Assembly: GCA_003524085.1 (NCBI GenBank)
Contig: DOEC01000035.1
Span: forward strand, 7,796-71,795
Reading direction: 5' to 3'
From: Bacillota bacterium
GTDB lineage: Bacteria > Bacillota_I > Bacilli_A > RF39 > UBA660
DNA: 64,000 nucleotides
The notes under the pieces are model-generated. The model had not been told where the DNA came from and did not search any database. It was given only the letters and a program-made list of their open reading frames with translations. The translations under genes were made by a program, and so were the position numbers. Positions 1 to 64,000 of the stretch are shown here, piece by piece (position 1 is the first letter of the stretch; every line of letters begins with the position of its first letter).

Positions 1-1565
1 TCTATACATCATATGATAATATTGCATCATACATAACAAAAAAACATAAAACTATATTTAAAAATATAAAAGAGATTATTAAAGAAAATTCTAGTGTTAA
101 TGAATATGACTTAAAAAGAGTTATGGAAGAAATAAAAAGCGAAGACATTAAATACGAATATTTATGTTCTATATACAGTATTATGAACCATTTCTATTTA
201 GAACAAGCAGCTATTGTTTTCAAAGATAATAAATATATTATTAAATTTTACCTAAACAAAATTAGATACTCTAAGTATAGTGTAGACTATGTAAAAAGAG
301 TATTATCTGACACTGGTAAATCTTACTTTCTTAAAGACTTTAATGATGAAGACAAAGCTAGTATCATACTATATACACAAGACAAAAACATTCTAAAAAA
401 GTATGTAGATGCTCCTTATTTATCTAAATATCGCTCTACTATCGTTGCAAGAACAGAAGATACTAATTTAATATTAGATAAATTCATACAAATAGATAGT
501 CTTACATTTAAATTAAACTTGATAAACAAAGTTAAAGATAATGATTTAAAAAAGATGTTAATCTGTATGTTAGATGATAAAAACTTAATGGAATTTTTAA
601 TATCTAATGAAACAAACTTATCAAATAGTGACTTAGTTAAAAAACAATGTGAAACTACTTTAATAGACCAAAATATTACTATAGGTGTAGAATTAGAAGC
701 TTGTAATGAAGATATTAAAAACTTTAATAAAACAAAAACTGTATTTAATGATTTCAATATAAAACAAGATTTATCAGTTAAAAGTGGTTTTGAAATAGTA
801 AGCCCAATATTACATTACAACTTAACAGATATGAATAAACTATATCAAGTTTGTGAACTATTAAAAAGATGTAACTTTTATACTGATCAAAGTTGTGGTG
901 GTCATATTCATATAGGTGCATCTTACTTTACCAGTAAAGAAGATTATTATATGTTAGTTTATCTTTATAGTAATGTTGAAAACATACTTTATTATATAAC
1001 AGACAAAGAAGGAACTATTAAAAGGAGTAGTGTAGAAAGATTTGCAATAAAAAGCAAAGAACAATACCTAAAAGCAATAGATGAAGGATTATTTGACAAA
1101 GAACACTTAGATGATGGAATAAAAGATACATTTGATGAAATAAATAAAGACAGGTATAAAGGTTTAAACTTCAAAAATGTAGGTAGTGAATACAAAAATA
1201 CAATTGAATTTAGAATGCCTAACGGAGAAATAGAGTTCACTGAACTTTTATCAAACATCAAATTATTTGCTAGACTTATAGAAATGAGCCATAAATTAGT
1301 ACAAATGGATAAAACAGATATAATAAAACAAAAAGCATTAAAATTAAGCTCTACTAAAGATGAACTAGAAAAACTAAACCTTCTTTTAGAAATACTTTTT
1401 CCTAATCCAAGTGATAGAATAATATACTTAAAAAGATACAAAACAAACTACTCTTTAACACAAAAAGAAACTGAACAAATAACTTCTTCTTTAAGAGATA
1501 AACTATTTTATGAAGTAGTAGCTTACGATGAAGAAAATCATTCTTTAGTTAAAAAAATAATATAG
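1..1565 (+). CDS. 5'-partial ORF (reading frame open to window start); amidoligase-like / glutamine-synthetase-fold carboxylate-amine ligase family protein
   Basis: Frame of ORF 123..1565 has no stop back to nt 3. Motifs IGVELEACNED (ExE metal site), CGGHIHIG, TIEFRMPNGE (E-x-R) resemble GCS2/Amidoligase_2 active-site motifs. Confidence 0.5.
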   Translation, partial: YTSYDNIASYITKKHKTIFKNIKEIIKENSSVNEYDLKRVMEEIKSEDIKYEYLCSIYSIMNHFYLEQAAIVFKDNKYIIKFYLNKIRYSKYSVDYVKRVLSDTGKSYFLKDFNDEDKASIILYTQDKNILKKYVDAPYLSKYRSTIVARTEDTNLILDKFIQIDSLTFKLNLINKVKDNDLKKMLICMLDDKNLMEFLISNETNLSNSDLVKKQCETTLIDQNITIGVELEACNEDIKNFNKTKTVFNDFNIKQDLSVKSGFEIVSPILHYNLTDMNKLYQVCELLKRCNFYTDQSCGGHIHIGASYFTSKEDYYMLVYLYSNVENILYYITDKEGTIKRSSVERFAIKSKEQYLKAIDEGLFDKEHLDDGIKDTFDEINKDRYKGLNFKNVGSEYKNTIEFRMPNGEIEFTELLSNIKLFARLIEMSHKLVQMDKTDIIKQKALKLSSTKDELEKLNLLLEILFPNPSDRIIYLKRYKTNYSLTQKETEQITSSLRDKLFYEVVAYDEENHSLVKKII

Positions 1566-1622
1566 AACTAATACTATATTATTTTTTATTGCCGTGATAT
1601 AATATACATGAAAGGTAAACAT

Positions 1623-2699
1623 ATGAAAAAAAGAAGATTAAAGAAAAAATATAGAATACTACTAAATAAACTAGAAATCCTATTGTTTCTACTATTCATA
1701 TTTTTAGTATTTAAGTCACTATTAACAAAAGAAGAACGTGCTAAAAAACAAATATTAAAGATTAATACTGATACTATATACTTAACTATAGATGAAACTT
1801 ACACCCTTACACCAAAAGTTAAAGTAGTTTATAATGTTACTAACCCAGAAATAATTAGCATTAAAAACAATACTGTAACAGCTTTAAAAGACGGAAATAC
1901 TAAAATTGAAGTAACTTACAAAGAAGAAAAAGAAGTGATAGATGTAGTAGTAACTAATTTATACACATTACCAAAAATAAATAATAAAAAACCATATCTT
2001 ACTTGTAATTTGTATACAGCTGAAGAAGAAAGTATCCTTGACTCTTCACTAAAATTCAAAATTAATTCTAGTGGATACAAAACTAGGGCAGGCGTTGTAA
2101 CTTCCGCCAGATTTTTAACCTTACAATTTAAAAATAGAATATCATACTTTTATGAAAATGGAAGACTAGTTAACTATGGGGACCAAGACTATGCTGATGG
2201 AGAAGGCAGGTACTACCACGAAGGATTATATCTAACTGAAAACAAGTTTAAAACTATTAAAGCCAGTGTTAACGGCCCCGCTGCTTGGGGTTGCCCTTTA
2301 TACGTTGATTTATTTGAAAGGGAAGAAAAAAATGGCCTAGACTGCAGTGGATTTGTATCATGGGCTTTACTAAATGGTGGCTTTGATGTAGGGGATGTGG
2401 GCGCTGGAATTGACCCAGAAAGAACTGACGACCTAGACGATTTAGGAGAAAAAATGAAAGTAAATGAAAGTGACTTCGACCCATCAAAAATAAAAGTTGG
2501 AGACCTATTTAGTAGGTATGGCCACATAGGAATACTTATCGGAAAAGATAATGATACATTCTATATAGCTGAAGCATTAGACTACGACTTACACGTATTA
2601 ACTATGACTTCTAAAGAAATACTAGAAAGTGAGTGGCTATATGTAATATTAATGGATGACCTTTACAAAAAAGATGGTAACTTAAAAGAAATGTGGTAA
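1623..2699 (+). CDS. cell-wall hydrolase: N-terminal TM/signal, Big_2 Ig-like domain, C-terminal NlpC/P60 peptidase
   Basis: RBS GAAAGG before ATG at 1623 (M6 of ORF 1608). NlpC/P60 Cys motif DCSGFVSWAL and His motif GHIGILIG; Big_2-like stretch VTALKDGNTKIEVTY. Confidence 0.8.
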   Translation: MKKRRLKKKYRILLNKLEILLFLLFIFLVFKSLLTKEERAKKQILKINTDTIYLTIDETYTLTPKVKVVYNVTNPEIISIKNNTVTALKDGNTKIEVTYKEEKEVIDVVVTNLYTLPKINNKKPYLTCNLYTAEEESILDSSLKFKINSSGYKTRAGVVTSARFLTLQFKNRISYFYENGRLVNYGDQDYADGEGRYYHEGLYLTENKFKTIKASVNGPAAWGCPLYVDLFEREEKNGLDCSGFVSWALLNGGFDVGDVGAGIDPERTDDLDDLGEKMKVNESDFDPSKIKVGDLFSRYGHIGILIGKDNDTFYIAEALDYDLHVLTMTSKEILESEWLYVILMDDLYKKDGNLKEMW

Positions 2700-2700
2700 A

Positions 2701-3222
2701 CTAAATACCATATTTCTTTTTATTTGTATCATAAAATAGAAAATACTTAGGTGGTTTATATGTTAACAAACCAAAAGATACATAAGTAACAATTATAACT
2801 ATAATTAAGAATACCTTATTAATATTGAGTTCTCTTTCGCTCAGAATCTTATAACTAACATATGCCATAAGAATGTAGTCAAGTAGCATTAACCCTATAG
2901 AAATAAACATGGTTTCTCCAAATATTTTATAAAGTGGTAAATATATAATTAAATACAAGGCAATACTTAAAATACTAGTTAGCACAGTACTAAAAAAGTG
3001 ATTATTGTAATAAATGTTAAACTTATCTAATAAAAACTTATCAACTAATCCCCAAACTAAAATAGCTGATACAAATATCTTCATATGTTCCCATATACTT
3101 TCATTAACTGGAAAAAATATACTTGTAACTACATTAGGCCACCACTCATACATAAAATGAAATAAAAAACTTAATGCAAAAACACCAATAACATTAATAA
3201 TTTTAATCTTTTTTAAATTCAT
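2701..3222 (-). CDS. integral membrane protein (5-6 TM), unknown function
   Basis: 173-aa ORF, hydrophobic helices throughout, starts MNLKKIKI. Confidence 0.55.
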   Translation of the reverse strand: MNLKKIKIINVIGVFALSFLFHFMYEWWPNVVTSIFFPVNESIWEHMKIFVSAILVWGLVDKFLLDKFNIYYNNHFFSTVLTSILSIALYLIIYLPLYKIFGETMFISIGLMLLDYILMAYVSYKILSERELNINKVFLIIVIIVTYVSFGLLTYKPPKYFLFYDTNKKKYGI

Positions 3223-3304
3223 GAATCCACCTCATACTAATATTATATTCAAATAAGCCTTTAAAATAATAGAAACTTTTGGTATAATTAACTTGTGAAA
3301 AAAT

Positions 3305-3679
3305 ATGTATGTTTTAATGAGTATAAAGCCAAAATATGTAGAAAAAATACTAAGTGGAGAAAAGAAGTATGAATACAGAAAAACACTTTTAAAGAAAGAT
3401 GTAGAAAGTATACTTGTGTATTCAACCTCTCCAGTTAAAAAAGTAGTCTGTGAAATAAAACTACTTGAAGTAGTAAAAGGAACACTTGAGTATGTATACA
3501 GTAAAACCAATATAGAAGGTGGTATTACTTTAGAAGAATTTAATAGCTACTTCAAAAACAAAAATGTCGCCTATGCATACAAACTAGGAAGTATAAAAAA
3601 ATTAGACTTAACACTAAAAGAAATAGGCGTTCCAACTGCGCCTCAGTCATACCAATACATAGAAAGGATAGAATTATGA
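3305..3679 (+). CDS. ASCH (PUA-like) domain protein
   Basis: N-terminus MSIKPKYVEKILSGEKKYEYR matches the canonical ASCH start; TATAAT about 22 nt upstream; 4-nt ATGA overlap with next gene. Confidence 0.75.
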   Translation: MYVLMSIKPKYVEKILSGEKKYEYRKTLLKKDVESILVYSTSPVKKVVCEIKLLEVVKGTLEYVYSKTNIEGGITLEEFNSYFKNKNVAYAYKLGSIKKLDLTLKEIGVPTAPQSYQYIERIEL

Positions 3680-4113
3680 AAGTAATATTTTTAGATGTAG
3701 ATGGAGTACTAAACAATGATGGATATTTTGAAAGAACGAAAAAAGAAAAACAAAATAGAATAGAATTAGACGATGAAAACATAAAATGCTTAAAAGAAAT
3801 AATTGATTTAACAGGTGCAAAAGTAGTAGTCACTTCAACTTGGAAAGAACTTCGTATATATAGCAAGTTAATTAGTTATCTAAAAAACTTTGGAATAGAA
3901 GTATATGATAAAACTGTTCACATGTCTTATAACAGGGGAGACGAAATACGTGAGTATCTATCTACTCATGAAATAGATAACTTTATTATATTAGATGACG
4001 AAATATTTAAAGACTTTAACGAACTAATTTTACATCTAGTAAAAACAGATTTTTATAACGGTGGACTAACAGAACAACATAAAACATTAGCCCTCAAGTT
4101 AATGAATAATTAA
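3676..4113 (+). CDS. HAD-superfamily phosphatase-like protein (HAD_SAK-type)
   Basis: MKVIFLDVDGVLNN has the HAD motif I DxDGxL; small 145-aa stand-alone HAD; translationally coupled to ASCH gene. Confidence 0.65.
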   Translation: MKVIFLDVDGVLNNDGYFERTKKEKQNRIELDDENIKCLKEIIDLTGAKVVVTSTWKELRIYSKLISYLKNFGIEVYDKTVHMSYNRGDEIREYLSTHEIDNFIILDDEIFKDFNELILHLVKTDFYNGGLTEQHKTLALKLMNN

Positions 4114-4123
4114 TCTATTCATC

Positions 4124-4151
4124 TTGAATGAGTTAAAAAATGTAATACAAT
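4124..4151 (+). promoter_or_regulatory. candidate sigma-A promoter (TTGAAT-16nt-TACAAT) driving a short plus-strand RNA
   Basis: -35/-10 match by eye; no CDS follows; transcript would end at hairpin 4210-4247. Confidence 0.3.
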
Positions 4152-4157
4152 ATAAAT

Positions 4158-4247
4158 GCATGGTACATAAAGTACAATTGGTAACTGAATGTCTACCTAT
4201 GTTTTTGTGGACATTGCCCTAAAAGGCGATGTCATTTCTTTATTTCT
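4158..4247 (+). ncRNA. candidate ~90-nt antisense sRNA (type I antitoxin candidate) overlapping 3' end of minus-strand small-peptide mRNA
   Basis: promoter at 4124-4151, intrinsic terminator 4210-4247, no ORF. Confidence 0.3.
4210..4247 (+). terminator. rho-independent terminator (GACATTGCC-loop-GGCGATGTC + ATTTCTTTATTTCT)
   Basis: 9-bp stem with one mismatch followed by T-rich run. Confidence 0.5.
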
Positions 4248-4324
4248 ATCACTAATAATAGCAATAAAAACAAAGCAATATTCACTAGAATCAACACGCA
4301 TATTCTATACGGTCTCTTCTTCAT
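4232..4324 (-). CDS. 30-aa hydrophobic peptide MKKRPYRICVLILVNIALFLLLLLVIEIKK; candidate type I toxin
   Basis: strong SD AAAGGAAAGGAGG 7 nt upstream of ATG; single TM helix with charged ends; GC-rich structured 5' leader; strong promoter upstream. Confidence 0.35.
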   Translation of the reverse strand: MKKRPYRICVLILVNIALFLLLLLVIEIKK

Positions 4325-4412
4325 GGATATTGAACCTCCTTTCCTTTTCAACCAAGTTCCCCTGATTTACTTAAGGTCGGTACGCGCGCTGCACTTCCTG
4401 CTCCATATTAAC

Positions 4413-4441
4413 ATTATAACGTAATTAGTAAGGTAAGTCAA
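4413..4441 (-). promoter_or_regulatory. near-consensus sigma-A promoter on minus strand (TTGACT-17nt-TATAAT) for the small-peptide mRNA
   Basis: read directly from the sequence. Confidence 0.5.
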
Positions 4442-4581
4442 TACTAAAAACAAATAAATTTTCGCTACAATTTTTAAAATCTGCAATAATTGTGGATAAC
4501 TTAAAACTTATTAACAAAAATTCCTAAAACCAGTAGAAAAAAATAAGTTTTTGATGTAAAATCATATTAGGAGGTTTGATT

Positions 4582-5256
4582 ATGGGAAAGATAATTGTTA
4601 TTGAAGGAACAGACTGTTCTGGAAAAGAAACTCAGTCAAAATTATTAAAAGGTTACTTAGAACAAAATGGCATTAAGGTGGCAACATTCAGTTATCCACA
4701 ATATAACACACCAACTGGCAAAATAATAGGTGGTCCACTTTTGGGAAAACCAAGCATATGCCCATCATGGTTTAATAACTATGTAGAAGTTGATAGCAAA
4801 GTTGCAAGTCTTTACTTTGCAGCCGATAGACGCGCATCACTTCCAGTACTAAAAGAATTAATAAACAATAACGAAATTGTAATAATTGATAGATACATCT
4901 ACTCAAACATGGGACACCAAGGTTCTAAAATAGAAGACAAAGAAGAAAGACTAAAAATGTATAAATTCTTAGAAACTCTAGAATTTGACTTACTAGAACT
5001 TCCTCGTCCAGACTTAGTAATCTTCCTTTATTTACCATACTCTTATGGAGAAGAATTAAAGAAAAATCGTGTTGAAACACTAGACGAAGCAGAAAAAAGT
5101 CAAACACACTAAATAAAAAGTGAAAGAACATATCTAGAACTAACCGAGCTTTATGGCTTTGAAAAAATTGACTGCTTTACAAACGGCACAGTAAAAACAA
5201 GAGAAGAAATAAATAAAGAAGTAATCTCGCATGTTAAAAAACTAACTTTAAAATAA
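4582..5256 (+). pseudogene. tmk: thymidylate kinase (tmk) interrupted by an in-frame TAA at 5110-5112
   Basis: P-loop IVIEGTDCSGKETQ; RBS AGGAGG before ATG 4582; ORF stops at 5112 but the same frame continues IKSERTYLELTELYGF...KKLTLK* to 5256, giving a ~225-aa Tmk-length product. Confidence 0.6.
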
Positions 5257-5314
5257 CAAAAATTGGTAGATTAATAATTAACATTTAATAAATACTATAA
5301 CTAGGTGAATACAA

Positions 5315-5713
5315 ATGAAAAAAATATTATTAACTCTATCAATTTTTTTAATGATTTTTATATCTCCAAACACCAGCGCAATAGAAGATTATAGTCTATA
5401 TAAAGAAAGTGTATATGTTTTAAAATATAACACTCTAAACTCTAAAGACTTGCCTTCTTTATTAAAAGACACTAATAGCCTAGTCTTAGAAATAGACGCA
5501 AACATCAAAGGAAAAACCTACACTTATAGAATACTTTCAAGTGACATAAGTGTAACTACTGAAAAACTAATAAAGAAAATAACTAAAGACATAACAGATA
5601 AAGAAACCATAACCGATATAGAAATCAACGGAGTAAAAATAACAAAACTCACTCTAAAAATCACTAATGAAGACTATAACACACTAAAAGAAAGAAGTAA
5701 AATCTATGAGTGA
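5315..5713 (+). CDS. secreted protein with signal peptide, unknown function
   Basis: MKKILLTLSIFLMIFISPNTSA signal-like N-terminus. Confidence 0.6.
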   Translation: MKKILLTLSIFLMIFISPNTSAIEDYSLYKESVYVLKYNTLNSKDLPSLLKDTNSLVLEIDANIKGKTYTYRILSSDISVTTEKLIKKITKDITDKETITDIEINGVKITKLTLKITNEDYNTLKERSKIYE

Positions 5714-6830
5714 TTTAAAAAAGTACAATATATTTATATTCATAACAAGCTTTGCTAAATTACTAGTTGAAATCTTTATTCCACTTATACTTTATAATAT
5801 GTCCTTCACTATAAAAGAAATAATTCTATTTTTAATACTTAAATATTCTTTTTGTCTACTCTTCATCCCAGTAGGTTACTTTATAGGAAAAAAATATTCA
5901 GTCTCAACACTAATGATACTAAGTTCCATAATTTTTAGTATAACCTATATATACTTATCACAAATAAACAAAAACTTAACATCCCTTATAATACTAAGCA
6001 TCCTTTACTCAAGTTACTTAATGTTCTATTGGCTTGGAAGACACACGTATGGCCTAAGTATAATTGAAGACAAAAAAACAACAGATAACGTTAGCTTATA
6101 CAATATATTCACTATTCTAGGTGGATTATTTTCTCCGTTCATCGGTTCATACATTATTGAAAAAACAAGCACACTTACTCTTTCAACAATCGTACTAGTA
6201 CTTATGATAATCAGCATAATTCCCCTTACCAAAATTAAAAAAATCAAACTTAACCCTAACACTCAAATAAAACATATTATAAAGTCTTTCCCAAAAACAA
6301 ACTACATATTTAATACTCTTGACCAATTAAGATACATCTTATACACAGTACTACCTTTATGGATATACATTAACATAAAAAGCAAATATTCATATATAGG
6401 AATTCTAAACATCATAACTGGTCTAGGTAGCATTATCTACATATACTTACTATCTAAAAAGATGGACAAAAACAAAAAAGACTACCTAAGTTTATCACTA
6501 CTTATAATGGGTATAATCTACTTATTAAAAATAACCATCACATCTAATCTAGCATACCTAATAATAACATTATTTGAAGGAATTACAAAGTCTAGTTTAG
6601 ACACTATTACACTGAGAAACACATACGTATACCAAAAAAACTATTGTATTACTTCATACATAATATTTACAGAAATAATAAACAACATTGCAAGAACACT
6701 ATTTCTAATAATTTTCTATATATTTAACGTACCACTAACAACAATGTTACTAATATGTATTCTAGGAATATTCTTAAACGTATTTGTAAAATATGATGAT
6801 GGAAAATATGGTTACTCTCTTGTTAAATAA
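5706..6830 (+). CDS. polytopic membrane protein (10-12 TM), possibly MFS-type transporter
   Basis: 374 aa, almost entirely hydrophobic helices; start overlaps previous stop. Confidence 0.55.
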   Translation: MSDLKKYNIFIFITSFAKLLVEIFIPLILYNMSFTIKEIILFLILKYSFCLLFIPVGYFIGKKYSVSTLMILSSIIFSITYIYLSQINKNLTSLIILSILYSSYLMFYWLGRHTYGLSIIEDKKTTDNVSLYNIFTILGGLFSPFIGSYIIEKTSTLTLSTIVLVLMIISIIPLTKIKKIKLNPNTQIKHIIKSFPKTNYIFNTLDQLRYILYTVLPLWIYINIKSKYSYIGILNIITGLGSIIYIYLLSKKMDKNKKDYLSLSLLIMGIIYLLKITITSNLAYLIITLFEGITKSSLDTITLRNTYVYQKNYCITSYIIFTEIINNIARTLFLIIFYIFNVPLTTMLLICILGIFLNVFVKYDDGKYGYSLVK

Positions 6831-6873
6831 TGAAATTTATGATATTATATTAATATAATAAAGAGGGATAAAG

Positions 6874-9270
6874 ATGGGTAGTTTAAAAGATTATTTTAAA
6901 ATTGATACAACACTAGGTTTTGCAAGACCTGACTGCATATTTAAAGGAGAGAAATACAGAATTACTATACTTTCTGATGTTTTATTGCGCCTAGAATATA
7001 ACGAAAACGGAATATTTAACGATTATCCTACACTATTTGCTATAAATAGAAAATTCACTAAAATGCCAACTTTCACTAAAAAAGAAGACGAAAAATTCCT
7101 AAATATTACAAACGACTACTTTATCTTAGAATACAATAAAGAAAAACCTTTTGCTGCATCCAAACTAATTCCAGACTCAAACCTTAGAATAAGTATTCAA
7201 GGTACAGATAAAATTTGGTATGTAAACCATCCTGAAGTAAAAAATTTAAAAGGCGCAACTTATAGCTTTGACACAAAAAACTTCACTTTAGAAAGAGGAC
7301 TATATAGTCTAGACGGAGTAGCAAGTTTTAACGACTCATGTCGTCCTGTATTTGTAAGTGACGGTACAGTTAAAAAGAATCCAAGTGATGGAATGGATAT
7401 ATACTTATTTGTATACAAAAGTAACTTTGATGAAGCACTAAATAGCTATTACGAACTAACTGGAAAACCAAGCTTAATACCAAGATATGCTTTAGGTGTA
7501 TGGTGGAACAAAAACGAAGATTATACATCTGACGACATCACTTCCTTAATAAACAATTTTAAAAAATCAGACATTCCAATAAGCACCCTTTTACTAGGTA
7601 ACAAATGGAATAAAACAGAAGGAAAATTGTCCCCTACATTTAACTATAACGATAAGAAATTCCCTAACTTTATAGAAACCGCAAATAATATACACAGAAA
7701 TGGCATATATTTTGGTTTAACAGTAAATCCACAAAACGGAATAACACCACTAGATCCAGGATACCAAAATTTAAAAACAAAGCTAAACGAAACAAAAGAA
7801 ATAATACCAATAAATGTTTATAACAACACTATATTAGAGTTTTTGTATACTTATTTAATAGAATATTTAAATCAAAGAGGAGTAGACTTTATAAACTTTG
7901 ACATAAAAGCAGAAGATAAAATAGCACAGTTTATGCTAATGCATTACACTTACATGAACTTCAAAAAAGACGCATCACGTCGTGGACTAATTATGAGTAG
8001 AAACCCAGGCATAGCATCACATAGATACCCAATTATGTATTCAGGAGTTACTGAAGTTTCATGGAAAACTTTAAAATACTTACCATTTTATAACATTAGT
8101 TCTTCGAATATAGGCCTTACTTGGTGGTCACATGATATAGGTGGATACGAAAATGGAACAGAAGATGCTGAGTTATATACTAGATACGTTCAACTAGGTG
8201 TATATAGTCCAATATTTAGGTTTTCTTCAAAAGAAGGAAGATACTATAAACGTGAACCATGGAAATGGGATGTAAAAACACAAGGTATCGTAAAAGACTA
8301 CACTAGAGTAAGACATAGACTAATTCCTTATATATATAGCGAGGCATATAAATATTCAAAACATGGAATAAACTTAATCAAACCATTATACTATGACTAC
8401 AAAGAAACAATAGATGAGCCACTATACAAAAATGAATACCATTTTGGTAGTGAACTATTTGTCTGCCCAATAACTGAACCAAAAGACAAAGTCATGAATA
8501 GGGTACTTCATAGAATATACCTTCCTGAAGGAACATGGTATGACTTTAAAACTGGTAAAAAATTCCCAGGCGGAAAAAGATACGTTACATTCTATAAAGA
8601 CGAAGACTACCCAGTATACGCTAAAAGCGGCTCTATCATACCTTTAGCAATCATTGACGAAAACAACATAAATAGTGTTTTACCACCTAAAAAAATGGAA
8701 ATTCAAGTCTTCCCTGGTGTAAGCAATAACATTAATTTATACGAAGACGATGGAATTAGTAGTTTATACAAAGAAGGATACTATATTCTTACAAATATAG
8801 ACTATAACTATAGAAAAAATAACTACACATTGATTTTAAGGCCAATTGAAGGTAAAACAGGTATAGTTCCAGACAAACGTGACTACAAAATAAAATTTAG
8901 AAACACAAAAAGACCAGAATACGTAAAAGTAAACGTTGGAAGATTTGAAGTAGAGTTTACTACTAGATGTGACGAAAGTGACTTCATTATAGAAATACCT
9001 AACGTACCAACAAACCAACAACTAACAGTAAACTGTGGTGGAGAAGCAATAGAAATAGATGCAGTTAGACTTATAAACGAAGACATAGACGAAATAATAA
9101 GTGATTTACAAATAGAAACAAACTTAAAAGAACAAGTAGCAAGCATTTTATTTAGTGATTTATCTATAAGAAAGAAAAGAATAGAGATAAGAAAAATGAA
9201 AAGAAAAGGCTTAAATAAACTTTTTATAAAAATGTTTATAAAACTACTTGAATATATTAGTGAGATATGA
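6874..9270 (+). CDS. glycoside hydrolase family 31 (alpha-glucosidase / alpha-xylosidase-like)
   Basis: GLTWWSHDIGGY motif as in YicI-type GH31; 798 aa; RBS AGAGGGA. Confidence 0.8.
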   Translation: MGSLKDYFKIDTTLGFARPDCIFKGEKYRITILSDVLLRLEYNENGIFNDYPTLFAINRKFTKMPTFTKKEDEKFLNITNDYFILEYNKEKPFAASKLIPDSNLRISIQGTDKIWYVNHPEVKNLKGATYSFDTKNFTLERGLYSLDGVASFNDSCRPVFVSDGTVKKNPSDGMDIYLFVYKSNFDEALNSYYELTGKPSLIPRYALGVWWNKNEDYTSDDITSLINNFKKSDIPISTLLLGNKWNKTEGKLSPTFNYNDKKFPNFIETANNIHRNGIYFGLTVNPQNGITPLDPGYQNLKTKLNETKEIIPINVYNNTILEFLYTYLIEYLNQRGVDFINFDIKAEDKIAQFMLMHYTYMNFKKDASRRGLIMSRNPGIASHRYPIMYSGVTEVSWKTLKYLPFYNISSSNIGLTWWSHDIGGYENGTEDAELYTRYVQLGVYSPIFRFSSKEGRYYKREPWKWDVKTQGIVKDYTRVRHRLIPYIYSEAYKYSKHGINLIKPLYYDYKETIDEPLYKNEYHFGSELFVCPITEPKDKVMNRVLHRIYLPEGTWYDFKTGKKFPGGKRYVTFYKDEDYPVYAKSGSIIPLAIIDENNINSVLPPKKMEIQVFPGVSNNINLYEDDGISSLYKEGYYILTNIDYNYRKNNYTLILRPIEGKTGIVPDKRDYKIKFRNTKRPEYVKVNVGRFEVEFTTRCDESDFIIEIPNVPTNQQLTVNCGGEAIEIDAVRLINEDIDEIISDLQIETNLKEQVASILFSDLSIRKKRIEIRKMKRKGLNKLFIKMFIKLLEYISEI

Positions 9271-9334
9271 TATACTTATAGTGGGTTATCGATTAATTTA
9301 TATTTTTTGATACCCACCTAATATATTTTTATAC

Positions 9335-9368
9335 GACATCCTTAACCCAGGATGTCACTTTTTTTATA
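9335..9368 (+). terminator. rho-independent terminator after GH31 gene
   Basis: GACATCC-TTAACCCA-GGATGTC + ACTTTTTTT. Confidence 0.6.
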
Positions 9369-9377
9369 ATGAACTAC

Positions 9378-9406
9378 TTGAAATTAAATAAATATACTGC
9401 TATAAT
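9378..9406 (+). promoter_or_regulatory. sigma-A promoter TTGAAA-17nt-TATAAT for leuS leader
   Basis: read directly from the sequence. Confidence 0.5.
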
Positions 9407-9414
9407 ACTAATAT

Positions 9415-9620
9415 AAGTTTTGTTGACAAAAGAGTAGTAATTAACATTTCTTTTATAGAGAGTTAGTGTTAGGTGCAAACTAACAAAGAAAGTTAATGAA
9501 CTTGCTTTTAGAAAAACTTCGCTAGTAAGCGTTATAACTATAAAGATGCATAATACTTTATGAATTAAGGTGGTACCGCTGTAGTTTGCAGTCCTTAAGT
9601 CATAAAGTTTATTTTTTTGA
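9415..9620 (+). promoter_or_regulatory. T-box riboswitch leader (Leu-tRNA sensing) upstream of leuS operon
   Basis: Stem I AGAGA element near 9466; conserved T-box sequence AATTAAGGTGGTACCGC at ~9563-9580; T-run terminator 9607-9617; CUU/CUC codons in the specifier region. Confidence 0.6.
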
Positions 9621-9630
9621 AAGGAGTACT

Positions 9631-9999
9631 ATGAAAGAAAAAATAATAATTAACACGATATACTTTTTAGCCTCATACCTGATTATATTCTTAGTCTATG
9701 TTTTCATTGTCAATAGAAAAAAGAAAACATACGCTGATGCTAAAAAAATGACAGACGTAACATACCTGACTACAAAGTTTAAAATAGATAAAAGAAAAAC
9801 AGACTATAATACCCTGAAGTGGTACATAAACTTTATAAACCCACTCATAATATCAACAACATTTGTAGTAATATCAAATATAAAATCATTCACTATGAGC
9901 TTACTTGTAGGTTTCATAGTAATGTTAGTATTAATTTATTCATTATATGAAATAATAGGAAGAATATTAAAAAAGAAGGAGTTTGATAAAAATGTATAA
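9631..9999 (+). CDS. small membrane protein (3 TM) between T-box leader and leuS
   Basis: RBS GAAAGGAG before ATG 9631 (M16 of ORF 9586); overlaps leuS start. Confidence 0.5.
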   Translation: MKEKIIINTIYFLASYLIIFLVYVFIVNRKKKTYADAKKMTDVTYLTTKFKIDKRKTDYNTLKWYINFINPLIISTTFVVISNIKSFTMSLLVGFIVMLVLIYSLYEIIGRILKKKEFDKNV

Positions 10000-12403
10000 T
10001 TTTGAAGAAATAGAAAAGAAATGGCAAAGTTTTTGGGAAAAAAACCATACTTTTGAAGTGAAAAATGAAGGGGCTAATCCATACTACATACTAGTAGAGT
10101 TCCCATACCCTAGTGGAGAAGGACTTCACGTTGGACACGTAAGAAGCTATACTGCACATGATATAATGGCAAGAATGAAAAGAATGCAAGGATATAACGT
10201 ATTATTTCCAATGGGTTTTGACGCTTTCGGTGCCCCAGCTGAACAATACGCAATTAAAACACACACACATCCAAAAGATGTAACAAACAAAGCTATCTCT
10301 CATTTTAGAAGTCAAATGAAAAGAATAGGTTTTAGTTTTGACTGGAGTAGAGAATTCTCGACAACTGACCCAGAATACTATAAATGGACACAATGGCAAT
10401 TCATACAATTTTTTAAACACAACATGGCCTATAAAGACACAATACCTGTTAACTGGTGTCCAAACTGTAAAATGGTACTTTCAAATGAAGACGCAGCAGG
10501 TGGAGTTTGCGAAAGATGTGGAAGTGCTGTAGAACAAAAAGAAAAAAGTCAGTGGATGCTAAAAATGAGCGAGTACGCAGAAGACTTACTTACTGGACTA
10601 AACGATACTCACTTTGCTGAAAAAGTAAAACTAGGTCAAATAAACTGGATAGGTAAATCTACTGGTGTAGAAGTAGACATAAATATTGTAGGCGGAGGAA
10701 AATTTAGCATATTCACAACTTGTATAGAAACAATATATGGAATAACTTTCTTTGTAATCGCACCAGATGGTAAACTTATTAAAGAACTTATGCCTAGAAT
10801 AGAAAACAAAAATGAAGTAAATGAATACATCAAAGAAACACTAAAAAAATCAAATATGGATAGAACAGAACTAAATAAAGGAAAATCAGGTGTAGAACTA
10901 AAAGGCTTAAAAGCTATAAATCCAGTTAATGGAAAAGAAGTTCCAATATTTATTGGAGACTTTGTATTAGGTTCATATGGTACAGGTGCTGTAATGGCTG
11001 TTCCTAGTCACGATCAAAGAGACTTCGAGTATTCTAAAGTTCACAATATTCCAATGATCCAAGTAATAGACGGTAGAGAAACCACTTCTTCTGCATTTGA
11101 AAAACTTGACTACTTAGGTAAGGGCTGTAAACTTATAAACTCAGAAGAATTTACTGGCTTAACTGTAGAAGAAGCAAAAGAAAAAATCACTAAAAAACTA
11201 GAAAACATGGGTATCGCAAGACGTGTAAACAACTACAAAATGAGAGACTGGATTTTCAGTAGACAAAGATTCTGGGGTGAACCAATTCCAATGATAAACT
11301 GTCCTAAATGCGGATGGGTTCCAATGAAAGAAGAAGATTTACCACTTTTACTTCCAGATGTAGCAGAATATGAGCCTACTGATACAGGAGAAAGTCCACT
11401 TGCAAAAATAACTGACTGGGTTAACACTACATGTCCAGTGTGTGGCACTCCTGCAAAAAGAGAAACAGACACAATGCCACAATGGGCTGGATCTTCTTGG
11501 TATTTCCTAAGATTCATGGATGCACATAACAATAAAGAATTTGCAAGCATGGAAGCAATGAAATACTGGGGAAAAGTAAATTGGTACAACGGTGGAATGG
11601 AACACACAGCAAGACACTTACTTTATGCAAGATTCTGGGTACAAATGCTATACAATTTTGGTCTTGTTCCAAATAAAGAAATGATAGATGTAAGAGTTTC
11701 CCATGGTATGATACTAGGTTCAAACCATGAAAAAATGTCCAAGAGTAAAGGTAACGTAATAAACCCTGATACAGTAGTAAATGAAGTAGGCGCAGACGCT
11801 TTAAGAGTTTATGAAATGTTTATAGGTGACTATCAACAAGATGTATCTTGGTCAACAGACTCGCTAAGAGGTTGCAAACGTTTCTTAGATAGAATATACA
11901 AGTTAGGAGAAAAACTAAGTGATAAAGAAGGTTACACTAACGAAACACTAGTACATCAAACAATTAAAAAAGTAACAGATGACTTAAGTAATCTTAAATT
12001 TAACACAGCAGTATCTCAACTTATGATACTAACAAACGACTTAGATAAAAATGAAACAATAACAAAGAATGACTACAAAATACTTTTAACTTTACTAAAC
12101 CCAATTGCACCACACATTACTGAAGAACTAAACGAAAAATATGCTTTAGGAAAACCAATCTGTGAAAGCTCTTGGCCTACATTCGATGAAGAAAAAACAA
12201 AAGAAAGCACAGTAAATATTGCAGTACAAGTAAATGGTAAATTAAGAGGTACTATGAACGTACCTTCAAAAACAGACAAAGAAGAAACTTTAAGACTTGC
12301 AAAAGAATTAGACAATGTTAAAAAACACTTAGAAAATATTACTATCCTAAAAGAAATAGTAGTACCTAATAAAATAGTAAATATAGTAACAAAACAGAGC
12401 TAA
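9992..12403 (+). CDS. leuS: leucyl-tRNA synthetase
   Basis: HIGH-type motif PYPSGEGLHVGHVRSY; KMSKS; ~800 aa class I LeuRS; start at M4 of ORF 9983 with AAGGAG RBS. Confidence 0.95.
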   Translation: MYNFEEIEKKWQSFWEKNHTFEVKNEGANPYYILVEFPYPSGEGLHVGHVRSYTAHDIMARMKRMQGYNVLFPMGFDAFGAPAEQYAIKTHTHPKDVTNKAISHFRSQMKRIGFSFDWSREFSTTDPEYYKWTQWQFIQFFKHNMAYKDTIPVNWCPNCKMVLSNEDAAGGVCERCGSAVEQKEKSQWMLKMSEYAEDLLTGLNDTHFAEKVKLGQINWIGKSTGVEVDINIVGGGKFSIFTTCIETIYGITFFVIAPDGKLIKELMPRIENKNEVNEYIKETLKKSNMDRTELNKGKSGVELKGLKAINPVNGKEVPIFIGDFVLGSYGTGAVMAVPSHDQRDFEYSKVHNIPMIQVIDGRETTSSAFEKLDYLGKGCKLINSEEFTGLTVEEAKEKITKKLENMGIARRVNNYKMRDWIFSRQRFWGEPIPMINCPKCGWVPMKEEDLPLLLPDVAEYEPTDTGESPLAKITDWVNTTCPVCGTPAKRETDTMPQWAGSSWYFLRFMDAHNNKEFASMEAMKYWGKVNWYNGGMEHTARHLLYARFWVQMLYNFGLVPNKEMIDVRVSHGMILGSNHEKMSKSKGNVINPDTVVNEVGADALRVYEMFIGDYQQDVSWSTDSLRGCKRFLDRIYKLGEKLSDKEGYTNETLVHQTIKKVTDDLSNLKFNTAVSQLMILTNDLDKNETITKNDYKILLTLLNPIAPHITEELNEKYALGKPICESSWPTFDEEKTKESTVNIAVQVNGKLRGTMNVPSKTDKEETLRLAKELDNVKKHLENITILKEIVVPNKIVNIVTKQS

Positions 12404-12426
12404 ATAATTAACTCTGTTTTACTTTT
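12392..12426. terminator. bidirectional hairpin between leuS and convergent RHH gene
   Basis: AAACAGAG-loop-CTCTGTTT, T-rich flank. Confidence 0.45.
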
Positions 12427-12599
12427 GCATTTTCTTCCATATTAGAAAGTGCGTAACTAATACACTGCGATATAAACTCATTACGACTAATCTTAGCTTT
12501 ATAAGACTCTCTATCTATAGTTTCTAATAATTTAGTATCAATTCTCATGCTTATAACAACTTTATCATTACTTCCCTTAGAAGGCACAAATTTTTTCAT
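12408..12599 (-). CDS. ribbon-helix-helix (CopG/Arc-like) DNA-binding protein
   Basis: MKKFVPSKG...VVISMRIDTKLLETIDRES...SRNEFI has an RHH beta-strand/helix pattern; RBS GAGGTG 6 nt before ATG at 12599. Confidence 0.5.
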   Translation of the reverse strand: MKKFVPSKGSNDKVVISMRIDTKLLETIDRESYKAKISRNEFISQCISYALSNMEENAKVKQS

Positions 12600-12673
12600 T
12601 CTATACACCTCTATAACAATTATATTAATAAACCATAATTAAATATATATTCACTTTTGAATACAAAATGTAT

Positions 12674-12702
12674 TTACTTTTTGAATGTATTAAGTTATAA
12701 TT
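12674..12702 (+). promoter_or_regulatory. promoter TTTACT-17nt-TATAAT
   Basis: read directly from the sequence. Confidence 0.4.
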
Positions 12703-12734
12703 TATGTAGATAATATAAGAGAGAGGTAAGATGT

Positions 12735-14222
12735 ATGAAAAACAAACAATTAACATTAGTTGTAGTAAGCCTTTTAGTAGTAGTACTAAGTGTATCACTA
12801 GCATGGTTTACAACTCAAATAATAGGAAAGGGAAAAGATGTAAGTGTAACAAGTGCTAACTTACAAATAGTATTTACAGATAGTGATGGAGCTTTAACAG
12901 AAACTGATATAGAACCAGGCTGGCAAAAAACTAAAACATTTACTATTAAAAATGATACTAAGACAGAATACAAATATAATATAGTAATAAAAGACTTATT
13001 AAATACTTTTGTAACAGAAGGATACTTACAATACAAGATAACTAGTACAAACGATGGATACAATATGACTGAGTTTAAAGATATACCAAAGTCAAGTACA
13101 CCTAAAGATACAATACTAGCTTATAGTGTAGTAATACCTAATGGAGTAACACAAAGTTACACTATTGAATTTAAGTATGCAAACGATGAAAGTGTAGACC
13201 AAAGTGTAGACATGAATAAAAAACTAAGTGGAACACTATTTATAACTGAGGGAACAGAACAACCTACGCTTTTAATTCAATTGCTTGCTGACAAATCAAC
13301 AGTATTAACAAGAACAGACTTTAGTACAGTTTTAACAGATAATAATACAAACACATTATATACTTCTACTGAAGACAGTAAAACAGTATATTATTTTGCA
13401 GGGAATGCAACAGATAACTGGGTAAAGTTTGGAAAGAATGCAAGTAATCAAGACTTATACTGGAGAATAATAAGAACAAACTCAGATGGAAGTGTAAGAT
13501 TACTATATCACGGTACAAGTACAACAGCAACAGACGCATATATAGGAACATCACAATTTAATAGTAGTTATAATAATATAGCATATGTAAGTTATATGTA
13601 TGGAAATTTAGGAAGTGTTGCAAATGCTAGAACTAACCAAACAAACTCTAGTACAATAAAAACAACAATAGATAACTGGTATACAAGCAACTTAGAAGCA
13701 AAAGGTTATACAAAATACTTAAGTACAACAGCAGTATATTGTAATGATAGAACATATACAGTATCTGGAAATGACACATACTTTGGAGCATACACAAGAC
13801 TAAAAACAAATAAAACACCAACATACGACTGTGCAACAACAGAAGACAAATTCACAGCAGATAGTAGTACTGGAAACGGGAAACTAACATATCCAATAGC
13901 ATTAATGACAGCAGACGAAGTAAGTTTTGCAGGTGGACTATACGGTACAAATGCACCAACATGGTATTATAATAGTGCAAACGGAAGCTCTACAGGTAAA
14001 ACTACTTGGTGGTTGTTGTCTCCTAACTATTGGGGTGGCAGCTACACTTACGTGTTCAGCGTGTACGGTTCCTCCGATCCTGGCAACTTGGGCGGCAACG
14101 ACATCCACGACACTTACGGGGTGCGTCCAGCCCTATCATTAAAATCATGTGTGAAATACTCTAGTGGAGATGGCTCAGCAAGTGACCCATACACAATAAA
14201 AGAAACTACAAGTGGATGCTAA
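12735..14222 (+). CDS. secreted Ser/Thr/Asn-rich protein; N-terminal region weakly TasA/camelysin-like; contains a compositionally foreign GC-rich C-terminal segment
   Basis: signal/anchor MKNKQLTLVVVSLLVVVLSVSLAWF; RBS GAGAGGT; 495 aa. Confidence 0.6.
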   Translation: MKNKQLTLVVVSLLVVVLSVSLAWFTTQIIGKGKDVSVTSANLQIVFTDSDGALTETDIEPGWQKTKTFTIKNDTKTEYKYNIVIKDLLNTFVTEGYLQYKITSTNDGYNMTEFKDIPKSSTPKDTILAYSVVIPNGVTQSYTIEFKYANDESVDQSVDMNKKLSGTLFITEGTEQPTLLIQLLADKSTVLTRTDFSTVLTDNNTNTLYTSTEDSKTVYYFAGNATDNWVKFGKNASNQDLYWRIIRTNSDGSVRLLYHGTSTTATDAYIGTSQFNSSYNNIAYVSYMYGNLGSVANARTNQTNSSTIKTTIDNWYTSNLEAKGYTKYLSTTAVYCNDRTYTVSGNDTYFGAYTRLKTNKTPTYDCATTEDKFTADSSTGNGKLTYPIALMTADEVSFAGGLYGTNAPTWYYNSANGSSTGKTTWWLLSPNYWGGSYTYVFSVYGSSDPGNLGGNDIHDTYGVRPALSLKSCVKYSSGDGSASDPYTIKETTSGC

Positions 14223-14328
14223 GATCCCATTAACTTAACTGTGTCTAATGATTAATTTACTAATATAATTACTATAAAGTAACTTAATATTTAATTGATA
14301 ATGTATATAATAAGAAAAACTAGTAAAA

Positions 14329-14365
14329 TACTTTAGCAAAAAGACTAAAGTATTTTTCATTTTTC
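14329..14365 (+). terminator. rho-independent terminator TACTTTAG-loop-CTAAAGTA + TTTTTCATTTTTC
   Basis: read directly from the sequence. Confidence 0.55.
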
Positions 14366-14435
14366 ATGATTCTTTTCTCTGTATCTATATTTTTTTAGCA
14401 AAATATGGTATACTAACAAAATGAGGTGAAATAGT

Positions 14436-17400
14436 ATGTTCGAAAAAGAAAATGATTATGTAACTAATAGAAAAATGTATCTTGATAATAAAGATTACAT
14501 TCTTAAAAGATTTGCTTACTCTGATATCATACGTGGTGAATTAATAACTAGCTATAGTATAGAAGTTACTGATGAACATGACTATCCTGATAAAGGTTAC
14601 ACGGACTACTGTTTTGAAACTAATTCATACTATTATGATGTTGGTAAATATAGACAAGTAATAAGAAAAAATGATGCTGGAGAAATATTATCCTACTCTT
14701 GTAACTGTAGTAACTTTAGAGATACTAATTCATGTGTTCACTTAGTAGGATGTTTTCATAACTATGCATTTTTAATTTTCTATGCTAAACCAGATCCATT
14801 AAAAATATCAAACAATATTTTAGACATACTTTCAAAATCAAATAAACCTGTAGTTAAAAAAGAAGTATTCTTATCAGTTGACATACTATCCTCTTCAATA
14901 GACTTTTATTATGATGTTAAAATAAAAGTAGGTATTAATAAGATGTACTCATACAATAACAAACAAAACCAATTCTTACAGGCGTCAAATAGAAAAGATG
15001 ACGAGTTCACTTTTGGTAAAGATTTTACTTTTGATTTTAACAGCAATTACTTTAGTGAAAAAGCTACAAAAGTATTAAAATACATAAATAGATTTCATCC
15101 TGACTTAAATAAAAACAATTTTGATGATAAAGAAATAAATAATTTTCTAGATTTATTAAAAGAACAAGATTACCCTTTCACATATAATAATCATAACATA
15201 ACTAAAATACTAGAAGAATTTCCTCTTGAAAGTACAGTAGAAGAAATGGATCAAGATAACTACATAGTTAACTTTGATTTAAAAGACTACAAACTAATTA
15301 GTTATAACTATGCATACAATAATTCTAATATTTACTATTTATCTAACAAAGACATATCACTATTATTTTTATTATATAAACAAAATATGTCTAGTTTAAT
15401 CATACCCAAAAATAGATTAAAAGACTTCTCTAGTGGTGTACTTCCAATAATAAAAAAACATGTAGAAGTAAATGAAAACCTAAAAGATAAAATACAAATA
15501 ATTAATGAACCAGATGTATCTTTATACTTTGACTTAAATAAAGATAATGTTATATGTAATATAAAACTAAAATATAATGAAGAAATAGATTACTTTGATA
15601 ACAAAGCTAATGTACTAAGAGATGTGGAATTTGAAACCAATTTAATTAGTTACTTACAAACTTTTGGTTTTATCATAAATAATAAAAAGATTATAATGAA
15701 TGATTTAGATAAAATAGTATATTTAATAGATGAAGGACTAAACTTAATAAGTAAAAAATATCCTGTATACACTACTGAAAACTTTAAAAAACTAGGTTTA
15801 AAGAAAACTAAAGTATCTAGTACATTCTCGATAGGAAAAGATAACATATTAAGTTATGATTTTAATTTAGATGGAATAAGTAATGATGATATAGTAAATA
15901 TATTTAAAAGCATTAAAGAAAAAAAGAAATACTATAAGTTAAGTAATAATCAAATAGTAGATCTAGAAGACAGTGATTTAAATGAATTAATGAATCTAAC
16001 TGAAGAACTAGATATTACTGACGAAGACATAATAAATGCTAAAGGTTCAGTTATGAAATACAGGGCTATTTATTTAGACAGTATTAAAGATAGCAAGTAT
16101 TCTATTATTAAAACAGACAACTTATTTAAAGAGTTTATTAATAACTTTCATCAATATAAAGATGCTAATTTAACTCTTACAGCTGATGAGTTAAAAACAC
16201 TCAGAGACTACCAAATAACCGGTGTAAAATGGCTTTATAACTTAGATAAATGTTCTTTTGGTGGAATACTAGCTGATGAAATGGGTCTTGGTAAAACAAT
16301 ACAACTAATCTACTACATAAAACAAATGTTAAAAGAAGATAATACTTACAAATTCCTAATAGTAGTACCAACTAGCTTACTTTATAACTGGGATAGAGAG
16401 TTTGAAAAATTTGCACCTGATATTCCAGTAAAAATAGTAAATGGTATAAAAACCAAAAGACAAGACTTAATAGAAAATACAAACAAAAATGTCTACATTA
16501 CAACCTATGGTCTATTAAGAGAAGACTTAGAGTACTATGAAAAAATGCACTATCATGCTGTTATATTAGATGAAGCTCAAAACATAAAAAATCCACTAGC
16601 TGGCACAACAAAAGCATGTAAAAGCATGAAAGCAGATGTTAAGTTTGCATTAACAGGAACTCCTATAGAAAACTCAGCTGTTGAATTATGGAGTATATTT
16701 GACTATATCATGCCAGGATACTTATCTAAATATGATAAATTCACTAGTAAATACAAAGTAAAAGAATTTGATGAAGACACAAACAAACTACTTGATAGTT
16801 TATCTAAACAAATAAGTCCATTTATATTAAGAAGAAAAAAGAAAGACGTTATAAAAGAACTTCCTGAAAAAATAGAAACAAATATATTTATAGAGTTAGG
16901 TGATGAACAAAAGAAAATCTATGTAGCAGAACTAAACAAAGTAAAAGAAGCTATTGAAGAAGCCCTAAATGATGGTGGAATGTCTAAAGTTAGATTTATG
17001 ATACTTCCCCTTCTTACGAAACTAAGGCAAATTTGTATAGATCCTAAAATAGTATATAGTGATTATACTAGTGGGTCTAATAAAATAGATAGATTCTTAA
17101 GTGTAATAGAAGAAGTAACAAATAATGGCCATAAAGTACTAGTGTTCACTTCATTTAGAACAGCACTTAACTTAGTAAAAGATAAGCTTGATAGTATTGG
17201 TATAAAGTCATACCAAATAGATGGGTCAGTATCTAGTAAAGAAAGACAAACTAGAGTAGATAACTTTAATAATAATGATGACGTTAAAGTATTCTTAATA
17301 ATGCTAAAAAGTGGTGGAACTGGACTTAACTTAGCTTCTGCTGATATAGTTATTCACCTAGATTTATGGTGGAATCCACAAGCTGAAAACCAAGCAACAG

Positions 17401-17612
17401 ACCGTGCACATAGAATTGGACAAAAAAACACTGTTGAAGTAATAAAATTAGTTTCAAAAGGGACAATTGAAGAAAAAGTACTTGATTTACAAGAAAAGAA
17501 AAAAGAACTAAGTAATAGACTAATAGACTCAAATAACATGGATCAAAACATCATCAGTGAACTAACAGAAAAAGACATCAAAAACTTACTTGCTTTTGAA
17601 AACAAAGACTAA
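14436..17612 (+). CDS. SNF2/SWI2-family helicase with N-terminal SWIM zinc finger
   Basis: SWIM CNCSNFRDTNSCVHLVGCFH; SNF2 motifs LRDYQITGVKWL, ADEMGLGKT, DEAQNIKN; helicase C motifs GGTGLNLASADIV and TDRAHRIGQ. Confidence 0.9.
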   Translation: MFEKENDYVTNRKMYLDNKDYILKRFAYSDIIRGELITSYSIEVTDEHDYPDKGYTDYCFETNSYYYDVGKYRQVIRKNDAGEILSYSCNCSNFRDTNSCVHLVGCFHNYAFLIFYAKPDPLKISNNILDILSKSNKPVVKKEVFLSVDILSSSIDFYYDVKIKVGINKMYSYNNKQNQFLQASNRKDDEFTFGKDFTFDFNSNYFSEKATKVLKYINRFHPDLNKNNFDDKEINNFLDLLKEQDYPFTYNNHNITKILEEFPLESTVEEMDQDNYIVNFDLKDYKLISYNYAYNNSNIYYLSNKDISLLFLLYKQNMSSLIIPKNRLKDFSSGVLPIIKKHVEVNENLKDKIQIINEPDVSLYFDLNKDNVICNIKLKYNEEIDYFDNKANVLRDVEFETNLISYLQTFGFIINNKKIIMNDLDKIVYLIDEGLNLISKKYPVYTTENFKKLGLKKTKVSSTFSIGKDNILSYDFNLDGISNDDIVNIFKSIKEKKKYYKLSNNQIVDLEDSDLNELMNLTEELDITDEDIINAKGSVMKYRAIYLDSIKDSKYSIIKTDNLFKEFINNFHQYKDANLTLTADELKTLRDYQITGVKWLYNLDKCSFGGILADEMGLGKTIQLIYYIKQMLKEDNTYKFLIVVPTSLLYNWDREFEKFAPDIPVKIVNGIKTKRQDLIENTNKNVYITTYGLLREDLEYYEKMHYHAVILDEAQNIKNPLAGTTKACKSMKADVKFALTGTPIENSAVELWSIFDYIMPGYLSKYDKFTSKYKVKEFDEDTNKLLDSLSKQISPFILRRKKKDVIKELPEKIETNIFIELGDEQKKIYVAELNKVKEAIEEALNDGGMSKVRFMILPLLTKLRQICIDPKIVYSDYTSGSNKIDRFLSVIEEVTNNGHKVLVFTSFRTALNLVKDKLDSIGIKSYQIDGSVSSKERQTRVDNFNNNDDVKVFLIMLKSGGTGLNLASADIVIHLDLWWNPQAENQATDRAHRIGQKNTVEVIKLVSKGTIEEKVLDLQEKKKELSNRLIDSNNMDQNIISELTEKDIKNLLAFENKD

Positions 17613-17640
17613 ACTACGCAGAGATGCGTAGTTTTTATTT
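17613..17640 (+). terminator. rho-independent terminator ACTACGCA-GAGA-TGCGTAGT + TTTTTATTT
   Basis: read directly from the sequence. Confidence 0.7.
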
Positions 17641-17879
17641 AAATTTAACTAAATTAGTAAATATTTCACCATTGAAATAATTTATTATCTATGGTAGAAT
17701 AAGTAAAAAAATGATAATGAAAGGAAAAATAAATGAGTGAAAAAGAAATATTAGAGTAAATTAGTTTTATTGAGAGAAAAGGATAATCAACAATTTTTAG
17801 AAATAACAAAAGAAGAACAACAAGTTTTAAGTAGAGATGAAAAAGTAAAAATATCTCGGTATTAACTGAAAGACTAAAC

Positions 17880-18308
17880 TTGATGGATTATATATATGAT
17901 AAACTAATAACGTATACAACTAATGTGTTTAAATATTATGGTGGTATTGGTAAAAAAATACTTAAAAATTATGAAACTCAAACAAAAGATATAATTGAAA
18001 AAGGCGAAAATAAGATTATAGCAGCAACTGGATCTTACATAGGAGAGGGGTTTGATGACTCAAAACTTGATGTGTTATTTCTAACCATGCCTATATCTGA
18101 TCAAACGAGAGTTACACAGTATGCTGGAAGATTACATAGAAGAGATGATAACAAAAAAGAGATTTTAATTTATGATTATGTAGACGACAACTTTGAAAAA
18201 ACTAGAAATATGTTTTTTAAAAGGAAAAAGACATATGAAAAATTAGGATACGAAATATTGAATGAAGAGGAGCAAGTTAGACATATCATAAACATAAAAG
18301 TAAGATAA
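17880..18308 (+). pseudogene. C-terminal helicase-domain fragment of an SF2 (DEAD/DEAH, res-subunit-like) helicase; upstream part degraded
   Basis: motifs ATGSYIGEGFD, DVLFLTMP, QYAGRLHR (helicase motifs V/VI) in a 142-aa ORF; 240 bp upstream contains only short stop-interrupted fragments. Confidence 0.5.
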
Positions 18309-18398
18309 ATTGTCACAACTAGGAAGTTGTTACTATTCTCTTTCTAAGTGACTATTGATAATTTTTTTGATAAAATATCTTTAGGTGATGTGAAATAT

Positions 18399-19307
18399 AT
18401 GAAATGTTTATTATTAGGTAATGGTCTTAACATAGCTAATCATAATGATTATTTAATGATAGATAATGTTAGAACAAGATTCTTATCTATCTTAAAATCA
18501 AAATATAAGCTATTTGAGAAATGTTTATACATAGATAGTTTAAACTATGAAGATTTAAAAGATAGTATTTTAAAAGATAATAATGGAATTGAACAATTAT
18601 CCGGAAACTTGTTTGATTACTTTTACAACTTATTAAAAATAAATAATAAATTTTGTTGGAATGATTGTTTTCGATTAATTGAACTTATCGCTTCTATTTC
18701 AATCGAATCCTTATTCATTGTTGATGGAAAATATAAAAAACCAATAATTTCGATTGATTACGAGAATAAAATAAAAAAATATGATAAAGTTTTTACGCTT
18801 AATTACGTTGAAGATTGGGATAAAGAAAATAAATGCATTTATTTACATGGTAACATTAATAATTACTTATCTAACTATAGAGGACAAAATATTATTTCAA
18901 ATATTTTAAAATATTCATTACATTTGGAAGCAATCCCTACAAATTATTTAGAATTAGATTTTAGTGACATTATATTTATTCCGGATAATAAAATTGTTGA
19001 TAAACATAGTTATGTGGGTGAAGGATTATTTTGTGGTAAGTGTGGATTACCTGTTTATCCTTCAGATGACCTTTTTCTTGATAGTGGTAAAGGTGATATA
19101 TATGAAAAACTCAACCATGTTGAATATATAGACATTTTCGGAATGTCTCCATATGGTGATAAATCTCTAATAGATAAAATATCGTATATTAAAAACGTTA
19201 CTATTTATGTTCATAATATGAATAGTGACGAAATAAAAGAATGGAAAAAATATTTGTCAAATGCAAAATTTAAAGATTCAAAAGAATTTATAACTGCAAA
19301 TAATTAA
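18399..19307 (+). CDS. hypothetical protein, possibly AbiH-like abortive-infection family
   Basis: N-terminus MKCLLLGNGLNIANHNDY resembles the AbiH signature (hh-GNG-F/L-D/N-hA); RBS AGGTGATG 8 nt before ATG 18399. Confidence 0.4.
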   Translation: MKCLLLGNGLNIANHNDYLMIDNVRTRFLSILKSKYKLFEKCLYIDSLNYEDLKDSILKDNNGIEQLSGNLFDYFYNLLKINNKFCWNDCFRLIELIASISIESLFIVDGKYKKPIISIDYENKIKKYDKVFTLNYVEDWDKENKCIYLHGNINNYLSNYRGQNIISNILKYSLHLEAIPTNYLELDFSDIIFIPDNKIVDKHSYVGEGLFCGKCGLPVYPSDDLFLDSGKGDIYEKLNHVEYIDIFGMSPYGDKSLIDKISYIKNVTIYVHNMNSDEIKEWKKYLSNAKFKDSKEFITANN

Positions 19308-19414
19308 AAACAGTGTTTTGTATTTGTATGAAAAATAATACTATAATACATAAAAAAGAAAATATTTCATTTATTAAAATGAAATGCACTAACTTTTTGA
19401 ACGGAGGAAATAAA

Positions 19415-21388
19415 ATGGATTTAATAAATATAATAGATGATTATTTAAAAAATAAATTAATTAACTATGCAATTTTAATTAAAGGAGAATGGGGAACAGG
19501 CAAAACATTTTTTGTTAAAAAAAATATAATTAAAAGATATAACAACGCATTATATATATCTTTATATGGTATTTCTTCTATAGACAAATTAAGTGAAAAA
19601 ATATATTTAGAAATAATAAAATCTAAGGCAACCACAAATTTTATAAGTAAGTTTTTTCGAAAATTGCATGAAAAAATACTTTTTAAAGTATTGTTCTTTA
19701 TACCTATTCTGATTTTTAAATTACTCAAATTCTTATATGAACTATTATTTAAACTAATTTGGATTGTTACATATAATTTAGTGTATTTAAAGTTTAATAT
19801 TAATATTTCATCACTAAATAAAAAAGATTTTTATGGAATCTTAAAACTATATGAAAAATTAGATAAATTTATTTTGGTAATAGATGATTTAGAAAGATGC
19901 AATATACCAATAGAGGAAATTATGGGATTTATTAATGATTTTGTTGAACACAATAATGTAAAATGTATATTAGTTGCTAATGAAAATGAAATTTATAAAA
20001 CTCAATCTGAAAACCTTGAATTAAAAATATTAACTGTTGCTAATGATAAAATAGAATTCTACGACAATGATAGACGTAGTAATAAAACAAATGAAAAGTT
20101 AAATAGTAATGATTTGAAAAATAGAATAGATTATTTGTACAATGCAAATAACAAATATAAAATAATTAAAGAAAAAGTTATTGGTAAAGAATTTGTATTT
20201 ATTCCAAAATTGGAAAATATATATGATAATCTCGCATTTAAATACAAAGACGAAGAACAATTCTATGATATATTGAATAATACAAAATTATCAGTTATTG
20301 ATACAATGAGTTTAAATAATTTTAATAATATTAGGACATTAGATTTTTATTTTGATAATTTTTATCATATATATAAATATATAAATAATTTTGTAAAAGA
20401 ATGCAGGATATCAGAACAATTCATTTATAGTAATATATGTAAAAGCATTATAAATGGATGCATTTGTATGAAAAAAGGATATGAATTACGATGCCTGCCA
20501 AGTGGTAAGAGATTTGATTATGTATCATATGATGAGAATAAAACTTCAGTATTTCAATCAGATATGTTTTTAAGTTTTGATTTTGTTAATGAATATCTAA
20601 TATATAATTACATAGAAAAAAGTAATATAGAAGAAACCTTAAAGTTATTCGCTAATTCAAATTGTGATAAATTATCAGAAGATGATCCATTTAATCTTTT
20701 AAATGAATATTGGTATTATTCATCTGATGAGATTAATAAAATTTTATGTGATATATATAACAATATTGATTCTAACAAGTATAATCCATCACTATATAGA
20801 CTAATAATAAAAAAAATATCATCTTTAGAGGCTATGGATTATAATGACCCAATTATAAATCGAATAATTGAAATAATAAGATTAAAAGTTTCATTGGAAG
20901 ATAATATTGAAATTGATGATTATGAATTATTTCCAAATGATTTAGCATCACATATTTATTCAAACCATATTCAACAGATTAATAATAATACTAAAAATAA
21001 TTTAAAAATTAAAAACAATAACATTTTTGACAAGATTTTTGAAAAAGACGATTGGGCAGTCGAATTACATAAATATGTTGAAAAATCAAAATCACAAATA
21101 CTAACAGAAAATAATTTTTTTTCGTTAATAGGTTATAAGAAAATAATAGAAAAATTACTTAATTTAAACATTAAAAATGTATATTATTTTAAGTATACAC
21201 TAGACCATATATATGGGGTTGTAAAATTAAAAGATTCTAATACTGCTGAATTAGATTGTTTAAAAAGATTTAAAAAAGAACTGAATAAACAATTAAAGAA
21301 TATGAATATAAAAGATCCTATGGTAAAATGTCCATTTAAAATACTTTTAGAAAAAATTGATAGTATGTTATCAGTATCAAAAGACTAA
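19415..21388 (+). CDS. KAP-family P-loop NTPase with TM helices inserted in the NTPase domain
   Basis: Walker A GEWGTGKTFF; Walker B/KAP signature LVIDDLERC; hydrophobic helices ILFKVLFFIPILIFKLL / LFKLIWIVTYNLVYL between A and B; RBS GGAGGA before ATG 19415. Confidence 0.85.
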   Translation: MDLINIIDDYLKNKLINYAILIKGEWGTGKTFFVKKNIIKRYNNALYISLYGISSIDKLSEKIYLEIIKSKATTNFISKFFRKLHEKILFKVLFFIPILIFKLLKFLYELLFKLIWIVTYNLVYLKFNINISSLNKKDFYGILKLYEKLDKFILVIDDLERCNIPIEEIMGFINDFVEHNNVKCILVANENEIYKTQSENLELKILTVANDKIEFYDNDRRSNKTNEKLNSNDLKNRIDYLYNANNKYKIIKEKVIGKEFVFIPKLENIYDNLAFKYKDEEQFYDILNNTKLSVIDTMSLNNFNNIRTLDFYFDNFYHIYKYINNFVKECRISEQFIYSNICKSIINGCICMKKGYELRCLPSGKRFDYVSYDENKTSVFQSDMFLSFDFVNEYLIYNYIEKSNIEETLKLFANSNCDKLSEDDPFNLLNEYWYYSSDEINKILCDIYNNIDSNKYNPSLYRLIIKKISSLEAMDYNDPIINRIIEIIRLKVSLEDNIEIDDYELFPNDLASHIYSNHIQQINNNTKNNLKIKNNNIFDKIFEKDDWAVELHKYVEKSKSQILTENNFFSLIGYKKIIEKLLNLNIKNVYYFKYTLDHIYGVVKLKDSNTAELDCLKRFKKELNKQLKNMNIKDPMVKCPFKILLEKIDSMLSVSKD

Positions 21389-21826
21389 TCATAGATTTTG
21401 TTAAATATATAAATAATAAAAATAACGGAAACTAATGTGGACAAAATTCTGCTTTTATATAAATGGTTTAACATAATTCTGTGCTTTATAATAAAAATAG
21501 CTATCAAATCAGTATGCTTATTTATAAATCTACTTATAATATTTCTATCTTCAATAGATGTTACATTTTTCACAAACAGTCCAATTTATCACAAATGCCA
21601 TCATATTTATTATATTCGGCTTAATTTGTTGCTTCAGAACAATTACACGTTGATTCTAAAAAAGTATATTTAACCTTATATTGTTTAAAAATAATTTTTT
21701 CAAATCTTAAATGCTTTATACTATTACTCCAACATATATTAAAACAGAATAGAATGACAATTACATAAAAGAGTAGAATGTACCCAAATTTTAAATTAGA
21801 TATTTAGAATAATACAATCTTATATC

Positions 21827-21855
21827 TTGTAAATCTTTAATTTCTAAGGTATAAT
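21827..21855 (+). promoter_or_regulatory. sigma-A promoter TTGTAA-17nt-TATAAT for the 21889-23294 operon
   Basis: read directly from the sequence; preceded by 500 bp of AT-rich non-coding DNA. Confidence 0.5.
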
Positions 21856-21888
21856 ATCGTACAAATAAAATTTAAGGAGTGATTAGTT

Positions 21889-22506
21889 TTGAGAAAAGAA
21901 ACCAAAAATATTGTAGATAATTATTATATGAAAGAAGAAAAAATGTTATTTTTAAAGTTTGCCGAAATAATTGATAATAATATTAAAGATATTGAAAAGC
22001 ATAAAATAATCTGGGAATACGATCAGAAACTTGGAGGATTGGGTGGCTATGCTGCACCACTAAATGTAATAATTAATCCCTTTAAAACTTATGGAGACTA
22101 CAGAAATGTATTTAGAAGCTTACAATATTCCAGAAATGGTATGTTTCTTCATGCTAGACCAAGATTTATCATAATTGATGCAGCACTTAGTTTAGAAACT
22201 TTAGTTAAACTCCTTTTATCAAAAAATATTTTTTTAAAATATTCAGCTAACAAAAAGGAATTAGGAAAAAACGTTGAAGAATTACACAACAGAAAAATTA
22301 TTGACGAAGATTTTTATAAAAGATTAAATATTTGGAAAAAAATATTAAATTATGCTAAGCATGATACAGATCCGGAGTGTGATTATACCTTTGATTACGA
22401 GGATGCAGTTATATTTTATTTTGAAACCAGAGTGCTAGGTAACAAAATATTAAAAATACTAAATCATTATACAAGTGGAAAATTTTATAAGATTAAAATA
22501 GATTAA
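21889..22506 (+). CDS. hypothetical 205-aa protein, first gene of TIR operon
   Basis: TTG start 9 nt after AAGGAG; no recognizable domain; an R-x5-H (RNGMFLH) motif is present, but assigning it to HEPN is speculative. Confidence 0.55.
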   Translation: MRKETKNIVDNYYMKEEKMLFLKFAEIIDNNIKDIEKHKIIWEYDQKLGGLGGYAAPLNVIINPFKTYGDYRNVFRSLQYSRNGMFLHARPRFIIIDAALSLETLVKLLLSKNIFLKYSANKKELGKNVEELHNRKIIDEDFYKRLNIWKKILNYAKHDTDPECDYTFDYEDAVIFYFETRVLGNKILKILNHYTSGKFYKIKID

Positions 22507-22532
22507 ATATTAATATGAAAAGGAGTCTAAAA

Positions 22533-23294
22533 ATGAAAGATAAATATTCTTATATGGGCAATTATGGTATTGTAAAAATAATAGGAGGTAAATTCAAAGG
22601 TAAATTTGGATATTACGACGATGATGACGTTGATTTTGATAATGTTAGTAAATCTGTAGTTTATTTCGGAGAAATGTTTGATAATTCGGTATATCACTAT
22701 ATCAAACATGAATATATTACAAACGATTTCACGATTGAAGATTTGAAAAAGAGACAAATGTTTCTTCAACACAAATTATGTAGTAAGATTTCTATTTCAA
22801 AAAGATTAGAATTATTAGAAGAGAAAAATTTGATTGAATCTGAAATTAACTTAAGAACTTTAAATTATATTAATTCAAACAAGTTAGAAAATAAAAAGGT
22901 ATTTCTATCACATTCTTCAATTGATAAAAATATTGTGACTTCCATTGCTTTGGATTTACAAGAACGTGGAGTTACAACTTGGCTAGATGCGTATGATATT
23001 TTACCAGGAGAATCAATAATGTCAAAAATTAACAAAGGTTTAGAAGAATGTAAATATGTACTATTATTTTTATCAAAAAATTCTGTGAATTCTAATTGGG
23101 TTACAAAGGAATGGGAAACAGTATTATGGGACGAGATTAATTCAGGAAAGGTAAAAGTTATTCCAGTTAAACTCGAAGAATGTGAGATACCCAAAATATT
23201 ACAAACAAAAAAATATATCGATTTTACTGAAGGTTATAATATAGGACTTTATGAAATTACAAAAACTATTAAAGCATATGAAAAAATACAATAA
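22533..23294 (+). CDS. TIR-domain protein (unknown ~125-aa N-terminal domain + C-terminal TIR)
   Basis: C-terminal KVFLSHSSIDKN...WLDAYDILPG...SKNSVNSNWVTKEWE is a canonical bacterial TIR with conserved Glu; RBS AGGAG 7 nt before ATG 22533. Confidence 0.85.
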   Translation: MKDKYSYMGNYGIVKIIGGKFKGKFGYYDDDDVDFDNVSKSVVYFGEMFDNSVYHYIKHEYITNDFTIEDLKKRQMFLQHKLCSKISISKRLELLEEKNLIESEINLRTLNYINSNKLENKKVFLSHSSIDKNIVTSIALDLQERGVTTWLDAYDILPGESIMSKINKGLEECKYVLLFLSKNSVNSNWVTKEWETVLWDEINSGKVKVIPVKLEECEIPKILQTKKYIDFTEGYNIGLYEITKTIKAYEKIQ

Positions 23295-23300
23295 TTAAAT

Positions 23301-23328
23301 AAGGTACCATTAATAAGACTGGTACCTT
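23301..23328. terminator. perfect 9-bp hairpin AAGGTACCA-loop-TGGTACCTT after TIR gene (bidirectional)
   Basis: read directly from the sequence. Confidence 0.55.
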
Positions 23329-23795
23329 AAAATAAAAGATTATTTTAGTATATTTTAAATGGCGATTTTCAATTTATCAATTATCTGGTTTAACTCACCT
23401 AAAGCAATGGCAAGTAGTACAACTCTAATTACCAACGGAATTACAATCGTTAATAAAAATATATAAAAAATTTTTGTTATCTTTCCAATTTCTAACCTTA
23501 TGTAATAAAGATTTTCTTCAATTGTGCTATCTTCAGCCTTCACTTGATTAATTTTGTCTTCTATTCTAGAATATTCCTGGTATCAATGCCACTAACATTA
23601 TAATTGATATTATACCTATTATTTCACCTAATCCTATATTTATACCTACTTTCTATTGTTAGTTTAACATAAAAAAGATTAGTTTTATTAATAAACTGAA
23701 ATCATTAACTCTAACTTTACAGAAAAACACTTTTTATAAAATTGACATCTATGTTTTCACATGCTACAATTAACATAGATAGCAGGTGAAGTAAA

Positions 23796-24497
23796 TTGAA
23801 AAAATTAAAAAGATTATTAATAATTATTATAGTAACTGCATTTTTATATTTCTATTACAATGAAGAGACCACTAATTTATTAAAAAAAATCTTTCCAGAT
23901 AGTTATTCAACTGAAGTAACTGAAGTAGGAGAGGACAAGGGTAGTTACATAATTATAAACAATAACGAGCCAGATTTTAACGATGAAGATAAGACTACAG
24001 ACACATTTGAAAAGTATAGTAAACTTGATTCTCTAGGACGTGCAGGCGTTGCCTATGCAAATATAAGTGTTGACTTAATGCCTACAACTGAAAGAGAAAG
24101 TATAGGTATGATTAAACCAACTGGCTGGCACACTATAAAATATGACATAGTACCAGGAAAATACTTATATAATCGTTGCCACTTAATTGGTTACCAACTA
24201 ACCGGGGAAAATAAAAATGAACTAAACTTAATAACTTGCACTAGACAAATGAATACAGTAGGAATGCTGGACTGGGAGAGTATGGTAGCAAACTATATCA
24301 AGGAAACAAACAACAACGTCCTTTATAGGGTAACTCCAAAATATGAAAGTGATAACTTACTTGCAAGTGGCGTTCAAATAGAAGCGTACTCTATCCAAGA
24401 TAACGGAAAAGGCATAAAGTTCAATATATTTGTTAAAAATATACAAGACGGAATAGAAATAGACTATAAAACTGGTGATAGTAAATTAAAAGAATAA
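23796..24497 (+). CDS. membrane-anchored DNA/RNA non-specific endonuclease (EndA/NucA-like)
   Basis: N-terminal TM; active-site region NRCHLIGYQLTGEN matches the (D/N)RGHLI..QL.G motif; promoter TTGACA-17-TACAAT upstream; TTG start. Confidence 0.75.
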   Translation: MKKLKRLLIIIIVTAFLYFYYNEETTNLLKKIFPDSYSTEVTEVGEDKGSYIIINNNEPDFNDEDKTTDTFEKYSKLDSLGRAGVAYANISVDLMPTTERESIGMIKPTGWHTIKYDIVPGKYLYNRCHLIGYQLTGENKNELNLITCTRQMNTVGMLDWESMVANYIKETNNNVLYRVTPKYESDNLLASGVQIEAYSIQDNGKGIKFNIFVKNIQDGIEIDYKTGDSKLKE

Positions 24498-24548
24498 AAG
24501 AATATTTTTAAATTAAAGTTTTCCTTTAACTAAAAATACTCTTTTTTA

Positions 24549-25184
24549 TTACTTTAATATTGTTTTTAAGTAACTTACAATTTCATGAACATCTAAATTA
24601 ACAAACTCAATATCATAAAATATGTCATTATAAGTAAATCTAACCATCATCGCAGGTACACTATAACTATCACTAAAATATTCTAGAATTTTAACATCAT
24701 GTTCAGCAATAATAGAAGATTTCATTTCTTCCTTTGGGACAGCAATACATCTAGGCCTTCCGTTGCTATTTAAATTACTTGTATAATAAATATCTATTAT
24801 CTTTTCTCCATTTTTAAATATTACTTGATTAGCAAATTTTTCATTATTAACCATGTCAGATAACTCGTAATTGTGTTCTAAAACATAATCGTTAGGCATT
24901 GGGGTTGCCTTAACATTTAGAGTTTCCAAGTTTTCTCTATTATACCCAACGTCATAGGCAGTGTAGTTTAACTTTGCTTTCTCACTTAATTCATTGATAA
25001 CTATAATATCATTTTCATACTTATACACAACATCACTAGTCTTCTTGTTAAGAACTAACATCACTGATAAAATAACAACCAGCGTAGATGGCACCAAAAA
25101 CAAATAACTAACCTTCTTTCTAACAATATTATCGTATATCTTATCTTTGCTTATCTTCCCCGTAAACATACTCTTCAAATTCAT
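24549..25184 (-). CDS. putative anti-sigma factor (single-TM protein co-transcribed with ECF sigma)
   Basis: immediately downstream of sigma gene; N-terminal cytoplasmic segment then TM YLFLVPSTLVVILSVMLVL. Confidence 0.55.
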   Translation of the reverse strand: MNLKSMFTGKISKDKIYDNIVRKKVSYLFLVPSTLVVILSVMLVLNKKTSDVVYKYENDIIVINELSEKAKLNYTAYDVGYNRENLETLNVKATPMPNDYVLEHNYELSDMVNNEKFANQVIFKNGEKIIDIYYTSNLNSNGRPRCIAVPKEEMKSSIIAEHDVKILEYFSDSYSVPAMMVRFTYNDIFYDIEFVNLDVHEIVSYLKTILK

Positions 25185-25187
25185 AAA

Positions 25188-25703
25188 TCATTCCTCCTTT
25201 AAGTATTTATTAAGTTCCTTTAATGTCCTATAAAGATAGTGTTTCACATTGCTTTCCGTGATATTTAAAAACTCACTTATCTCTTTAAGTGTTAACTCTT
25301 CATAATAATATAAATAGAATATCTTTGATATAACACTCTTCTTCTTTTTTAAATAATTCCACACCTTATCAGTATCATATCTATTAGAAACTGTCTCTTC
25401 TAAGTTAAACTCATCACGTATATTCTCTATACCCGAGTCTTCTTCATTCTTAAAATAATCAACTATCTTATCTTTAAACTTAAATCTATAATAGTCATTA
25501 ATCTTATGATTAGCTATTCCAAATATATAAGATTTATCAACACTCACATTCTTTTTTAACTTCTTATACGCATCAGTATATATATTTTGTAAAATATCTT
25601 CCACATCAGCAATATTTCTGCATTTTAATATAACATACCTTTTAATCTCATTAAAAGTCTCATTATAAATACTATCAAATTCTTTTAGTGCTTGACTAGT
25701 CAT
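25188..25703 (-). CDS. ECF-type sigma-70 family sigma factor
   Basis: region 2-like DILQNIYTDAYKK and region 4 HTH LTLKEISEFLNITESNVKHYLYRTLKELN. Confidence 0.8.
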   Translation of the reverse strand: MTSQALKEFDSIYNETFNEIKRYVILKCRNIADVEDILQNIYTDAYKKLKKNVSVDKSYIFGIANHKINDYYRFKFKDKIVDYFKNEEDSGIENIRDEFNLEETVSNRYDTDKVWNYLKKKKSVISKIFYLYYYEELTLKEISEFLNITESNVKHYLYRTLKELNKYLKEE

Positions 25704-25888
25704 TTTATCACACCCACTTATACAGTCGTAAATTATTACTATTTAGTTCCATTTTTATATTTTTTATTATACTAAAGAATAACTTTTAATACAACTTAAC
25801 TATAACTTAAAGTAATAACACCCATAAATAATTACTTCTTTTCTTGTATTCATTTTTATTATATAATGTAACTAGAGGAAGTGATTAT

Positions 25889-26854
25889 ATGTATAAATCT
25901 AATGATAGTGTAGAAATTGCAAAGTTAATGAGTAGATTTAATTATGACGAAAGTAGAACTAGTGAAGTGCTAGAAAAATATGATAAGCTAACTAAATTAG
26001 TAGACTTACATACCCATACATCTTATAGTGATGGAATATTTAGTCCTATTGAAGTATTAGACTTAGCCAAAAAAGAAAATGTTGGCCTTTTATCCATAAC
26101 AGATCATGATACAGTTGAAGGAATTAGAAAGTACAAAAGTGTTTTACATAACGATAAAGACATAAAATTTGTTGACGGAATAGAGCTATCTATAAAAGTG
26201 AACCACGGTAGAATGCATATACTTGGTTACGGAATTGACATAGAAAATAAACTATTAAATGACAAGCTAGCATGGATTAAAGAAAACAAAATCAATTCAT
26301 TTTTAACAATTTATGAAGAAGTCAAAAGAGAGTACAATCTAGTATTCAGTAATAAAAAGTTAGCTGATTTAATAAAAAGCGTTTACACTGAAGGCCACAC
26401 AATTAACAGAGTAGACATTGCAAAAATGTGTGTGGAAGAATCTTATGCCCTTGACATAAAAGATGCGTTTAACAAATACCTAATAAGTGCCTACGAAAAT
26501 ACTAGAAAATATAGAAAAGGCATAAACTATGAAGAAGCGATAAACTTAATTAACAACTCTGGCGGAATAAGCGTACTTGCCCATCCAAAAAGCCTAGAAC
26601 TTAGCCAAAAAGAATTTTTAATTTTATTAAAAGACCTAATTAAATGTGGACTAAACGGCATTGAAGTATATCATTCTAGTCACACAAAAGAAGAAATGAT
26701 GTTTTATAAAGGTATATGCTTAGAAAATGGCTTATTCATGACTGGTGGAAGTGACTTTCACGGAAAAAATAAACCCGATGTGTTACTAGCTCATGGCATT
26801 AACGACAACCTTAACATTAGAAGGCATCAGTTAAAACTACCAGATAAAATGTAA
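25889..26854 (+). CDS. PHP-domain metal-dependent phosphoesterase
   Basis: VDLHTHTSYSDG ... SITDHDT ... AHP motifs; RBS GAGGAAGTGA before ATG 25889. Confidence 0.8.
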   Translation: MYKSNDSVEIAKLMSRFNYDESRTSEVLEKYDKLTKLVDLHTHTSYSDGIFSPIEVLDLAKKENVGLLSITDHDTVEGIRKYKSVLHNDKDIKFVDGIELSIKVNHGRMHILGYGIDIENKLLNDKLAWIKENKINSFLTIYEEVKREYNLVFSNKKLADLIKSVYTEGHTINRVDIAKMCVEESYALDIKDAFNKYLISAYENTRKYRKGINYEEAINLINNSGGISVLAHPKSLELSQKEFLILLKDLIKCGLNGIEVYHSSHTKEEMMFYKGICLENGLFMTGGSDFHGKNKPDVLLAHGINDNLNIRRHQLKLPDKM

Positions 26855-26936
26855 ATGCAAAAGAAATTTTACAAATTTCTACATAAAGTTTATAGTAAAT
26901 AATTAAAAAATGTAGTATATTTATAATGAGGTGTTA

Positions 26937-28100
26937 ATGGTGGAAAAACGAAAACTAAAAATTGGACTTTTTATTGATAATTATTATCCAAATATAGACG
27001 GAGTAACACTTGTGGTTGATAACTTAGCAAGGTGTTTGTCAAAATATAACGATGTAGTAGTAGTCTGTCCATACATTGATGGGTGTAATGATTCTTCACT
27101 TCCCTATAAAGTAATTAGATTAAAAAGCATTAAAGTTCCACTTACTTCTTATAAAGTTGTTAATATGTTTTGTAATAAAATAGAACTTGTTAATGAAAAG
27201 TTTGACATAATACACATTCATTCACCATTTATTTTAGGTAAAATTGGAATGAAACTTGCGAAGAAACTAGATATTCCATGTATTTCAACCGTGCACACCA
27301 GATTCGATTTTGAATTCAAAAGATTTGCCAAAAGTGAAGTTGTATCACAATTCGCGACTAAAGTTTTAATTACTTCTTTAAACAAAAGTACCCTATGTAC
27401 AGTTGTAAATGACCCATTAGTTAGCGAAGTTAAGAGTTATGGATACAAAGGGAAACTAAAAGTAGTTTATAACGGGACAGACTTAAAGCCCGCTATCTTT
27501 AAAGGTAGAAAAAGAAATATGATAAATGAAATGTTTAACTTATCTAATGAAGAGGCTGTTTTCTTGTTTGTTGGTAGAATTATTGATATAAAAAATATTT
27601 TCTTCATACTAGATGCTTTAAAACTTCTAAAAGAAGAAAATTATAAATTCAAAATGATTTACGTAGGAGAAGGTCCAGACTTTGAAAAATTAAAAAACAA
27701 AGTTATTGAGTACCAATTAGAAGACTACATTATACTAACTGGAAAAATTACTGATAGAGAACTTTTATCATTCATATATAGAAGAAGTGATTTACTTTTA
27801 TTCCCATCTTTATTTGATACGTCTAGTTTAGTTAGAATAGAAGCTGCAGTTAACATGACACCAGGACTTTTCATAAAAGGTAGCATGGTTGGCTCTACTA
27901 TAAAGGATAACGTTGATGGTTACCTTAGCAAACTAGATACAGTAAAATATAAAAATAGAATTATAGAAATAATAAATGATAAAAAACTACTTAACAAAGT
28001 ATCAATAAACGCTAAAAAGAACTTAGGCGTTTCTTGGAAAAATGTTGCAAAAATATATTATGATATCTATTTAGAAGAGGTTAACAATAAATTGATTTAA
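26937..28100 (+). CDS. GT4-family glycosyltransferase (diacylglycerol glycosyltransferase-like)
   Basis: GT-B C-terminal motif YVGEGPDFEKLK...LFPS..D.SSLVRIEAAV (E-x7-E-like). Confidence 0.75.
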   Translation: MVEKRKLKIGLFIDNYYPNIDGVTLVVDNLARCLSKYNDVVVVCPYIDGCNDSSLPYKVIRLKSIKVPLTSYKVVNMFCNKIELVNEKFDIIHIHSPFILGKIGMKLAKKLDIPCISTVHTRFDFEFKRFAKSEVVSQFATKVLITSLNKSTLCTVVNDPLVSEVKSYGYKGKLKVVYNGTDLKPAIFKGRKRNMINEMFNLSNEEAVFLFVGRIIDIKNIFFILDALKLLKEENYKFKMIYVGEGPDFEKLKNKVIEYQLEDYIILTGKITDRELLSFIYRRSDLLLFPSLFDTSSLVRIEAAVNMTPGLFIKGSMVGSTIKDNVDGYLSKLDTVKYKNRIIEIINDKKLLNKVSINAKKNLGVSWKNVAKIYYDIYLEEVNNKLI

Positions 28101-28145
28101 CCTCTTTTTAATGATATAATTAGAAAGACGAAAGGTGAAATAAGT

Positions 28146-29180
28146 ATGTATACAATTTTTGATTATTTAGAATATTATAAAGATACAAATTTAAATGAAA
28201 TAAACATTAATGAAATAGATAATCTACTATTTAGTATCTTGGTCTATCTTCCAATATCAAGTTTTGATAAAAAAATGAATTTCTCTGAATTTGCTAACTA
28301 TGCTTTAAAATTCAAAAACGTTAAAACTTCTAGCAGCATGGCACGTGTTGCATTTGAAATAATAAGTATTTTAAAAAGCTCCAAAAGATTTAAGGACTTC
28401 TATGTTAGCAATTTTGTTAACATAAAAAATGAAGAAATGCAGTTTGGTGGAGCTAAATTTAGTAACAAAGACACAACTATTATAAGCTTTAAAGGTACAG
28501 ATGGTTCATGTATTGGCTGGTATGAAAACTTAAGATTATCCTATATGTATCCAACTAAAACTCAAAGTTATGCTTTAGATTACATAAAAAACACTATTGA
28601 TAACAAAGACAAAAATATCTATATATGTGGACACAGTAAAGGGGGAAATTTAGCTTTAGTGTCCTTAATAGAAGCAAGTAAAAGCCTATTTAAAAGAATT
28701 AACAAAGTCTATAATTTTGACGGGCCTGGAGTATTAAACGAAGTATTTTATAGCGACAAATACAAAAATGCAAAGACAAAACTAATTAATATTGTTCCAA
28801 CTGGGTCAGTAGTAGGTATGCTTTTATATAATGACTTATATGATGTGTGTGAAAGCACTGAATACGCTTTTAATGAACACTATCCAAATTCATTCAAAGT
28901 ATTTGGTACAAAATTCGTTAAAGGTAACCTTAGTTTAGTAAGTAAAAAAATACACCAGTCTACAACTGAAGAGTTAAGTAGTTTAGACAAAGAAAGCGTT
29001 AAAGATGCAGTTGAAAGTTTGATAAAAACTTTGGGAAAAGACGGAGTAGAAGACTTTAACTTTAGCTTAACAGACATAACAGAAATAGTTAAAAACATGA
29101 AAAACATTCCAGCTTCTACTAGAAGTTACTTAGTTAAAATGTTAACAACTCTAATAAGTGTAATAGGTAAAAACAAATAA
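28146..29180 (+). CDS. alpha/beta-hydrolase, DUF2974/Mbeg1-like putative lipase
   Basis: nucleophile elbow ICGHSKGGNLALVS. Confidence 0.65.
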   Translation: MYTIFDYLEYYKDTNLNEININEIDNLLFSILVYLPISSFDKKMNFSEFANYALKFKNVKTSSSMARVAFEIISILKSSKRFKDFYVSNFVNIKNEEMQFGGAKFSNKDTTIISFKGTDGSCIGWYENLRLSYMYPTKTQSYALDYIKNTIDNKDKNIYICGHSKGGNLALVSLIEASKSLFKRINKVYNFDGPGVLNEVFYSDKYKNAKTKLINIVPTGSVVGMLLYNDLYDVCESTEYAFNEHYPNSFKVFGTKFVKGNLSLVSKKIHQSTTEELSSLDKESVKDAVESLIKTLGKDGVEDFNFSLTDITEIVKNMKNIPASTRSYLVKMLTTLISVIGKNK

Positions 29181-29207
29181 AAAAGCCACAGTTAATCTGT
29201 GGCTTTA
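29181..29207 (+). terminator. rho-independent terminator AAAGCCACAG-TTAAT-CTGTGGCTTT
   Basis: perfect 10-bp stem. Confidence 0.7.
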
Positions 29208-29214
29208 GTCTATA

Positions 29215-29600
29215 TTAATTAATTCGTACTTATTACTTCCAAGCTCTAAATCCACCCATCATATGACATTTATATGTGCTAGATTTATAATCGAGTCGTA
29301 TTTAGTAAAACAGTTTCCCACTAGGTCATACTCTAAATGCTTTCCTTTATTAACTGGCAGTTTTATTTCATCTTCACTATCCATTATACTAGCATTAGCT
29401 ATCTTAGTAAAACCATGACTTTCTATAACTTTCATATGGTCTAAACTTGCCTGTCTTTATCTTATATAAGCTGTATTACATTTAACAATTGTAGCATTAA
29501 CTTATTGTACAAGCCCCTATATTAATTCAGACTTCAAATATTCTAACTAATAATTTACTGCTTATCTCTTTTGTAAAATATACTTTACTCATAAAATGCT
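29215..29600 (-). pseudogene. frameshift- and stop-riddled gene remnant
   Basis: minus-strand frames give MSKVYFTKEISSKLL.. then MKVIESHGFTKIANASIMDSEDEIKLPVNKG.. in different frames, broken by stops. Confidence 0.3.
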
Positions 29601-29604
29601 CTAT

Positions 29605-29973
29605 TTAATATAATTTACTTCCTGGAATTACTCCATCATCTATAAACGATAGTTTAACTATTTCCTTTCCATCAACCTTGCACTCAAAAGACAAAAGCAT
29701 ACCATTAGATTCCATCCCCATCATATTTCTTGGTGGTAAATTTAAAATAGCAATTACATTCTTACCAATTAACTCTTCTGGTCTATAAAACTCCTTAATT
29801 CCACTTAATATAATTCTTTCGTCATTAGTCCCATCATCAAGTGTAAACTTTAATAACTTGCTACTCTTTGGAACTTCTTCACAATTAACTATCTTTACTG
29901 CTCTTAAGTCACTTTTACTAAAAGTATCAAAATCAACCCTCTCAGTAAAAAGTGGTTCAATTTCTATATTCAT
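29605..29973 (-). CDS. tRNA-binding domain protein (CsaA/Trbp111-like)
   Basis: DLRAVKIVNCEEVPKSSKLLKFTLDDG...SGIKEFY.PEELIGKNVIAILNLPPRNMMGMESNGMLL matches the tRNA_bind fold signature. Confidence 0.75.
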   Translation of the reverse strand: MNIEIEPLFTERVDFDTFSKSDLRAVKIVNCEEVPKSSKLLKFTLDDGTNDERIILSGIKEFYRPEELIGKNVIAILNLPPRNMMGMESNGMLLSFECKVDGKEIVKLSFIDDGVIPGSKLY

Positions 29974-30169
29974 ATTCTACCTTCTTTCTATATTTATTAT
30001 AAACTAAATACGAAAAAAATACAAATGATAATTTTGTGAAAACCGTTGATTAAGTTTATTTAATATGTTACTATTAAATCGTGTTAGATTTCTTGCTGGT
30101 AATTTAACACAATATACAATTTAGTCGATAATTTATATTTTCAGGCAAGAGAAAATATATCTATTCGGG

Positions 30170-30198
30170 GGATACTTCTTAGGGAGTATCCTCTTTTT
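30170..30198 (+). terminator. orphan intrinsic terminator GGATACT-loop-AGTATCC + TCTTTTTCG with no upstream plus-strand gene
   Basis: read directly from the sequence. Confidence 0.45.
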
Positions 30199-30215
30199 CG
30201 AAAGGAGGTGAAAAA

Positions 30216-30263
30216 ATGAATTATGGATATCATAACAAGATTTTAGTTTATAATAATTTTTAA
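30216..30263 (+). CDS. 15-codon ORF MNYGYHNKILVYNNF with consensus SD, immediately after orphan terminator
   Basis: GAAAGGAGGTGA 6 nt before ATG. Confidence 0.25.
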   Translation: MNYGYHNKILVYNNF

Positions 30264-30644
30264 AAGATGTATGACTTTTAAAGTTAATTAAAAAATAGAT
30301 ATCTAGTTACAATCAGATGGAATTCTCTTAGAAAATATATTATTAATTTTAATCAGGACCAAAGTCTAAGGTTAGGATTTAAACAAATAAAAAACATCAA
30401 ATATATGGTGTAAACTTCATATGGAGTGAATTACGTAGATATCAATAACTCTTTACTTATTATCGATTAATATACAAATATCACCAATAGCAATATTTAC
30501 TAAAACTTTAACAGAAATTATAAAAAATAGTTCAAAAAACTAATAAAATAGCTATAATTTCTTTATATTTCAATGAAAGTATGATAAAATTAAAATAGTT
30601 GAGTATTTTAAATGATACTTTTTTCTTTTAGAAAGAAGGTATAT

Positions 30645-32066
30645 ATGAAGAAAAAGAGATTTAGTGAATATAATAACTATAAATATGACTTATCTAAAGA
30701 TACATGGTTTAATCCTGTTGTAGAATGGGATTCAAAACTATTTATCGATCCCTTACTGTTAAAAAGAACCAATATTAAAGAGTTAAAAAATTGCTATCAA
30801 GAATTAATTGAATTCTTTAAAAATGCTTGTGTTACATTAAAAACAAAATCAATACCAAAAACATTAGTAGAAAATATGTTGAATTTTAGAGAAGTAGAAG
30901 AAGCGCAATTAGGATACTCCTATGATAGCAATAAAGGTAGCGGATTTTCTGGGCTAACTGCTTTAAAATTTTTTGAAAACTTTTCTAAATATATAGATTC
31001 AAAAATATTTGATTATGATGAATTGGAAGAGATTACTTTATTTGAAGAAAATGTTGATCTTGATAGAATAACTGATATGATACTATCTATAACTAAACGC
31101 TATTTTATTACTTATAGTTGTAGTATCGCTGAAAAAGAGGGATTTCCTTTAGATAAATTTAATATATTAACTCATTTTAATTTTGATGAAATGAGTTGGA
31201 TAACTGAGATAGTTGAAATGCCTTATATAATTAACAGTGAGAACAAAAAAATTCCTGTATTATTAGTTCCACATTCTATCTTAGTTGGAAAATTACATTA
31301 TAATTCTGAAAACTTTATTACTTGGTTGTGGAATAACGAAACAGACTACGTAAAAGCTACATTTGAATATAATATAAAAAAAGAATTAGAATCCAACAAA
31401 AAGGAAATTATAGAAAAAATTATAGAAAATAATGATACCGACCTTTTTAAAAGATTTGGTAATGAACCAGCTGAGCCATATGATTTACAAAAAGATAAAG
31501 ATATAATTAATAAAGTTTATGATTTTGTTAAAAATATAAAAATAACAAATAAAAATAGTGAAATTCCTGTGCTAGAAATGGCTGATGATTTAATAAGGGA
31601 TATAGAACATGCTGTACAAGATGAAAGGGGATGGACTTTACTATTAAATGATGCAAGTATTAAGTTTAGAGCAGAACCAATTATTTCAAAGTTTTCACAT
31701 TTAATTATGGAAAGACAATCTGAAAGTTTAGGATTCAATCTAGATATTTCTCCTGAGACGAACAAAGGTAGAGGCCCTGTTGATTTTAAATTATCAAGAG
31801 GTAGAGAAAAAGTTTTAATTGAAATTAAAACTTCTACACATCCAGACTTAATGACATGTATAGAAGATCATAAACAATTACATCAATATATGAAACAAGA
31901 AAGTTGCAAAGATGCTATTTTATTAGTTTTTTATAATAAGGAAAGTGATTTAGAAAAAATAAGTGAATTACATACTAAAGTAGCAGAGTCTAATATAAGA
32001 AATAATCACAATATGATGATAAGGACAATAAATTGTATACCAGGACTATCTGCTTCAAATTTATAA
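30645..32066 (+). CDS. large hypothetical protein with C-terminal PD-(D/E)xK nuclease-fold domain
   Basis: C-terminal GRGPVDFKLSRGREKVLIEIKTS fits the D...(E/D)xK motif; RBS AGAAGG before ATG 30645. Confidence 0.6.
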   Translation: MKKKRFSEYNNYKYDLSKDTWFNPVVEWDSKLFIDPLLLKRTNIKELKNCYQELIEFFKNACVTLKTKSIPKTLVENMLNFREVEEAQLGYSYDSNKGSGFSGLTALKFFENFSKYIDSKIFDYDELEEITLFEENVDLDRITDMILSITKRYFITYSCSIAEKEGFPLDKFNILTHFNFDEMSWITEIVEMPYIINSENKKIPVLLVPHSILVGKLHYNSENFITWLWNNETDYVKATFEYNIKKELESNKKEIIEKIIENNDTDLFKRFGNEPAEPYDLQKDKDIINKVYDFVKNIKITNKNSEIPVLEMADDLIRDIEHAVQDERGWTLLLNDASIKFRAEPIISKFSHLIMERQSESLGFNLDISPETNKGRGPVDFKLSRGREKVLIEIKTSTHPDLMTCIEDHKQLHQYMKQESCKDAILLVFYNKESDLEKISELHTKVAESNIRNNHNMMIRTINCIPGLSASNL

Positions 32067-32339
32067 CAATTAAACCTTTTGAAAAAATATAGATTAAATT
32101 TATCAATGTATTTTGTTTAATAATATTAATACATCATTTTTCTAGGATAATTTCTTCGTAAGACAAAAAAATCAAACTCTCGATTGATATCACATATTAA
32201 GTTCAACTAAATAGTTTGAACGGATTCGCCAATGAAACGATAATAAAGATTATCTGAAACTCCTAAAGTAAAACTAGCAAACAACCAATTTCTAATAATA
32301 TTCTAACATTAAAACTATTGTTATGTCTCGAAAAAATTC

Positions 32340-33420
32340 CAGTTTCTTAATAAAAGTATATTGATTAGGAAGTGTTTGTATGTTAAAAATGAAAATTAAA
32401 TTATTTTTATTGGAATATAAGAGAATATTTTATGTAATTCTATTTATATCACCATTGCTAGTTTAGATAAAAATACCAAAATATCAATCCAGATGATCCA
32501 ACAAAAATTGGAGTGCTGGGGGACCTTATTGGGAACGGTTGTTGGTGGAGTTTTCTCTTTAATTGGATCTATATATGTAAAATAATAAACAAATAGTTAG
32601 TGAATCAGAAATAAAGAAAAAATATAATATATAAACCTTTATATGATAAATTATTAGATACGAAAAAAATAATTGAAGAAGAAAATCGTTATCCTACATA
32701 TATTAGTTATAAGAAAGATCAGCAAACAATAAGAAGACATCCACAAATTATTGCATGAGGCAGGGTATGTAATGATAGTAGAATTTTAGATTCTCCTAAA
32801 ATTTTAAAGACACAAAATCAAAAGTATATTAAATCTATTGAAGACTATTTTTTGATAAGAAATAGTGCAAATGATATTATTCAAAATATAATTAATAAAA
32901 CTTTACGAAGCGAACTAGGTAAAGAAAATACAATTGCAAATTTAGAAGTTGTCTATCTGATGAAATATTAGAAGATACACTTAATGGAAGTAGATTGAAG
33001 GAATATTGTGATACGAAAGCCAAGATGAAACTCTAAATGAAAAATATAATATTGCTGCGAGTATAGTATTAGATAAATGCAAAAACATTGAAAAAATAGA
33101 AAACATTAGAAATGCGTATTATAATTGGGCAAAAATGCAAAATGAGACAATAGAATTATTAATTTTAGAAGTCAATTTAAAATATGAGAAACAAAGAAGG
33201 GAAGAAAATTAATACTTATGGAATGGATAAAAATGAAGTAATAAGAGAATTGAAATTGGAAATAGAGAAAGACCCTGATTTAAAATATTACTTAAATAAT
33301 GAATATGTTGAAAAAATGTTTGAACTGTTGATAGAAGTCATTGAAAATGTTATTGAAAAAAATAATAAGAAAGTAGAAGAAGATAAAAAAGGATTATTTT
33401 GCAAGAGGATTTAAATATTA
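32340..33420 (+). pseudogene. region of degenerate gene fragments (multiple short ORFs in alternating frames)
   Basis: examples: MLKMKIKLFLLEYKRIFYVILFISPLLV*, MIQQKLECWGTLLGTVVGGVFSLIGSIYVK*, and a longer stretch broken by stops; ORF 33184-33414 may be an intact 76-aa remnant. Confidence 0.3.
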
Positions 33421-33784
33421 AAAAGTAGCATACTGATCACACTAAGCCGTAATCATAGGTTTTTTTACATAAAACCTCGTGTAACTCAAGTAACACTTAT
33501 TTAAGTTTTCAGTAATAGACTAAATCTATTTCTTCTAATTTAACACGCTTTTACTCACTTGTTTTAAAGACTTTTTAAGCCCATTTGAAGCACTTTTCTT
33601 GTATTCTTTATAAAATATGATTTGCACTGATTTAAATCAACATCCTTATTCATTTTTTTTACAGAAATAGTATTAATTATATTGTTTACTTCTTAATCTT
33701 AAATTAATATATTTATTATTCATATTATAAATGCAAGAATTTAGATAAATATATTTCAGTGTACTTTCCAGAGTATAAAATATA

Positions 33785-33815
33785 AAAAAGCCCTTGTTAC
33801 AAGGACTTATTAACA
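33785..33815 (-). terminator. hairpin + U-run downstream of tRNA-Gly
   Basis: minus strand GTCCTTGTAACAAGGGC followed by TTTTTTATATTTT. Confidence 0.4.
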
Positions 33816-33820
33816 TTATT

Positions 33821-33895
33821 TGGAGCAAGCGATGGGAATCGAACCCACGTCTCAGCCTTGGCAAGGCCGCGTACTAGCCGTTGTACTACGCCTGC
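33821..33895 (-). tRNA. tRNA-Gly (anticodon GCC), CCA encoded
   Basis: minus-strand GCAGGCG-TA-GTAC..GTAC-G-CGGCC-TTGCCAA-GGCTG-AGAC-GTGGG-TTCGATT-CCCAT-CGCTTGC-T-CCA folds as cloverleaf; anticodon loop TTGCCAA. Confidence 0.9.
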
Positions 33896-34031
33896 ACTTG
33901 TTTTTTCAAAATGCATAAATATCATATCATAAATTATTAGAAAAAACAAGTGTAAAATTTGTGTAAAAATCTAATATTTTGTTTGACTATTTTACTTTTT
34001 TATTATACACTTTCTATAGAGGGTAGGAAAT

Positions 34032-34802
34032 ATGAAAGATAAAATAAGTAATGAAGAATTTGCAAGCATAGAAAGCATATTTAAAAATAGAGACATGGCA
34101 CCTTATGAAGATGCAATAATAAATGCTTGTAATGCTTCAGTTGACAGAAAAAGAAGAGAAAGAAATGTAAAAAGCGAAAAAAGACGTAAAGAAGAAATGA
34201 AATCAAAAATAGTTTCTGCTGTTCTTGCAGCTTTAGTACTTGTTGGTGGAGTAACTATCACAAAAGGTGTAGTAGACAAAGCTAATGAAATTGCAAATGA
34301 AATAACTGAAAACAAAGAAAACTATGACAAACAAAAAGTCATGGACGAAATTAGTAAGAAGATTGGCTCTTTAGTCTTTGTAAAAGATGAAGATTTTAAC
34401 GAAAAATATGACACACCAGAAGTTAGCATATTAAGCCAGTGCACCAAAAGAACACAAGATAACACAGGCTACATGTATTTGCACCAAAAAATAGCAGACA
34501 AAATTAATGAGTTACCACCTGAATTACAAGAATACGCTATATGCGCAACTCTAGAAGGCATGGGAAGTAATAGAAGTGTTTTATTTGATGGAGTTACTAC
34601 AAACGCAGACTATCTAATTAAGTGTCTTGGATTAAACGACGCTAAAGATTTAGAAGAATATTTAAGCCATGTTAACAAAGATGGAAGTTCTGATTTTTCT
34701 GAATTTCTAAATAGCCAATATGAACAAAATGACTTTATAATGGCTGTAGTAAATGCAGAATTAAACGAAATAGGTAGAGGTGTTTCTAGTGGAAGAAATT
34801 AA
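34032..34802 (+). CDS. membrane-anchored hypothetical protein
   Basis: charged N-terminal region then TM IVSAVLAALVLVGGVTI. Confidence 0.55.
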   Translation: MKDKISNEEFASIESIFKNRDMAPYEDAIINACNASVDRKRRERNVKSEKRRKEEMKSKIVSAVLAALVLVGGVTITKGVVDKANEIANEITENKENYDKQKVMDEISKKIGSLVFVKDEDFNEKYDTPEVSILSQCTKRTQDNTGYMYLHQKIADKINELPPELQEYAICATLEGMGSNRSVLFDGVTTNADYLIKCLGLNDAKDLEEYLSHVNKDGSSDFSEFLNSQYEQNDFIMAVVNAELNEIGRGVSSGRN

Positions 34803-35037
34803 TGTAAATGTAACAGATATTGATGGTAAAGAATATATAGAACTAGATACAGTAGAAGTTAAGGGTAGTAAATATGTTTATCTAGTTAGTACAAATGACG
34901 ACAAAGACTTTCTAATCAATAAAATAGTTCTTGATAATGGAAAAGAATATTATGAAAGCTTAGAAAGTAACGAAGAATTTCAAATAGTACTTTTAAACTT
35001 TATCAAAAAGAACAAAAGTGTTATAAATGAGTTATAG
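34780..35037 (+). CDS. DUF1292-family small acidic protein
   Basis: EEINVNVTDIDGKEYIELDTVEVKGSKYVYLVSTNDDKDFLI pattern typical of DUF1292; true start may be an internal GTG near 34789. Confidence 0.6.
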   Translation: MFLVEEINVNVTDIDGKEYIELDTVEVKGSKYVYLVSTNDDKDFLINKIVLDNGKEYYESLESNEEFQIVLLNFIKKNKSVINEL

Positions 35038-35124
35038 TAAAGTAGCCTTTTTATAGGTTGCTTTTTTCTTTATCTTTGTATATAATATTTACAGAAGATA
35101 TGAAACGAAAGGAGTATTTTATTC

Positions 35125-35270
35125 ATATTTAGCGCCAGAACCATAAGTGGTTGACGAGGTTAACAGTTATCGATTTTTCGGCGGATGCTGTTACGGATAA
35201 GTAGTTCGTTAGAAGTATTACAAAAAGTAAAATCAATATTACAACAAAATATACTTCATGCTAAATTTTT
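35125..35270 (+). ncRNA. glmS ribozyme (GlcN6P-sensing self-cleaving riboswitch)
   Basis: core AGCGCCAGAAC...GGTTGACGAGG...CGGCGGATG immediately upstream of glmS. Confidence 0.75.
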
Positions 35271-35288
35271 TAGTATGGAGGGATTTTT

Positions 35289-37034
35289 ATGTGTGGTATC
35301 ATTGGATACGTAGGAGAAAAGAGATGTAGTATAGATGTAATTATAGATGGGCTTAAGCACCTAGAATACAGGGGTTATGACAGTGCAGGTATAGCTTATG
35401 TTAAAGATAATAATGTTGTAATAGAAAGGGAAGTAGGTAGAATTAGTAATCTAGAGAGTGTTCTTAAAAAAGACACTTCTCATATAGGAATCGGGCATAC
35501 TAGATGGGCAACTCATGGTAAACCAACAAAAGAAAATGCTCATCCTCATAAGGTAGGCAATATTACTTTAGTACATAATGGAATTATTGATAATTTTATG
35601 GAGTTAAAAAGCACTCTAATGAGTGAAGGCTACACTTTCAAAAGTGACACAGATACTGAAGTAGCTGCTGCTTACATTGATTCTTTATATAAAGAAAATA
35701 ACGATATGATTAAGAGTTTAAGTATATGTGTTAATAAGTTTTTAGGTAGTTATGCTTTTGGCATTATTAATGAGTTAGAAACAGATGTATTATATGCTTT
35801 AAGAAAAGATAGTCCATTAATTATTGGTGTAGGAGAAAATGAAAACTTTATTGCAAGTGATGTGCCATCTATTTTAAAGTATACTAATAAGTATATTGAT
35901 ATAGAGAATGACGAAATAGTTAAAATAACAAAAGATAAAGTTACTGTATATGATAAGAATTGCAATATCATTAATAAAGAAATAAGCGTGTTTGAAGGGG
36001 ATGCTAATTTAGTAGAGAAGAATGGTTATGAGACATACATGCTTAAAGAAATACATGAAGAAGCAGAAGTTATAAAGAAGACTAGTGAAGCAAGTATTGA
36101 CTTTGATATAACAAAGTATGATGAAATAGATATAGTCGCTTGTGGAAGTGCTTATCACGCTGGACTAGTTGGTAAATACATGATAGAAAAACTATGTAAC
36201 ATAAAAGTGAATGTATGTATTGCAAGTGAATACCAATACGATAAACATTTTTATAAAGGTAAAACTTTAGTTATAGCAATAAGTCAAAGTGGGGAAACTG
36301 CAGACACAAAAAAATGTGTTAATATTGCAAATGATATGGGTGTTGATACTTTAGGAATTGTTAACGTTAAAGGAAGCAGTATTGCTAGAATATGTAAACA
36401 TGTTATATATACTTTAGCAGGTCCTGAAATAGCAGTGGCAACAACAAAAGCTTATCTAGCACAAATCACAACACTTATACTACTTGCAGTTAAAAATAGT
36501 AAAGAAAAAATAAATACTGAAGACTTGCAAAAACTACCTTATTATATAGAAACTCTAATTAACAAAGATTATACTTCTCTTGCAAATATGCTTTATACAA
36601 AAGACGACATCTACTTTATTGGTAGAGGAATAGATTATGCTCTTTGTATGGAAGGAAGTTTAAAACTAAAAGAAATTAGTTACATTCATAGTGAAGCTTA
36701 TGCAGCAGGAGAGTTAAAACACGGGACAATTTCATTAATTAGTGAAGGAACACCTGTTATAGTATTTGCAACAAGTGATGAGTTATACTTAAAAACAATA
36801 AGTAATGCTAAAGAAGTTAAAGCAAGAGGTGCTTATGTAATACTAGTAACTGATAAAGAAGTTATTAATGAAGGAGTTTATGACGAGTTAATTAGTATTC
36901 CTAAAGTAACTGAAGAATTAAGACCAATCTTAACAATTATACCTTTACAATTAATAAGTTATGAAGTTGCTAAGTTAAGAGATAATGATATTGATAAACC
37001 TAAGAATTTGGCTAAGAGTGTAACAGTGGAGTAA
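35289..37034 (+). CDS. glmS: glutamine--fructose-6-phosphate aminotransferase
   Basis: N-terminal MCGIIGYVG (Ntn Cys1), two SIS domains. Confidence 0.95.
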   Translation: MCGIIGYVGEKRCSIDVIIDGLKHLEYRGYDSAGIAYVKDNNVVIEREVGRISNLESVLKKDTSHIGIGHTRWATHGKPTKENAHPHKVGNITLVHNGIIDNFMELKSTLMSEGYTFKSDTDTEVAAAYIDSLYKENNDMIKSLSICVNKFLGSYAFGIINELETDVLYALRKDSPLIIGVGENENFIASDVPSILKYTNKYIDIENDEIVKITKDKVTVYDKNCNIINKEISVFEGDANLVEKNGYETYMLKEIHEEAEVIKKTSEASIDFDITKYDEIDIVACGSAYHAGLVGKYMIEKLCNIKVNVCIASEYQYDKHFYKGKTLVIAISQSGETADTKKCVNIANDMGVDTLGIVNVKGSSIARICKHVIYTLAGPEIAVATTKAYLAQITTLILLAVKNSKEKINTEDLQKLPYYIETLINKDYTSLANMLYTKDDIYFIGRGIDYALCMEGSLKLKEISYIHSEAYAAGELKHGTISLISEGTPVIVFATSDELYLKTISNAKEVKARGAYVILVTDKEVINEGVYDELISIPKVTEELRPILTIIPLQLISYEVAKLRDNDIDKPKNLAKSVTVE

Positions 37035-37037
37035 GCA

Positions 37038-37766
37038 ATGCTTAAACTCCTATTTAGTAAAGAATATATATTTTTATGGCTAATAGTTATCTTAATACCA
37101 ATTATCCAAAAGAAAGTAATAGGTTTCTTTGGTGAATTTTGGGTTAAACTAGAACTTAAAAAATTAAAGAAAGACTACAAAGTTTTAAATAACGTAATTA
37201 TAAGAACTATAGACAATTCCACTCATCAAATAGATCATATAGTAGTTTCTAAATATAGCATATTTGTAATAGAAACTAAGCAGATAAATGGGTATATTAA
37301 AGGTAACGATTACGACAAAAACTGGACTGTCAAAAGAGGAAAAAACACTTACTATATCAATAACCCAGTTCATCAAAACTATGGACATATAAAAGCTTTG
37401 TCTGAAGTCTTAGGAATAAACACAGATAAATTCATTTCAATTGTATGCATTTCTAGTCAAGCTAAAGTTAGAGTTAACTCAAAGTTTGTAGTTAGAATTT
37501 ATATGCTCGTTAAATATATTAAAAGTTATACAAACGAATTACTTTCAAATTATATAGAAGTGTATAACACTTTAGTTAGTAGAAATATTAAAGGCTACAC
37601 TAATTCTAGAATGCATGTTAAAAGCGTAAAAGAAATAAAGAAAGTAACAGCTAATGACCTAATTAAAAAATGCCCACTTTGCGGCGGAGAACTTGTTAAC
37701 AGACAAAGCAAGTATGGTAGTTTCATAGGCTGTTCTAATTACCCTAGATGCAAGTTCAAAAAGTAA
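37038..37766 (+). CDS. NERD-domain protein with C-terminal topoisomerase-type zinc ribbon
   Basis: NERD core HQIDHIVVSKYSIFVIETKQINGYIKG; CPLCGGELVNRQSKYGSFIGCSNYPRCKF. Confidence 0.75.
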   Translation: MLKLLFSKEYIFLWLIVILIPIIQKKVIGFFGEFWVKLELKKLKKDYKVLNNVIIRTIDNSTHQIDHIVVSKYSIFVIETKQINGYIKGNDYDKNWTVKRGKNTYYINNPVHQNYGHIKALSEVLGINTDKFISIVCISSQAKVRVNSKFVVRIYMLVKYIKSYTNELLSNYIEVYNTLVSRNIKGYTNSRMHVKSVKEIKKVTANDLIKKCPLCGGELVNRQSKYGSFIGCSNYPRCKFKK

Positions 37767-37770
37767 CCAG

Positions 37771-37796
37771 AAGTCTCTTTTCTTAGAGACTTTTTT
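37771..37796 (+). terminator. rho-independent terminator AAGTCTCT-loop-AGAGACTT + TTTT
   Basis: read directly from the sequence. Confidence 0.6.
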
Positions 37797-37863
37797 GAAT
37801 TAACTATAGGATTTTTAAGAAAAGTATAGTATAATATTAGACAAGAGAAGGTGGTTTATATTT

Positions 37864-38130
37864 ATGACTGCTATTATTTTTATAGGTTTCTTAATATTCT
37901 GTTATATTTTTAGAGACTCATATAAAAACAAGCAAGAACCAAAAGAAGAAAAGCCTAAAAAGAAAAACATATCTCCTTATTCTGAAGAAGAAATGGACAA
38001 GTACAACCTAGAAGAATGGCAAAAAGATTTAGTAAGAGAAGGAAGATTTGCACCTTGGAGTTTTAAAAAAAAATCAACTTATAGTGGAAAGTTAAGTGAC
38101 GGACAATATTATAAAGATGACGATGTTTAA
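37864..38130 (+). CDS. small protein with N-terminal TM and charged C-terminal tail
   Basis: RBS AAGGTGG; MTAIIFIGFLIFCYIF. Confidence 0.5.
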   Translation: MTAIIFIGFLIFCYIFRDSYKNKQEPKEEKPKKKNISPYSEEEMDKYNLEEWQKDLVREGRFAPWSFKKKSTYSGKLSDGQYYKDDDV

Positions 38131-38160
38131 TAGATAATTATATATGTGAGGTAAGTTAAA

Positions 38161-39054
38161 ATGATTATTAAAGATAATAGAAAATTAAGACAAAAAGATT
38201 TTAAAAATGAAAAAGAATTACAAACATACTTTGAAGAAAATCTAAATAAAATTTTAGGATACAAATTTGTAAAAACTGAATTTATAGTTGGAAATTATAG
38301 AATAGATTCTTTGGCATTTGATGAAGAAACTAAGGCATTCAGAATTATTGAGTATAAAAATGTTAAAAATCATAGTTTAGTAGATCAGGGCTATACTTAT
38401 TTAAAATTATTGTTAGAAAGAAAAGCCGATTTTGTGCTTAAATTTAATGAAGTATATAATTTAAATTATAAATTATCTGATATTGACTGGAGTCAGTCTA
38501 GAATAATATTCGTTTCGCCAACTTATACTGACTACCAGTTGAATGCTACTGATTTTAAAAATATACCTGTTGACTTAGTTAAAGTCACTAGATATGAAGA
38601 AAATATAGTTGACATAGAATTTATAAAAAAGACAAGTAATGTTAAGATAGATGAAATTAATGATAAACCCGCTCAAAAAGATGTTAATAAAGAAATTAAA
38701 GTATATACTGAAGAAGATCATTTATGTAACTTATCTGAAGAAATTAAAGCGATTTATGAAAATTTGAAAAATAAAATATTAGAACTTGATGACATTGATG
38801 TAGATGTGAAAAAATATTATATTGCATTCAAGGGAAGAAGAAATATAGTTGATATAGAATTCACTCAAAGCAAAATTAGAGTAGATATTAATATGAAAAA
38901 AGGGACTTTGAACGATCCTTTAAATATAACCAAAGATATTTCTAGTATTGGACATTGGGGTAATGGAGACTATAGAGTGGAGATAACAAAAGAAGAGGAA
39001 ATAGATAATGTTATTCCATTAATTAGACAGTCGCTAAAAGTAAATAAAAAATAA
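38161..39054 (+). CDS. NucS/DUF91-like PD-(D/E)xK nuclease-fold protein with C-terminal extension
   Basis: GNYRIDSLAFDEETKAFRIIEYK (D..E.K) preceded by the ELQTYFEENLNKILG pattern typical of RecB-like NucS C-terminal domain. Confidence 0.6.
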   Translation: MIIKDNRKLRQKDFKNEKELQTYFEENLNKILGYKFVKTEFIVGNYRIDSLAFDEETKAFRIIEYKNVKNHSLVDQGYTYLKLLLERKADFVLKFNEVYNLNYKLSDIDWSQSRIIFVSPTYTDYQLNATDFKNIPVDLVKVTRYEENIVDIEFIKKTSNVKIDEINDKPAQKDVNKEIKVYTEEDHLCNLSEEIKAIYENLKNKILELDDIDVDVKKYYIAFKGRRNIVDIEFTQSKIRVDINMKKGTLNDPLNITKDISSIGHWGNGDYRVEITKEEEIDNVIPLIRQSLKVNKK

Positions 39055-39070
39055 GGAAGGAATGATTAAA

Positions 39071-39220
39071 ATGAATAAGAAAAACGTACTAAATAAAATA
39101 CATGGGGGGGGGGTATTTAAATATATAAATATATCTAGTTTTTGTGTACCCTTTTTTGGAGTTAATAGGCAAAGCTGTGAAAATCTTTGTCTTTTTTGTG
39201 AGTTAAATGGAGAGATATAA
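39071..39220 (+). CDS. 49-codon upstream ORF whose TAA stop abuts the hsdM ATG (TAAATG); contains G10 tract and CxxxCxxC
   Basis: RBS AAGGAAGG; reading through GGGGGGGGGG as GGG run; ends ..SCENLCLFCELNGEI*. Confidence 0.3.
   Translation: MNKKNVLNKIHGGGVFKYINISSFCVPFFGVNRQSCENLCLFCELNGEI
39104..39113 (+). repeat. G10 homopolymeric tract (candidate slipped-strand phase-variation site)
   Basis: only long G/C homopolymer in the window, in a ~28% GC background. Confidence 0.6.
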
Positions 39221-40792
39221 ATGAATAATCAAAAAGAATTGGAAAGAAATGAGTTACATAAAACAATATGGAAGATGGCAGATGACTTACGTGGTTCTGT
39301 AGATGGATGGGATTTTAAACAATATGTTTTAGGTTTATTATTCTATAGATTTATATCCGAAAATTTAACTAGTTATTTAAATGAAGAAGAAAGAAAAGCA
39401 GGTAACCCTGATTTTGACTATACAAAACTAAGTGATGAAGAAGCTGAATATGGTAGAGAAGATACTCTAGCAGATAAAGGTTTTTATATATTACCTAGTG
39501 AATTATTCTGTAACTTAAGGAAAAGAGCAAGTGAAGATAAAGACTTAAATATTACATTAGGTAAAATACTTGATAACATAGAAAACTCGGCAAAAGGTAC
39601 GGCTTCTGAAGATGACATGAAAGGTTTATTTGATGACTTAGATTTTAATAGTAATAAACTTGGTAACATTGTTGATGATAGAAACACTAAAATTATTAAA
39701 ATGTTAAATGCAATAGGAGATTTAAAACTAGGAGACTATAAAGATAACACAATAGATACATTTGGAGATGCTTACGAATTTTTAATGACTATGTATGCTT
39801 CAAATGCTGGTAAATCAGGTGGAGAATTCTTTACTCCTCAAGAAGTAGGAGAATTACTTGCCAAAATAACTGTCATGGGTAAAACTGAAATAAATAAAGT
39901 ATATGATCCAGCATGTGGTTCAGGTTCACTACTACTTAAATTTGCTAAAGTACTTGGTAAAGACAATATAAAACAAGGTTTCTTTGGACAAGAAATAAAT
40001 ATAACAACATATAACCTTTGTAGAATAAATATGTTTTTACATGATATAAACTATAATAAATTTAGTATAGAACTAGGAGATACTTTACTTCATCCAGCAC
40101 ATGAAGAAGAGGAACCGTTTGACGCGATAGTATCAAATCCACCATATTCAATTAAATGGGCTGGTAAATCAAACCCACTTCTTATAAATGACCATAGATT
40201 TGCACCAGCAGGAATACTTGCGCCAGAGTCTAAAGCAGACCTTGCATTTACTATGCATATGCTATCTTATTTAAGTTCTAAAGGAACAGCAGCAATAGTT
40301 GAATTTCCAGGAGTACTTTATAGAGGTGGAGCAGAAGAAAAAATAAGAAAATACTTAGTTGATAACAACTTTATAGATACAGTCATACAACTACCTAGCG
40401 ACTTATTTTTTGGTACTTCAATAGCAACTTGCATAATAGTACTTAAAAAGAATAAACAAGATAATAACATTTTATTTATAGATGCTTCTAATGAATTTGT
40501 AAGAGGAAGTAATAAGAATAAACTATCCGATGAAAACATAGAAAACATACTAACACTTATTAAAAATAGAACTAATGAAGAAAATAAATCAGTACTAGTA
40601 ACATATGAAGAAATAAGTAACAATAGTTATAACTTGTCAGTTAACTCATATTTAAAAGTTACCTCTGATGAAGAAGAAATAGATATAGTAGAGTTAAATA
40701 AAAAGATAAAAGAAATAGTAGAAAAACAAGATAAAGTTAGGAAAGAATTAGACCAAATTATAGAAGAATTGGAGTCTGATAGTAATGAGTAA
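39221..40792 (+). CDS. hsdM: type I restriction-modification system, N6-adenine DNA methyltransferase subunit
   Basis: HsdM N-terminal domain (LRGSVDGWDFKQYVLGLLFYRFISE), SAM motif DPACGSGS, catalytic NPPY (SNPPYS). Confidence 0.9.
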   Translation: MNNQKELERNELHKTIWKMADDLRGSVDGWDFKQYVLGLLFYRFISENLTSYLNEEERKAGNPDFDYTKLSDEEAEYGREDTLADKGFYILPSELFCNLRKRASEDKDLNITLGKILDNIENSAKGTASEDDMKGLFDDLDFNSNKLGNIVDDRNTKIIKMLNAIGDLKLGDYKDNTIDTFGDAYEFLMTMYASNAGKSGGEFFTPQEVGELLAKITVMGKTEINKVYDPACGSGSLLLKFAKVLGKDNIKQGFFGQEINITTYNLCRINMFLHDINYNKFSIELGDTLLHPAHEEEEPFDAIVSNPPYSIKWAGKSNPLLINDHRFAPAGILAPESKADLAFTMHMLSYLSSKGTAAIVEFPGVLYRGGAEEKIRKYLVDNNFIDTVIQLPSDLFFGTSIATCIIVLKKNKQDNNILFIDASNEFVRGSNKNKLSDENIENILTLIKNRTNEENKSVLVTYEEISNNSYNLSVNSYLKVTSDEEEIDIVELNKKIKEIVEKQDKVRKELDQIIEELESDSNE

Positions 40793-42029
40793 GATAGAAG
40801 AGTTGATAAAAAAGTTATGTCCTAATGGAGTAGAGTATAAAGATTTAAATAGTGTTTTTAAACTTTTTTCTGGAATGAGAGACGTTTCAAATAAATGGAA
40901 AGAAACAGGAAATTGTCAATTTATAGATTATATGAATGCCTATAAAAACCAAAAAATTGATGTAACTAAATTACCTTATGCAACTGTAAAATCGTTAAAT
41001 CAAAACATATTAAAAAGAGGAGATTTGTTATTGACAAGTGCTTCTGAAGTAAGGGAAGAATGTGCAATATGTTCTGTAATAGAAAATGATATTGAAGACA
41101 ACATATTTATGGATGATCATTTATTCGGTTTAAGATTAAAAGATATGTATATAGACAAAATCAATACAACTTTTATAAGCTATTACTTGAATTCTGAACC
41201 ATTCAGATGTAATTTAAAGAAAGCAATACGAGGGGTTACTAGATTTTACATATCAAATGATAATTACTTAAAATTAAAAGTTCCAGTACCACCATTAGAA
41301 GTACAAGAAGAAATAGTAAGAATACTAGATAAGTTTGGAGAGTTGGAGACAGAGTTAGAGGCAGAGTTAGAGGCAAGGAAGAGTCAGTATGAGTTTTGGC
41401 GTGGCAAATTATTAAATAACAATGCGAGTAAAATAGTAAAGCTTGGAGAAGTTTGCCTTGTTAGTTCAGGTGGTACACCTTCTAAAAAAAAGACAGAGTA
41501 TTGGGAAAATGGAGATATAAAATGGCTTGGATCTTCAGTATGTTGTAACAAAAAAACAGTAGAAGAGGTAACAGATAAAATTACAGAGGTAGGATTAAAA
41601 AATTCATCAGCAAAAATTTTAACTCCTAAAACTACCCTTATAGCGATGGTTGGCGCAACAATAGGAAAAGTTGCTTTTCTTGAATTTGAAGCATGTACAA
41701 ACCAAAATGTTGCCAGCTTAATTCCAAAAGATACATCATTTCTTAATTCGGACTATTTATTTTATGCATGTAGAAACCTATATTCACAATTTGTTGAATA
41801 TTCAAAAGGAAAATTTTCAATTGCTAGTCTTGGATATATTAAAAATTTAGAAATAAAAGTACCTTCATTACAAGAACAAGAAAGAATAGTTAACATACTT
41901 GATAAATTTGATAAACTAGTTAATGATATTTCAGAAGGTTTACCTGCTGAAATAGAAGCAAGAAGAAAACAATACGAGTATTATAGAAATAAACTTTTAA
42001 GTTTTGAGGAGTTGGTTGTTAATGAGTAA
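40785..42029 (+). CDS. hsdS: type I R-M specificity subunit
   Basis: two TRDs separated by conserved central helix LEVQEEIVRILDKF..ELEAELEARKSQYEFWRGKLL and C-terminal repeat of same. Confidence 0.9.
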   Translation: MSKIEELIKKLCPNGVEYKDLNSVFKLFSGMRDVSNKWKETGNCQFIDYMNAYKNQKIDVTKLPYATVKSLNQNILKRGDLLLTSASEVREECAICSVIENDIEDNIFMDDHLFGLRLKDMYIDKINTTFISYYLNSEPFRCNLKKAIRGVTRFYISNDNYLKLKVPVPPLEVQEEIVRILDKFGELETELEAELEARKSQYEFWRGKLLNNNASKIVKLGEVCLVSSGGTPSKKKTEYWENGDIKWLGSSVCCNKKTVEEVTDKITEVGLKNSSAKILTPKTTLIAMVGATIGKVAFLEFEACTNQNVASLIPKDTSFLNSDYLFYACRNLYSQFVEYSKGKFSIASLGYIKNLEIKVPSLQEQERIVNILDKFDKLVNDISEGLPAEIEARRKQYEYYRNKLLSFEELVVNE

Positions 42030-43164
42030 ATTCAACTCAGTTGAAGAAGTAAAGAATGAATTAATAAGAATACTTAACAAGGTTGTTAAAGATAAGAAAA
42101 GTGGAAAAGAAAAAATTAATGTTGTGTTACTTTATGCCTTTAATGGAACAGGCAAAACTAGAATTTCCGAATTAATAACTGAAGAGGAAGAAAATAAGTG
42201 TTTATTTTATAACGCATATGTTGAAGACTACTTTACTTGGAATAATAGAGAAAAAGAATTTCTAATTGATATGAATGCTGATTTATTTAGAATAATAAGA
42301 ACTCAAGAATTAGAAAATGATATTATAGATAATTTTAAAAGCTTAGTTGAAACTAAACTAGAGCCTGTATTTGATATACCAGACGCAAAAATCACATTTC
42401 AACTAGCAACAGGAGACTCTAATTCTACACAAAATGTAAAGATATCTAAAGGCGAAGAAAGTATGTTTATATGGTCTGTATTTTACTCAATATTAAACTT
42501 ATCTTTAGAAATGTTAGATGAAGAGTTGGAAAATAGAAGTTGCGAAGATTTTAATTTACTAAGATATATAATTGTTGATGACCCAGTATCTTCAATAGAT
42601 GATACTAAAATCATTGCAATTGTTGATCAATTTACAGAATACTTAAATAGATTAAAAAATGTTGATATTAAAAATGATAATAAGTTAAGTATTTTAATTA
42701 CCACACATCATCCATTATTTTTTAATATAATGCAAAATTACTTTAAAAATAAATCAAATGATAAGTTTAATGCAGAATATTATGTACTAATGAGAGGTGA
42801 AAATAATACTTTAGAACTTAATGAACAAAGAGGGGACTCCCCATTCGCTTATCATTTATCACTTATAGAAGAACTTGTTACAGTAGTCAATGAAGATAAT
42901 ATAAAGAAGTATCATTATAATATTTTAAGAAGTTTATTTGAAAAGACTTCAAACTACTTAGGTTATACCAACTGGGCTGACTGTATTAGTGATGAAGAAG
43001 ATAAGAGTTTAATTATTAAAGAGGTTAATCAAAATAGTCATAATAGATTATCTGACATTGAATATTGTGAGTTATCAGAAGAAGATAAAGAGTTATTTAA
43101 GAGAGTGTTTAAAAGATTTTTAGAGGATTTTAACTGGAAGTCAAAAGAAAAAGTTAAGGAGTAA
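42022..43164 (+). CDS. prrC: PrrC-like anticodon nuclease (ABC-type ATPase head + C-terminal ACNase motif) embedded in the type I R-M operon
   Basis: Walker A AFNGTGKT; ABC signature ISKGEESMF; Walker B/D-loop IIVDDPVSSIDD; H-loop ITTHH; C-terminal R-x3-E...(33 aa)...H (LRSLFE ... QNSHN) matching PrrC R320/E324/H356 spacing; position between hsdS and hsdR. Confidence 0.65.
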   Translation: MSKFNSVEEVKNELIRILNKVVKDKKSGKEKINVVLLYAFNGTGKTRISELITEEEENKCLFYNAYVEDYFTWNNREKEFLIDMNADLFRIIRTQELENDIIDNFKSLVETKLEPVFDIPDAKITFQLATGDSNSTQNVKISKGEESMFIWSVFYSILNLSLEMLDEELENRSCEDFNLLRYIIVDDPVSSIDDTKIIAIVDQFTEYLNRLKNVDIKNDNKLSILITTHHPLFFNIMQNYFKNKSNDKFNAEYYVLMRGENNTLELNEQRGDSPFAYHLSLIEELVTVVNEDNIKKYHYNILRSLFEKTSNYLGYTNWADCISDEEDKSLIIKEVNQNSHNRLSDIEYCELSEEDKELFKRVFKRFLEDFNWKSKEKVKE

Positions 43165-43170
43165 TGTGTA

Positions 43171-43803
43171 ATGAAAAAAAGTAAAATAATGATATTTTGT
43201 TTGTTAGTTTTTTCTATAATTTGTTTAATAATCTATGTAATATTAGCGTTATGTGTTTCTTGTCCAATTGTTGAAACTATAGTTCTAGGCCTTTTAACTA
43301 GTGCAGTAGTTACACTTTTTGTATCTGTTTTAGACTATTGTTGTTTCAGAGATGAAGAGATACAAAAGTTTAAATTAGAAATAAGTAAATACTTTTGTTA
43401 TTTGATGGACTTTAAAAAAGACATTAATGATATATTAGTTATGTTTGATAAAAGACAACATATTAAAGTCGAAGATTATGTAAAAAGTAACATTAACACT
43501 TTAAAATATTTGTGTGTAGGTAAACCACAATTCTTATCTTTTGATTTTATACTCAAAGATAAGAACTTTACAAAGACAACTAATTACTTATATGATTTAA
43601 CATTTGGAACTAAACTAATTGAAATTTATAATAAGAAAAAAATTATAACATTAGAAGGGTATAAAAGTTATCTAAACGATTTATTAAAAGAAATTAATAA
43701 AGAAGTAGATACAATTAATAATGAGATGAAGAATATTAAGAAGTTTAAGATCGCTAAGGAATGGGAAAAATTTACTGAAAGAGAAAATGTATTTGGGAGT
43801 TGA
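43171..43803 (+). CDS. 2-TM membrane protein of unknown function between prrC-like gene and hsdR
   Basis: MKKSKIMIFCLLVFSIICLIIYVILAL and second helix; no recognizable domain. Confidence 0.55.
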   Translation: MKKSKIMIFCLLVFSIICLIIYVILALCVSCPIVETIVLGLLTSAVVTLFVSVLDYCCFRDEEIQKFKLEISKYFCYLMDFKKDINDILVMFDKRQHIKVEDYVKSNINTLKYLCVGKPQFLSFDFILKDKNFTKTTNYLYDLTFGTKLIEIYNKKKIITLEGYKSYLNDLLKEINKEVDTINNEMKNIKKFKIAKEWEKFTERENVFGS

Positions 43804-43809
43804 TAATTA

Positions 43810-46800
43810 ATGGTTAATATAATAAGTGAAAGTGATAACTATACAGTAGTTACTGAGTATAAAGGTTTAGAAAAGAAAAGTGGTACTTATCAAAGTGAAG
43901 ATGCTTTAGAAAAAGAATTAATTAAAACATTAATGGAACAAGGTTATGAGTATTTAACTTTTAATAGTGAAAGTGAATTAATTAGTAATTTAAGAGATAA
44001 ACTTGGTAAACTTAATAATCATGTGTTTAGCGATAATGAGTGGAATAATTTATTTAATAATGTAATAGCTAATAAGAATAATCATATACTTGAGAAAACT
44101 AAGATAATTCAAGAAGATTATAAACAGCCTTTAAGACTTGATAATGGAGAGTTAATTAATGTTTATTTAATAGATAAAGATAATATACATAATAATTGTC
44201 TACAAGTAATTAATCAGTATGAAAATAATGATGGTAATCATGAAAATAGGTATGATGTAACTATACTAGTAAATGGTTTACCTTTAGTACATATTGAACT
44301 TAAAAGAAGAGGAATAGACTTAAGAGAAGCATTTAATCAAATAGATAGATATCAAAGAGACTCATTCTGGGCTGGAAGTGGTTTATATGAATATATTCAA
44401 ATATTTATTATAAGTAATGGAACATATACTAAGTATTATTCTAATACTACAAGAGATTTACACTTGAAAACAGGTACTAAGAAAACTTCTAATACATTTG
44501 AATTTACTTCTTATTGGTCAGACCAAAATAATAATTCAATTATTGATTTAATAGATTTTGCTAAAACTTTCTTAGCAAAACATACTATCTTAAATGTACT
44601 TTGTAAGTACTGTGTATTTTCAACTGATGGCACTCTTTTAGTTATGAGACCTTATCAAATAGTTGCTACTGAAAAGATTATTAATAAAATAGAAATATCT
44701 CATAATTATAAATTATATGGAAGTATTAAATCAGGTGGATATATTTGGCATACTACAGGTAGTGGTAAAACACTTACAAGTTTTAAAACAAGTCAACTTG
44801 CTAGTAAGTTAAGTTTTATTGATAAAGTTGTATTTGTTGTTGATAGAAAAGACTTAGACTATCAAACAATGAAAGAGTATGATAAATTTAAAGAAGGATG
44901 CGCTAATAGTAACTCTAATACTAAAATACTAGAGTCTCAACTAGCTGATAATGATTCTAAAATAATAATAACTACTATACAAAAATTAACTAATTATATA
45001 AAGAAATTTCCTAAACATAATGCATTTGATAAACAAGTAGTATTTATATTTGATGAATGTCATAGAAGTCAATTTGGAGATATGCACAAAGCTATTATAT
45101 CTAAGTTTAAGTATTACTATATATTTGGTTTTACTGGTACTCCTATATTTAAAGAAAACGCTATAACTAGAAAAAGTATAGTCTTAACAACTGAGCAAGT
45201 ATTTGGAGAAAAACTACATACTTATACTATTGTAAATGCTATAAATGATAAAAATGTATTACCTTTTAGATATGAGTTTGTAGAAAATATTGGTAGAAAA
45301 AGTGATATAGAAGATGAAATGGGTTTTAAAATTGATAAAAATAGAGTATTTAATAACCCAGTTAGAATAGAACAAATAACTAAGTATATTATCAATAACT
45401 TTGCTAGAAAAACTAAAAATAATGAAACTTATTTATTTAGTACTTTAGATAATGTTAAAGAAGTTGCTAAAGATAATAACGCTGTTGAAGTTAAGAAAAA
45501 GTATTATGTAAATGGATTTAATTCAATATTTGCTACTTCTTCAATTGAAGCTGCTAAAAAGTACTATGAATGTTTTAAAAATATACCTAACAATTTGAAA
45601 GTCGCTTTAATATATAGTTATGGTGTTAATGATGAAGTTATCACTTGCTTTGATGATGAAAACTCTGAGTCTGCGGAAAATCTAAGTAAAAGTGATAGAG
45701 ATTATTTAGACTATGCCATTAAAGACTATAATAAAATGTTTGGAACTACTTATGATACATCTAATGAAAAATTTCAAAACTATTATAAAGATGTTTCTCT
45801 TAGAATGAAGAATAGAGAAATAGACATTTTAATTGTTGCTAATATGTTTTTAACTGGTTTTGACGCTAAGACATTAAATACTTTATGGGTTGATAAAAAT
45901 CTTAATTATCACGGACTTATTCAAGCATTCTCTAGAACTAATAGAATACTTAATTCTGTTAAAACATTTGGTAATATAGTATGTTTTAGAGATTTGGAAA
46001 AGGAACTTAATGATGCATTAGGTTTATTTGGAGATGCTGAAGCGTCTAGCATCGTTTTGTTAAAACCGTATGAAGACTATTTAAATGGCTATGATGATGG
46101 TAAACATAGTTTTGTAGGTTATATAACTTTAGTTAATGAACTTAAAAGTAAGTTTAATCCAGGTGAACTAATAGTTGGAGAGAGTAAACAAATTGAGTTT
46201 ATCAAGTTATTTGGACAAATATTAAAAGCTAGAAATATTCTTTCTACTTTTGATAAGTTTAGTAATGATGATATATTAGACGCTAGAGACGAACAAAATT
46301 ATAGAAGTACATATATTGAACTAAATAGTCAGTATAAACAGAGAATGAAAGCAGATAAACTTGATGTTAGTAATGATATAGTCTTTGAAATGGAATTAGT
46401 TAAACAAATAGAAGTTAATGTTGACTATATTTTAAATTTAATTAAAGAGTATCATGATGGTAATATGGAAAATAAAGAGTTATTGATTACTATTAATAGA
46501 ATGGTTATGTCCAGTCCTGACTTAAGAAATAAGGTTGACTTAATTGATGAGTTTATTAGAAGTTTGAATAAAGATAGTAATGTATATAATGACTTTAATT
46601 CTTTTATGAATAGTAAAAAGAAAGAAGAGTTAGACAAAATAATTTCAGAAGAGAACTTGGATAAAGAGAAAACTTATGTCTTCGTAAAAAGAAGTTTTGA
46701 AAACGGAAGAGTAGAAACTAATGGTACAGAACTATCATCTATATTACCAGCAATGAGTAGGTTTGAAGCAGATAAAAAAAGAACAAAGAAGAAAGAGAGT

Positions 46801-46863
46801 GTTGTTGAGAAGCTAATTGGTTTCTTTGATAAATTCTTTAGTATTAGTAATTCAGAATTTTAG
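43810..46863 (+). CDS. hsdR: type I restriction enzyme R subunit
   Basis: N-terminal nuclease ILVNGLPLVHIELK; SF2 motifs HTTGSGKT, DECHRSQ; 1017 aa. Confidence 0.9.
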   Translation: MVNIISESDNYTVVTEYKGLEKKSGTYQSEDALEKELIKTLMEQGYEYLTFNSESELISNLRDKLGKLNNHVFSDNEWNNLFNNVIANKNNHILEKTKIIQEDYKQPLRLDNGELINVYLIDKDNIHNNCLQVINQYENNDGNHENRYDVTILVNGLPLVHIELKRRGIDLREAFNQIDRYQRDSFWAGSGLYEYIQIFIISNGTYTKYYSNTTRDLHLKTGTKKTSNTFEFTSYWSDQNNNSIIDLIDFAKTFLAKHTILNVLCKYCVFSTDGTLLVMRPYQIVATEKIINKIEISHNYKLYGSIKSGGYIWHTTGSGKTLTSFKTSQLASKLSFIDKVVFVVDRKDLDYQTMKEYDKFKEGCANSNSNTKILESQLADNDSKIIITTIQKLTNYIKKFPKHNAFDKQVVFIFDECHRSQFGDMHKAIISKFKYYYIFGFTGTPIFKENAITRKSIVLTTEQVFGEKLHTYTIVNAINDKNVLPFRYEFVENIGRKSDIEDEMGFKIDKNRVFNNPVRIEQITKYIINNFARKTKNNETYLFSTLDNVKEVAKDNNAVEVKKKYYVNGFNSIFATSSIEAAKKYYECFKNIPNNLKVALIYSYGVNDEVITCFDDENSESAENLSKSDRDYLDYAIKDYNKMFGTTYDTSNEKFQNYYKDVSLRMKNREIDILIVANMFLTGFDAKTLNTLWVDKNLNYHGLIQAFSRTNRILNSVKTFGNIVCFRDLEKELNDALGLFGDAEASSIVLLKPYEDYLNGYDDGKHSFVGYITLVNELKSKFNPGELIVGESKQIEFIKLFGQILKARNILSTFDKFSNDDILDARDEQNYRSTYIELNSQYKQRMKADKLDVSNDIVFEMELVKQIEVNVDYILNLIKEYHDGNMENKELLITINRMVMSSPDLRNKVDLIDEFIRSLNKDSNVYNDFNSFMNSKKKEELDKIISEENLDKEKTYVFVKRSFENGRVETNGTELSSILPAMSRFEADKKRTKKKESVVEKLIGFFDKFFSISNSEF

Positions 46864-47172
46864 TAATGTGAGAAGTCTATTGTTTAATAGATTTCTTTTT
46901 TTATACTTTAACAAAAATTTTATAATCTTCAGTAGATAATTGACACAAGTTTATCATCTTGTTATAATTTAGTTGCTATGGATAGTATACTATGAAGAAA
47001 AACACCGTTGTTGGTAAGGCATTGTGCCAATTGTAAAAGAAGAAAATAGTGAATATTTTACAAAAGGAGAAAAAGAGGGTGTTCTTGAAACATTATCTTT
47101 CTGTCCAGTTTATGATAATGAAATTGATGATGAACGTATGGATAAATTTTTCTATATAAAGGAGTGATTTAA

Positions 47173-47811
47173 ATGTCAAAGTATAAGTTATTATTAGATG
47201 AGTCAGGTTCTTTTGAAAATAAAGACGAAAAATATGTAATAATAGGTGGGGTTCTCTTTAAAGAAGAATATCAACCTGAACTTGAAAAGATTTTTGTTCC
47301 ATTGCATACTCACTTACGTAATGTTTTAAAATGCACTGAGTTACATGCTACTAGAAATAAAGAACTTTTTGATTATTTGGCTCCTATTTTGGGAGCTTGT
47401 GAATACATAACTCCTATCGTTTTTGTTATTGACAAAAAGAGTAGCTTTATTTTTGATAATTATGATCATAAAAGTTTTAAATATAATAAAGCAATTCAAC
47501 ATTTAATTAAAAAAATGATTAAGAATGGATTAGTCAATAATGATGATGAACTATATATAAAAATAGATAACATTAATCTAAATAGAGATGAAACTGATAA
47601 TTTAACAAATTGGTTGCCAAAAAATATGAGTATTGTTAAAGAGGTAAAACAAGGTGACTCTAGAGATTATATTGCTTTGCAGCTTGCTGATATAATTGTT
47701 AATAATTTTAGTAAAAAAACAACTTGTAAACTAAATTCAGTAAGAGTAAAAATGTTATCTCCAAAGATTTATTGTTTTTTAAATAAAACTGTAAAAGAGT
47801 ATTTTATATAA
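47173..47811 (+). CDS. DUF3800-family protein
   Basis: N-terminal LLLDESGSF...GGVLF and C-terminal QLADI motifs. Confidence 0.65.
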   Translation: MSKYKLLLDESGSFENKDEKYVIIGGVLFKEEYQPELEKIFVPLHTHLRNVLKCTELHATRNKELFDYLAPILGACEYITPIVFVIDKKSSFIFDNYDHKSFKYNKAIQHLIKKMIKNGLVNNDDELYIKIDNINLNRDETDNLTNWLPKNMSIVKEVKQGDSRDYIALQLADIIVNNFSKKTTCKLNSVRVKMLSPKIYCFLNKTVKEYFI

Positions 47812-47869
47812 CTATTGCTTTGTTTTTGATGAATTAAGTGTTATAATTATCTTACATTCAGGAGGTTAT

Positions 47870-48592
47870 ATGAGAAATGAAGTGCAAGAAATATATATAA
47901 ATTTAGATGATTCTGGTAAATTAAGTTCTAAAGAAGACATTAGTGTGTATGGCGGTGTCGTATTTTTAAGTAAAAAAGAGAAAGATAAATTTATAACTCA
48001 GTATAAAAAGATTATAAATGAGGTCAAGTGTGAATACTGCAAGATATGTAATCACGCCTGTCCTGAGATTAAAAATACAAATATTAAGCCAGAACATAAG
48101 CGTTGGTTAATGAATTACATTAAAAATTATTTTGTAGTTGGGTTAATAATTGAAAATAAAAAGGTGTATGAAGAAATATTACAAAGTAAGGCATCAAAAG
48201 GAAGATTTACTGATTATGCTATTCGTAGGCTTATTAAAGAAATATTAAAGTCACTAATTAAAGAAGGCAAAATCGATCCATATAAGCCTGTTAAGATTGT
48301 ATTAAATATAGACCAACAAAGTACAAAAAGTAATGGATATTATAATTTACGTGATGGTATATTAGAAGAGCTTAAATATGGAATATCTGCCTACAATTAT
48401 TCTGTTAAGAGAAAGAAAATAGTTTACTCTGATTTAGATATTTTAGTTACTTATCAAGTATCTGCTAAGAGTTATGTTATTCAAGCAGCTGATTTACTAG
48501 CAGGTACAATAAGAAGAACTGTACTTGACAACATTGAAAACTATGGAAGAGCTTTATCAAAATTTGTGGACTTAAAAATAAAACTTCCATAA
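47870..48592 (+). CDS. DUF3800-family protein (paralog of preceding gene)
   Basis: LDDSGKL...GGVVF and IQAADLLAG motifs. Confidence 0.65.
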   Translation: MRNEVQEIYINLDDSGKLSSKEDISVYGGVVFLSKKEKDKFITQYKKIINEVKCEYCKICNHACPEIKNTNIKPEHKRWLMNYIKNYFVVGLIIENKKVYEEILQSKASKGRFTDYAIRRLIKEILKSLIKEGKIDPYKPVKIVLNIDQQSTKSNGYYNLRDGILEELKYGISAYNYSVKRKKIVYSDLDILVTYQVSAKSYVIQAADLLAGTIRRTVLDNIENYGRALSKFVDLKIKLP

Positions 48593-48595
48593 AAG

Positions 48596-48620
48596 AAAAA
48601 AAGCCATTACTGGCTTTTTC
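48596..48620 (+). terminator. rho-independent terminator AAAAAGCCA-TTAC-TGGCTTTTT
   Basis: read directly from the sequence. Confidence 0.6.
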
Positions 48621-48862
48621 CCAATTAGGGCGGCGTACTTAGAATTACGCTTAAATATAAATATTCGCGACCTAACTATCGACCTGACGAGATTTCTCTC
48701 CGGTAATACAATAATACACTATTTTTATTAAAATGTCAAACATAATTTGACATTGTGTCAAGAAAACAGTTACATTTTGTATTATTGTATATAAATATTA
48801 TATGCGTTATATGCCTAATTATACTTTATTAAAAAAGTAAATATATAATGTTTATATCAATA

Positions 48863-48896
48863 AAAAAAAGAAGACCTAACAACAAAATTGTTAGGC
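48863..48896 (-). terminator. cysS terminator (CCTAACAA-loop-TTGTTAGG then U-run on minus strand)
   Basis: read directly from the sequence. Confidence 0.6.
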
Positions 48897-48903
48897 TTTT
48901 TCT

Positions 48904-50307
48904 TTATCTTCTATCATTTAAAGTAATACCAATTTCCTTTAATTCATCTCTAATCTTGTCAGACTCAGCATAATTTTTTTCTTCTCTATACTTATTTCTA
49001 ATACTTTGTATAATGTTAATTAACTCAGCTTCCTTATTAGAACTTGTCTCTGTAAAAGATAGACCCAAAATATCTTCAGCATACTCACTAATGAAGTTAT
49101 TATAACTTATTAGTTTATCAATATTCTTACTTGTTTGAAGTTCAGTATTCGCAAGCTTAATTATCTCATACAAATAAGTAATTGCAAGTCCTGTGTTAAA
49201 GTCGTCATCCATTGCTTCAGTAAACTTCTTTTTTAAGTTACTAACAGTTTCATCATCACTTATATATTCATCCACATCTTTAATAGCATTTCTTAAATTA
49301 TTAACAGTTTCACTAACTTTCTTAAATTGTTTTTCAGTATCAAGTAGTTGTTCATCATTAAAATCTGTTGGCTTTCTATAATGGTTTTGTAGTATATAGA
49401 AACGTACTACCATTGGGTTATACTTTTTAAATAAGTCATCAAGAGTTATAAAGTTTCCTAAACTCTTTCCCATCTTTTGCCCGTTTACTGTTACTAAATT
49501 ATTATGTATAAAGTAGTTAACAAAAGTTTTTCCAGTTAATGCTTCACTCTGCGCGATTTCACACTCGTGATGAGGAAATATGTTGTCCATTCCTCCTCCA
49601 TGAATATCAAAAGTATCGCCTAAATATTTTCTACTCATTACTGAACACTCAATATGCCATCCAGGATAACCTTCTCCCCATGGACTAGGCCACTTCATAA
49701 TGTGCCCGTTTTCAGCCTTTTTCCAAAGTGCAAAATCAGCAGGATTTTCTTTGTCAGTTGCAACTTCAATTCGCTCACCACTCAAAGTATTATCAAGTGT
49801 TCTATTAGATAAACTTCCATACTTAGTAAACTTGTTTATTCTGTAGTACACATTGCCTTCTTTAGTCGCATAAGCATATCCTTTATCAATAAGTGTTTGC
49901 ACGTCTTTTATAATCTCAATAATATGTCCAGTAGCTCTACAACTAATACTTGGCTTTAAAACATTTAACTTTCTCATATCTTCAAAGTAAATATTCTCAA
50001 ACTTGTATGCAATTTCAACTGGGTCAATACTCTCAAGTTTTGCAATTCTCTCAATTTTATCTTCTCCACTTTCAGCATCTCCTACTAAATGTCCTACATC
50101 TGTTATATTTTGTACATACTTAACTTTATATCCTAAATGCATTAAATATCTATAAATAACATCAAAACTAACATAACTTTTAGCATGCCCTAAATGTGGA
50201 TAACCATATACAGTAGGTCCACATACATACATTCCAACTAGCCCTTCATGAATACTTTTAAATTCTTCTTTTCTTCTAGTAATAGTGTTGTAAACTACTA
50301 AACTCAT
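48904..50307 (-). CDS. cysS: cysteinyl-tRNA synthetase
   Basis: HIGH region GYPHLGHAKSYVSFD; KMSKS as KMGKSLGN; start at M20 (MSLVVYNTITRRKEEF) with GAGGTG RBS. Confidence 0.9.
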   Translation of the reverse strand: MSLVVYNTITRRKEEFKSIHEGLVGMYVCGPTVYGYPHLGHAKSYVSFDVIYRYLMHLGYKVKYVQNITDVGHLVGDAESGEDKIERIAKLESIDPVEIAYKFENIYFEDMRKLNVLKPSISCRATGHIIEIIKDVQTLIDKGYAYATKEGNVYYRINKFTKYGSLSNRTLDNTLSGERIEVATDKENPADFALWKKAENGHIMKWPSPWGEGYPGWHIECSVMSRKYLGDTFDIHGGGMDNIFPHHECEIAQSEALTGKTFVNYFIHNNLVTVNGQKMGKSLGNFITLDDLFKKYNPMVVRFYILQNHYRKPTDFNDEQLLDTEKQFKKVSETVNNLRNAIKDVDEYISDDETVSNLKKKFTEAMDDDFNTGLAITYLYEIIKLANTELQTSKNIDKLISYNNFISEYAEDILGLSFTETSSNKEAELINIIQSIRNKYREEKNYAESDKIRDELKEIGITLNDRR

Positions 50308-50434
50308 AAATCCACCTCTTTCGTATGTAAATATTATATCACATAAATCTAAAATGTAGTACATAAATTATAATGGAAGTGGACAATAACACAAAAAAAT
50401 GGTAAAATTTAAATAGTAAACTGAAGGTGAAAAA

Positions 50435-52414
50435 ATGAAAAGGAAGTTACCGTTATTAATTTTTTATAGTTTTTTAATTATATATTTAGAACTAGTTTAC
50501 AAAAGTGCTGTTCTAAACAACGTATTTAGTATAAACACGCTTACTGTTATAGTGTTTAGTATTCCATTTATACTTATAAATACACTTATTAGTAGCTTAT
50601 TTAAAGAAAAAATTAACAGAATTATTTCAGTAGTCTTAAGCATATTTATCACACTTATCTATATTAGCCAGTACATTTACTTTGAATTTTATGACTCAAT
50701 CTTCTCAATTTATAGCATTAAAGAAGGAACAGGCCAAGTATTTGGAGAATTCTTTAGTGCAATACTAAAGATGGTATTAGATAACATTTGGGTAACCTTA
50801 TTATTCTTACTACCATTCTTACTCTTTATCATATTTGGTAAAAAAATCTTTAACTTTGAAAGAAACAAAAAAGCAAGCCTTATAACCAGTGGATTATCCA
50901 TAGTAAGCATTGCCATTTGCATACTATTTGTACAGTTCTATGGTAGTGGAATGTACAGCTTAAAAAGACTTTATAAAGAAACTCATGCTCCAATGATAAC
51001 AATAAATAAAGTAGGACTTTTATCAATGGAAGTCTTAGATTTAGATAGATTTATCTTTGGCTTTGAAGAAAAACTATATAACATTAACAAGCCAATCGAC
51101 AATAAAGAAGAAACAAAAAAGCCAGAAGAAACAGAAGAAATAAAATATAATGTTCTAGATATAGATTTTGATAAACTTATTAATGAAGAAGAAAATTCTA
51201 TGGTTAAATCTATGCATGAATACTTTAAAAACGTAACCCCTACAAAACAAAACGAGTACACTGGCATGTTTAAAGGAAAAAATTTAATATACATCACTGC
51301 TGAGGGGTTTGACAAAATCGCAATAGATGAAAGTCTTACTCCAACTTTATACAAACTAGCTAATAACGGCTTTGTCTTTGAAAACTACTACCAACCTTTA
51401 TTTACAGTTAGCACAAGTGATGGTGAATACATGTTTTTAAATAGTCTTATTCCAAAAGAAGGAGTATGGTCTTTCTATAGAAGTAGTAACATTTATATGC
51501 CTTTTGGAATAGGAAATGTTTTCAAAAGAGAAGGCTATAGCACGGTAAACGCATACCACGACCACACATACACTTATTATAATAGAGATGAGTCACACCC
51601 AAATTTAGGCTTTGACAAATACATTGGATGTGGTAATGGACTTGAAGAGTTAATAAACTGTAAAACATGGCCTGAAAGTGACGTTGAAATGATTAATGCT
51701 ACAGTAGACGACTACATAAATAGCGACAAATTTATGACATACTACATGACAGTAAGTGGACACCTAAACTACACTTTCACAGGTAACTATATATCATATA
51801 AAAATAAAGACTTAGTTAAAGACTTACCTTACACCGATCATGTAAAAGCTTATCTTGCAGCCAACATTGAACTAGACCGTGCAATTGAAAGTTTGATTAA
51901 CAAGCTTAAAGAAAAAGGAAAACTAGACGATACTGTAATTGTAATTAGTCCAGATCATTATCCATATGGACTTAAAACAAGTGAATTAAATGAGATAAGC
52001 AAAACTGATAGAAGTGACAAATTTGAAATGTTTCACACAAGTTTAATACTTTATAATAGTGAAATAAAAGAAAATGTTAAAGTAACTAAATATGTAAGCA
52101 GTATTGATGTTCTACCTACAATTTATAACTTATTTGGAATAAAATATGACTCTAGATTACTAATGGGAAGAGACGCATTAAGTGATGCTGAAGGACTAGT
52201 TATTCTAAGCGATAGAAGCTTTATTAACGAATTTGGTAGTTACAACTCAATTACAGGAAAATACACTAAATTTAAAGAAGATGTAAGTAATGACTACATA
52301 GAAAAACTAAACCACGAAGTATATCAAAGATTCACAATGAGTAGCTTACTTTTATATGAAAAAAATGGTGTATATTTAGATTACTATAGGAAGTTGGGAT
52401 TATATGAAGATTAA
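50435..52414 (+). CDS. LtaS-family lipoteichoic acid synthase / sulfatase-domain membrane protein
   Basis: 5 N-terminal TM helices + extracellular alkaline-phosphatase-superfamily domain (ITAEGFD...WSFYRSSNIYMP...DHY). Confidence 0.75.
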   Translation: MKRKLPLLIFYSFLIIYLELVYKSAVLNNVFSINTLTVIVFSIPFILINTLISSLFKEKINRIISVVLSIFITLIYISQYIYFEFYDSIFSIYSIKEGTGQVFGEFFSAILKMVLDNIWVTLLFLLPFLLFIIFGKKIFNFERNKKASLITSGLSIVSIAICILFVQFYGSGMYSLKRLYKETHAPMITINKVGLLSMEVLDLDRFIFGFEEKLYNINKPIDNKEETKKPEETEEIKYNVLDIDFDKLINEEENSMVKSMHEYFKNVTPTKQNEYTGMFKGKNLIYITAEGFDKIAIDESLTPTLYKLANNGFVFENYYQPLFTVSTSDGEYMFLNSLIPKEGVWSFYRSSNIYMPFGIGNVFKREGYSTVNAYHDHTYTYYNRDESHPNLGFDKYIGCGNGLEELINCKTWPESDVEMINATVDDYINSDKFMTYYMTVSGHLNYTFTGNYISYKNKDLVKDLPYTDHVKAYLAANIELDRAIESLINKLKEKGKLDDTVIVISPDHYPYGLKTSELNEISKTDRSDKFEMFHTSLILYNSEIKENVKVTKYVSSIDVLPTIYNLFGIKYDSRLLMGRDALSDAEGLVILSDRSFINEFGSYNSITGKYTKFKEDVSNDYIEKLNHEVYQRFTMSSLLLYEKNGVYLDYYRKLGLYED

Positions 52415-53231
52415 GAAAAATGATATAGATTTAAATTCTACACTAATGAGTGGACAAGCTTTTAGAATAACTAAAGAACTAGATAACTCATATACTTGCA
52501 TCTTAACCGATAGGGTAGTTAACATCAAAGAAGATAATGACTTCTTAATAGTTAACTCTAATAAAGAAGAAAATCTAGAAATGGTAGTCAAACACTATTT
52601 AGACTACGGAAGAGACTATTCTTTAATTAATGAAAAATTATCTACTAGTGATGTATTCTATGGTGGAGTACCATCTGGTTATAAAGTGCTTAAACAAGAC
52701 AAATTTGAAATGTATATAAGTTATATTATAAGTCAAAACAATAACGTAAAAAGAATAAGCAGTACAATTAATAAAATAAGTGAAAAGTATGGCGAAAAAG
52801 TAGAGTTTAACAATAAAACGTATTACTTATTTCCAAAAATGAGTGACATGATTAACTTAACTAAAGACAACTTAAAAGAATTCAACCTAGGCTTTAGAGA
52901 TGAATATATATATAACGCTCTTAATGTATTAAAAGAAAATCCATTTTACCTAGAAGAGTTAGATATGTTAAATACTGACGTTGCGTTAAAAAGTCTTATG
53001 AAAATAAAAGGAATAGGCCTAAAAGTAGCAAGCTGTATATTGATGTTTGGATACTCTAGATTTGATACATTCCCAATTGATACATGGGTTAAAAAATACG
53101 TCAGTGAAAAACTTGGAATAAAAGATGATATCAAAGTAATAAGTAAGTATATGAAAGAAATTTTTAATGAATATTCAGGTCTTGCTATACAGTATATGTA
53201 CCATATAAATAGAAACAGGAAACTAGATTAA
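52404..53231 (+). CDS. 8-oxoguanine DNA glycosylase (HhH-GPD superfamily, Ogg-type)
   Basis: helix-hairpin-helix IKGIGLKVASCILMFG followed by catalytic Asp in FPIDTWV. Confidence 0.7.
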   Translation: MKIKKNDIDLNSTLMSGQAFRITKELDNSYTCILTDRVVNIKEDNDFLIVNSNKEENLEMVVKHYLDYGRDYSLINEKLSTSDVFYGGVPSGYKVLKQDKFEMYISYIISQNNNVKRISSTINKISEKYGEKVEFNNKTYYLFPKMSDMINLTKDNLKEFNLGFRDEYIYNALNVLKENPFYLEELDMLNTDVALKSLMKIKGIGLKVASCILMFGYSRFDTFPIDTWVKKYVSEKLGIKDDIKVISKYMKEIFNEYSGLAIQYMYHINRNRKLD

Positions 53232-53414
53232 ACTATTTCCCGTTCTTTTTTTGTATATTAAATTTGTTGCTTGATAAGCCCTCTTTGCAAAATCATCAGT
53301 TAAATAAGGTAAAATACTTTCATTATCACTTGAGTGGTAGATTTTTTCCTGGTTCAAATTTTTTAAGTTTTTCAAAAGCTGATTTCGATAGAGTAGCTGT
53401 ATACATAACATCAT
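53223..53414 (-). CDS. small hypothetical protein (62-63 aa)
   Basis: ORF with GGGGGA SD but very short spacing; divergent from plus-strand promoter. Confidence 0.25.
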   Translation of the reverse strand: MMLCIQLLYRNQLLKNLKNLNQEKIYHSSDNESILPYLTDDFAKRAYQATNLIYKKRTGNSLI

Positions 53415-53487
53415 CCCCCTTAATTACTATAATTATACCATATTTGGTACACAAAGTTAATTTCCACATAAATAAGCAAACATTTTG

Positions 53488-53516
53488 TTGACAAACAAAT
53501 ATACATATTTTATAAT
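53488..53516 (+). promoter_or_regulatory. consensus sigma-A promoter TTGACA-17nt-TATAAT
   Basis: followed by AGGAGG and ATG 53536. Confidence 0.65.
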
Positions 53517-53535
53517 AGTATCAGGAGGCATAAAG

Positions 53536-54111
53536 ATGATAGAAAATTTTATAATTACATATATTACTGATTATAATCCATATTTAATGGAAGAAGCAAC
53601 TGCTGTTTTTAATCAAGATGGCACGTTTAACAGGCTTAGAATAGAAGAGGAGGAATATAGAAGTTTAGAAGTAAAAGAGGCACAGAAAAGAGCAAAAGCG
53701 CATATAAAAGAACAAAAAGGGATATCGTATAAAAATATATTAACTTCTAATACAATATTAATAGACGACAAAACTGCAAATGAGTATATATATTCATGTT
53801 ATACAAGATGGTCAAAAACAGACATGAAATATGTCAAATGTATTCTTGCCAATTATATTAAGGAACTATTTATGAATGCTAATAGCAAAAGTTATGAAGC
53901 AAATAGAAAAAATAAACATAATTTAGACGCAATGTATGGTTTCTATAAATATGGAGCTAAGTTTTCTATTGTTGATAATGGTAAAGAAACAATTTATACT
54001 TGTTCACTTTTAGTAAGAAACGATGCGAATGGTAAAAAATATTTATATGATATTTTAGATATTAAAAAAATTAACCAAGTAAGCTTAGAAAAGTATTTTC
54101 AAACTACTTAG
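53536..54111 (+). CDS. hypothetical protein (192 aa)
   Basis: start MIENFIITYITDY at M18 of ORF 53485, perfect RBS. Confidence 0.6.
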   Translation: MIENFIITYITDYNPYLMEEATAVFNQDGTFNRLRIEEEEYRSLEVKEAQKRAKAHIKEQKGISYKNILTSNTILIDDKTANEYIYSCYTRWSKTDMKYVKCILANYIKELFMNANSKSYEANRKNKHNLDAMYGFYKYGAKFSIVDNGKETIYTCSLLVRNDANGKKYLYDILDIKKINQVSLEKYFQTT

Positions 54112-54140
54112 TTAATTAGAGACTATTATTATGAACAAGA

Positions 54141-54716
54141 ACCTCCATACGAGCCTTCCGTTTAAAATAAACCAGGCATATCTATGCTCCAGCACCTTGC
54201 TCATGAATAAATTATAGCATATCATTTACTAAAAGTAAACACTATATAAAAATTGTTAACATAAACATAATTAAATATGCAATAAAAAAGACGAGTTACC
54301 TCCATACGAGCCTTCTGTTTAAAATAAACTAGGCAAAGCTATGCTCCAGCAACCTGTCATGTATAAATTGTAGCATATCATTTACTAAAAGTAAACAACT
54401 AAAAAGTATCTTTTTAAGCATATAATTGTGAAAGTAAAATAAAAAAAGGAACGAGCTACCTCCATGCGAGCCTTCCGTTTAAAATAAACCAGGCAAATCC
54501 ATGCTCCAGCAACCTGTCCATGTACAAATTATAACATATCATTTACAAAAAGTAAACAAATAAAAAGTATCTTTTAAGTGCTAAAATAGTAGAATAAAAT
54601 AAAAAAGAACGAGTTACCTCCATACGAGCCTTCCGTTTATGATAAACCAGGCATAGCTATGCTCCAGAAACTTGTTCATGAATAAATTATAACATATCAT
54701 TTACTAAAAGTAAACA
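54141..54716 (-). repeat. array of four tandem ~160-bp repeats (conserved ~100-bp cores at 54141-54241, 54298-54397, 54458-54558, 54616-54716), each with a minus-strand TTTACT-17nt-TATAAT promoter and short leaderless ORF
   Basis: direct visual alignment of four copies; periods 157/160/158 bp. Confidence 0.8.
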
Positions 54717-54738
54717 AATAAATTTTTGAAAAATATAC

Positions 54739-54767
54739 TTGACAAGTGTAATAAATACGCATATAAT
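54739..54767 (+). promoter_or_regulatory. sigma-A promoter TTGACA-17nt-TATAAT for Nudix-regulator gene
   Basis: read directly from the sequence. Confidence 0.55.
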
Positions 54768-54790
54768 TATAATGTAGTGAGGTGATGCGT

Positions 54791-55462
54791 ATGCAGTTAA
54801 CAAACCCTTTATATAAAAATATTGGAGTACATGTTATTACTAGTATTTTTACAGTTGACAAAGGTGTAGTTAAAGTACTACTTGTTAAAAGAACTAATGA
54901 ACCATTTAAAGAAAAGTGGAGTTTAGTAGGAGGTGCACTTTACAACAACGAAAGACTAGAAGACGGAGTTAAAAGAGAAATATTTGAAAAAAGTGGCTTA
55001 ACTGATGTAAATGTTTATTTTTCAGGAGTGTTTGATGAAATTGATAGAAGTCCTGTTAGAAGAATGATAGCTTTAACTTATGTTGGACTAATAGACGCAA
55101 ATAAAGTTCAAGTACTAAAGAAAACTCTTAAAACTGATAATTCTGACTGGGTCCCAATTGATAAAGTTCAAAATTTGGCAGGTGACCATAACAAGATTTT
55201 ATTAAAAGGCCTAGATACTTTAAAAGAGCTAATTGTAACAACTGACATATTAAAAAGCTTATTTCCGAGTGGTGTAACCATTCCTGAAATACAAAAGACT
55301 TATGAAAGTATACTAAATAAGTCATTTGATAGACGTAACTTCAGAAAGAAACTTCTTAGTCTAGGTATAATAGAAGACACTAATAAATATATGGTATTTG
55401 AAGGGAAAAAACCTGCTAAGTTATATAGATTTAATAAAAAGAAAAATAAGAATGTATTATAA
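54791..55462 (+). CDS. Nudix hydrolase-domain + C-terminal winged-helix protein (NrtR-like regulator)
   Basis: Nudix box GGALYNNERLEDGVKREIFEKSGL; ~100-aa C-terminal extension typical of NrtR. Confidence 0.65.
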   Translation: MQLTNPLYKNIGVHVITSIFTVDKGVVKVLLVKRTNEPFKEKWSLVGGALYNNERLEDGVKREIFEKSGLTDVNVYFSGVFDEIDRSPVRRMIALTYVGLIDANKVQVLKKTLKTDNSDWVPIDKVQNLAGDHNKILLKGLDTLKELIVTTDILKSLFPSGVTIPEIQKTYESILNKSFDRRNFRKKLLSLGIIEDTNKYMVFEGKKPAKLYRFNKKKNKNVL

Positions 55463-55515
55463 ATACATTTTTATAAAGAAAATATAAGTGTACAAAATAC
55501 ACATAAGGAGGAAAA

Positions 55516-56034
55516 ATGAAAGATTTGTATATTGATTTTGATGGAGTAATTAAAGATACTATAAAAGTATCTTACAAAATGATGGAAGATGAAAAAATTG
55601 ATTTAAGAGATCGACCTAAAGTAATTGAATTCTATAAGCAACTTGACTGGGAATACTTACTTAAAATAAGTGCTGAAATAAAAAATGCTTATCACTTTAT
55701 AAATAAAATCTCAGAAGAAGGAACATTTAATCCTAAAATACTTACAACAGTTAATTCTCTTAATGAGATAAAAGCAAAACTAAGTGACATAAAAAAGAAT
55801 TGTAAAAACATCACTCTGGTGTCAGTGCCATCTGGAATTGAAAAGTCAGTCTTAGTAAATCCAAAGAATTCTATTTTAGTAGATGACTACCGTGGCAACT
55901 TAATCTCGTGGCAAAATTCTGGTGGAATTCCAGTGAAATTTGCAAACGAAATAAGTAGTGAATTTATAACAATCAATACATTAGAAGTATTTACAGAAAA
56001 AGAAATATGCAAAAATTTGTGTTTAAGGAGGTAA
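55516..56034 (+). CDS. HAD-superfamily 5'(3')-deoxyribonucleotidase-like protein
   Basis: DLYIDFDGVIKDT (DxDGV motif I) in a 172-aa protein. Confidence 0.6.
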   Translation: MKDLYIDFDGVIKDTIKVSYKMMEDEKIDLRDRPKVIEFYKQLDWEYLLKISAEIKNAYHFINKISEEGTFNPKILTTVNSLNEIKAKLSDIKKNCKNITLVSVPSGIEKSVLVNPKNSILVDDYRGNLISWQNSGGIPVKFANEISSEFITINTLEVFTEKEICKNLCLRR

Positions 56035-56039
56035 TTAAA

Positions 56040-56567
56040 ATGAAAGAAGATACAAGAAACATAGCGTTACAAAAATTAAAAACTCTTAAAAGCGAAAGAG
56101 AAGAACTATTGTCTTTACAAAAAGAACTAAATGATTTAAAAGAAAATGACTTAGTCAAAAGGTACTTGTTTTTAGATAGTTTTCTAAGTAAAACAAACAT
56201 AGAAAGTGATAAAAAGTTAATATTAGATTCCTTTAGTTCTCTAATTAGAAACAACGAATGCACACACGACATATGGGTATATCTAGGTAGCTTTTATTAC
56301 GTAGACGATATGTTTAGGTCATATAGTATAAAAGTCCCAAACGAAAGAGATAAAAAGTTTGAGTATAATCTGTATGGATGTTTGGAATGTGACGAAACAG
56401 TAGAAACTAGTGACTATATAAAATTTGAAAGCGAGCACATATGTTTAAAAACAAGAAAATATGTTAACATCTATGAGCTAAGAAAACAATATTTTGAATA
56501 TTTAACTGAAATGAATGTAGACGAAACAGTCAAGAAATTAACGAGTATGTTTGGAGGTGAATTATGA
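56040..56567 (+). CDS. hypothetical protein (175 aa), operon member
   Basis: AGGAGG RBS; Cys/His cluster CLECDETVETSDYIKFESEHIC. Confidence 0.55.
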   Translation: MKEDTRNIALQKLKTLKSEREELLSLQKELNDLKENDLVKRYLFLDSFLSKTNIESDKKLILDSFSSLIRNNECTHDIWVYLGSFYYVDDMFRSYSIKVPNERDKKFEYNLYGCLECDETVETSDYIKFESEHICLKTRKYVNIYELRKQYFEYLTEMNVDETVKKLTSMFGGEL

Positions 56568-57223
56568 GCTGTTTATATTATTATTCACTTAATGATGGAA
56601 ATGTAGAAAAATACAAAATTAGTATTGACGAAGAAAAACTAAGCAAGATAAAAGAAAAAAGCATTTATAAATGTGGAAAAAAGAAGAAAGTGAGCTATGA
56701 AGGCGTAAGATTTTTTAAAAATAATATGTACTATACTGATTTTAAAGAAGTTGACCTAGGATGGAGAGAATACAAAGATGGTCCAGACGAAAAACTGTAT
56801 AGATATAGTTTCACTGAATACGTTCCAACCTATTTATCACAATTAATAGATATTATCATAAGTTCAAGTAGCGAAAAAGCAATAAGAGAATTATTTCAAA
56901 TGGACCTATCTAAAGAATTTTGTGGCTTTCAAAAAGAAATAAACGATATACTTAATAAAGCTAGCAAGATAAGTGACAGCGACTACAAAAATAAGATAAA
57001 CGCTTTAAACGAATTAAAAAACATTTACGAAGAAAAAGAATTTAATAGTGACAGAGAGGACATAAGCATATACTATAAAGAAGCTTTCACTTGCTTCCAT
57101 GTTGAACTAATAGATAAGATTACATTAGAAGAATATAACAAAGTTATCAATTTTATTAACGGTATACCATTTACAAACGATAAAGTTTGTGATTTAATAT
57201 TAAGAATGAAGGAGATGTTTTAA
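56564..57223 (+). CDS. hypothetical protein (219 aa), operon member
   Basis: ATGA overlap with upstream gene. Confidence 0.55.
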   Translation: MSCLYYYSLNDGNVEKYKISIDEEKLSKIKEKSIYKCGKKKKVSYEGVRFFKNNMYYTDFKEVDLGWREYKDGPDEKLYRYSFTEYVPTYLSQLIDIIISSSSEKAIRELFQMDLSKEFCGFQKEINDILNKASKISDSDYKNKINALNELKNIYEEKEFNSDREDISIYYKEAFTCFHVELIDKITLEEYNKVINFINGIPFTNDKVCDLILRMKEMF

Positions 57224-57823
57224 ATGGATAGTTATATTAGCTTTAGATATTTAAACAAAAAATTATTAGACCAATATAAAGGTTTGGTGCCAGTTGAAAT
57301 TGAATGTTCTAGAAGACACTATAATGGAGTAGACTATGATACTTACTCATATTCAACAATTGTATATTATAAGAAAGAAAATTTTAATCCTAAAAACTAT
57401 AAAAATGTTAAAACTTTTGGTAATGAGTTAACAGTTATAGACTTTGAATACGATTTTGAAGATTATATGAACTTTATTAAAGACTGTGAATTCAAATTAA
57501 GAGACGAAATAGTAGATAAACCATTGGGTATTTACTTATTTCAAGTAAACCATCACGTAGTAAAAGACGGAAAATGCTTACTTGTTAATACCAAAGATAA
57601 CAAATATGATTTAGATAATTTTGTTATGAGTGTAGTAGAAGAACTAAACTTATTAAGTGAGTCTTCTAGAAAAAAGATTATATCACAGTATGAACTAATA
57701 AGGTATAAACTATTTAAGAGTGAAGAATTAAGTAGAAAAGAATATGATTTATTAAGTAGTTTATTAGATAAAGACATAGACGAAAAATTAGAAGAACTAA
57801 CTGTATTAAAGCTTAGCTTATAA
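57224..57823 (+). CDS. hypothetical protein (199 aa), operon member
   Basis: TAAATG junction with upstream gene. Confidence 0.55.
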   Translation: MDSYISFRYLNKKLLDQYKGLVPVEIECSRRHYNGVDYDTYSYSTIVYYKKENFNPKNYKNVKTFGNELTVIDFEYDFEDYMNFIKDCEFKLRDEIVDKPLGIYLFQVNHHVVKDGKCLLVNTKDNKYDLDNFVMSVVEELNLLSESSRKKIISQYELIRYKLFKSEELSRKEYDLLSSLLDKDIDEKLEELTVLKLSL

Positions 57824-57841
57824 TAAAGGAGGAATAAAAAA

Positions 57842-58399
57842 ATGATATATTTAATGAGACATGGGCATGAAGATGAAGGATTTATCGGTGGTTGGAGTGA
57901 TACACATTTAACTCAGAAAGGTGTAAACGAAAGTGTAAACGCTGGGAACTTTATTGTTAATAAAGGGTTAGTTATTAACAAAATATTGTCAAGCAATATA
58001 ACAAGAGCAAAAGAAACAGCAAGGATTATTAATTCAAAATTAAATGTGCCTTTGGAAATAACAAAACTTTTAAATGAACAAGATAAAGGCATTATTAATG
58101 GTATTCCTTTACAAATGGCTGAAGAGTACTATAGTGAATTTATTAATACAGAAGATATTTACAAAAGGTTTCCAGAAGGAGAAAGTTTAAGCGATTTTTA
58201 TAATAGAATACTTTACTATTATCATGATATTTTAAAAGAAGACAATACATTATTAGTAACTCATAGTGGTGTCATTAATATGATTTACTATATTCTTACT
58301 AATACAAAGTTAGGCTATAATAAGAAAGGATTTAATGTAACTCACTCTAGTATTCATGAATATGATCCAACATTAAAGAAAATAAAAAGAATATATTAG
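57842..58399 (+). CDS. histidine phosphatase (phosphoglycerate mutase family)
   Basis: LMRHGHEDEG (RHG motif); AAAGGAGG RBS. Confidence 0.75.
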   Translation: MIYLMRHGHEDEGFIGGWSDTHLTQKGVNESVNAGNFIVNKGLVINKILSSNITRAKETARIINSKLNVPLEITKLLNEQDKGIINGIPLQMAEEYYSEFINTEDIYKRFPEGESLSDFYNRILYYYHDILKEDNTLLVTHSGVINMIYYILTNTKLGYNKKGFNVTHSSIHEYDPTLKKIKRIY

Positions 58400-58443
58400 A
58401 AAAAAGTAAAAAATAAGGCGTGTGTTAAAATAAACGCCTTATT

Positions 58444-59082
58444 TTAGTTTATATAATAAAGTAGCTTTATCCTTTTACCCTTTGTTTCTATAAGCATGTC
58501 GTCTTTTAAATTTTTAATTTCTCTAGACAAGGCACTTCTATTAACTGCTAGATAGTCAGCTAGTTCAGTATAACTCATTGGCAAATAAATAACTTTTGAA
58601 CCTGTTTTTTTACTTAATATTCTAAAATAATCTAAAAGCTTATCTCTTATACTTTTATTTGATAACACTTCTATTCTCTCATTCGCTTTTGCAATTATAG
58701 TTGTTAAAATATTTATTAAGTTTTTTAAAAATTGATTATAAAAAGTAAAACGATTTTCTTTCATATTTAAAATTGAATTAAAGTCTATTATTACTATTTT
58801 TGTTTCTTCTTTAGTAATTACTTGATATTCTTCGTTTTTAAGTGGATAACTAAGACTACCAAATAACGAATTTTCTAAAAAATCTTCAAGAATAGTCCTG
58901 TTACCCTCGATATCATTTCTTACTATTTGCAAGTGCCCAGTTAAAATAATACATATAAAGTTATCATTTATCATGTTACTCAATATTTCCTTATTTTTCG
59001 GGTATTTATAACTAATCACCTCCAAATAAGCCAGCAGTTTTTCCCTGTTTTTTTGGCTAATATTATAAAATAATTCGTTCAC
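58444..59082 (-). CDS. Crp/Fnr-family transcriptional regulator
   Basis: N-terminal cNMP-binding-like beta-barrel region, C-terminal HTH YTELADYLAVNRSALSREIKNLKDD. Confidence 0.75.
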   Translation of the reverse strand: MNELFYNISQKNREKLLAYLEVISYKYPKNKEILSNMINDNFICIILTGHLQIVRNDIEGNRTILEDFLENSLFGSLSYPLKNEEYQVITKEETKIVIIDFNSILNMKENRFTFYNQFLKNLINILTTIIAKANERIEVLSNKSIRDKLLDYFRILSKKTGSKVIYLPMSYTELADYLAVNRSALSREIKNLKDDMLIETKGKRIKLLYYIN

Positions 59083-59200
59083 TTTACATCACCTAAAACT
59101 ATTTTATCAAATTTTTGTAATTGTTGCAATTGCAACATTAACTTTTATATACGATGTTGTATAATTGACTTATAAAAATGATAAGAGAGAGGTAAATGAA

Positions 59201-61384
59201 ATGAAGGTAATTAAAAGAGATGGACATATGGTAGACTACTGTCCAGAAAAAATTGAACAAGCTATAATGAAAGCTAATAAGGAAGTAGAAGAAGAAGATC
59301 AAGCAAGCAGTACTCAAATTAAAAATATTATTAAATATATAGAGAAACTTGGTAAGAAGAGAATACTAGTTGAAGATATTCAAGACATTATAGAAATGAA
59401 ACTTATGAGTCAAGGAAAGTATGAACTTGCAAAACATTATATCACTTACAGATATACTAGAGAATTAGTAAGAAAAAGTAATACAACTGACCAATCTATT
59501 AAGGAATTAATTGATGGAGAAAGTGAGTACTGGAATACAGAAAATTCAAATAAAAATGCTAAAGTAGTAACAACACAAAGAGACTACTTAGCAGGCATAA
59601 CTAGTACTGATATAACTAGAAGATTTTTACTACCTGAAGATATAGTTGAAGCTCATGATGCAGGTATAATACACTTTCATGATGCTGACTATTTTGCACA
59701 AAATGCATTACATAATTGTGACTTAGTAAACCTAGAAGACATGCTACAAAATGGAACTAGCATTAATGGAGTAATGATAGAAAAACCACATAGATTTTTA
59801 ACAGCTATGACTATTGCAACTCAAATAATTACTGCAGTTAGTAGTAGCCAATATGGAGGTGTTACAATAACTTTAACACATCTAGCACCTTTTGTTAGAG
59901 AAAGTTATAATAGATATTTAGATAAATATAAAAAGAGAAAATTAAGTAAAGAACAATGTGAAAAATTTGCAATGGAAGATACTAAAAAAGAAATAGTAGA
60001 TGGAGTACAAACTTTCCAATATCAAGTTAATTCAATGACTACAACTAATGGTCAAGCACCATTTTTAAGTGTATGTATGTATTTAGGAGAAACCAATGAA
60101 TACAAAGAAGAATTATCTTGGATTATAGAAGAGTTCTTGCACCAACGTATATTAGGTATGAAAAATGAACAAGGTGTATATATTACTCCAGCTTTTCCAA
60201 AACTTCTTTATGTGTTAGAAGAAGATAACATTAATAAAAATGGTAAATATTACTACTTAACTAAACTAGCAGCAGAATGTACTGCAAAGAGAATGGTACC
60301 AGATTATATCAGTGAAAAAATAATGAAAGAATTAAAAATTGATAAAAATGGTAATGGTAACTGCTATCCTTGTATGGGATGTAGAAGTTTCTTAACTCCA
60401 TATGTTGATGAAAATGGTAAACCTAAATACTATGGCAGATTTAATCAAGGTGTTGTTACAATTAACTTAGTTGATGCTGCTTTATCAAGTGACAAAGATA
60501 TGGATACATTCTGGCAAATATTTGAAGAAAGACTTGAGTTATGTCATAAAGCTTTACAAATTAGACATAAACGTTTAAGCAAGGCAACAAGCGACGTTGC
60601 GCCTATACTTTGGCAACATGGTGCATTAGCAAGACTTAAAAAAGGAGAAAGCATTCATGATTTATTACATAATGGTTACTCAACAATAAGTTTGGGTTAT
60701 GCTGGACTTTATGAATGTGTTAAATACATGACAGGACACTCTCACACAGACAATGGAAAGGGTAAAGAATTTGCTCTTGAAGTTATGGAAAAAATGAATG
60801 CTAAATGTAAAGAATGGAAAGAACTTGAAAACATTGACTACAGTGTTTATGGTACACCAATAGAATCAACTACTTACAAATTTGCAAAATGTTTAAAAGA
60901 CAGGTTTGGTGTTGTTAAAGGAATTACAGATAGAGACTATATCACTAATTCATATCATGTTCCTGTGTTTGAAGAAATAGATGCATTTACTAAATTAAAA
61001 CTAGAAAGTGAATTCCAAAAACTTAGTCCAGGTGGAGCAATTAGTTATATAGAAACACCTAACCTTACTAATAACTTAGATGCAGTATTAGAAGTAATAA
61101 CATTTATTTATAACAATATTATGTATGCAGAGTTAAATACAAAGAGTGACTATTGTCAAGAATGTGGATATACTGGAGAAATATTAATAGATGATAATAT
61201 GGAATGGTACTGTCCAAACTGTGGAAATAGAGATCACAACAAACTTAATGTAGCAAGACGTACTTGTGGTTATATTGGAACTAATTTCTGGAATAAAGGA
61301 AGAACTCAAGAAATTAAAGAAAGAGTTTTACATATAGACAATAAAGAAGAAAAGGATAATAAGTTAGACAAGGAAGAAAAATAA
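59201..61384 (+). CDS. nrdD: anaerobic ribonucleoside-triphosphate reductase
   Basis: ATP-cone MKVIKRDGHMVDY; C-terminal Zn ribbon CQECGYTG..CPNCGN and glycyl-radical region RRTCGYIG. Confidence 0.9.
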   Translation: MKVIKRDGHMVDYCPEKIEQAIMKANKEVEEEDQASSTQIKNIIKYIEKLGKKRILVEDIQDIIEMKLMSQGKYELAKHYITYRYTRELVRKSNTTDQSIKELIDGESEYWNTENSNKNAKVVTTQRDYLAGITSTDITRRFLLPEDIVEAHDAGIIHFHDADYFAQNALHNCDLVNLEDMLQNGTSINGVMIEKPHRFLTAMTIATQIITAVSSSQYGGVTITLTHLAPFVRESYNRYLDKYKKRKLSKEQCEKFAMEDTKKEIVDGVQTFQYQVNSMTTTNGQAPFLSVCMYLGETNEYKEELSWIIEEFLHQRILGMKNEQGVYITPAFPKLLYVLEEDNINKNGKYYYLTKLAAECTAKRMVPDYISEKIMKELKIDKNGNGNCYPCMGCRSFLTPYVDENGKPKYYGRFNQGVVTINLVDAALSSDKDMDTFWQIFEERLELCHKALQIRHKRLSKATSDVAPILWQHGALARLKKGESIHDLLHNGYSTISLGYAGLYECVKYMTGHSHTDNGKGKEFALEVMEKMNAKCKEWKELENIDYSVYGTPIESTTYKFAKCLKDRFGVVKGITDRDYITNSYHVPVFEEIDAFTKLKLESEFQKLSPGGAISYIETPNLTNNLDAVLEVITFIYNNIMYAELNTKSDYCQECGYTGEILIDDNMEWYCPNCGNRDHNKLNVARRTCGYIGTNFWNKGRTQEIKERVLHIDNKEEKDNKLDKEEK

Positions 61385-61890
61385 TGGCAAGGTATAATTT
61401 AATTAGAAAAATGGATATTTCTGATGGACCAGGTATTAGAGTTTCTATATTTATGCAGGGATGTGCTTTCCATTGTAAGAATTGTTTTAATAAAGAAACT
61501 TGGGACTTTAAGTTAGGTCATGAATTTACTGATGAAACCATTAATAAAGTTCTAGATTTGTGCGATAACGAAGTGGTAAAAGGCTTATCTATTTTAGGAG
61601 GTGAGCCACTTCATCCACTTAATATAGAAGCATCTACAAAACTTGCAAGTGCATTTAAATGGAGATTTCCTAATAAAGATTTGTGGGTTTGGACAGGATT
61701 CTTGTATGATAGAGATTTAACTGGAAAAGAAATACTAAACTATATAGATGTTTTAGTTGATGGACAATATGTAGACGAGTTACATGACTTTAATTTAAAG
61801 TGGAGAGGTTCATCTAATCAAAGAGTTATAGACGTGAAAAAAAGTTTAAAGAAAGGAAGTATTGTATTACTAGAAAGTGCTTATGAATAA
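61384..61890 (+). CDS. nrdG: anaerobic ribonucleotide reductase activating protein (radical SAM)
   Basis: CxxxCxxC GCAFHCKNCFN; overlaps nrdD stop. Confidence 0.85.
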   Translation: MARYNLIRKMDISDGPGIRVSIFMQGCAFHCKNCFNKETWDFKLGHEFTDETINKVLDLCDNEVVKGLSILGGEPLHPLNIEASTKLASAFKWRFPNKDLWVWTGFLYDRDLTGKEILNYIDVLVDGQYVDELHDFNLKWRGSSNQRVIDVKKSLKKGSIVLLESAYE

Positions 61891-62347
61891 TAGAGGGTTT
61901 GAAGTAGCTAAAGGTTACGAAAATATGGGAGTTGTTATGCCCGTTAGAAAAACCAAATATAGTGCAGGCTATGATGTTGAAGCAATAGAAGACACAGTTA
62001 TTCCACCATTTAAGCCAGGTATGAAACCAACTTTGGTTAAAACGGGACTTAAAGCATATTGTCAGAATGATGAATTCTTTATGTTAGTCAATAGGTCAAG
62101 TAATCCTGGGAAAAAAGGACTAGTTTTAGCAAATAGTGTTGGAATAATTGATGCTGACTATTATAATAATCCAGATAACGATGGACACTTTATGTATGCA
62201 TATTATAACTATTTTAACGAAGACGTAGTTATACATAAAGGTGACGTTATTGGTCAAGCAATATTTATGAAATATTTAATAACTGATACAGATAATGCAA
62301 CCGGCGAAAGACTTGGAGGTTTCGGTTCAACAAGCAAACAAAAATAG
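61883..62347 (+). CDS. dut: dUTP diphosphatase
   Basis: motif III RSSNPGKKGLVLANSVGIIDADY and motif V ERLGGFGSTSKQ. Confidence 0.8.
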   Translation: MNNRGFEVAKGYENMGVVMPVRKTKYSAGYDVEAIEDTVIPPFKPGMKPTLVKTGLKAYCQNDEFFMLVNRSSNPGKKGLVLANSVGIIDADYYNNPDNDGHFMYAYYNYFNEDVVIHKGDVIGQAIFMKYLITDTDNATGERLGGFGSTSKQK

Positions 62348-62364
62348 TGAAAAACTCACTATTT

Positions 62365-63135
62365 TTATTTATGCACTAATACTTTAGTTCCAGCACTTAC
62401 ATTATTATATATTGTTTCAGCTGCTTCATAAGGCATATTTATACATCCATGACTTCCATTTGTTAAATAAATATCACCACCATATTCACTTCTCCACCCA
62501 TCAGCATCATGTAAGCCTATTGCTTGGTCAAATGGCATCCAATAATATACGTGACTTTTATATCCAGGACCTTTTAAATAAGTATCATATGCTTTATAAG
62601 CTATTTCAAAATATCCCATTCTAGTATGAATTCCACCGTTACCTGTAACACATGGAGTAGTCATATATAATTCATTATCCATATAAAAATTCACTGTTTG
62701 ACTACTAATATCAACTTCCACAAACATATCAGGAAGAATACCTGCATCTTCATTATTGATAAAACCAACTATTCCGTTTTCGTCTTCAATAAAATAGTAA
62801 TAATCAGTTTCTTTAGTTATAACTACTTTTTGAAATTTTCCAATTTCACTGATAACATTAGTTTCTAAAGTATCATCATATACTTTTGTATCATTCTTAA
62901 TATAACCCAAGTACATTACTTCCTTTTCTTTAATTTCATTTTCCACTTCACTTATCAATTCAGTATTATCTATAACTTCAACAACATTTTCTTCTTCTAC
63001 GTAATCCTTGTTTGTATCAATAACTTCAGTATCATTTGATATATTTTGAACAAAATCATCAAGTTCTTCCTTACTACATCCAGTTAAAGTAATTAAAGCT
63101 GCTAAAACTCCTGCTAAAGTTTTCTTATAATTCAT
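62365..63135 (-). CDS. L,D-transpeptidase lipoprotein (YkuD domain)
   Basis: lipobox LTGC; catalytic HGLHDADG...SHGCINM; RBS AAAGGTGAGG before ATG 63135. Confidence 0.8.
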   Translation of the reverse strand: MNYKKTLAGVLAALITLTGCSKEELDDFVQNISNDTEVIDTNKDYVEEENVVEVIDNTELISEVENEIKEKEVMYLGYIKNDTKVYDDTLETNVISEIGKFQKVVITKETDYYYFIEDENGIVGFINNEDAGILPDMFVEVDISSQTVNFYMDNELYMTTPCVTGNGGIHTRMGYFEIAYKAYDTYLKGPGYKSHVYYWMPFDQAIGLHDADGWRSEYGGDIYLTNGSHGCINMPYEAAETIYNNVSAGTKVLVHK

Positions 63136-63286
63136 AAATATCCTCACCTTTGACTAAATATTCTACACTCTTTTAGTAAAAATGTAAAGAGATTTAAATC
63201 AATATTATGTAATTAAAACACTTAATATGTATAAAGTATTTTATGATAAAATAAAGTGGACTTTTTTCAAGAAAAAAACCGACTTA

Positions 63287-64000
63287 TTATCGGTTTAACA
63301 TCCAATTATTATATATATCAGCGTTAGAACTACTTGGCGCAGGATTTGCTTTTTCCATTTTAATTATCATAGGTATCTTTAAAATTCTACCGAAAGCAAC
63401 ACAAGTACCTGGCTGCAAACTCTTTTGTTTGTTGATAATTTCTTCGCTCATATTAGGTATCATTTTTTCAATATACTCTAAATCAAGTGGGTGAGTAATT
63501 TTAAAAATTATAAAGTTATCTAACTGACTTATTACATTACCATTTAAATCTGTTGGTCTCTGAGTAATAAGGTCTAGTATAACACCGTGTTTTCTTCCTT
63601 CTTTAGCAATTCTTTCAAATATATTATAACCAATTAATTCTTGATCTGTATCTTCTCTAACATATCTATGAGCTTCTTCAAGCATTATATGAATAGGTAT
63701 ACTTGCACGTGGTTCATTAGTTTTACCAAAAAGTAAGAACATTCTACTAAATATCTTTGTAACAGTTCTAGCAAATCTATCATCAACATCTTCTAAGTTA
63801 ATATTAATTATTTGTGCTTTTTTATTATCCTTAGTAGTAACTAAAGCCGCGATATAATCTTTAACACTATTATACTTTTTATCAGTAAAGAATACACTAT
63901 TACTTGAATTAATCAAATTATGTAGTTTTACTTTTAAACTAATTGCTTCATTATACATCTTCTCATTAAGTAAATATCTCTCACTAAATAAAGTAAAATT
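63287..64000 (-). CDS. 3'-terminal part of a HerA/FtsK-like (DUF87) ATPase gene; 5' end beyond window
   Basis: minus-strand frame open to nt 64000; motifs IMLEEAHRY (Walker B-like) and HGVILDLITQRPTDL. Confidence 0.5.
   Translation of the reverse strand, partial: NFTLFSERYLLNEKMYNEAISLKVKLHNLINSSNSVFFTDKKYNSVKDYIAALVTTKDNKKAQIININLEDVDDRFARTVTKIFSRMFLLFGKTNEPRASIPIHIMLEEAHRYVREDTDQELIGYNIFERIAKEGRKHGVILDLITQRPTDLNGNVISQLDNFIIFKITHPLDLEYIEKMIPNMSEEIINKQKSLQPGTCVAFGRILKIPMIIKMEKANPAPSSSNADIYNNWMLNR

Follow-up and report, generated by a model that had tools for sequence, protein, structure and literature searches.

As shown by the analysis of a 64,000-nt stretch of DNA (hereafter, the window; DOEC01000035.1, positions 7,796-71,795 of the forward strand, assembly GCA_003524085.1) from a Bacillota bacterium of the RF39 lineage (UBA660), six plus-strand genes lie at 54791-58399 behind a single perfect sigma-70 promoter, with a hairpin at their end. 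They encode, in order, a Nudix and winged-helix regulator (54791-55462, 223 aa), a divergent, 5'(3')-nucleotidase-like HAD phosphatase (55516-56034, 172 aa), three proteins designated here p3 (56040-56567, 175 aa), p4 (56564-57223, 219 aa), and p5 (57224-57823, 199 aa), and a branch 1 histidine phosphatase with an RHG motif (57842-58399, 185 aa). All six open reading frames sit where the earlier note on this DNA had placed them. The promoter (TTGACA-17-TATAAT, 54739-54767, plus strand) agrees with the consensus at 12 of 12 positions and is found at the same place in all lineages. Strong ribosome-binding sites of the AGGAGG/GGAGGT type precede every start (6/6), and the p4 start overlaps the p3 stop by 4 nt (ATGA). 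Junctions of -4, 0, and 18 nt were found as previously described, while the first one measures 5 nt and not 6. The hairpin (58410-58445; -15 kcal/mol, z = -5.03 vs. shuffles) separates the histidine phosphatase gene from the Crp/Fnr gene convergent to it and is probably a bidirectional terminator. The perfect promoter, the strong ribosome-binding sites, the overlapping or abutting genes, and the terminal hairpin therefore indicate one operon, and the tight coupling suggested before holds for all six genes. The operon adjoins nrdD-nrdG-dut.

The regulator was recognized by the Pfam models NUDIX (E=3.6e-12) and NrtR_WHD (E=7.1e-18), both above gathering scores, which agrees with its earlier description as an NrtR-like protein, with a Nudix fold at the N-terminus and an NrtR-type winged helix at the C-terminus. 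It also matched the NCBIfam model NtrR (E=1.5e-35), but the score of 123 bits is far below the cutoff of 400 bits. The Nudix signature GX5EX7REUXEEXGU reads G-x5-E-x7-REIFEKSGL in the window regulator, and in all orthologues read from lineages A-D Lys replaces the second residue of the EE pair, giving a degenerate REIFEK box. The Nudix-like domain is thus predicted to be a non-catalytic sensor. The DNA-reading residues of BtAraR are retained as R-R-N-F-R-K, and the wing is still basic.

Two palindromes accompany the regulator gene. Operator 1 (GTGTAATAAATACGC, 54746-54760) lies within the promoter spacer and operator 2 (GTGTACAAAATACAC, 55488-55502) directly 5' of the second gene's ribosome-binding site. 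Their common 15-bp pattern, GYGTA-N5-TACRC, occurs three times in the 64-kb window vs. 0.05 expected. Every lineage has two operators per locus, one in the promoter spacer and one before the second gene. The former is present at every related locus, with changes that mostly preserve the dyad (symmetric positions among the distinct site sequences: T/A 11, C/G 4, mixed 4), and the latter is kept in all lineages ahead of whichever gene comes after the regulator, be it that of the HAD protein or p3. NrtR sites have a GT-N7-AC core (PMC2330246) and BtAraR reads a GTGT motif (PMC4666351); the predicted sites fit this NrtR/AraR operator type.

We compared about 50 related loci, which belong to a single clade of uncultured human-gut Bacilli. 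The regulator, p3, and p4 were the sole trio present at all of these loci, each of which had been found via p3 or p4, so that the comparison covers genomes carrying at least one of these two. In most lineages the module occupies a fixed, syntenic site between housekeeping genes, and one lineage carries regulator-p3-p4 alone at another chromosomal site. The conserved unit is regulator-p3-p4, not five genes flanked by two phosphatases. Co-conservation of the cargo genes in other genomes, whose absence the earlier note would have taken as a refutation, was seen only in part: the regulator, p3, and p4 do co-occur, whereas lineages can do without the HAD, p5, and histidine phosphatase genes, each of which is exchanged on its own. 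A prevalent, uncultured human-gut lineage has the module as a fixed feature.

Searches of Pfam, NCBIfam, PHROGs, and PADLOC gave no significant match for p3, p4, or p5, and profile searches, AlphaFold modelling, and fold comparisons likewise left the three proteins without recognizable domains, as first noticed. In NCBI, each of the five cargo proteins carries the title 'hypothetical protein', in accordance with the previous view of the system as undescribed. The core protein p3 combines an N-terminal helical (coiled-coil-like) region with a C-terminal C/H domain, in which C74, H76, C114, C117, and H133 were invariant in 14 homologues; the C/H cluster pointed out before is thus real, but the last Cys quoted for it is not conserved. 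For the second core protein, p4, an alpha/beta fold was predicted with confidence (pLDDT 87.5), and an index of the assembly collection has its exact sequence in 304 blocks. No fold match to the p4 model was found in PDB or BFVD, and the predicted fold is apparently new. Both p3 and p4 are under purifying selection (dN/dS about 0.15-0.3) and are therefore real, functional genes. No viral-contig relatives were found for p3, p4, or p5. Against a role in conflict, the fixed syntenic site in most lineages and the ordinary purifying selection on the core look more like physiology peculiar to this lineage than like a defence island of patchy distribution.

The accessory genes behave differently from this core. 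An exhaustive search of 1.84 billion proteins with p5 returned its own fragments only. Its remote relatives are p0 (E=1e-6) and X (E=4e-4), which occur in other lineages, and the p5/p0/X family shifts position, copy number (zero to two), and sequence between lineages. Across species the dS of p5 is ~0, where flanking genes show dS of 0.2-1, while alleles of X are 37% identical and of unequal length between loci with neighbouring genes 96-99% identical. The last gene matched His_Phos_1 (E=1.8e-27) across residues 2-181, with RHG at residues 6-8, which confirms it as a histidine phosphatase. The nearest NCBIfam model, alpha-ribazole phosphatase, was below its cutoff and no equivalog cutoff was reached; relatives in PDB include fructose-2,6-bisphosphatase and CobC. 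The histidine phosphatase exists as two allele classes that are swapped across species, and it is missing from the type-D lineage, as is the HAD protein.

For the HAD protein of the window we obtained no Pfam match at E<=0.1 and none in NCBIfam or among PDB sequences; two of five orthologues reach Pfam HAD_2, at E=0.031. Residues D7, D9, T77/T78, K110, and D123/D124 are invariant in the five orthologues, and by our reading they fit HAD motifs I-IV (DxDxV, T/S, K, DD). The protein matches phrog_2643, '5'-3' deoxyribonucleotidase' (E=1.8e-11), and gave no phage tblastn match. The case for a HAD enzyme is less strong than the earlier note suggested, and the proposed 5'(3')-deoxyribonucleotidase label derives from that one PHROG match. 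The gene is missing from loci L013, L014, L016, L018, L028, L031-L038, L040, and L045-L051. In some strains an AbiE pair is inserted beside the locus, and a tandem repeat array is also present at the operon site.

In the predicted ligand pocket of the regulator, according to our reading of the alignment, the positions of Phe36 and Leu67 of BtAraR are occupied by Asn and Lys, which correspond to Asn43 and Lys76, the ADPR alpha-phosphate binders of Shewanella NrtR. Judging from these few aligned residues, ADP-ribose, or a phosphoribosyl nucleotide related to it, is the most probable ligand. We favor, tentatively and at somewhat less than even confidence, a reading in which the operon is a ligand-derepressed response module, self-repressed via its NrtR/AraR-type repressor, to an ADP-ribose-like signal. 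A dimeric repressor would bind both 15-bp palindromes, the first between -35 and -10 of the sole strong promoter and the second ahead of the next gene's ribosome-binding site, and the small ligand would free it from DNA. The constant cargo consists of two novel cytoplasmic proteins, p3 with its helical arms and putative Cys/His metal site and p4 with its unmatched fold, around which lineages gain, lose, or swap the HAD protein, the histidine phosphatase, and the p5/p0/X copies. By analogy with the conflict systems for ADPr processing, built on a Nudix repressor and phosphatases, that Iyer et al. (2022) predicted, we suppose that p3-p4 act on or bind an ADPr-bearing target, that the phosphatases clear the nucleotides set free, and that the p5 family has a fast-changing recognition or adaptor function. 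The data establish how the operon is built, the family of its regulator, the operators, the division into core and accessory genes, and the way these evolve, whereas the ligand, what each cargo protein does biochemically, and the setting of conflict are inferred.

The module resembles the NrtR family (Rodionov et al., 2008, PMC2330246), whose ADPR-sensing prototype is Shewanella NrtR, in the degenerate Nudix-box sensor with a C-terminal winged helix, in a palindromic operator that has a GT-N7-AC core and overlaps the promoter, in the location of the regulator inside its own regulated operon, and in the Asn and Lys found where the ADPR alpha-phosphate is bound in the prototype. Unlike in that family, there is no gene for NAD biosynthesis, salvage, or transport here, and the cargo comprises two novel proteins and optional phosphatases. 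Another NrtR-regulated gene pair outside NAD metabolism and without an assigned function is nrtX-nrtY, described as unexplained NrtR targets in Proteus, Hahella, and Streptomyces (PMC2330246). Yet, the Proteus ORFs bear no resemblance to p3 or p4; to our eye, the two ORFs divergent from Proteus nrtR look like SPFH/band-7-type and NAD-kinase-type proteins.

Metabolic salvage or detoxification of NAD or nucleotide derivatives, the first idea of the earlier note, is possible but on balance doubtful. The regulator would then sense NAD turnover, the phosphatases would act on NMN, NaMN, dNMP, or ADPR-derived phosphosugars, and p3-p4 would be novel enzymes or subunits. In its favor, characterised NrtR-family regulons are all metabolic (NAD synthesis and salvage, pentose use; PMC2330246), two phosphatases belong to the operon, the nrdD-nrdG-dut genes named above adjoin it, and the core is kept by purifying selection at a fixed locus. 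The organism, whose genome is small (one relative has a 1.46 Mb chromosome), may also rely on salvage. On the other hand, the only recognisable enzymes are the phosphatases, and these are dispensable: the HAD protein is absent in many lineages, and lineage D has neither. The operon contains none of the genes known from NAD or nucleotide salvage, and Pfam and NCBIfam revealed no domain of NAD synthesis, salvage, or uptake in any operon gene of any lineage, so the NAD-derivative processing pathway proposed before lacks any NAD-metabolism gene. Moreover, hypervariability and single-gene cross-species sweeps are unusual for a plain metabolic operon, and neither p3, with its helical arms and metal site, nor the p5 family is enzyme-like in appearance.

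An AraR-type sugar-responsive regulon, in which a free pentose or other sugar is sensed with no tie to NAD or ADPr, is improbable. The closest solved structure to the regulator is that of the Bacteroides L-arabinose repressor BtAraR (5bs6, E=1.5e-32; PMC4666351), with Shewanella NrtR at 4e-12, and this greater proximity to an arabinose sensor than to the ADPR-sensing NrtR counts against an ADPr signal. The window regulator and BtAraR share the DNA-reading residues, the GTGT half-site, and, by our reading of the alignment, equivalents of the three sugar-contacting residues R34, R86, and H131. Even so, the arabinose pocket of the AraR subfamily is not kept: R/R/H are present, but the polar Asn and the basic Lys stand in place of Phe36 and Leu67, which in BtAraR fill and obstruct the nucleotide pocket together with Y5; in this the regulator is like ADPR-binding NrtR. 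The host phylum also differs, no arabinose or other pentose genes accompany the operon, and no sugar transporter, isomerase, or kinase lies in or beside it in any lineage.

We regard it as similarly unlikely that the genes have no joint function and that a recombination hot spot 3' of a lineage-specific repressor has gathered unrelated hitch-hiking orphans. The loci form a mosaic in their genes, gene order, and alleles, both from one species to another and inside a species, and the AbiE pair and the tandem repeat array share the site. Against this, regulator-p3-p4 stay linked even after relocation, and operator 2 still lies immediately ahead of the cargo. Overlaps between genes and strong ribosome-binding sites have also persisted, and p3 and p4 are under purifying selection. 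Nucleotide-depletion anti-phage defence, also raised in the earlier note, with the HAD protein and the histidine phosphatase draining dNMP/dNTP pools upon infection, would agree with the match to a phage deoxyribonucleotidase PHROG and the conflict-like variability at the locus but is very improbable, as precisely the two phosphatases are non-conserved, a nucleotidase acting on monophosphates is ill suited to depletion, and the five cargo proteins gave no PADLOC match and include no dNTPase, deaminase, or other known depletion effector (the sole match in PADLOC-DB 2.0 was a weak one, E=4.1e-5, of the regulator Nudix domain to the candidate PDC-S07).

Returning to the response to an ADP-ribose-like signal, the hypervariable X, the p5 dS of ~0, the allele exchange of the histidine phosphatase, and the AbiE insertion together suggest conflict-like dynamics. 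A defence against ADP-ribosylation by viruses has been predicted for ARG-centred systems under Nudix-HTH or WYL repressors, in which a peptide-binding chaperone of the T3SS/YbjN (TY) fold is a further feature (Iyer, Burroughs, Anantharaman, Aravind, 2022, PMC9503650, section 3.8). The operon shares with them the Nudix-HTH negative regulator, coupled phosphatases including the HAD 5'-nucleotidase type, a conserved core with modules gained and lost among close genomes, and fast-evolving components. In contrast to these systems, it is without the defining ARG domain (ADP-ribosylglycohydrolase) and any recognised chaperone, Macro, NADAR, or REase module, and it has a histidine phosphatase instead of the usual rhodanese-phosphatase; gut Bacilli are absent from the host clades listed (PMC9503650). 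Likewise, Pfam searches of every ORF and of the p3, p4, and p5 families turned up none of the domains that process ADPr (ARG, Macro, NADAR). A bolder version, which we consider rather unlikely, is that regulator-p3-p4 is an unrecognised ADP-ribose-induced conflict module of gut Bacilli, in which p3, with its metal site and coiled coil, and p4, with its new fold, would fill the role of ARG, and p5/p0/X would be interchangeable recognition or anti-counter-defence subunits in a phage arms race. In such a case p3-p4 would remove, bind, or answer ADP-ribose marks or NADase products.

NrtR-type repressors are known for NAD and pentose metabolism, whereas here one is coupled to a payload without a recognisable metabolic gene, the conserved part of which consists of two proteins without a known fold, that of p4 being apparently new. 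At the locus, individual genes have swept from species to species, and one slot is hypervariable. If this is a plain metabolic operon, it still provides candidates for new enzymes in a gut symbiont with a reduced genome. Should ADP-ribose prove to be the ligand, the module would tie the sensing of NAD breakdown to a new effector pair and offer an experimentally simple handle on two orphan families, since the repressor, its 15-bp operators, and four proteins that are small and soluble should all be expressible.

The six genes at 54791-58399 (plus strand) are organized as one operon, and the ORF list returned exactly those called in the earlier note. A regulator gene (54791-55462; 223 aa, Pfam NUDIX and NrtR_WHD) is followed by genes for a HAD protein (55516-56034; 172 aa), three family-less proteins, p3 (56040-56567; 175 aa), p4 (56564-57223; 219 aa) and p5 (57224-57823; 199 aa), and a histidine phosphatase, HP (57842-58399; 185 aa, Pfam His_Phos_1). 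The sigma-70 promoter (54739-54767) matches the consensus at 12/12 positions, the junctions HAD/p3, p3/p4, p4/p5 and p5/HP measure 5, -4, 0, and 18 nt, and all gene starts are preceded by a ribosome-binding site of the AGGAGG/GGAGGT type. A hairpin (58410-58445; z = -5.0) lies between HP and the convergent Crp/Fnr-type gene. Searches with the HAD protein gave nothing significant in Pfam, NCBIfam, PDB sequences or, by tblastn for a phage origin, phage genomes. The deoxyribonucleotidase-like HAD call of the earlier note stands as regards the motifs, all four of which are invariant across orthologues, whereas the family support is softer than had been assumed, the sole match being PHROG 2643 ('5'-3' deoxyribonucleotidase', E=1.8e-11).

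The regulator belongs to the NrtR/AraR-type Nudix family. Its closest solved relative is the Bacteroides arabinose repressor, BtAraR (E=1.5e-32), with Shewanella NrtR at E=4e-12. R34, R86, and H131, which contact the sugar in BtAraR, are conserved, while Phe36 and Leu67, which fill the nucleotide cleft of BtAraR, are replaced by Asn and Lys, matching the Asn43 and Lys76 that bind the ADP-ribose (ADPR) alpha-phosphate in Shewanella NrtR. The Lys at the Leu67 position is also what disrupts the Nudix box (REIFEK), and every orthologue read has it. These few aligned residues suggest that the regulator would be a non-catalytic sensor of a phosphoribosyl nucleotide such as ADP-ribose. It shows the structural and operator features of NrtR without the NAD genes, and differs from AraR in both pocket and targets. 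A 'phage' contig (H1; L052, MT837665.1, 'Bacteriophage sp.', an 'unverified phage' contig from human faeces) with a 35% identical, AraR-type regulator was set aside. Beside the regulator it encodes, as read from the sequences, an aldose epimerase, a sodium:solute transporter, araD, and araA, and by these ORFs and its 52-55% GC-like composition it resembles a chromosomal ara locus of the Bacteroides type rather than a phage.

The palindrome GYGTA-N5-TACRC occurs at three sites in the window, where 0.05 would be expected. Two of these sequence elements are the operators, one in the promoter spacer (54746-54760) and the other just 5' of the second gene's ribosome-binding site (55488-55502). Every lineage keeps the two positions, irrespective of the gene that follows the regulator, and the variants mostly keep the dyad through paired T-to-C / A-to-G changes, with a minority of mixed sites. 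Operators of NrtR have a GT-N7-AC core (PMC2330246), and BtAraR reads a GTGT half-site with K179, R180, N181, and K184 (PMC4666351); the regulator has R-R-N-F-R-K at the DNA-reading positions. The palindromes fit both the NrtR core and the BtAraR half-site. The third exact match, GCGTAACTAATACAC at 12451-12465, lies between leuS and a DUF6273 gene, within a minus-strand ORF of 63 aa that is ribbon-helix-helix-like; it may have arisen by chance or may mark a remote member of the regulon.

All five cargo proteins are labeled 'hypothetical protein' by NCBI. Those encoded by p3, p4, and p5 are acidic and soluble, with a composition native to the genome, and match no family in Pfam, NCBIfam, PHROGs or PADLOC; profile searches of their families and of HAD against PDB gave nothing below E=0.2. 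Only a weak similarity of p3 to DUF7418 was seen, a family for which we found no literature. For p4 and p3, word-indexed searches of 5.8 billion proteins yielded 17-20 clusters, all from the same clade and reaching as low as ~50% identity. They yielded nothing useful for p5, for which exhaustive phmmer against 1.84 billion representatives recovered its own fragments only. No relatives of p3 or p4 were present in IMG/VR, and Proteus nrtX-nrtY, considered as their equivalents, proved unrelated. Clustering at 90% wrongly places p5 together with p4; hhalign ruled out paralogy of p5 with either p3 or p4. Instead, p5 aligns collinearly with p0 and X, the p5-like proteins of other lineages (23-26% identity; pairwise E=1e-6 and 4e-4), and the three form one divergent family that has no relationship to p3 or p4.

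The identical p4 protein turns up in 304 indexed blocks of the assembly collection, and the places read were all metagenome contigs (6/6), one named human gut. Relatives of p3 occur in 8 of 185,579 GTDB species representatives, all uncultured Bacilli, 'Clostridium sp. CAG:628' or an 'Eubacteriales' MAG, one with a chromosome of 1.46 Mb. Comparison of ~50 loci by tblastn gave four architectures. Type A, that of the window (regulator-HAD-p3-p4-p5-HP), type B, the CAG:628 type (regulator-p3-p4-p5-HP), and type C ([p0]-regulator-HAD-p3-X-p4-HP-[AbiEi-AbiEii]) share one site between OGG and Crp-nrdDG-dut, while type D consists of regulator-p3'-p4' only, in a different chromosomal context. The locus is thereby split into a core and accessory genes: only regulator-p3-p4 is universal, and the five-gene pathway bracketed by two phosphatases, as proposed in the earlier note, is not supported in that form. 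In locus L018 (7048-9074 of CP091726.1, a complete-chromosome MAG), frameshifts split the regulator, p3', p4', and neighboring housekeeping genes; because the versions in L016 and L046-L051 are intact, the splits look more like indel errors of long reads than pseudogenization.

The evolutionary dynamics of the locus are unusual. Purifying selection acts on p3 and p4 (dN/dS ~0.15-0.3), somewhat more relaxed than on the flanking housekeeping genes (0.04-0.15). For p5, dS between species is ~0 while that of flanking genes is 0.2-1, which indicates that p5 spread across species very recently. The HP alleles fall into two classes, one ~70% and the other at least 90% identical to the copy in the window, and their distribution is independent of the neighboring genes. 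Between loci L015 and L042, neighboring genes are 96-99% identical, compared with 76% for p3 and 37% for X, which also differs in length (192 vs. 127 aa), and a single species (L028 and L030) carries two different architectures. From these mosaic identities, alleles, and architectures we conclude that the locus is a hot spot of recombination that includes a hypervariable slot.

Between HP and the Crp/Fnr gene, some type C strains carry an AbiEi/AbiEii-like pair (L010, 2871-4130, with Pfam AbiEii for one gene; L015, 10276-11540; L042, 9282-10540), partly fragmented in L010 and L042. Its insertion shows that this site accepts mobile toxin-antitoxin or defense cargo. Downstream, a conserved block (58444-62347) of a Crp/Fnr-type regulator gene (minus strand), nrdD, nrdG, and dut keeps its synteny with the operon in types A-C. 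As this synteny is missing in type D, the nucleotide-metabolism neighborhood is no obligatory partner of the module. Upstream lies a gene for a stand-alone LPD3 ('large polyvalent protein-associated domain 3') protein (53485-54111, plus strand) with its own perfect promoter (53488-53516), found in types A and B and in neither C nor D; in locus L007, a domain-less 294-aa minus-strand ORF takes its position. Between the LPD3 gene and the operon promoter we observed a minus-strand tandem array (54141-54722) of 3.7 units of ~158 nt, each with a promoter of the extended -10 type (TTTACT-17-TGnTATAAT) and an imperfect hairpin of ~62 nt. A U-run is present in all but the unit closest to LPD3, whose transcription would run antisense into the 3' end of LPD3. 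Copies number 1-4 per strain in 27 related loci, the hairpin has compensatory changes at two predicted base pairs, and the units gave no match in Rfam; the array may represent novel small-RNA genes. Also present is a conserved 21-codon leaderless ORF, whose substitution pattern gives coding no support. Further upstream, two adjacent DUF3800 genes and then a DUF3800-I RNA on the opposite strand (RF02969, 66.6 bits) occupy 47173-48711, just after a large gene (43810-46863) matching the type I restriction HsdR called there in locus L005.

The closest system-level description is that of Iyer et al. (2022; PMC9503650), who predicted conflict systems centered on an ADP-ribosylglycohydrolase (ARG). 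These combine a repressor, Nudix-HTH or WYL, with coupled phosphatases, among them a HAD 5'-nucleotidase; they also have chaperones and variable modules, and they evolve rapidly. The operon resembles these in logic and dynamics but is without the defining ARG enzyme or any other recognized ADP-ribose-processing domain, and for this reason we do not class it among them. An ADP-ribose-type inducible response or conflict is the most likely reading, put forward tentatively as a whole, at somewhat less than even chances; its regulatory part alone is much more secure. The comparison shows the operon itself, the family of its regulator, the two operators, the division into core and accessory genes, and the unusual dynamics; we infer the ligand and biochemical output of the operon. 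A metabolic pathway for salvage or detoxification ranks next and is rather improbable, and the nucleotide-depletion defense suggested previously found no support as stated. The operon is an NrtR-type regulon with orphan cargo, and one that is experimentally tractable.
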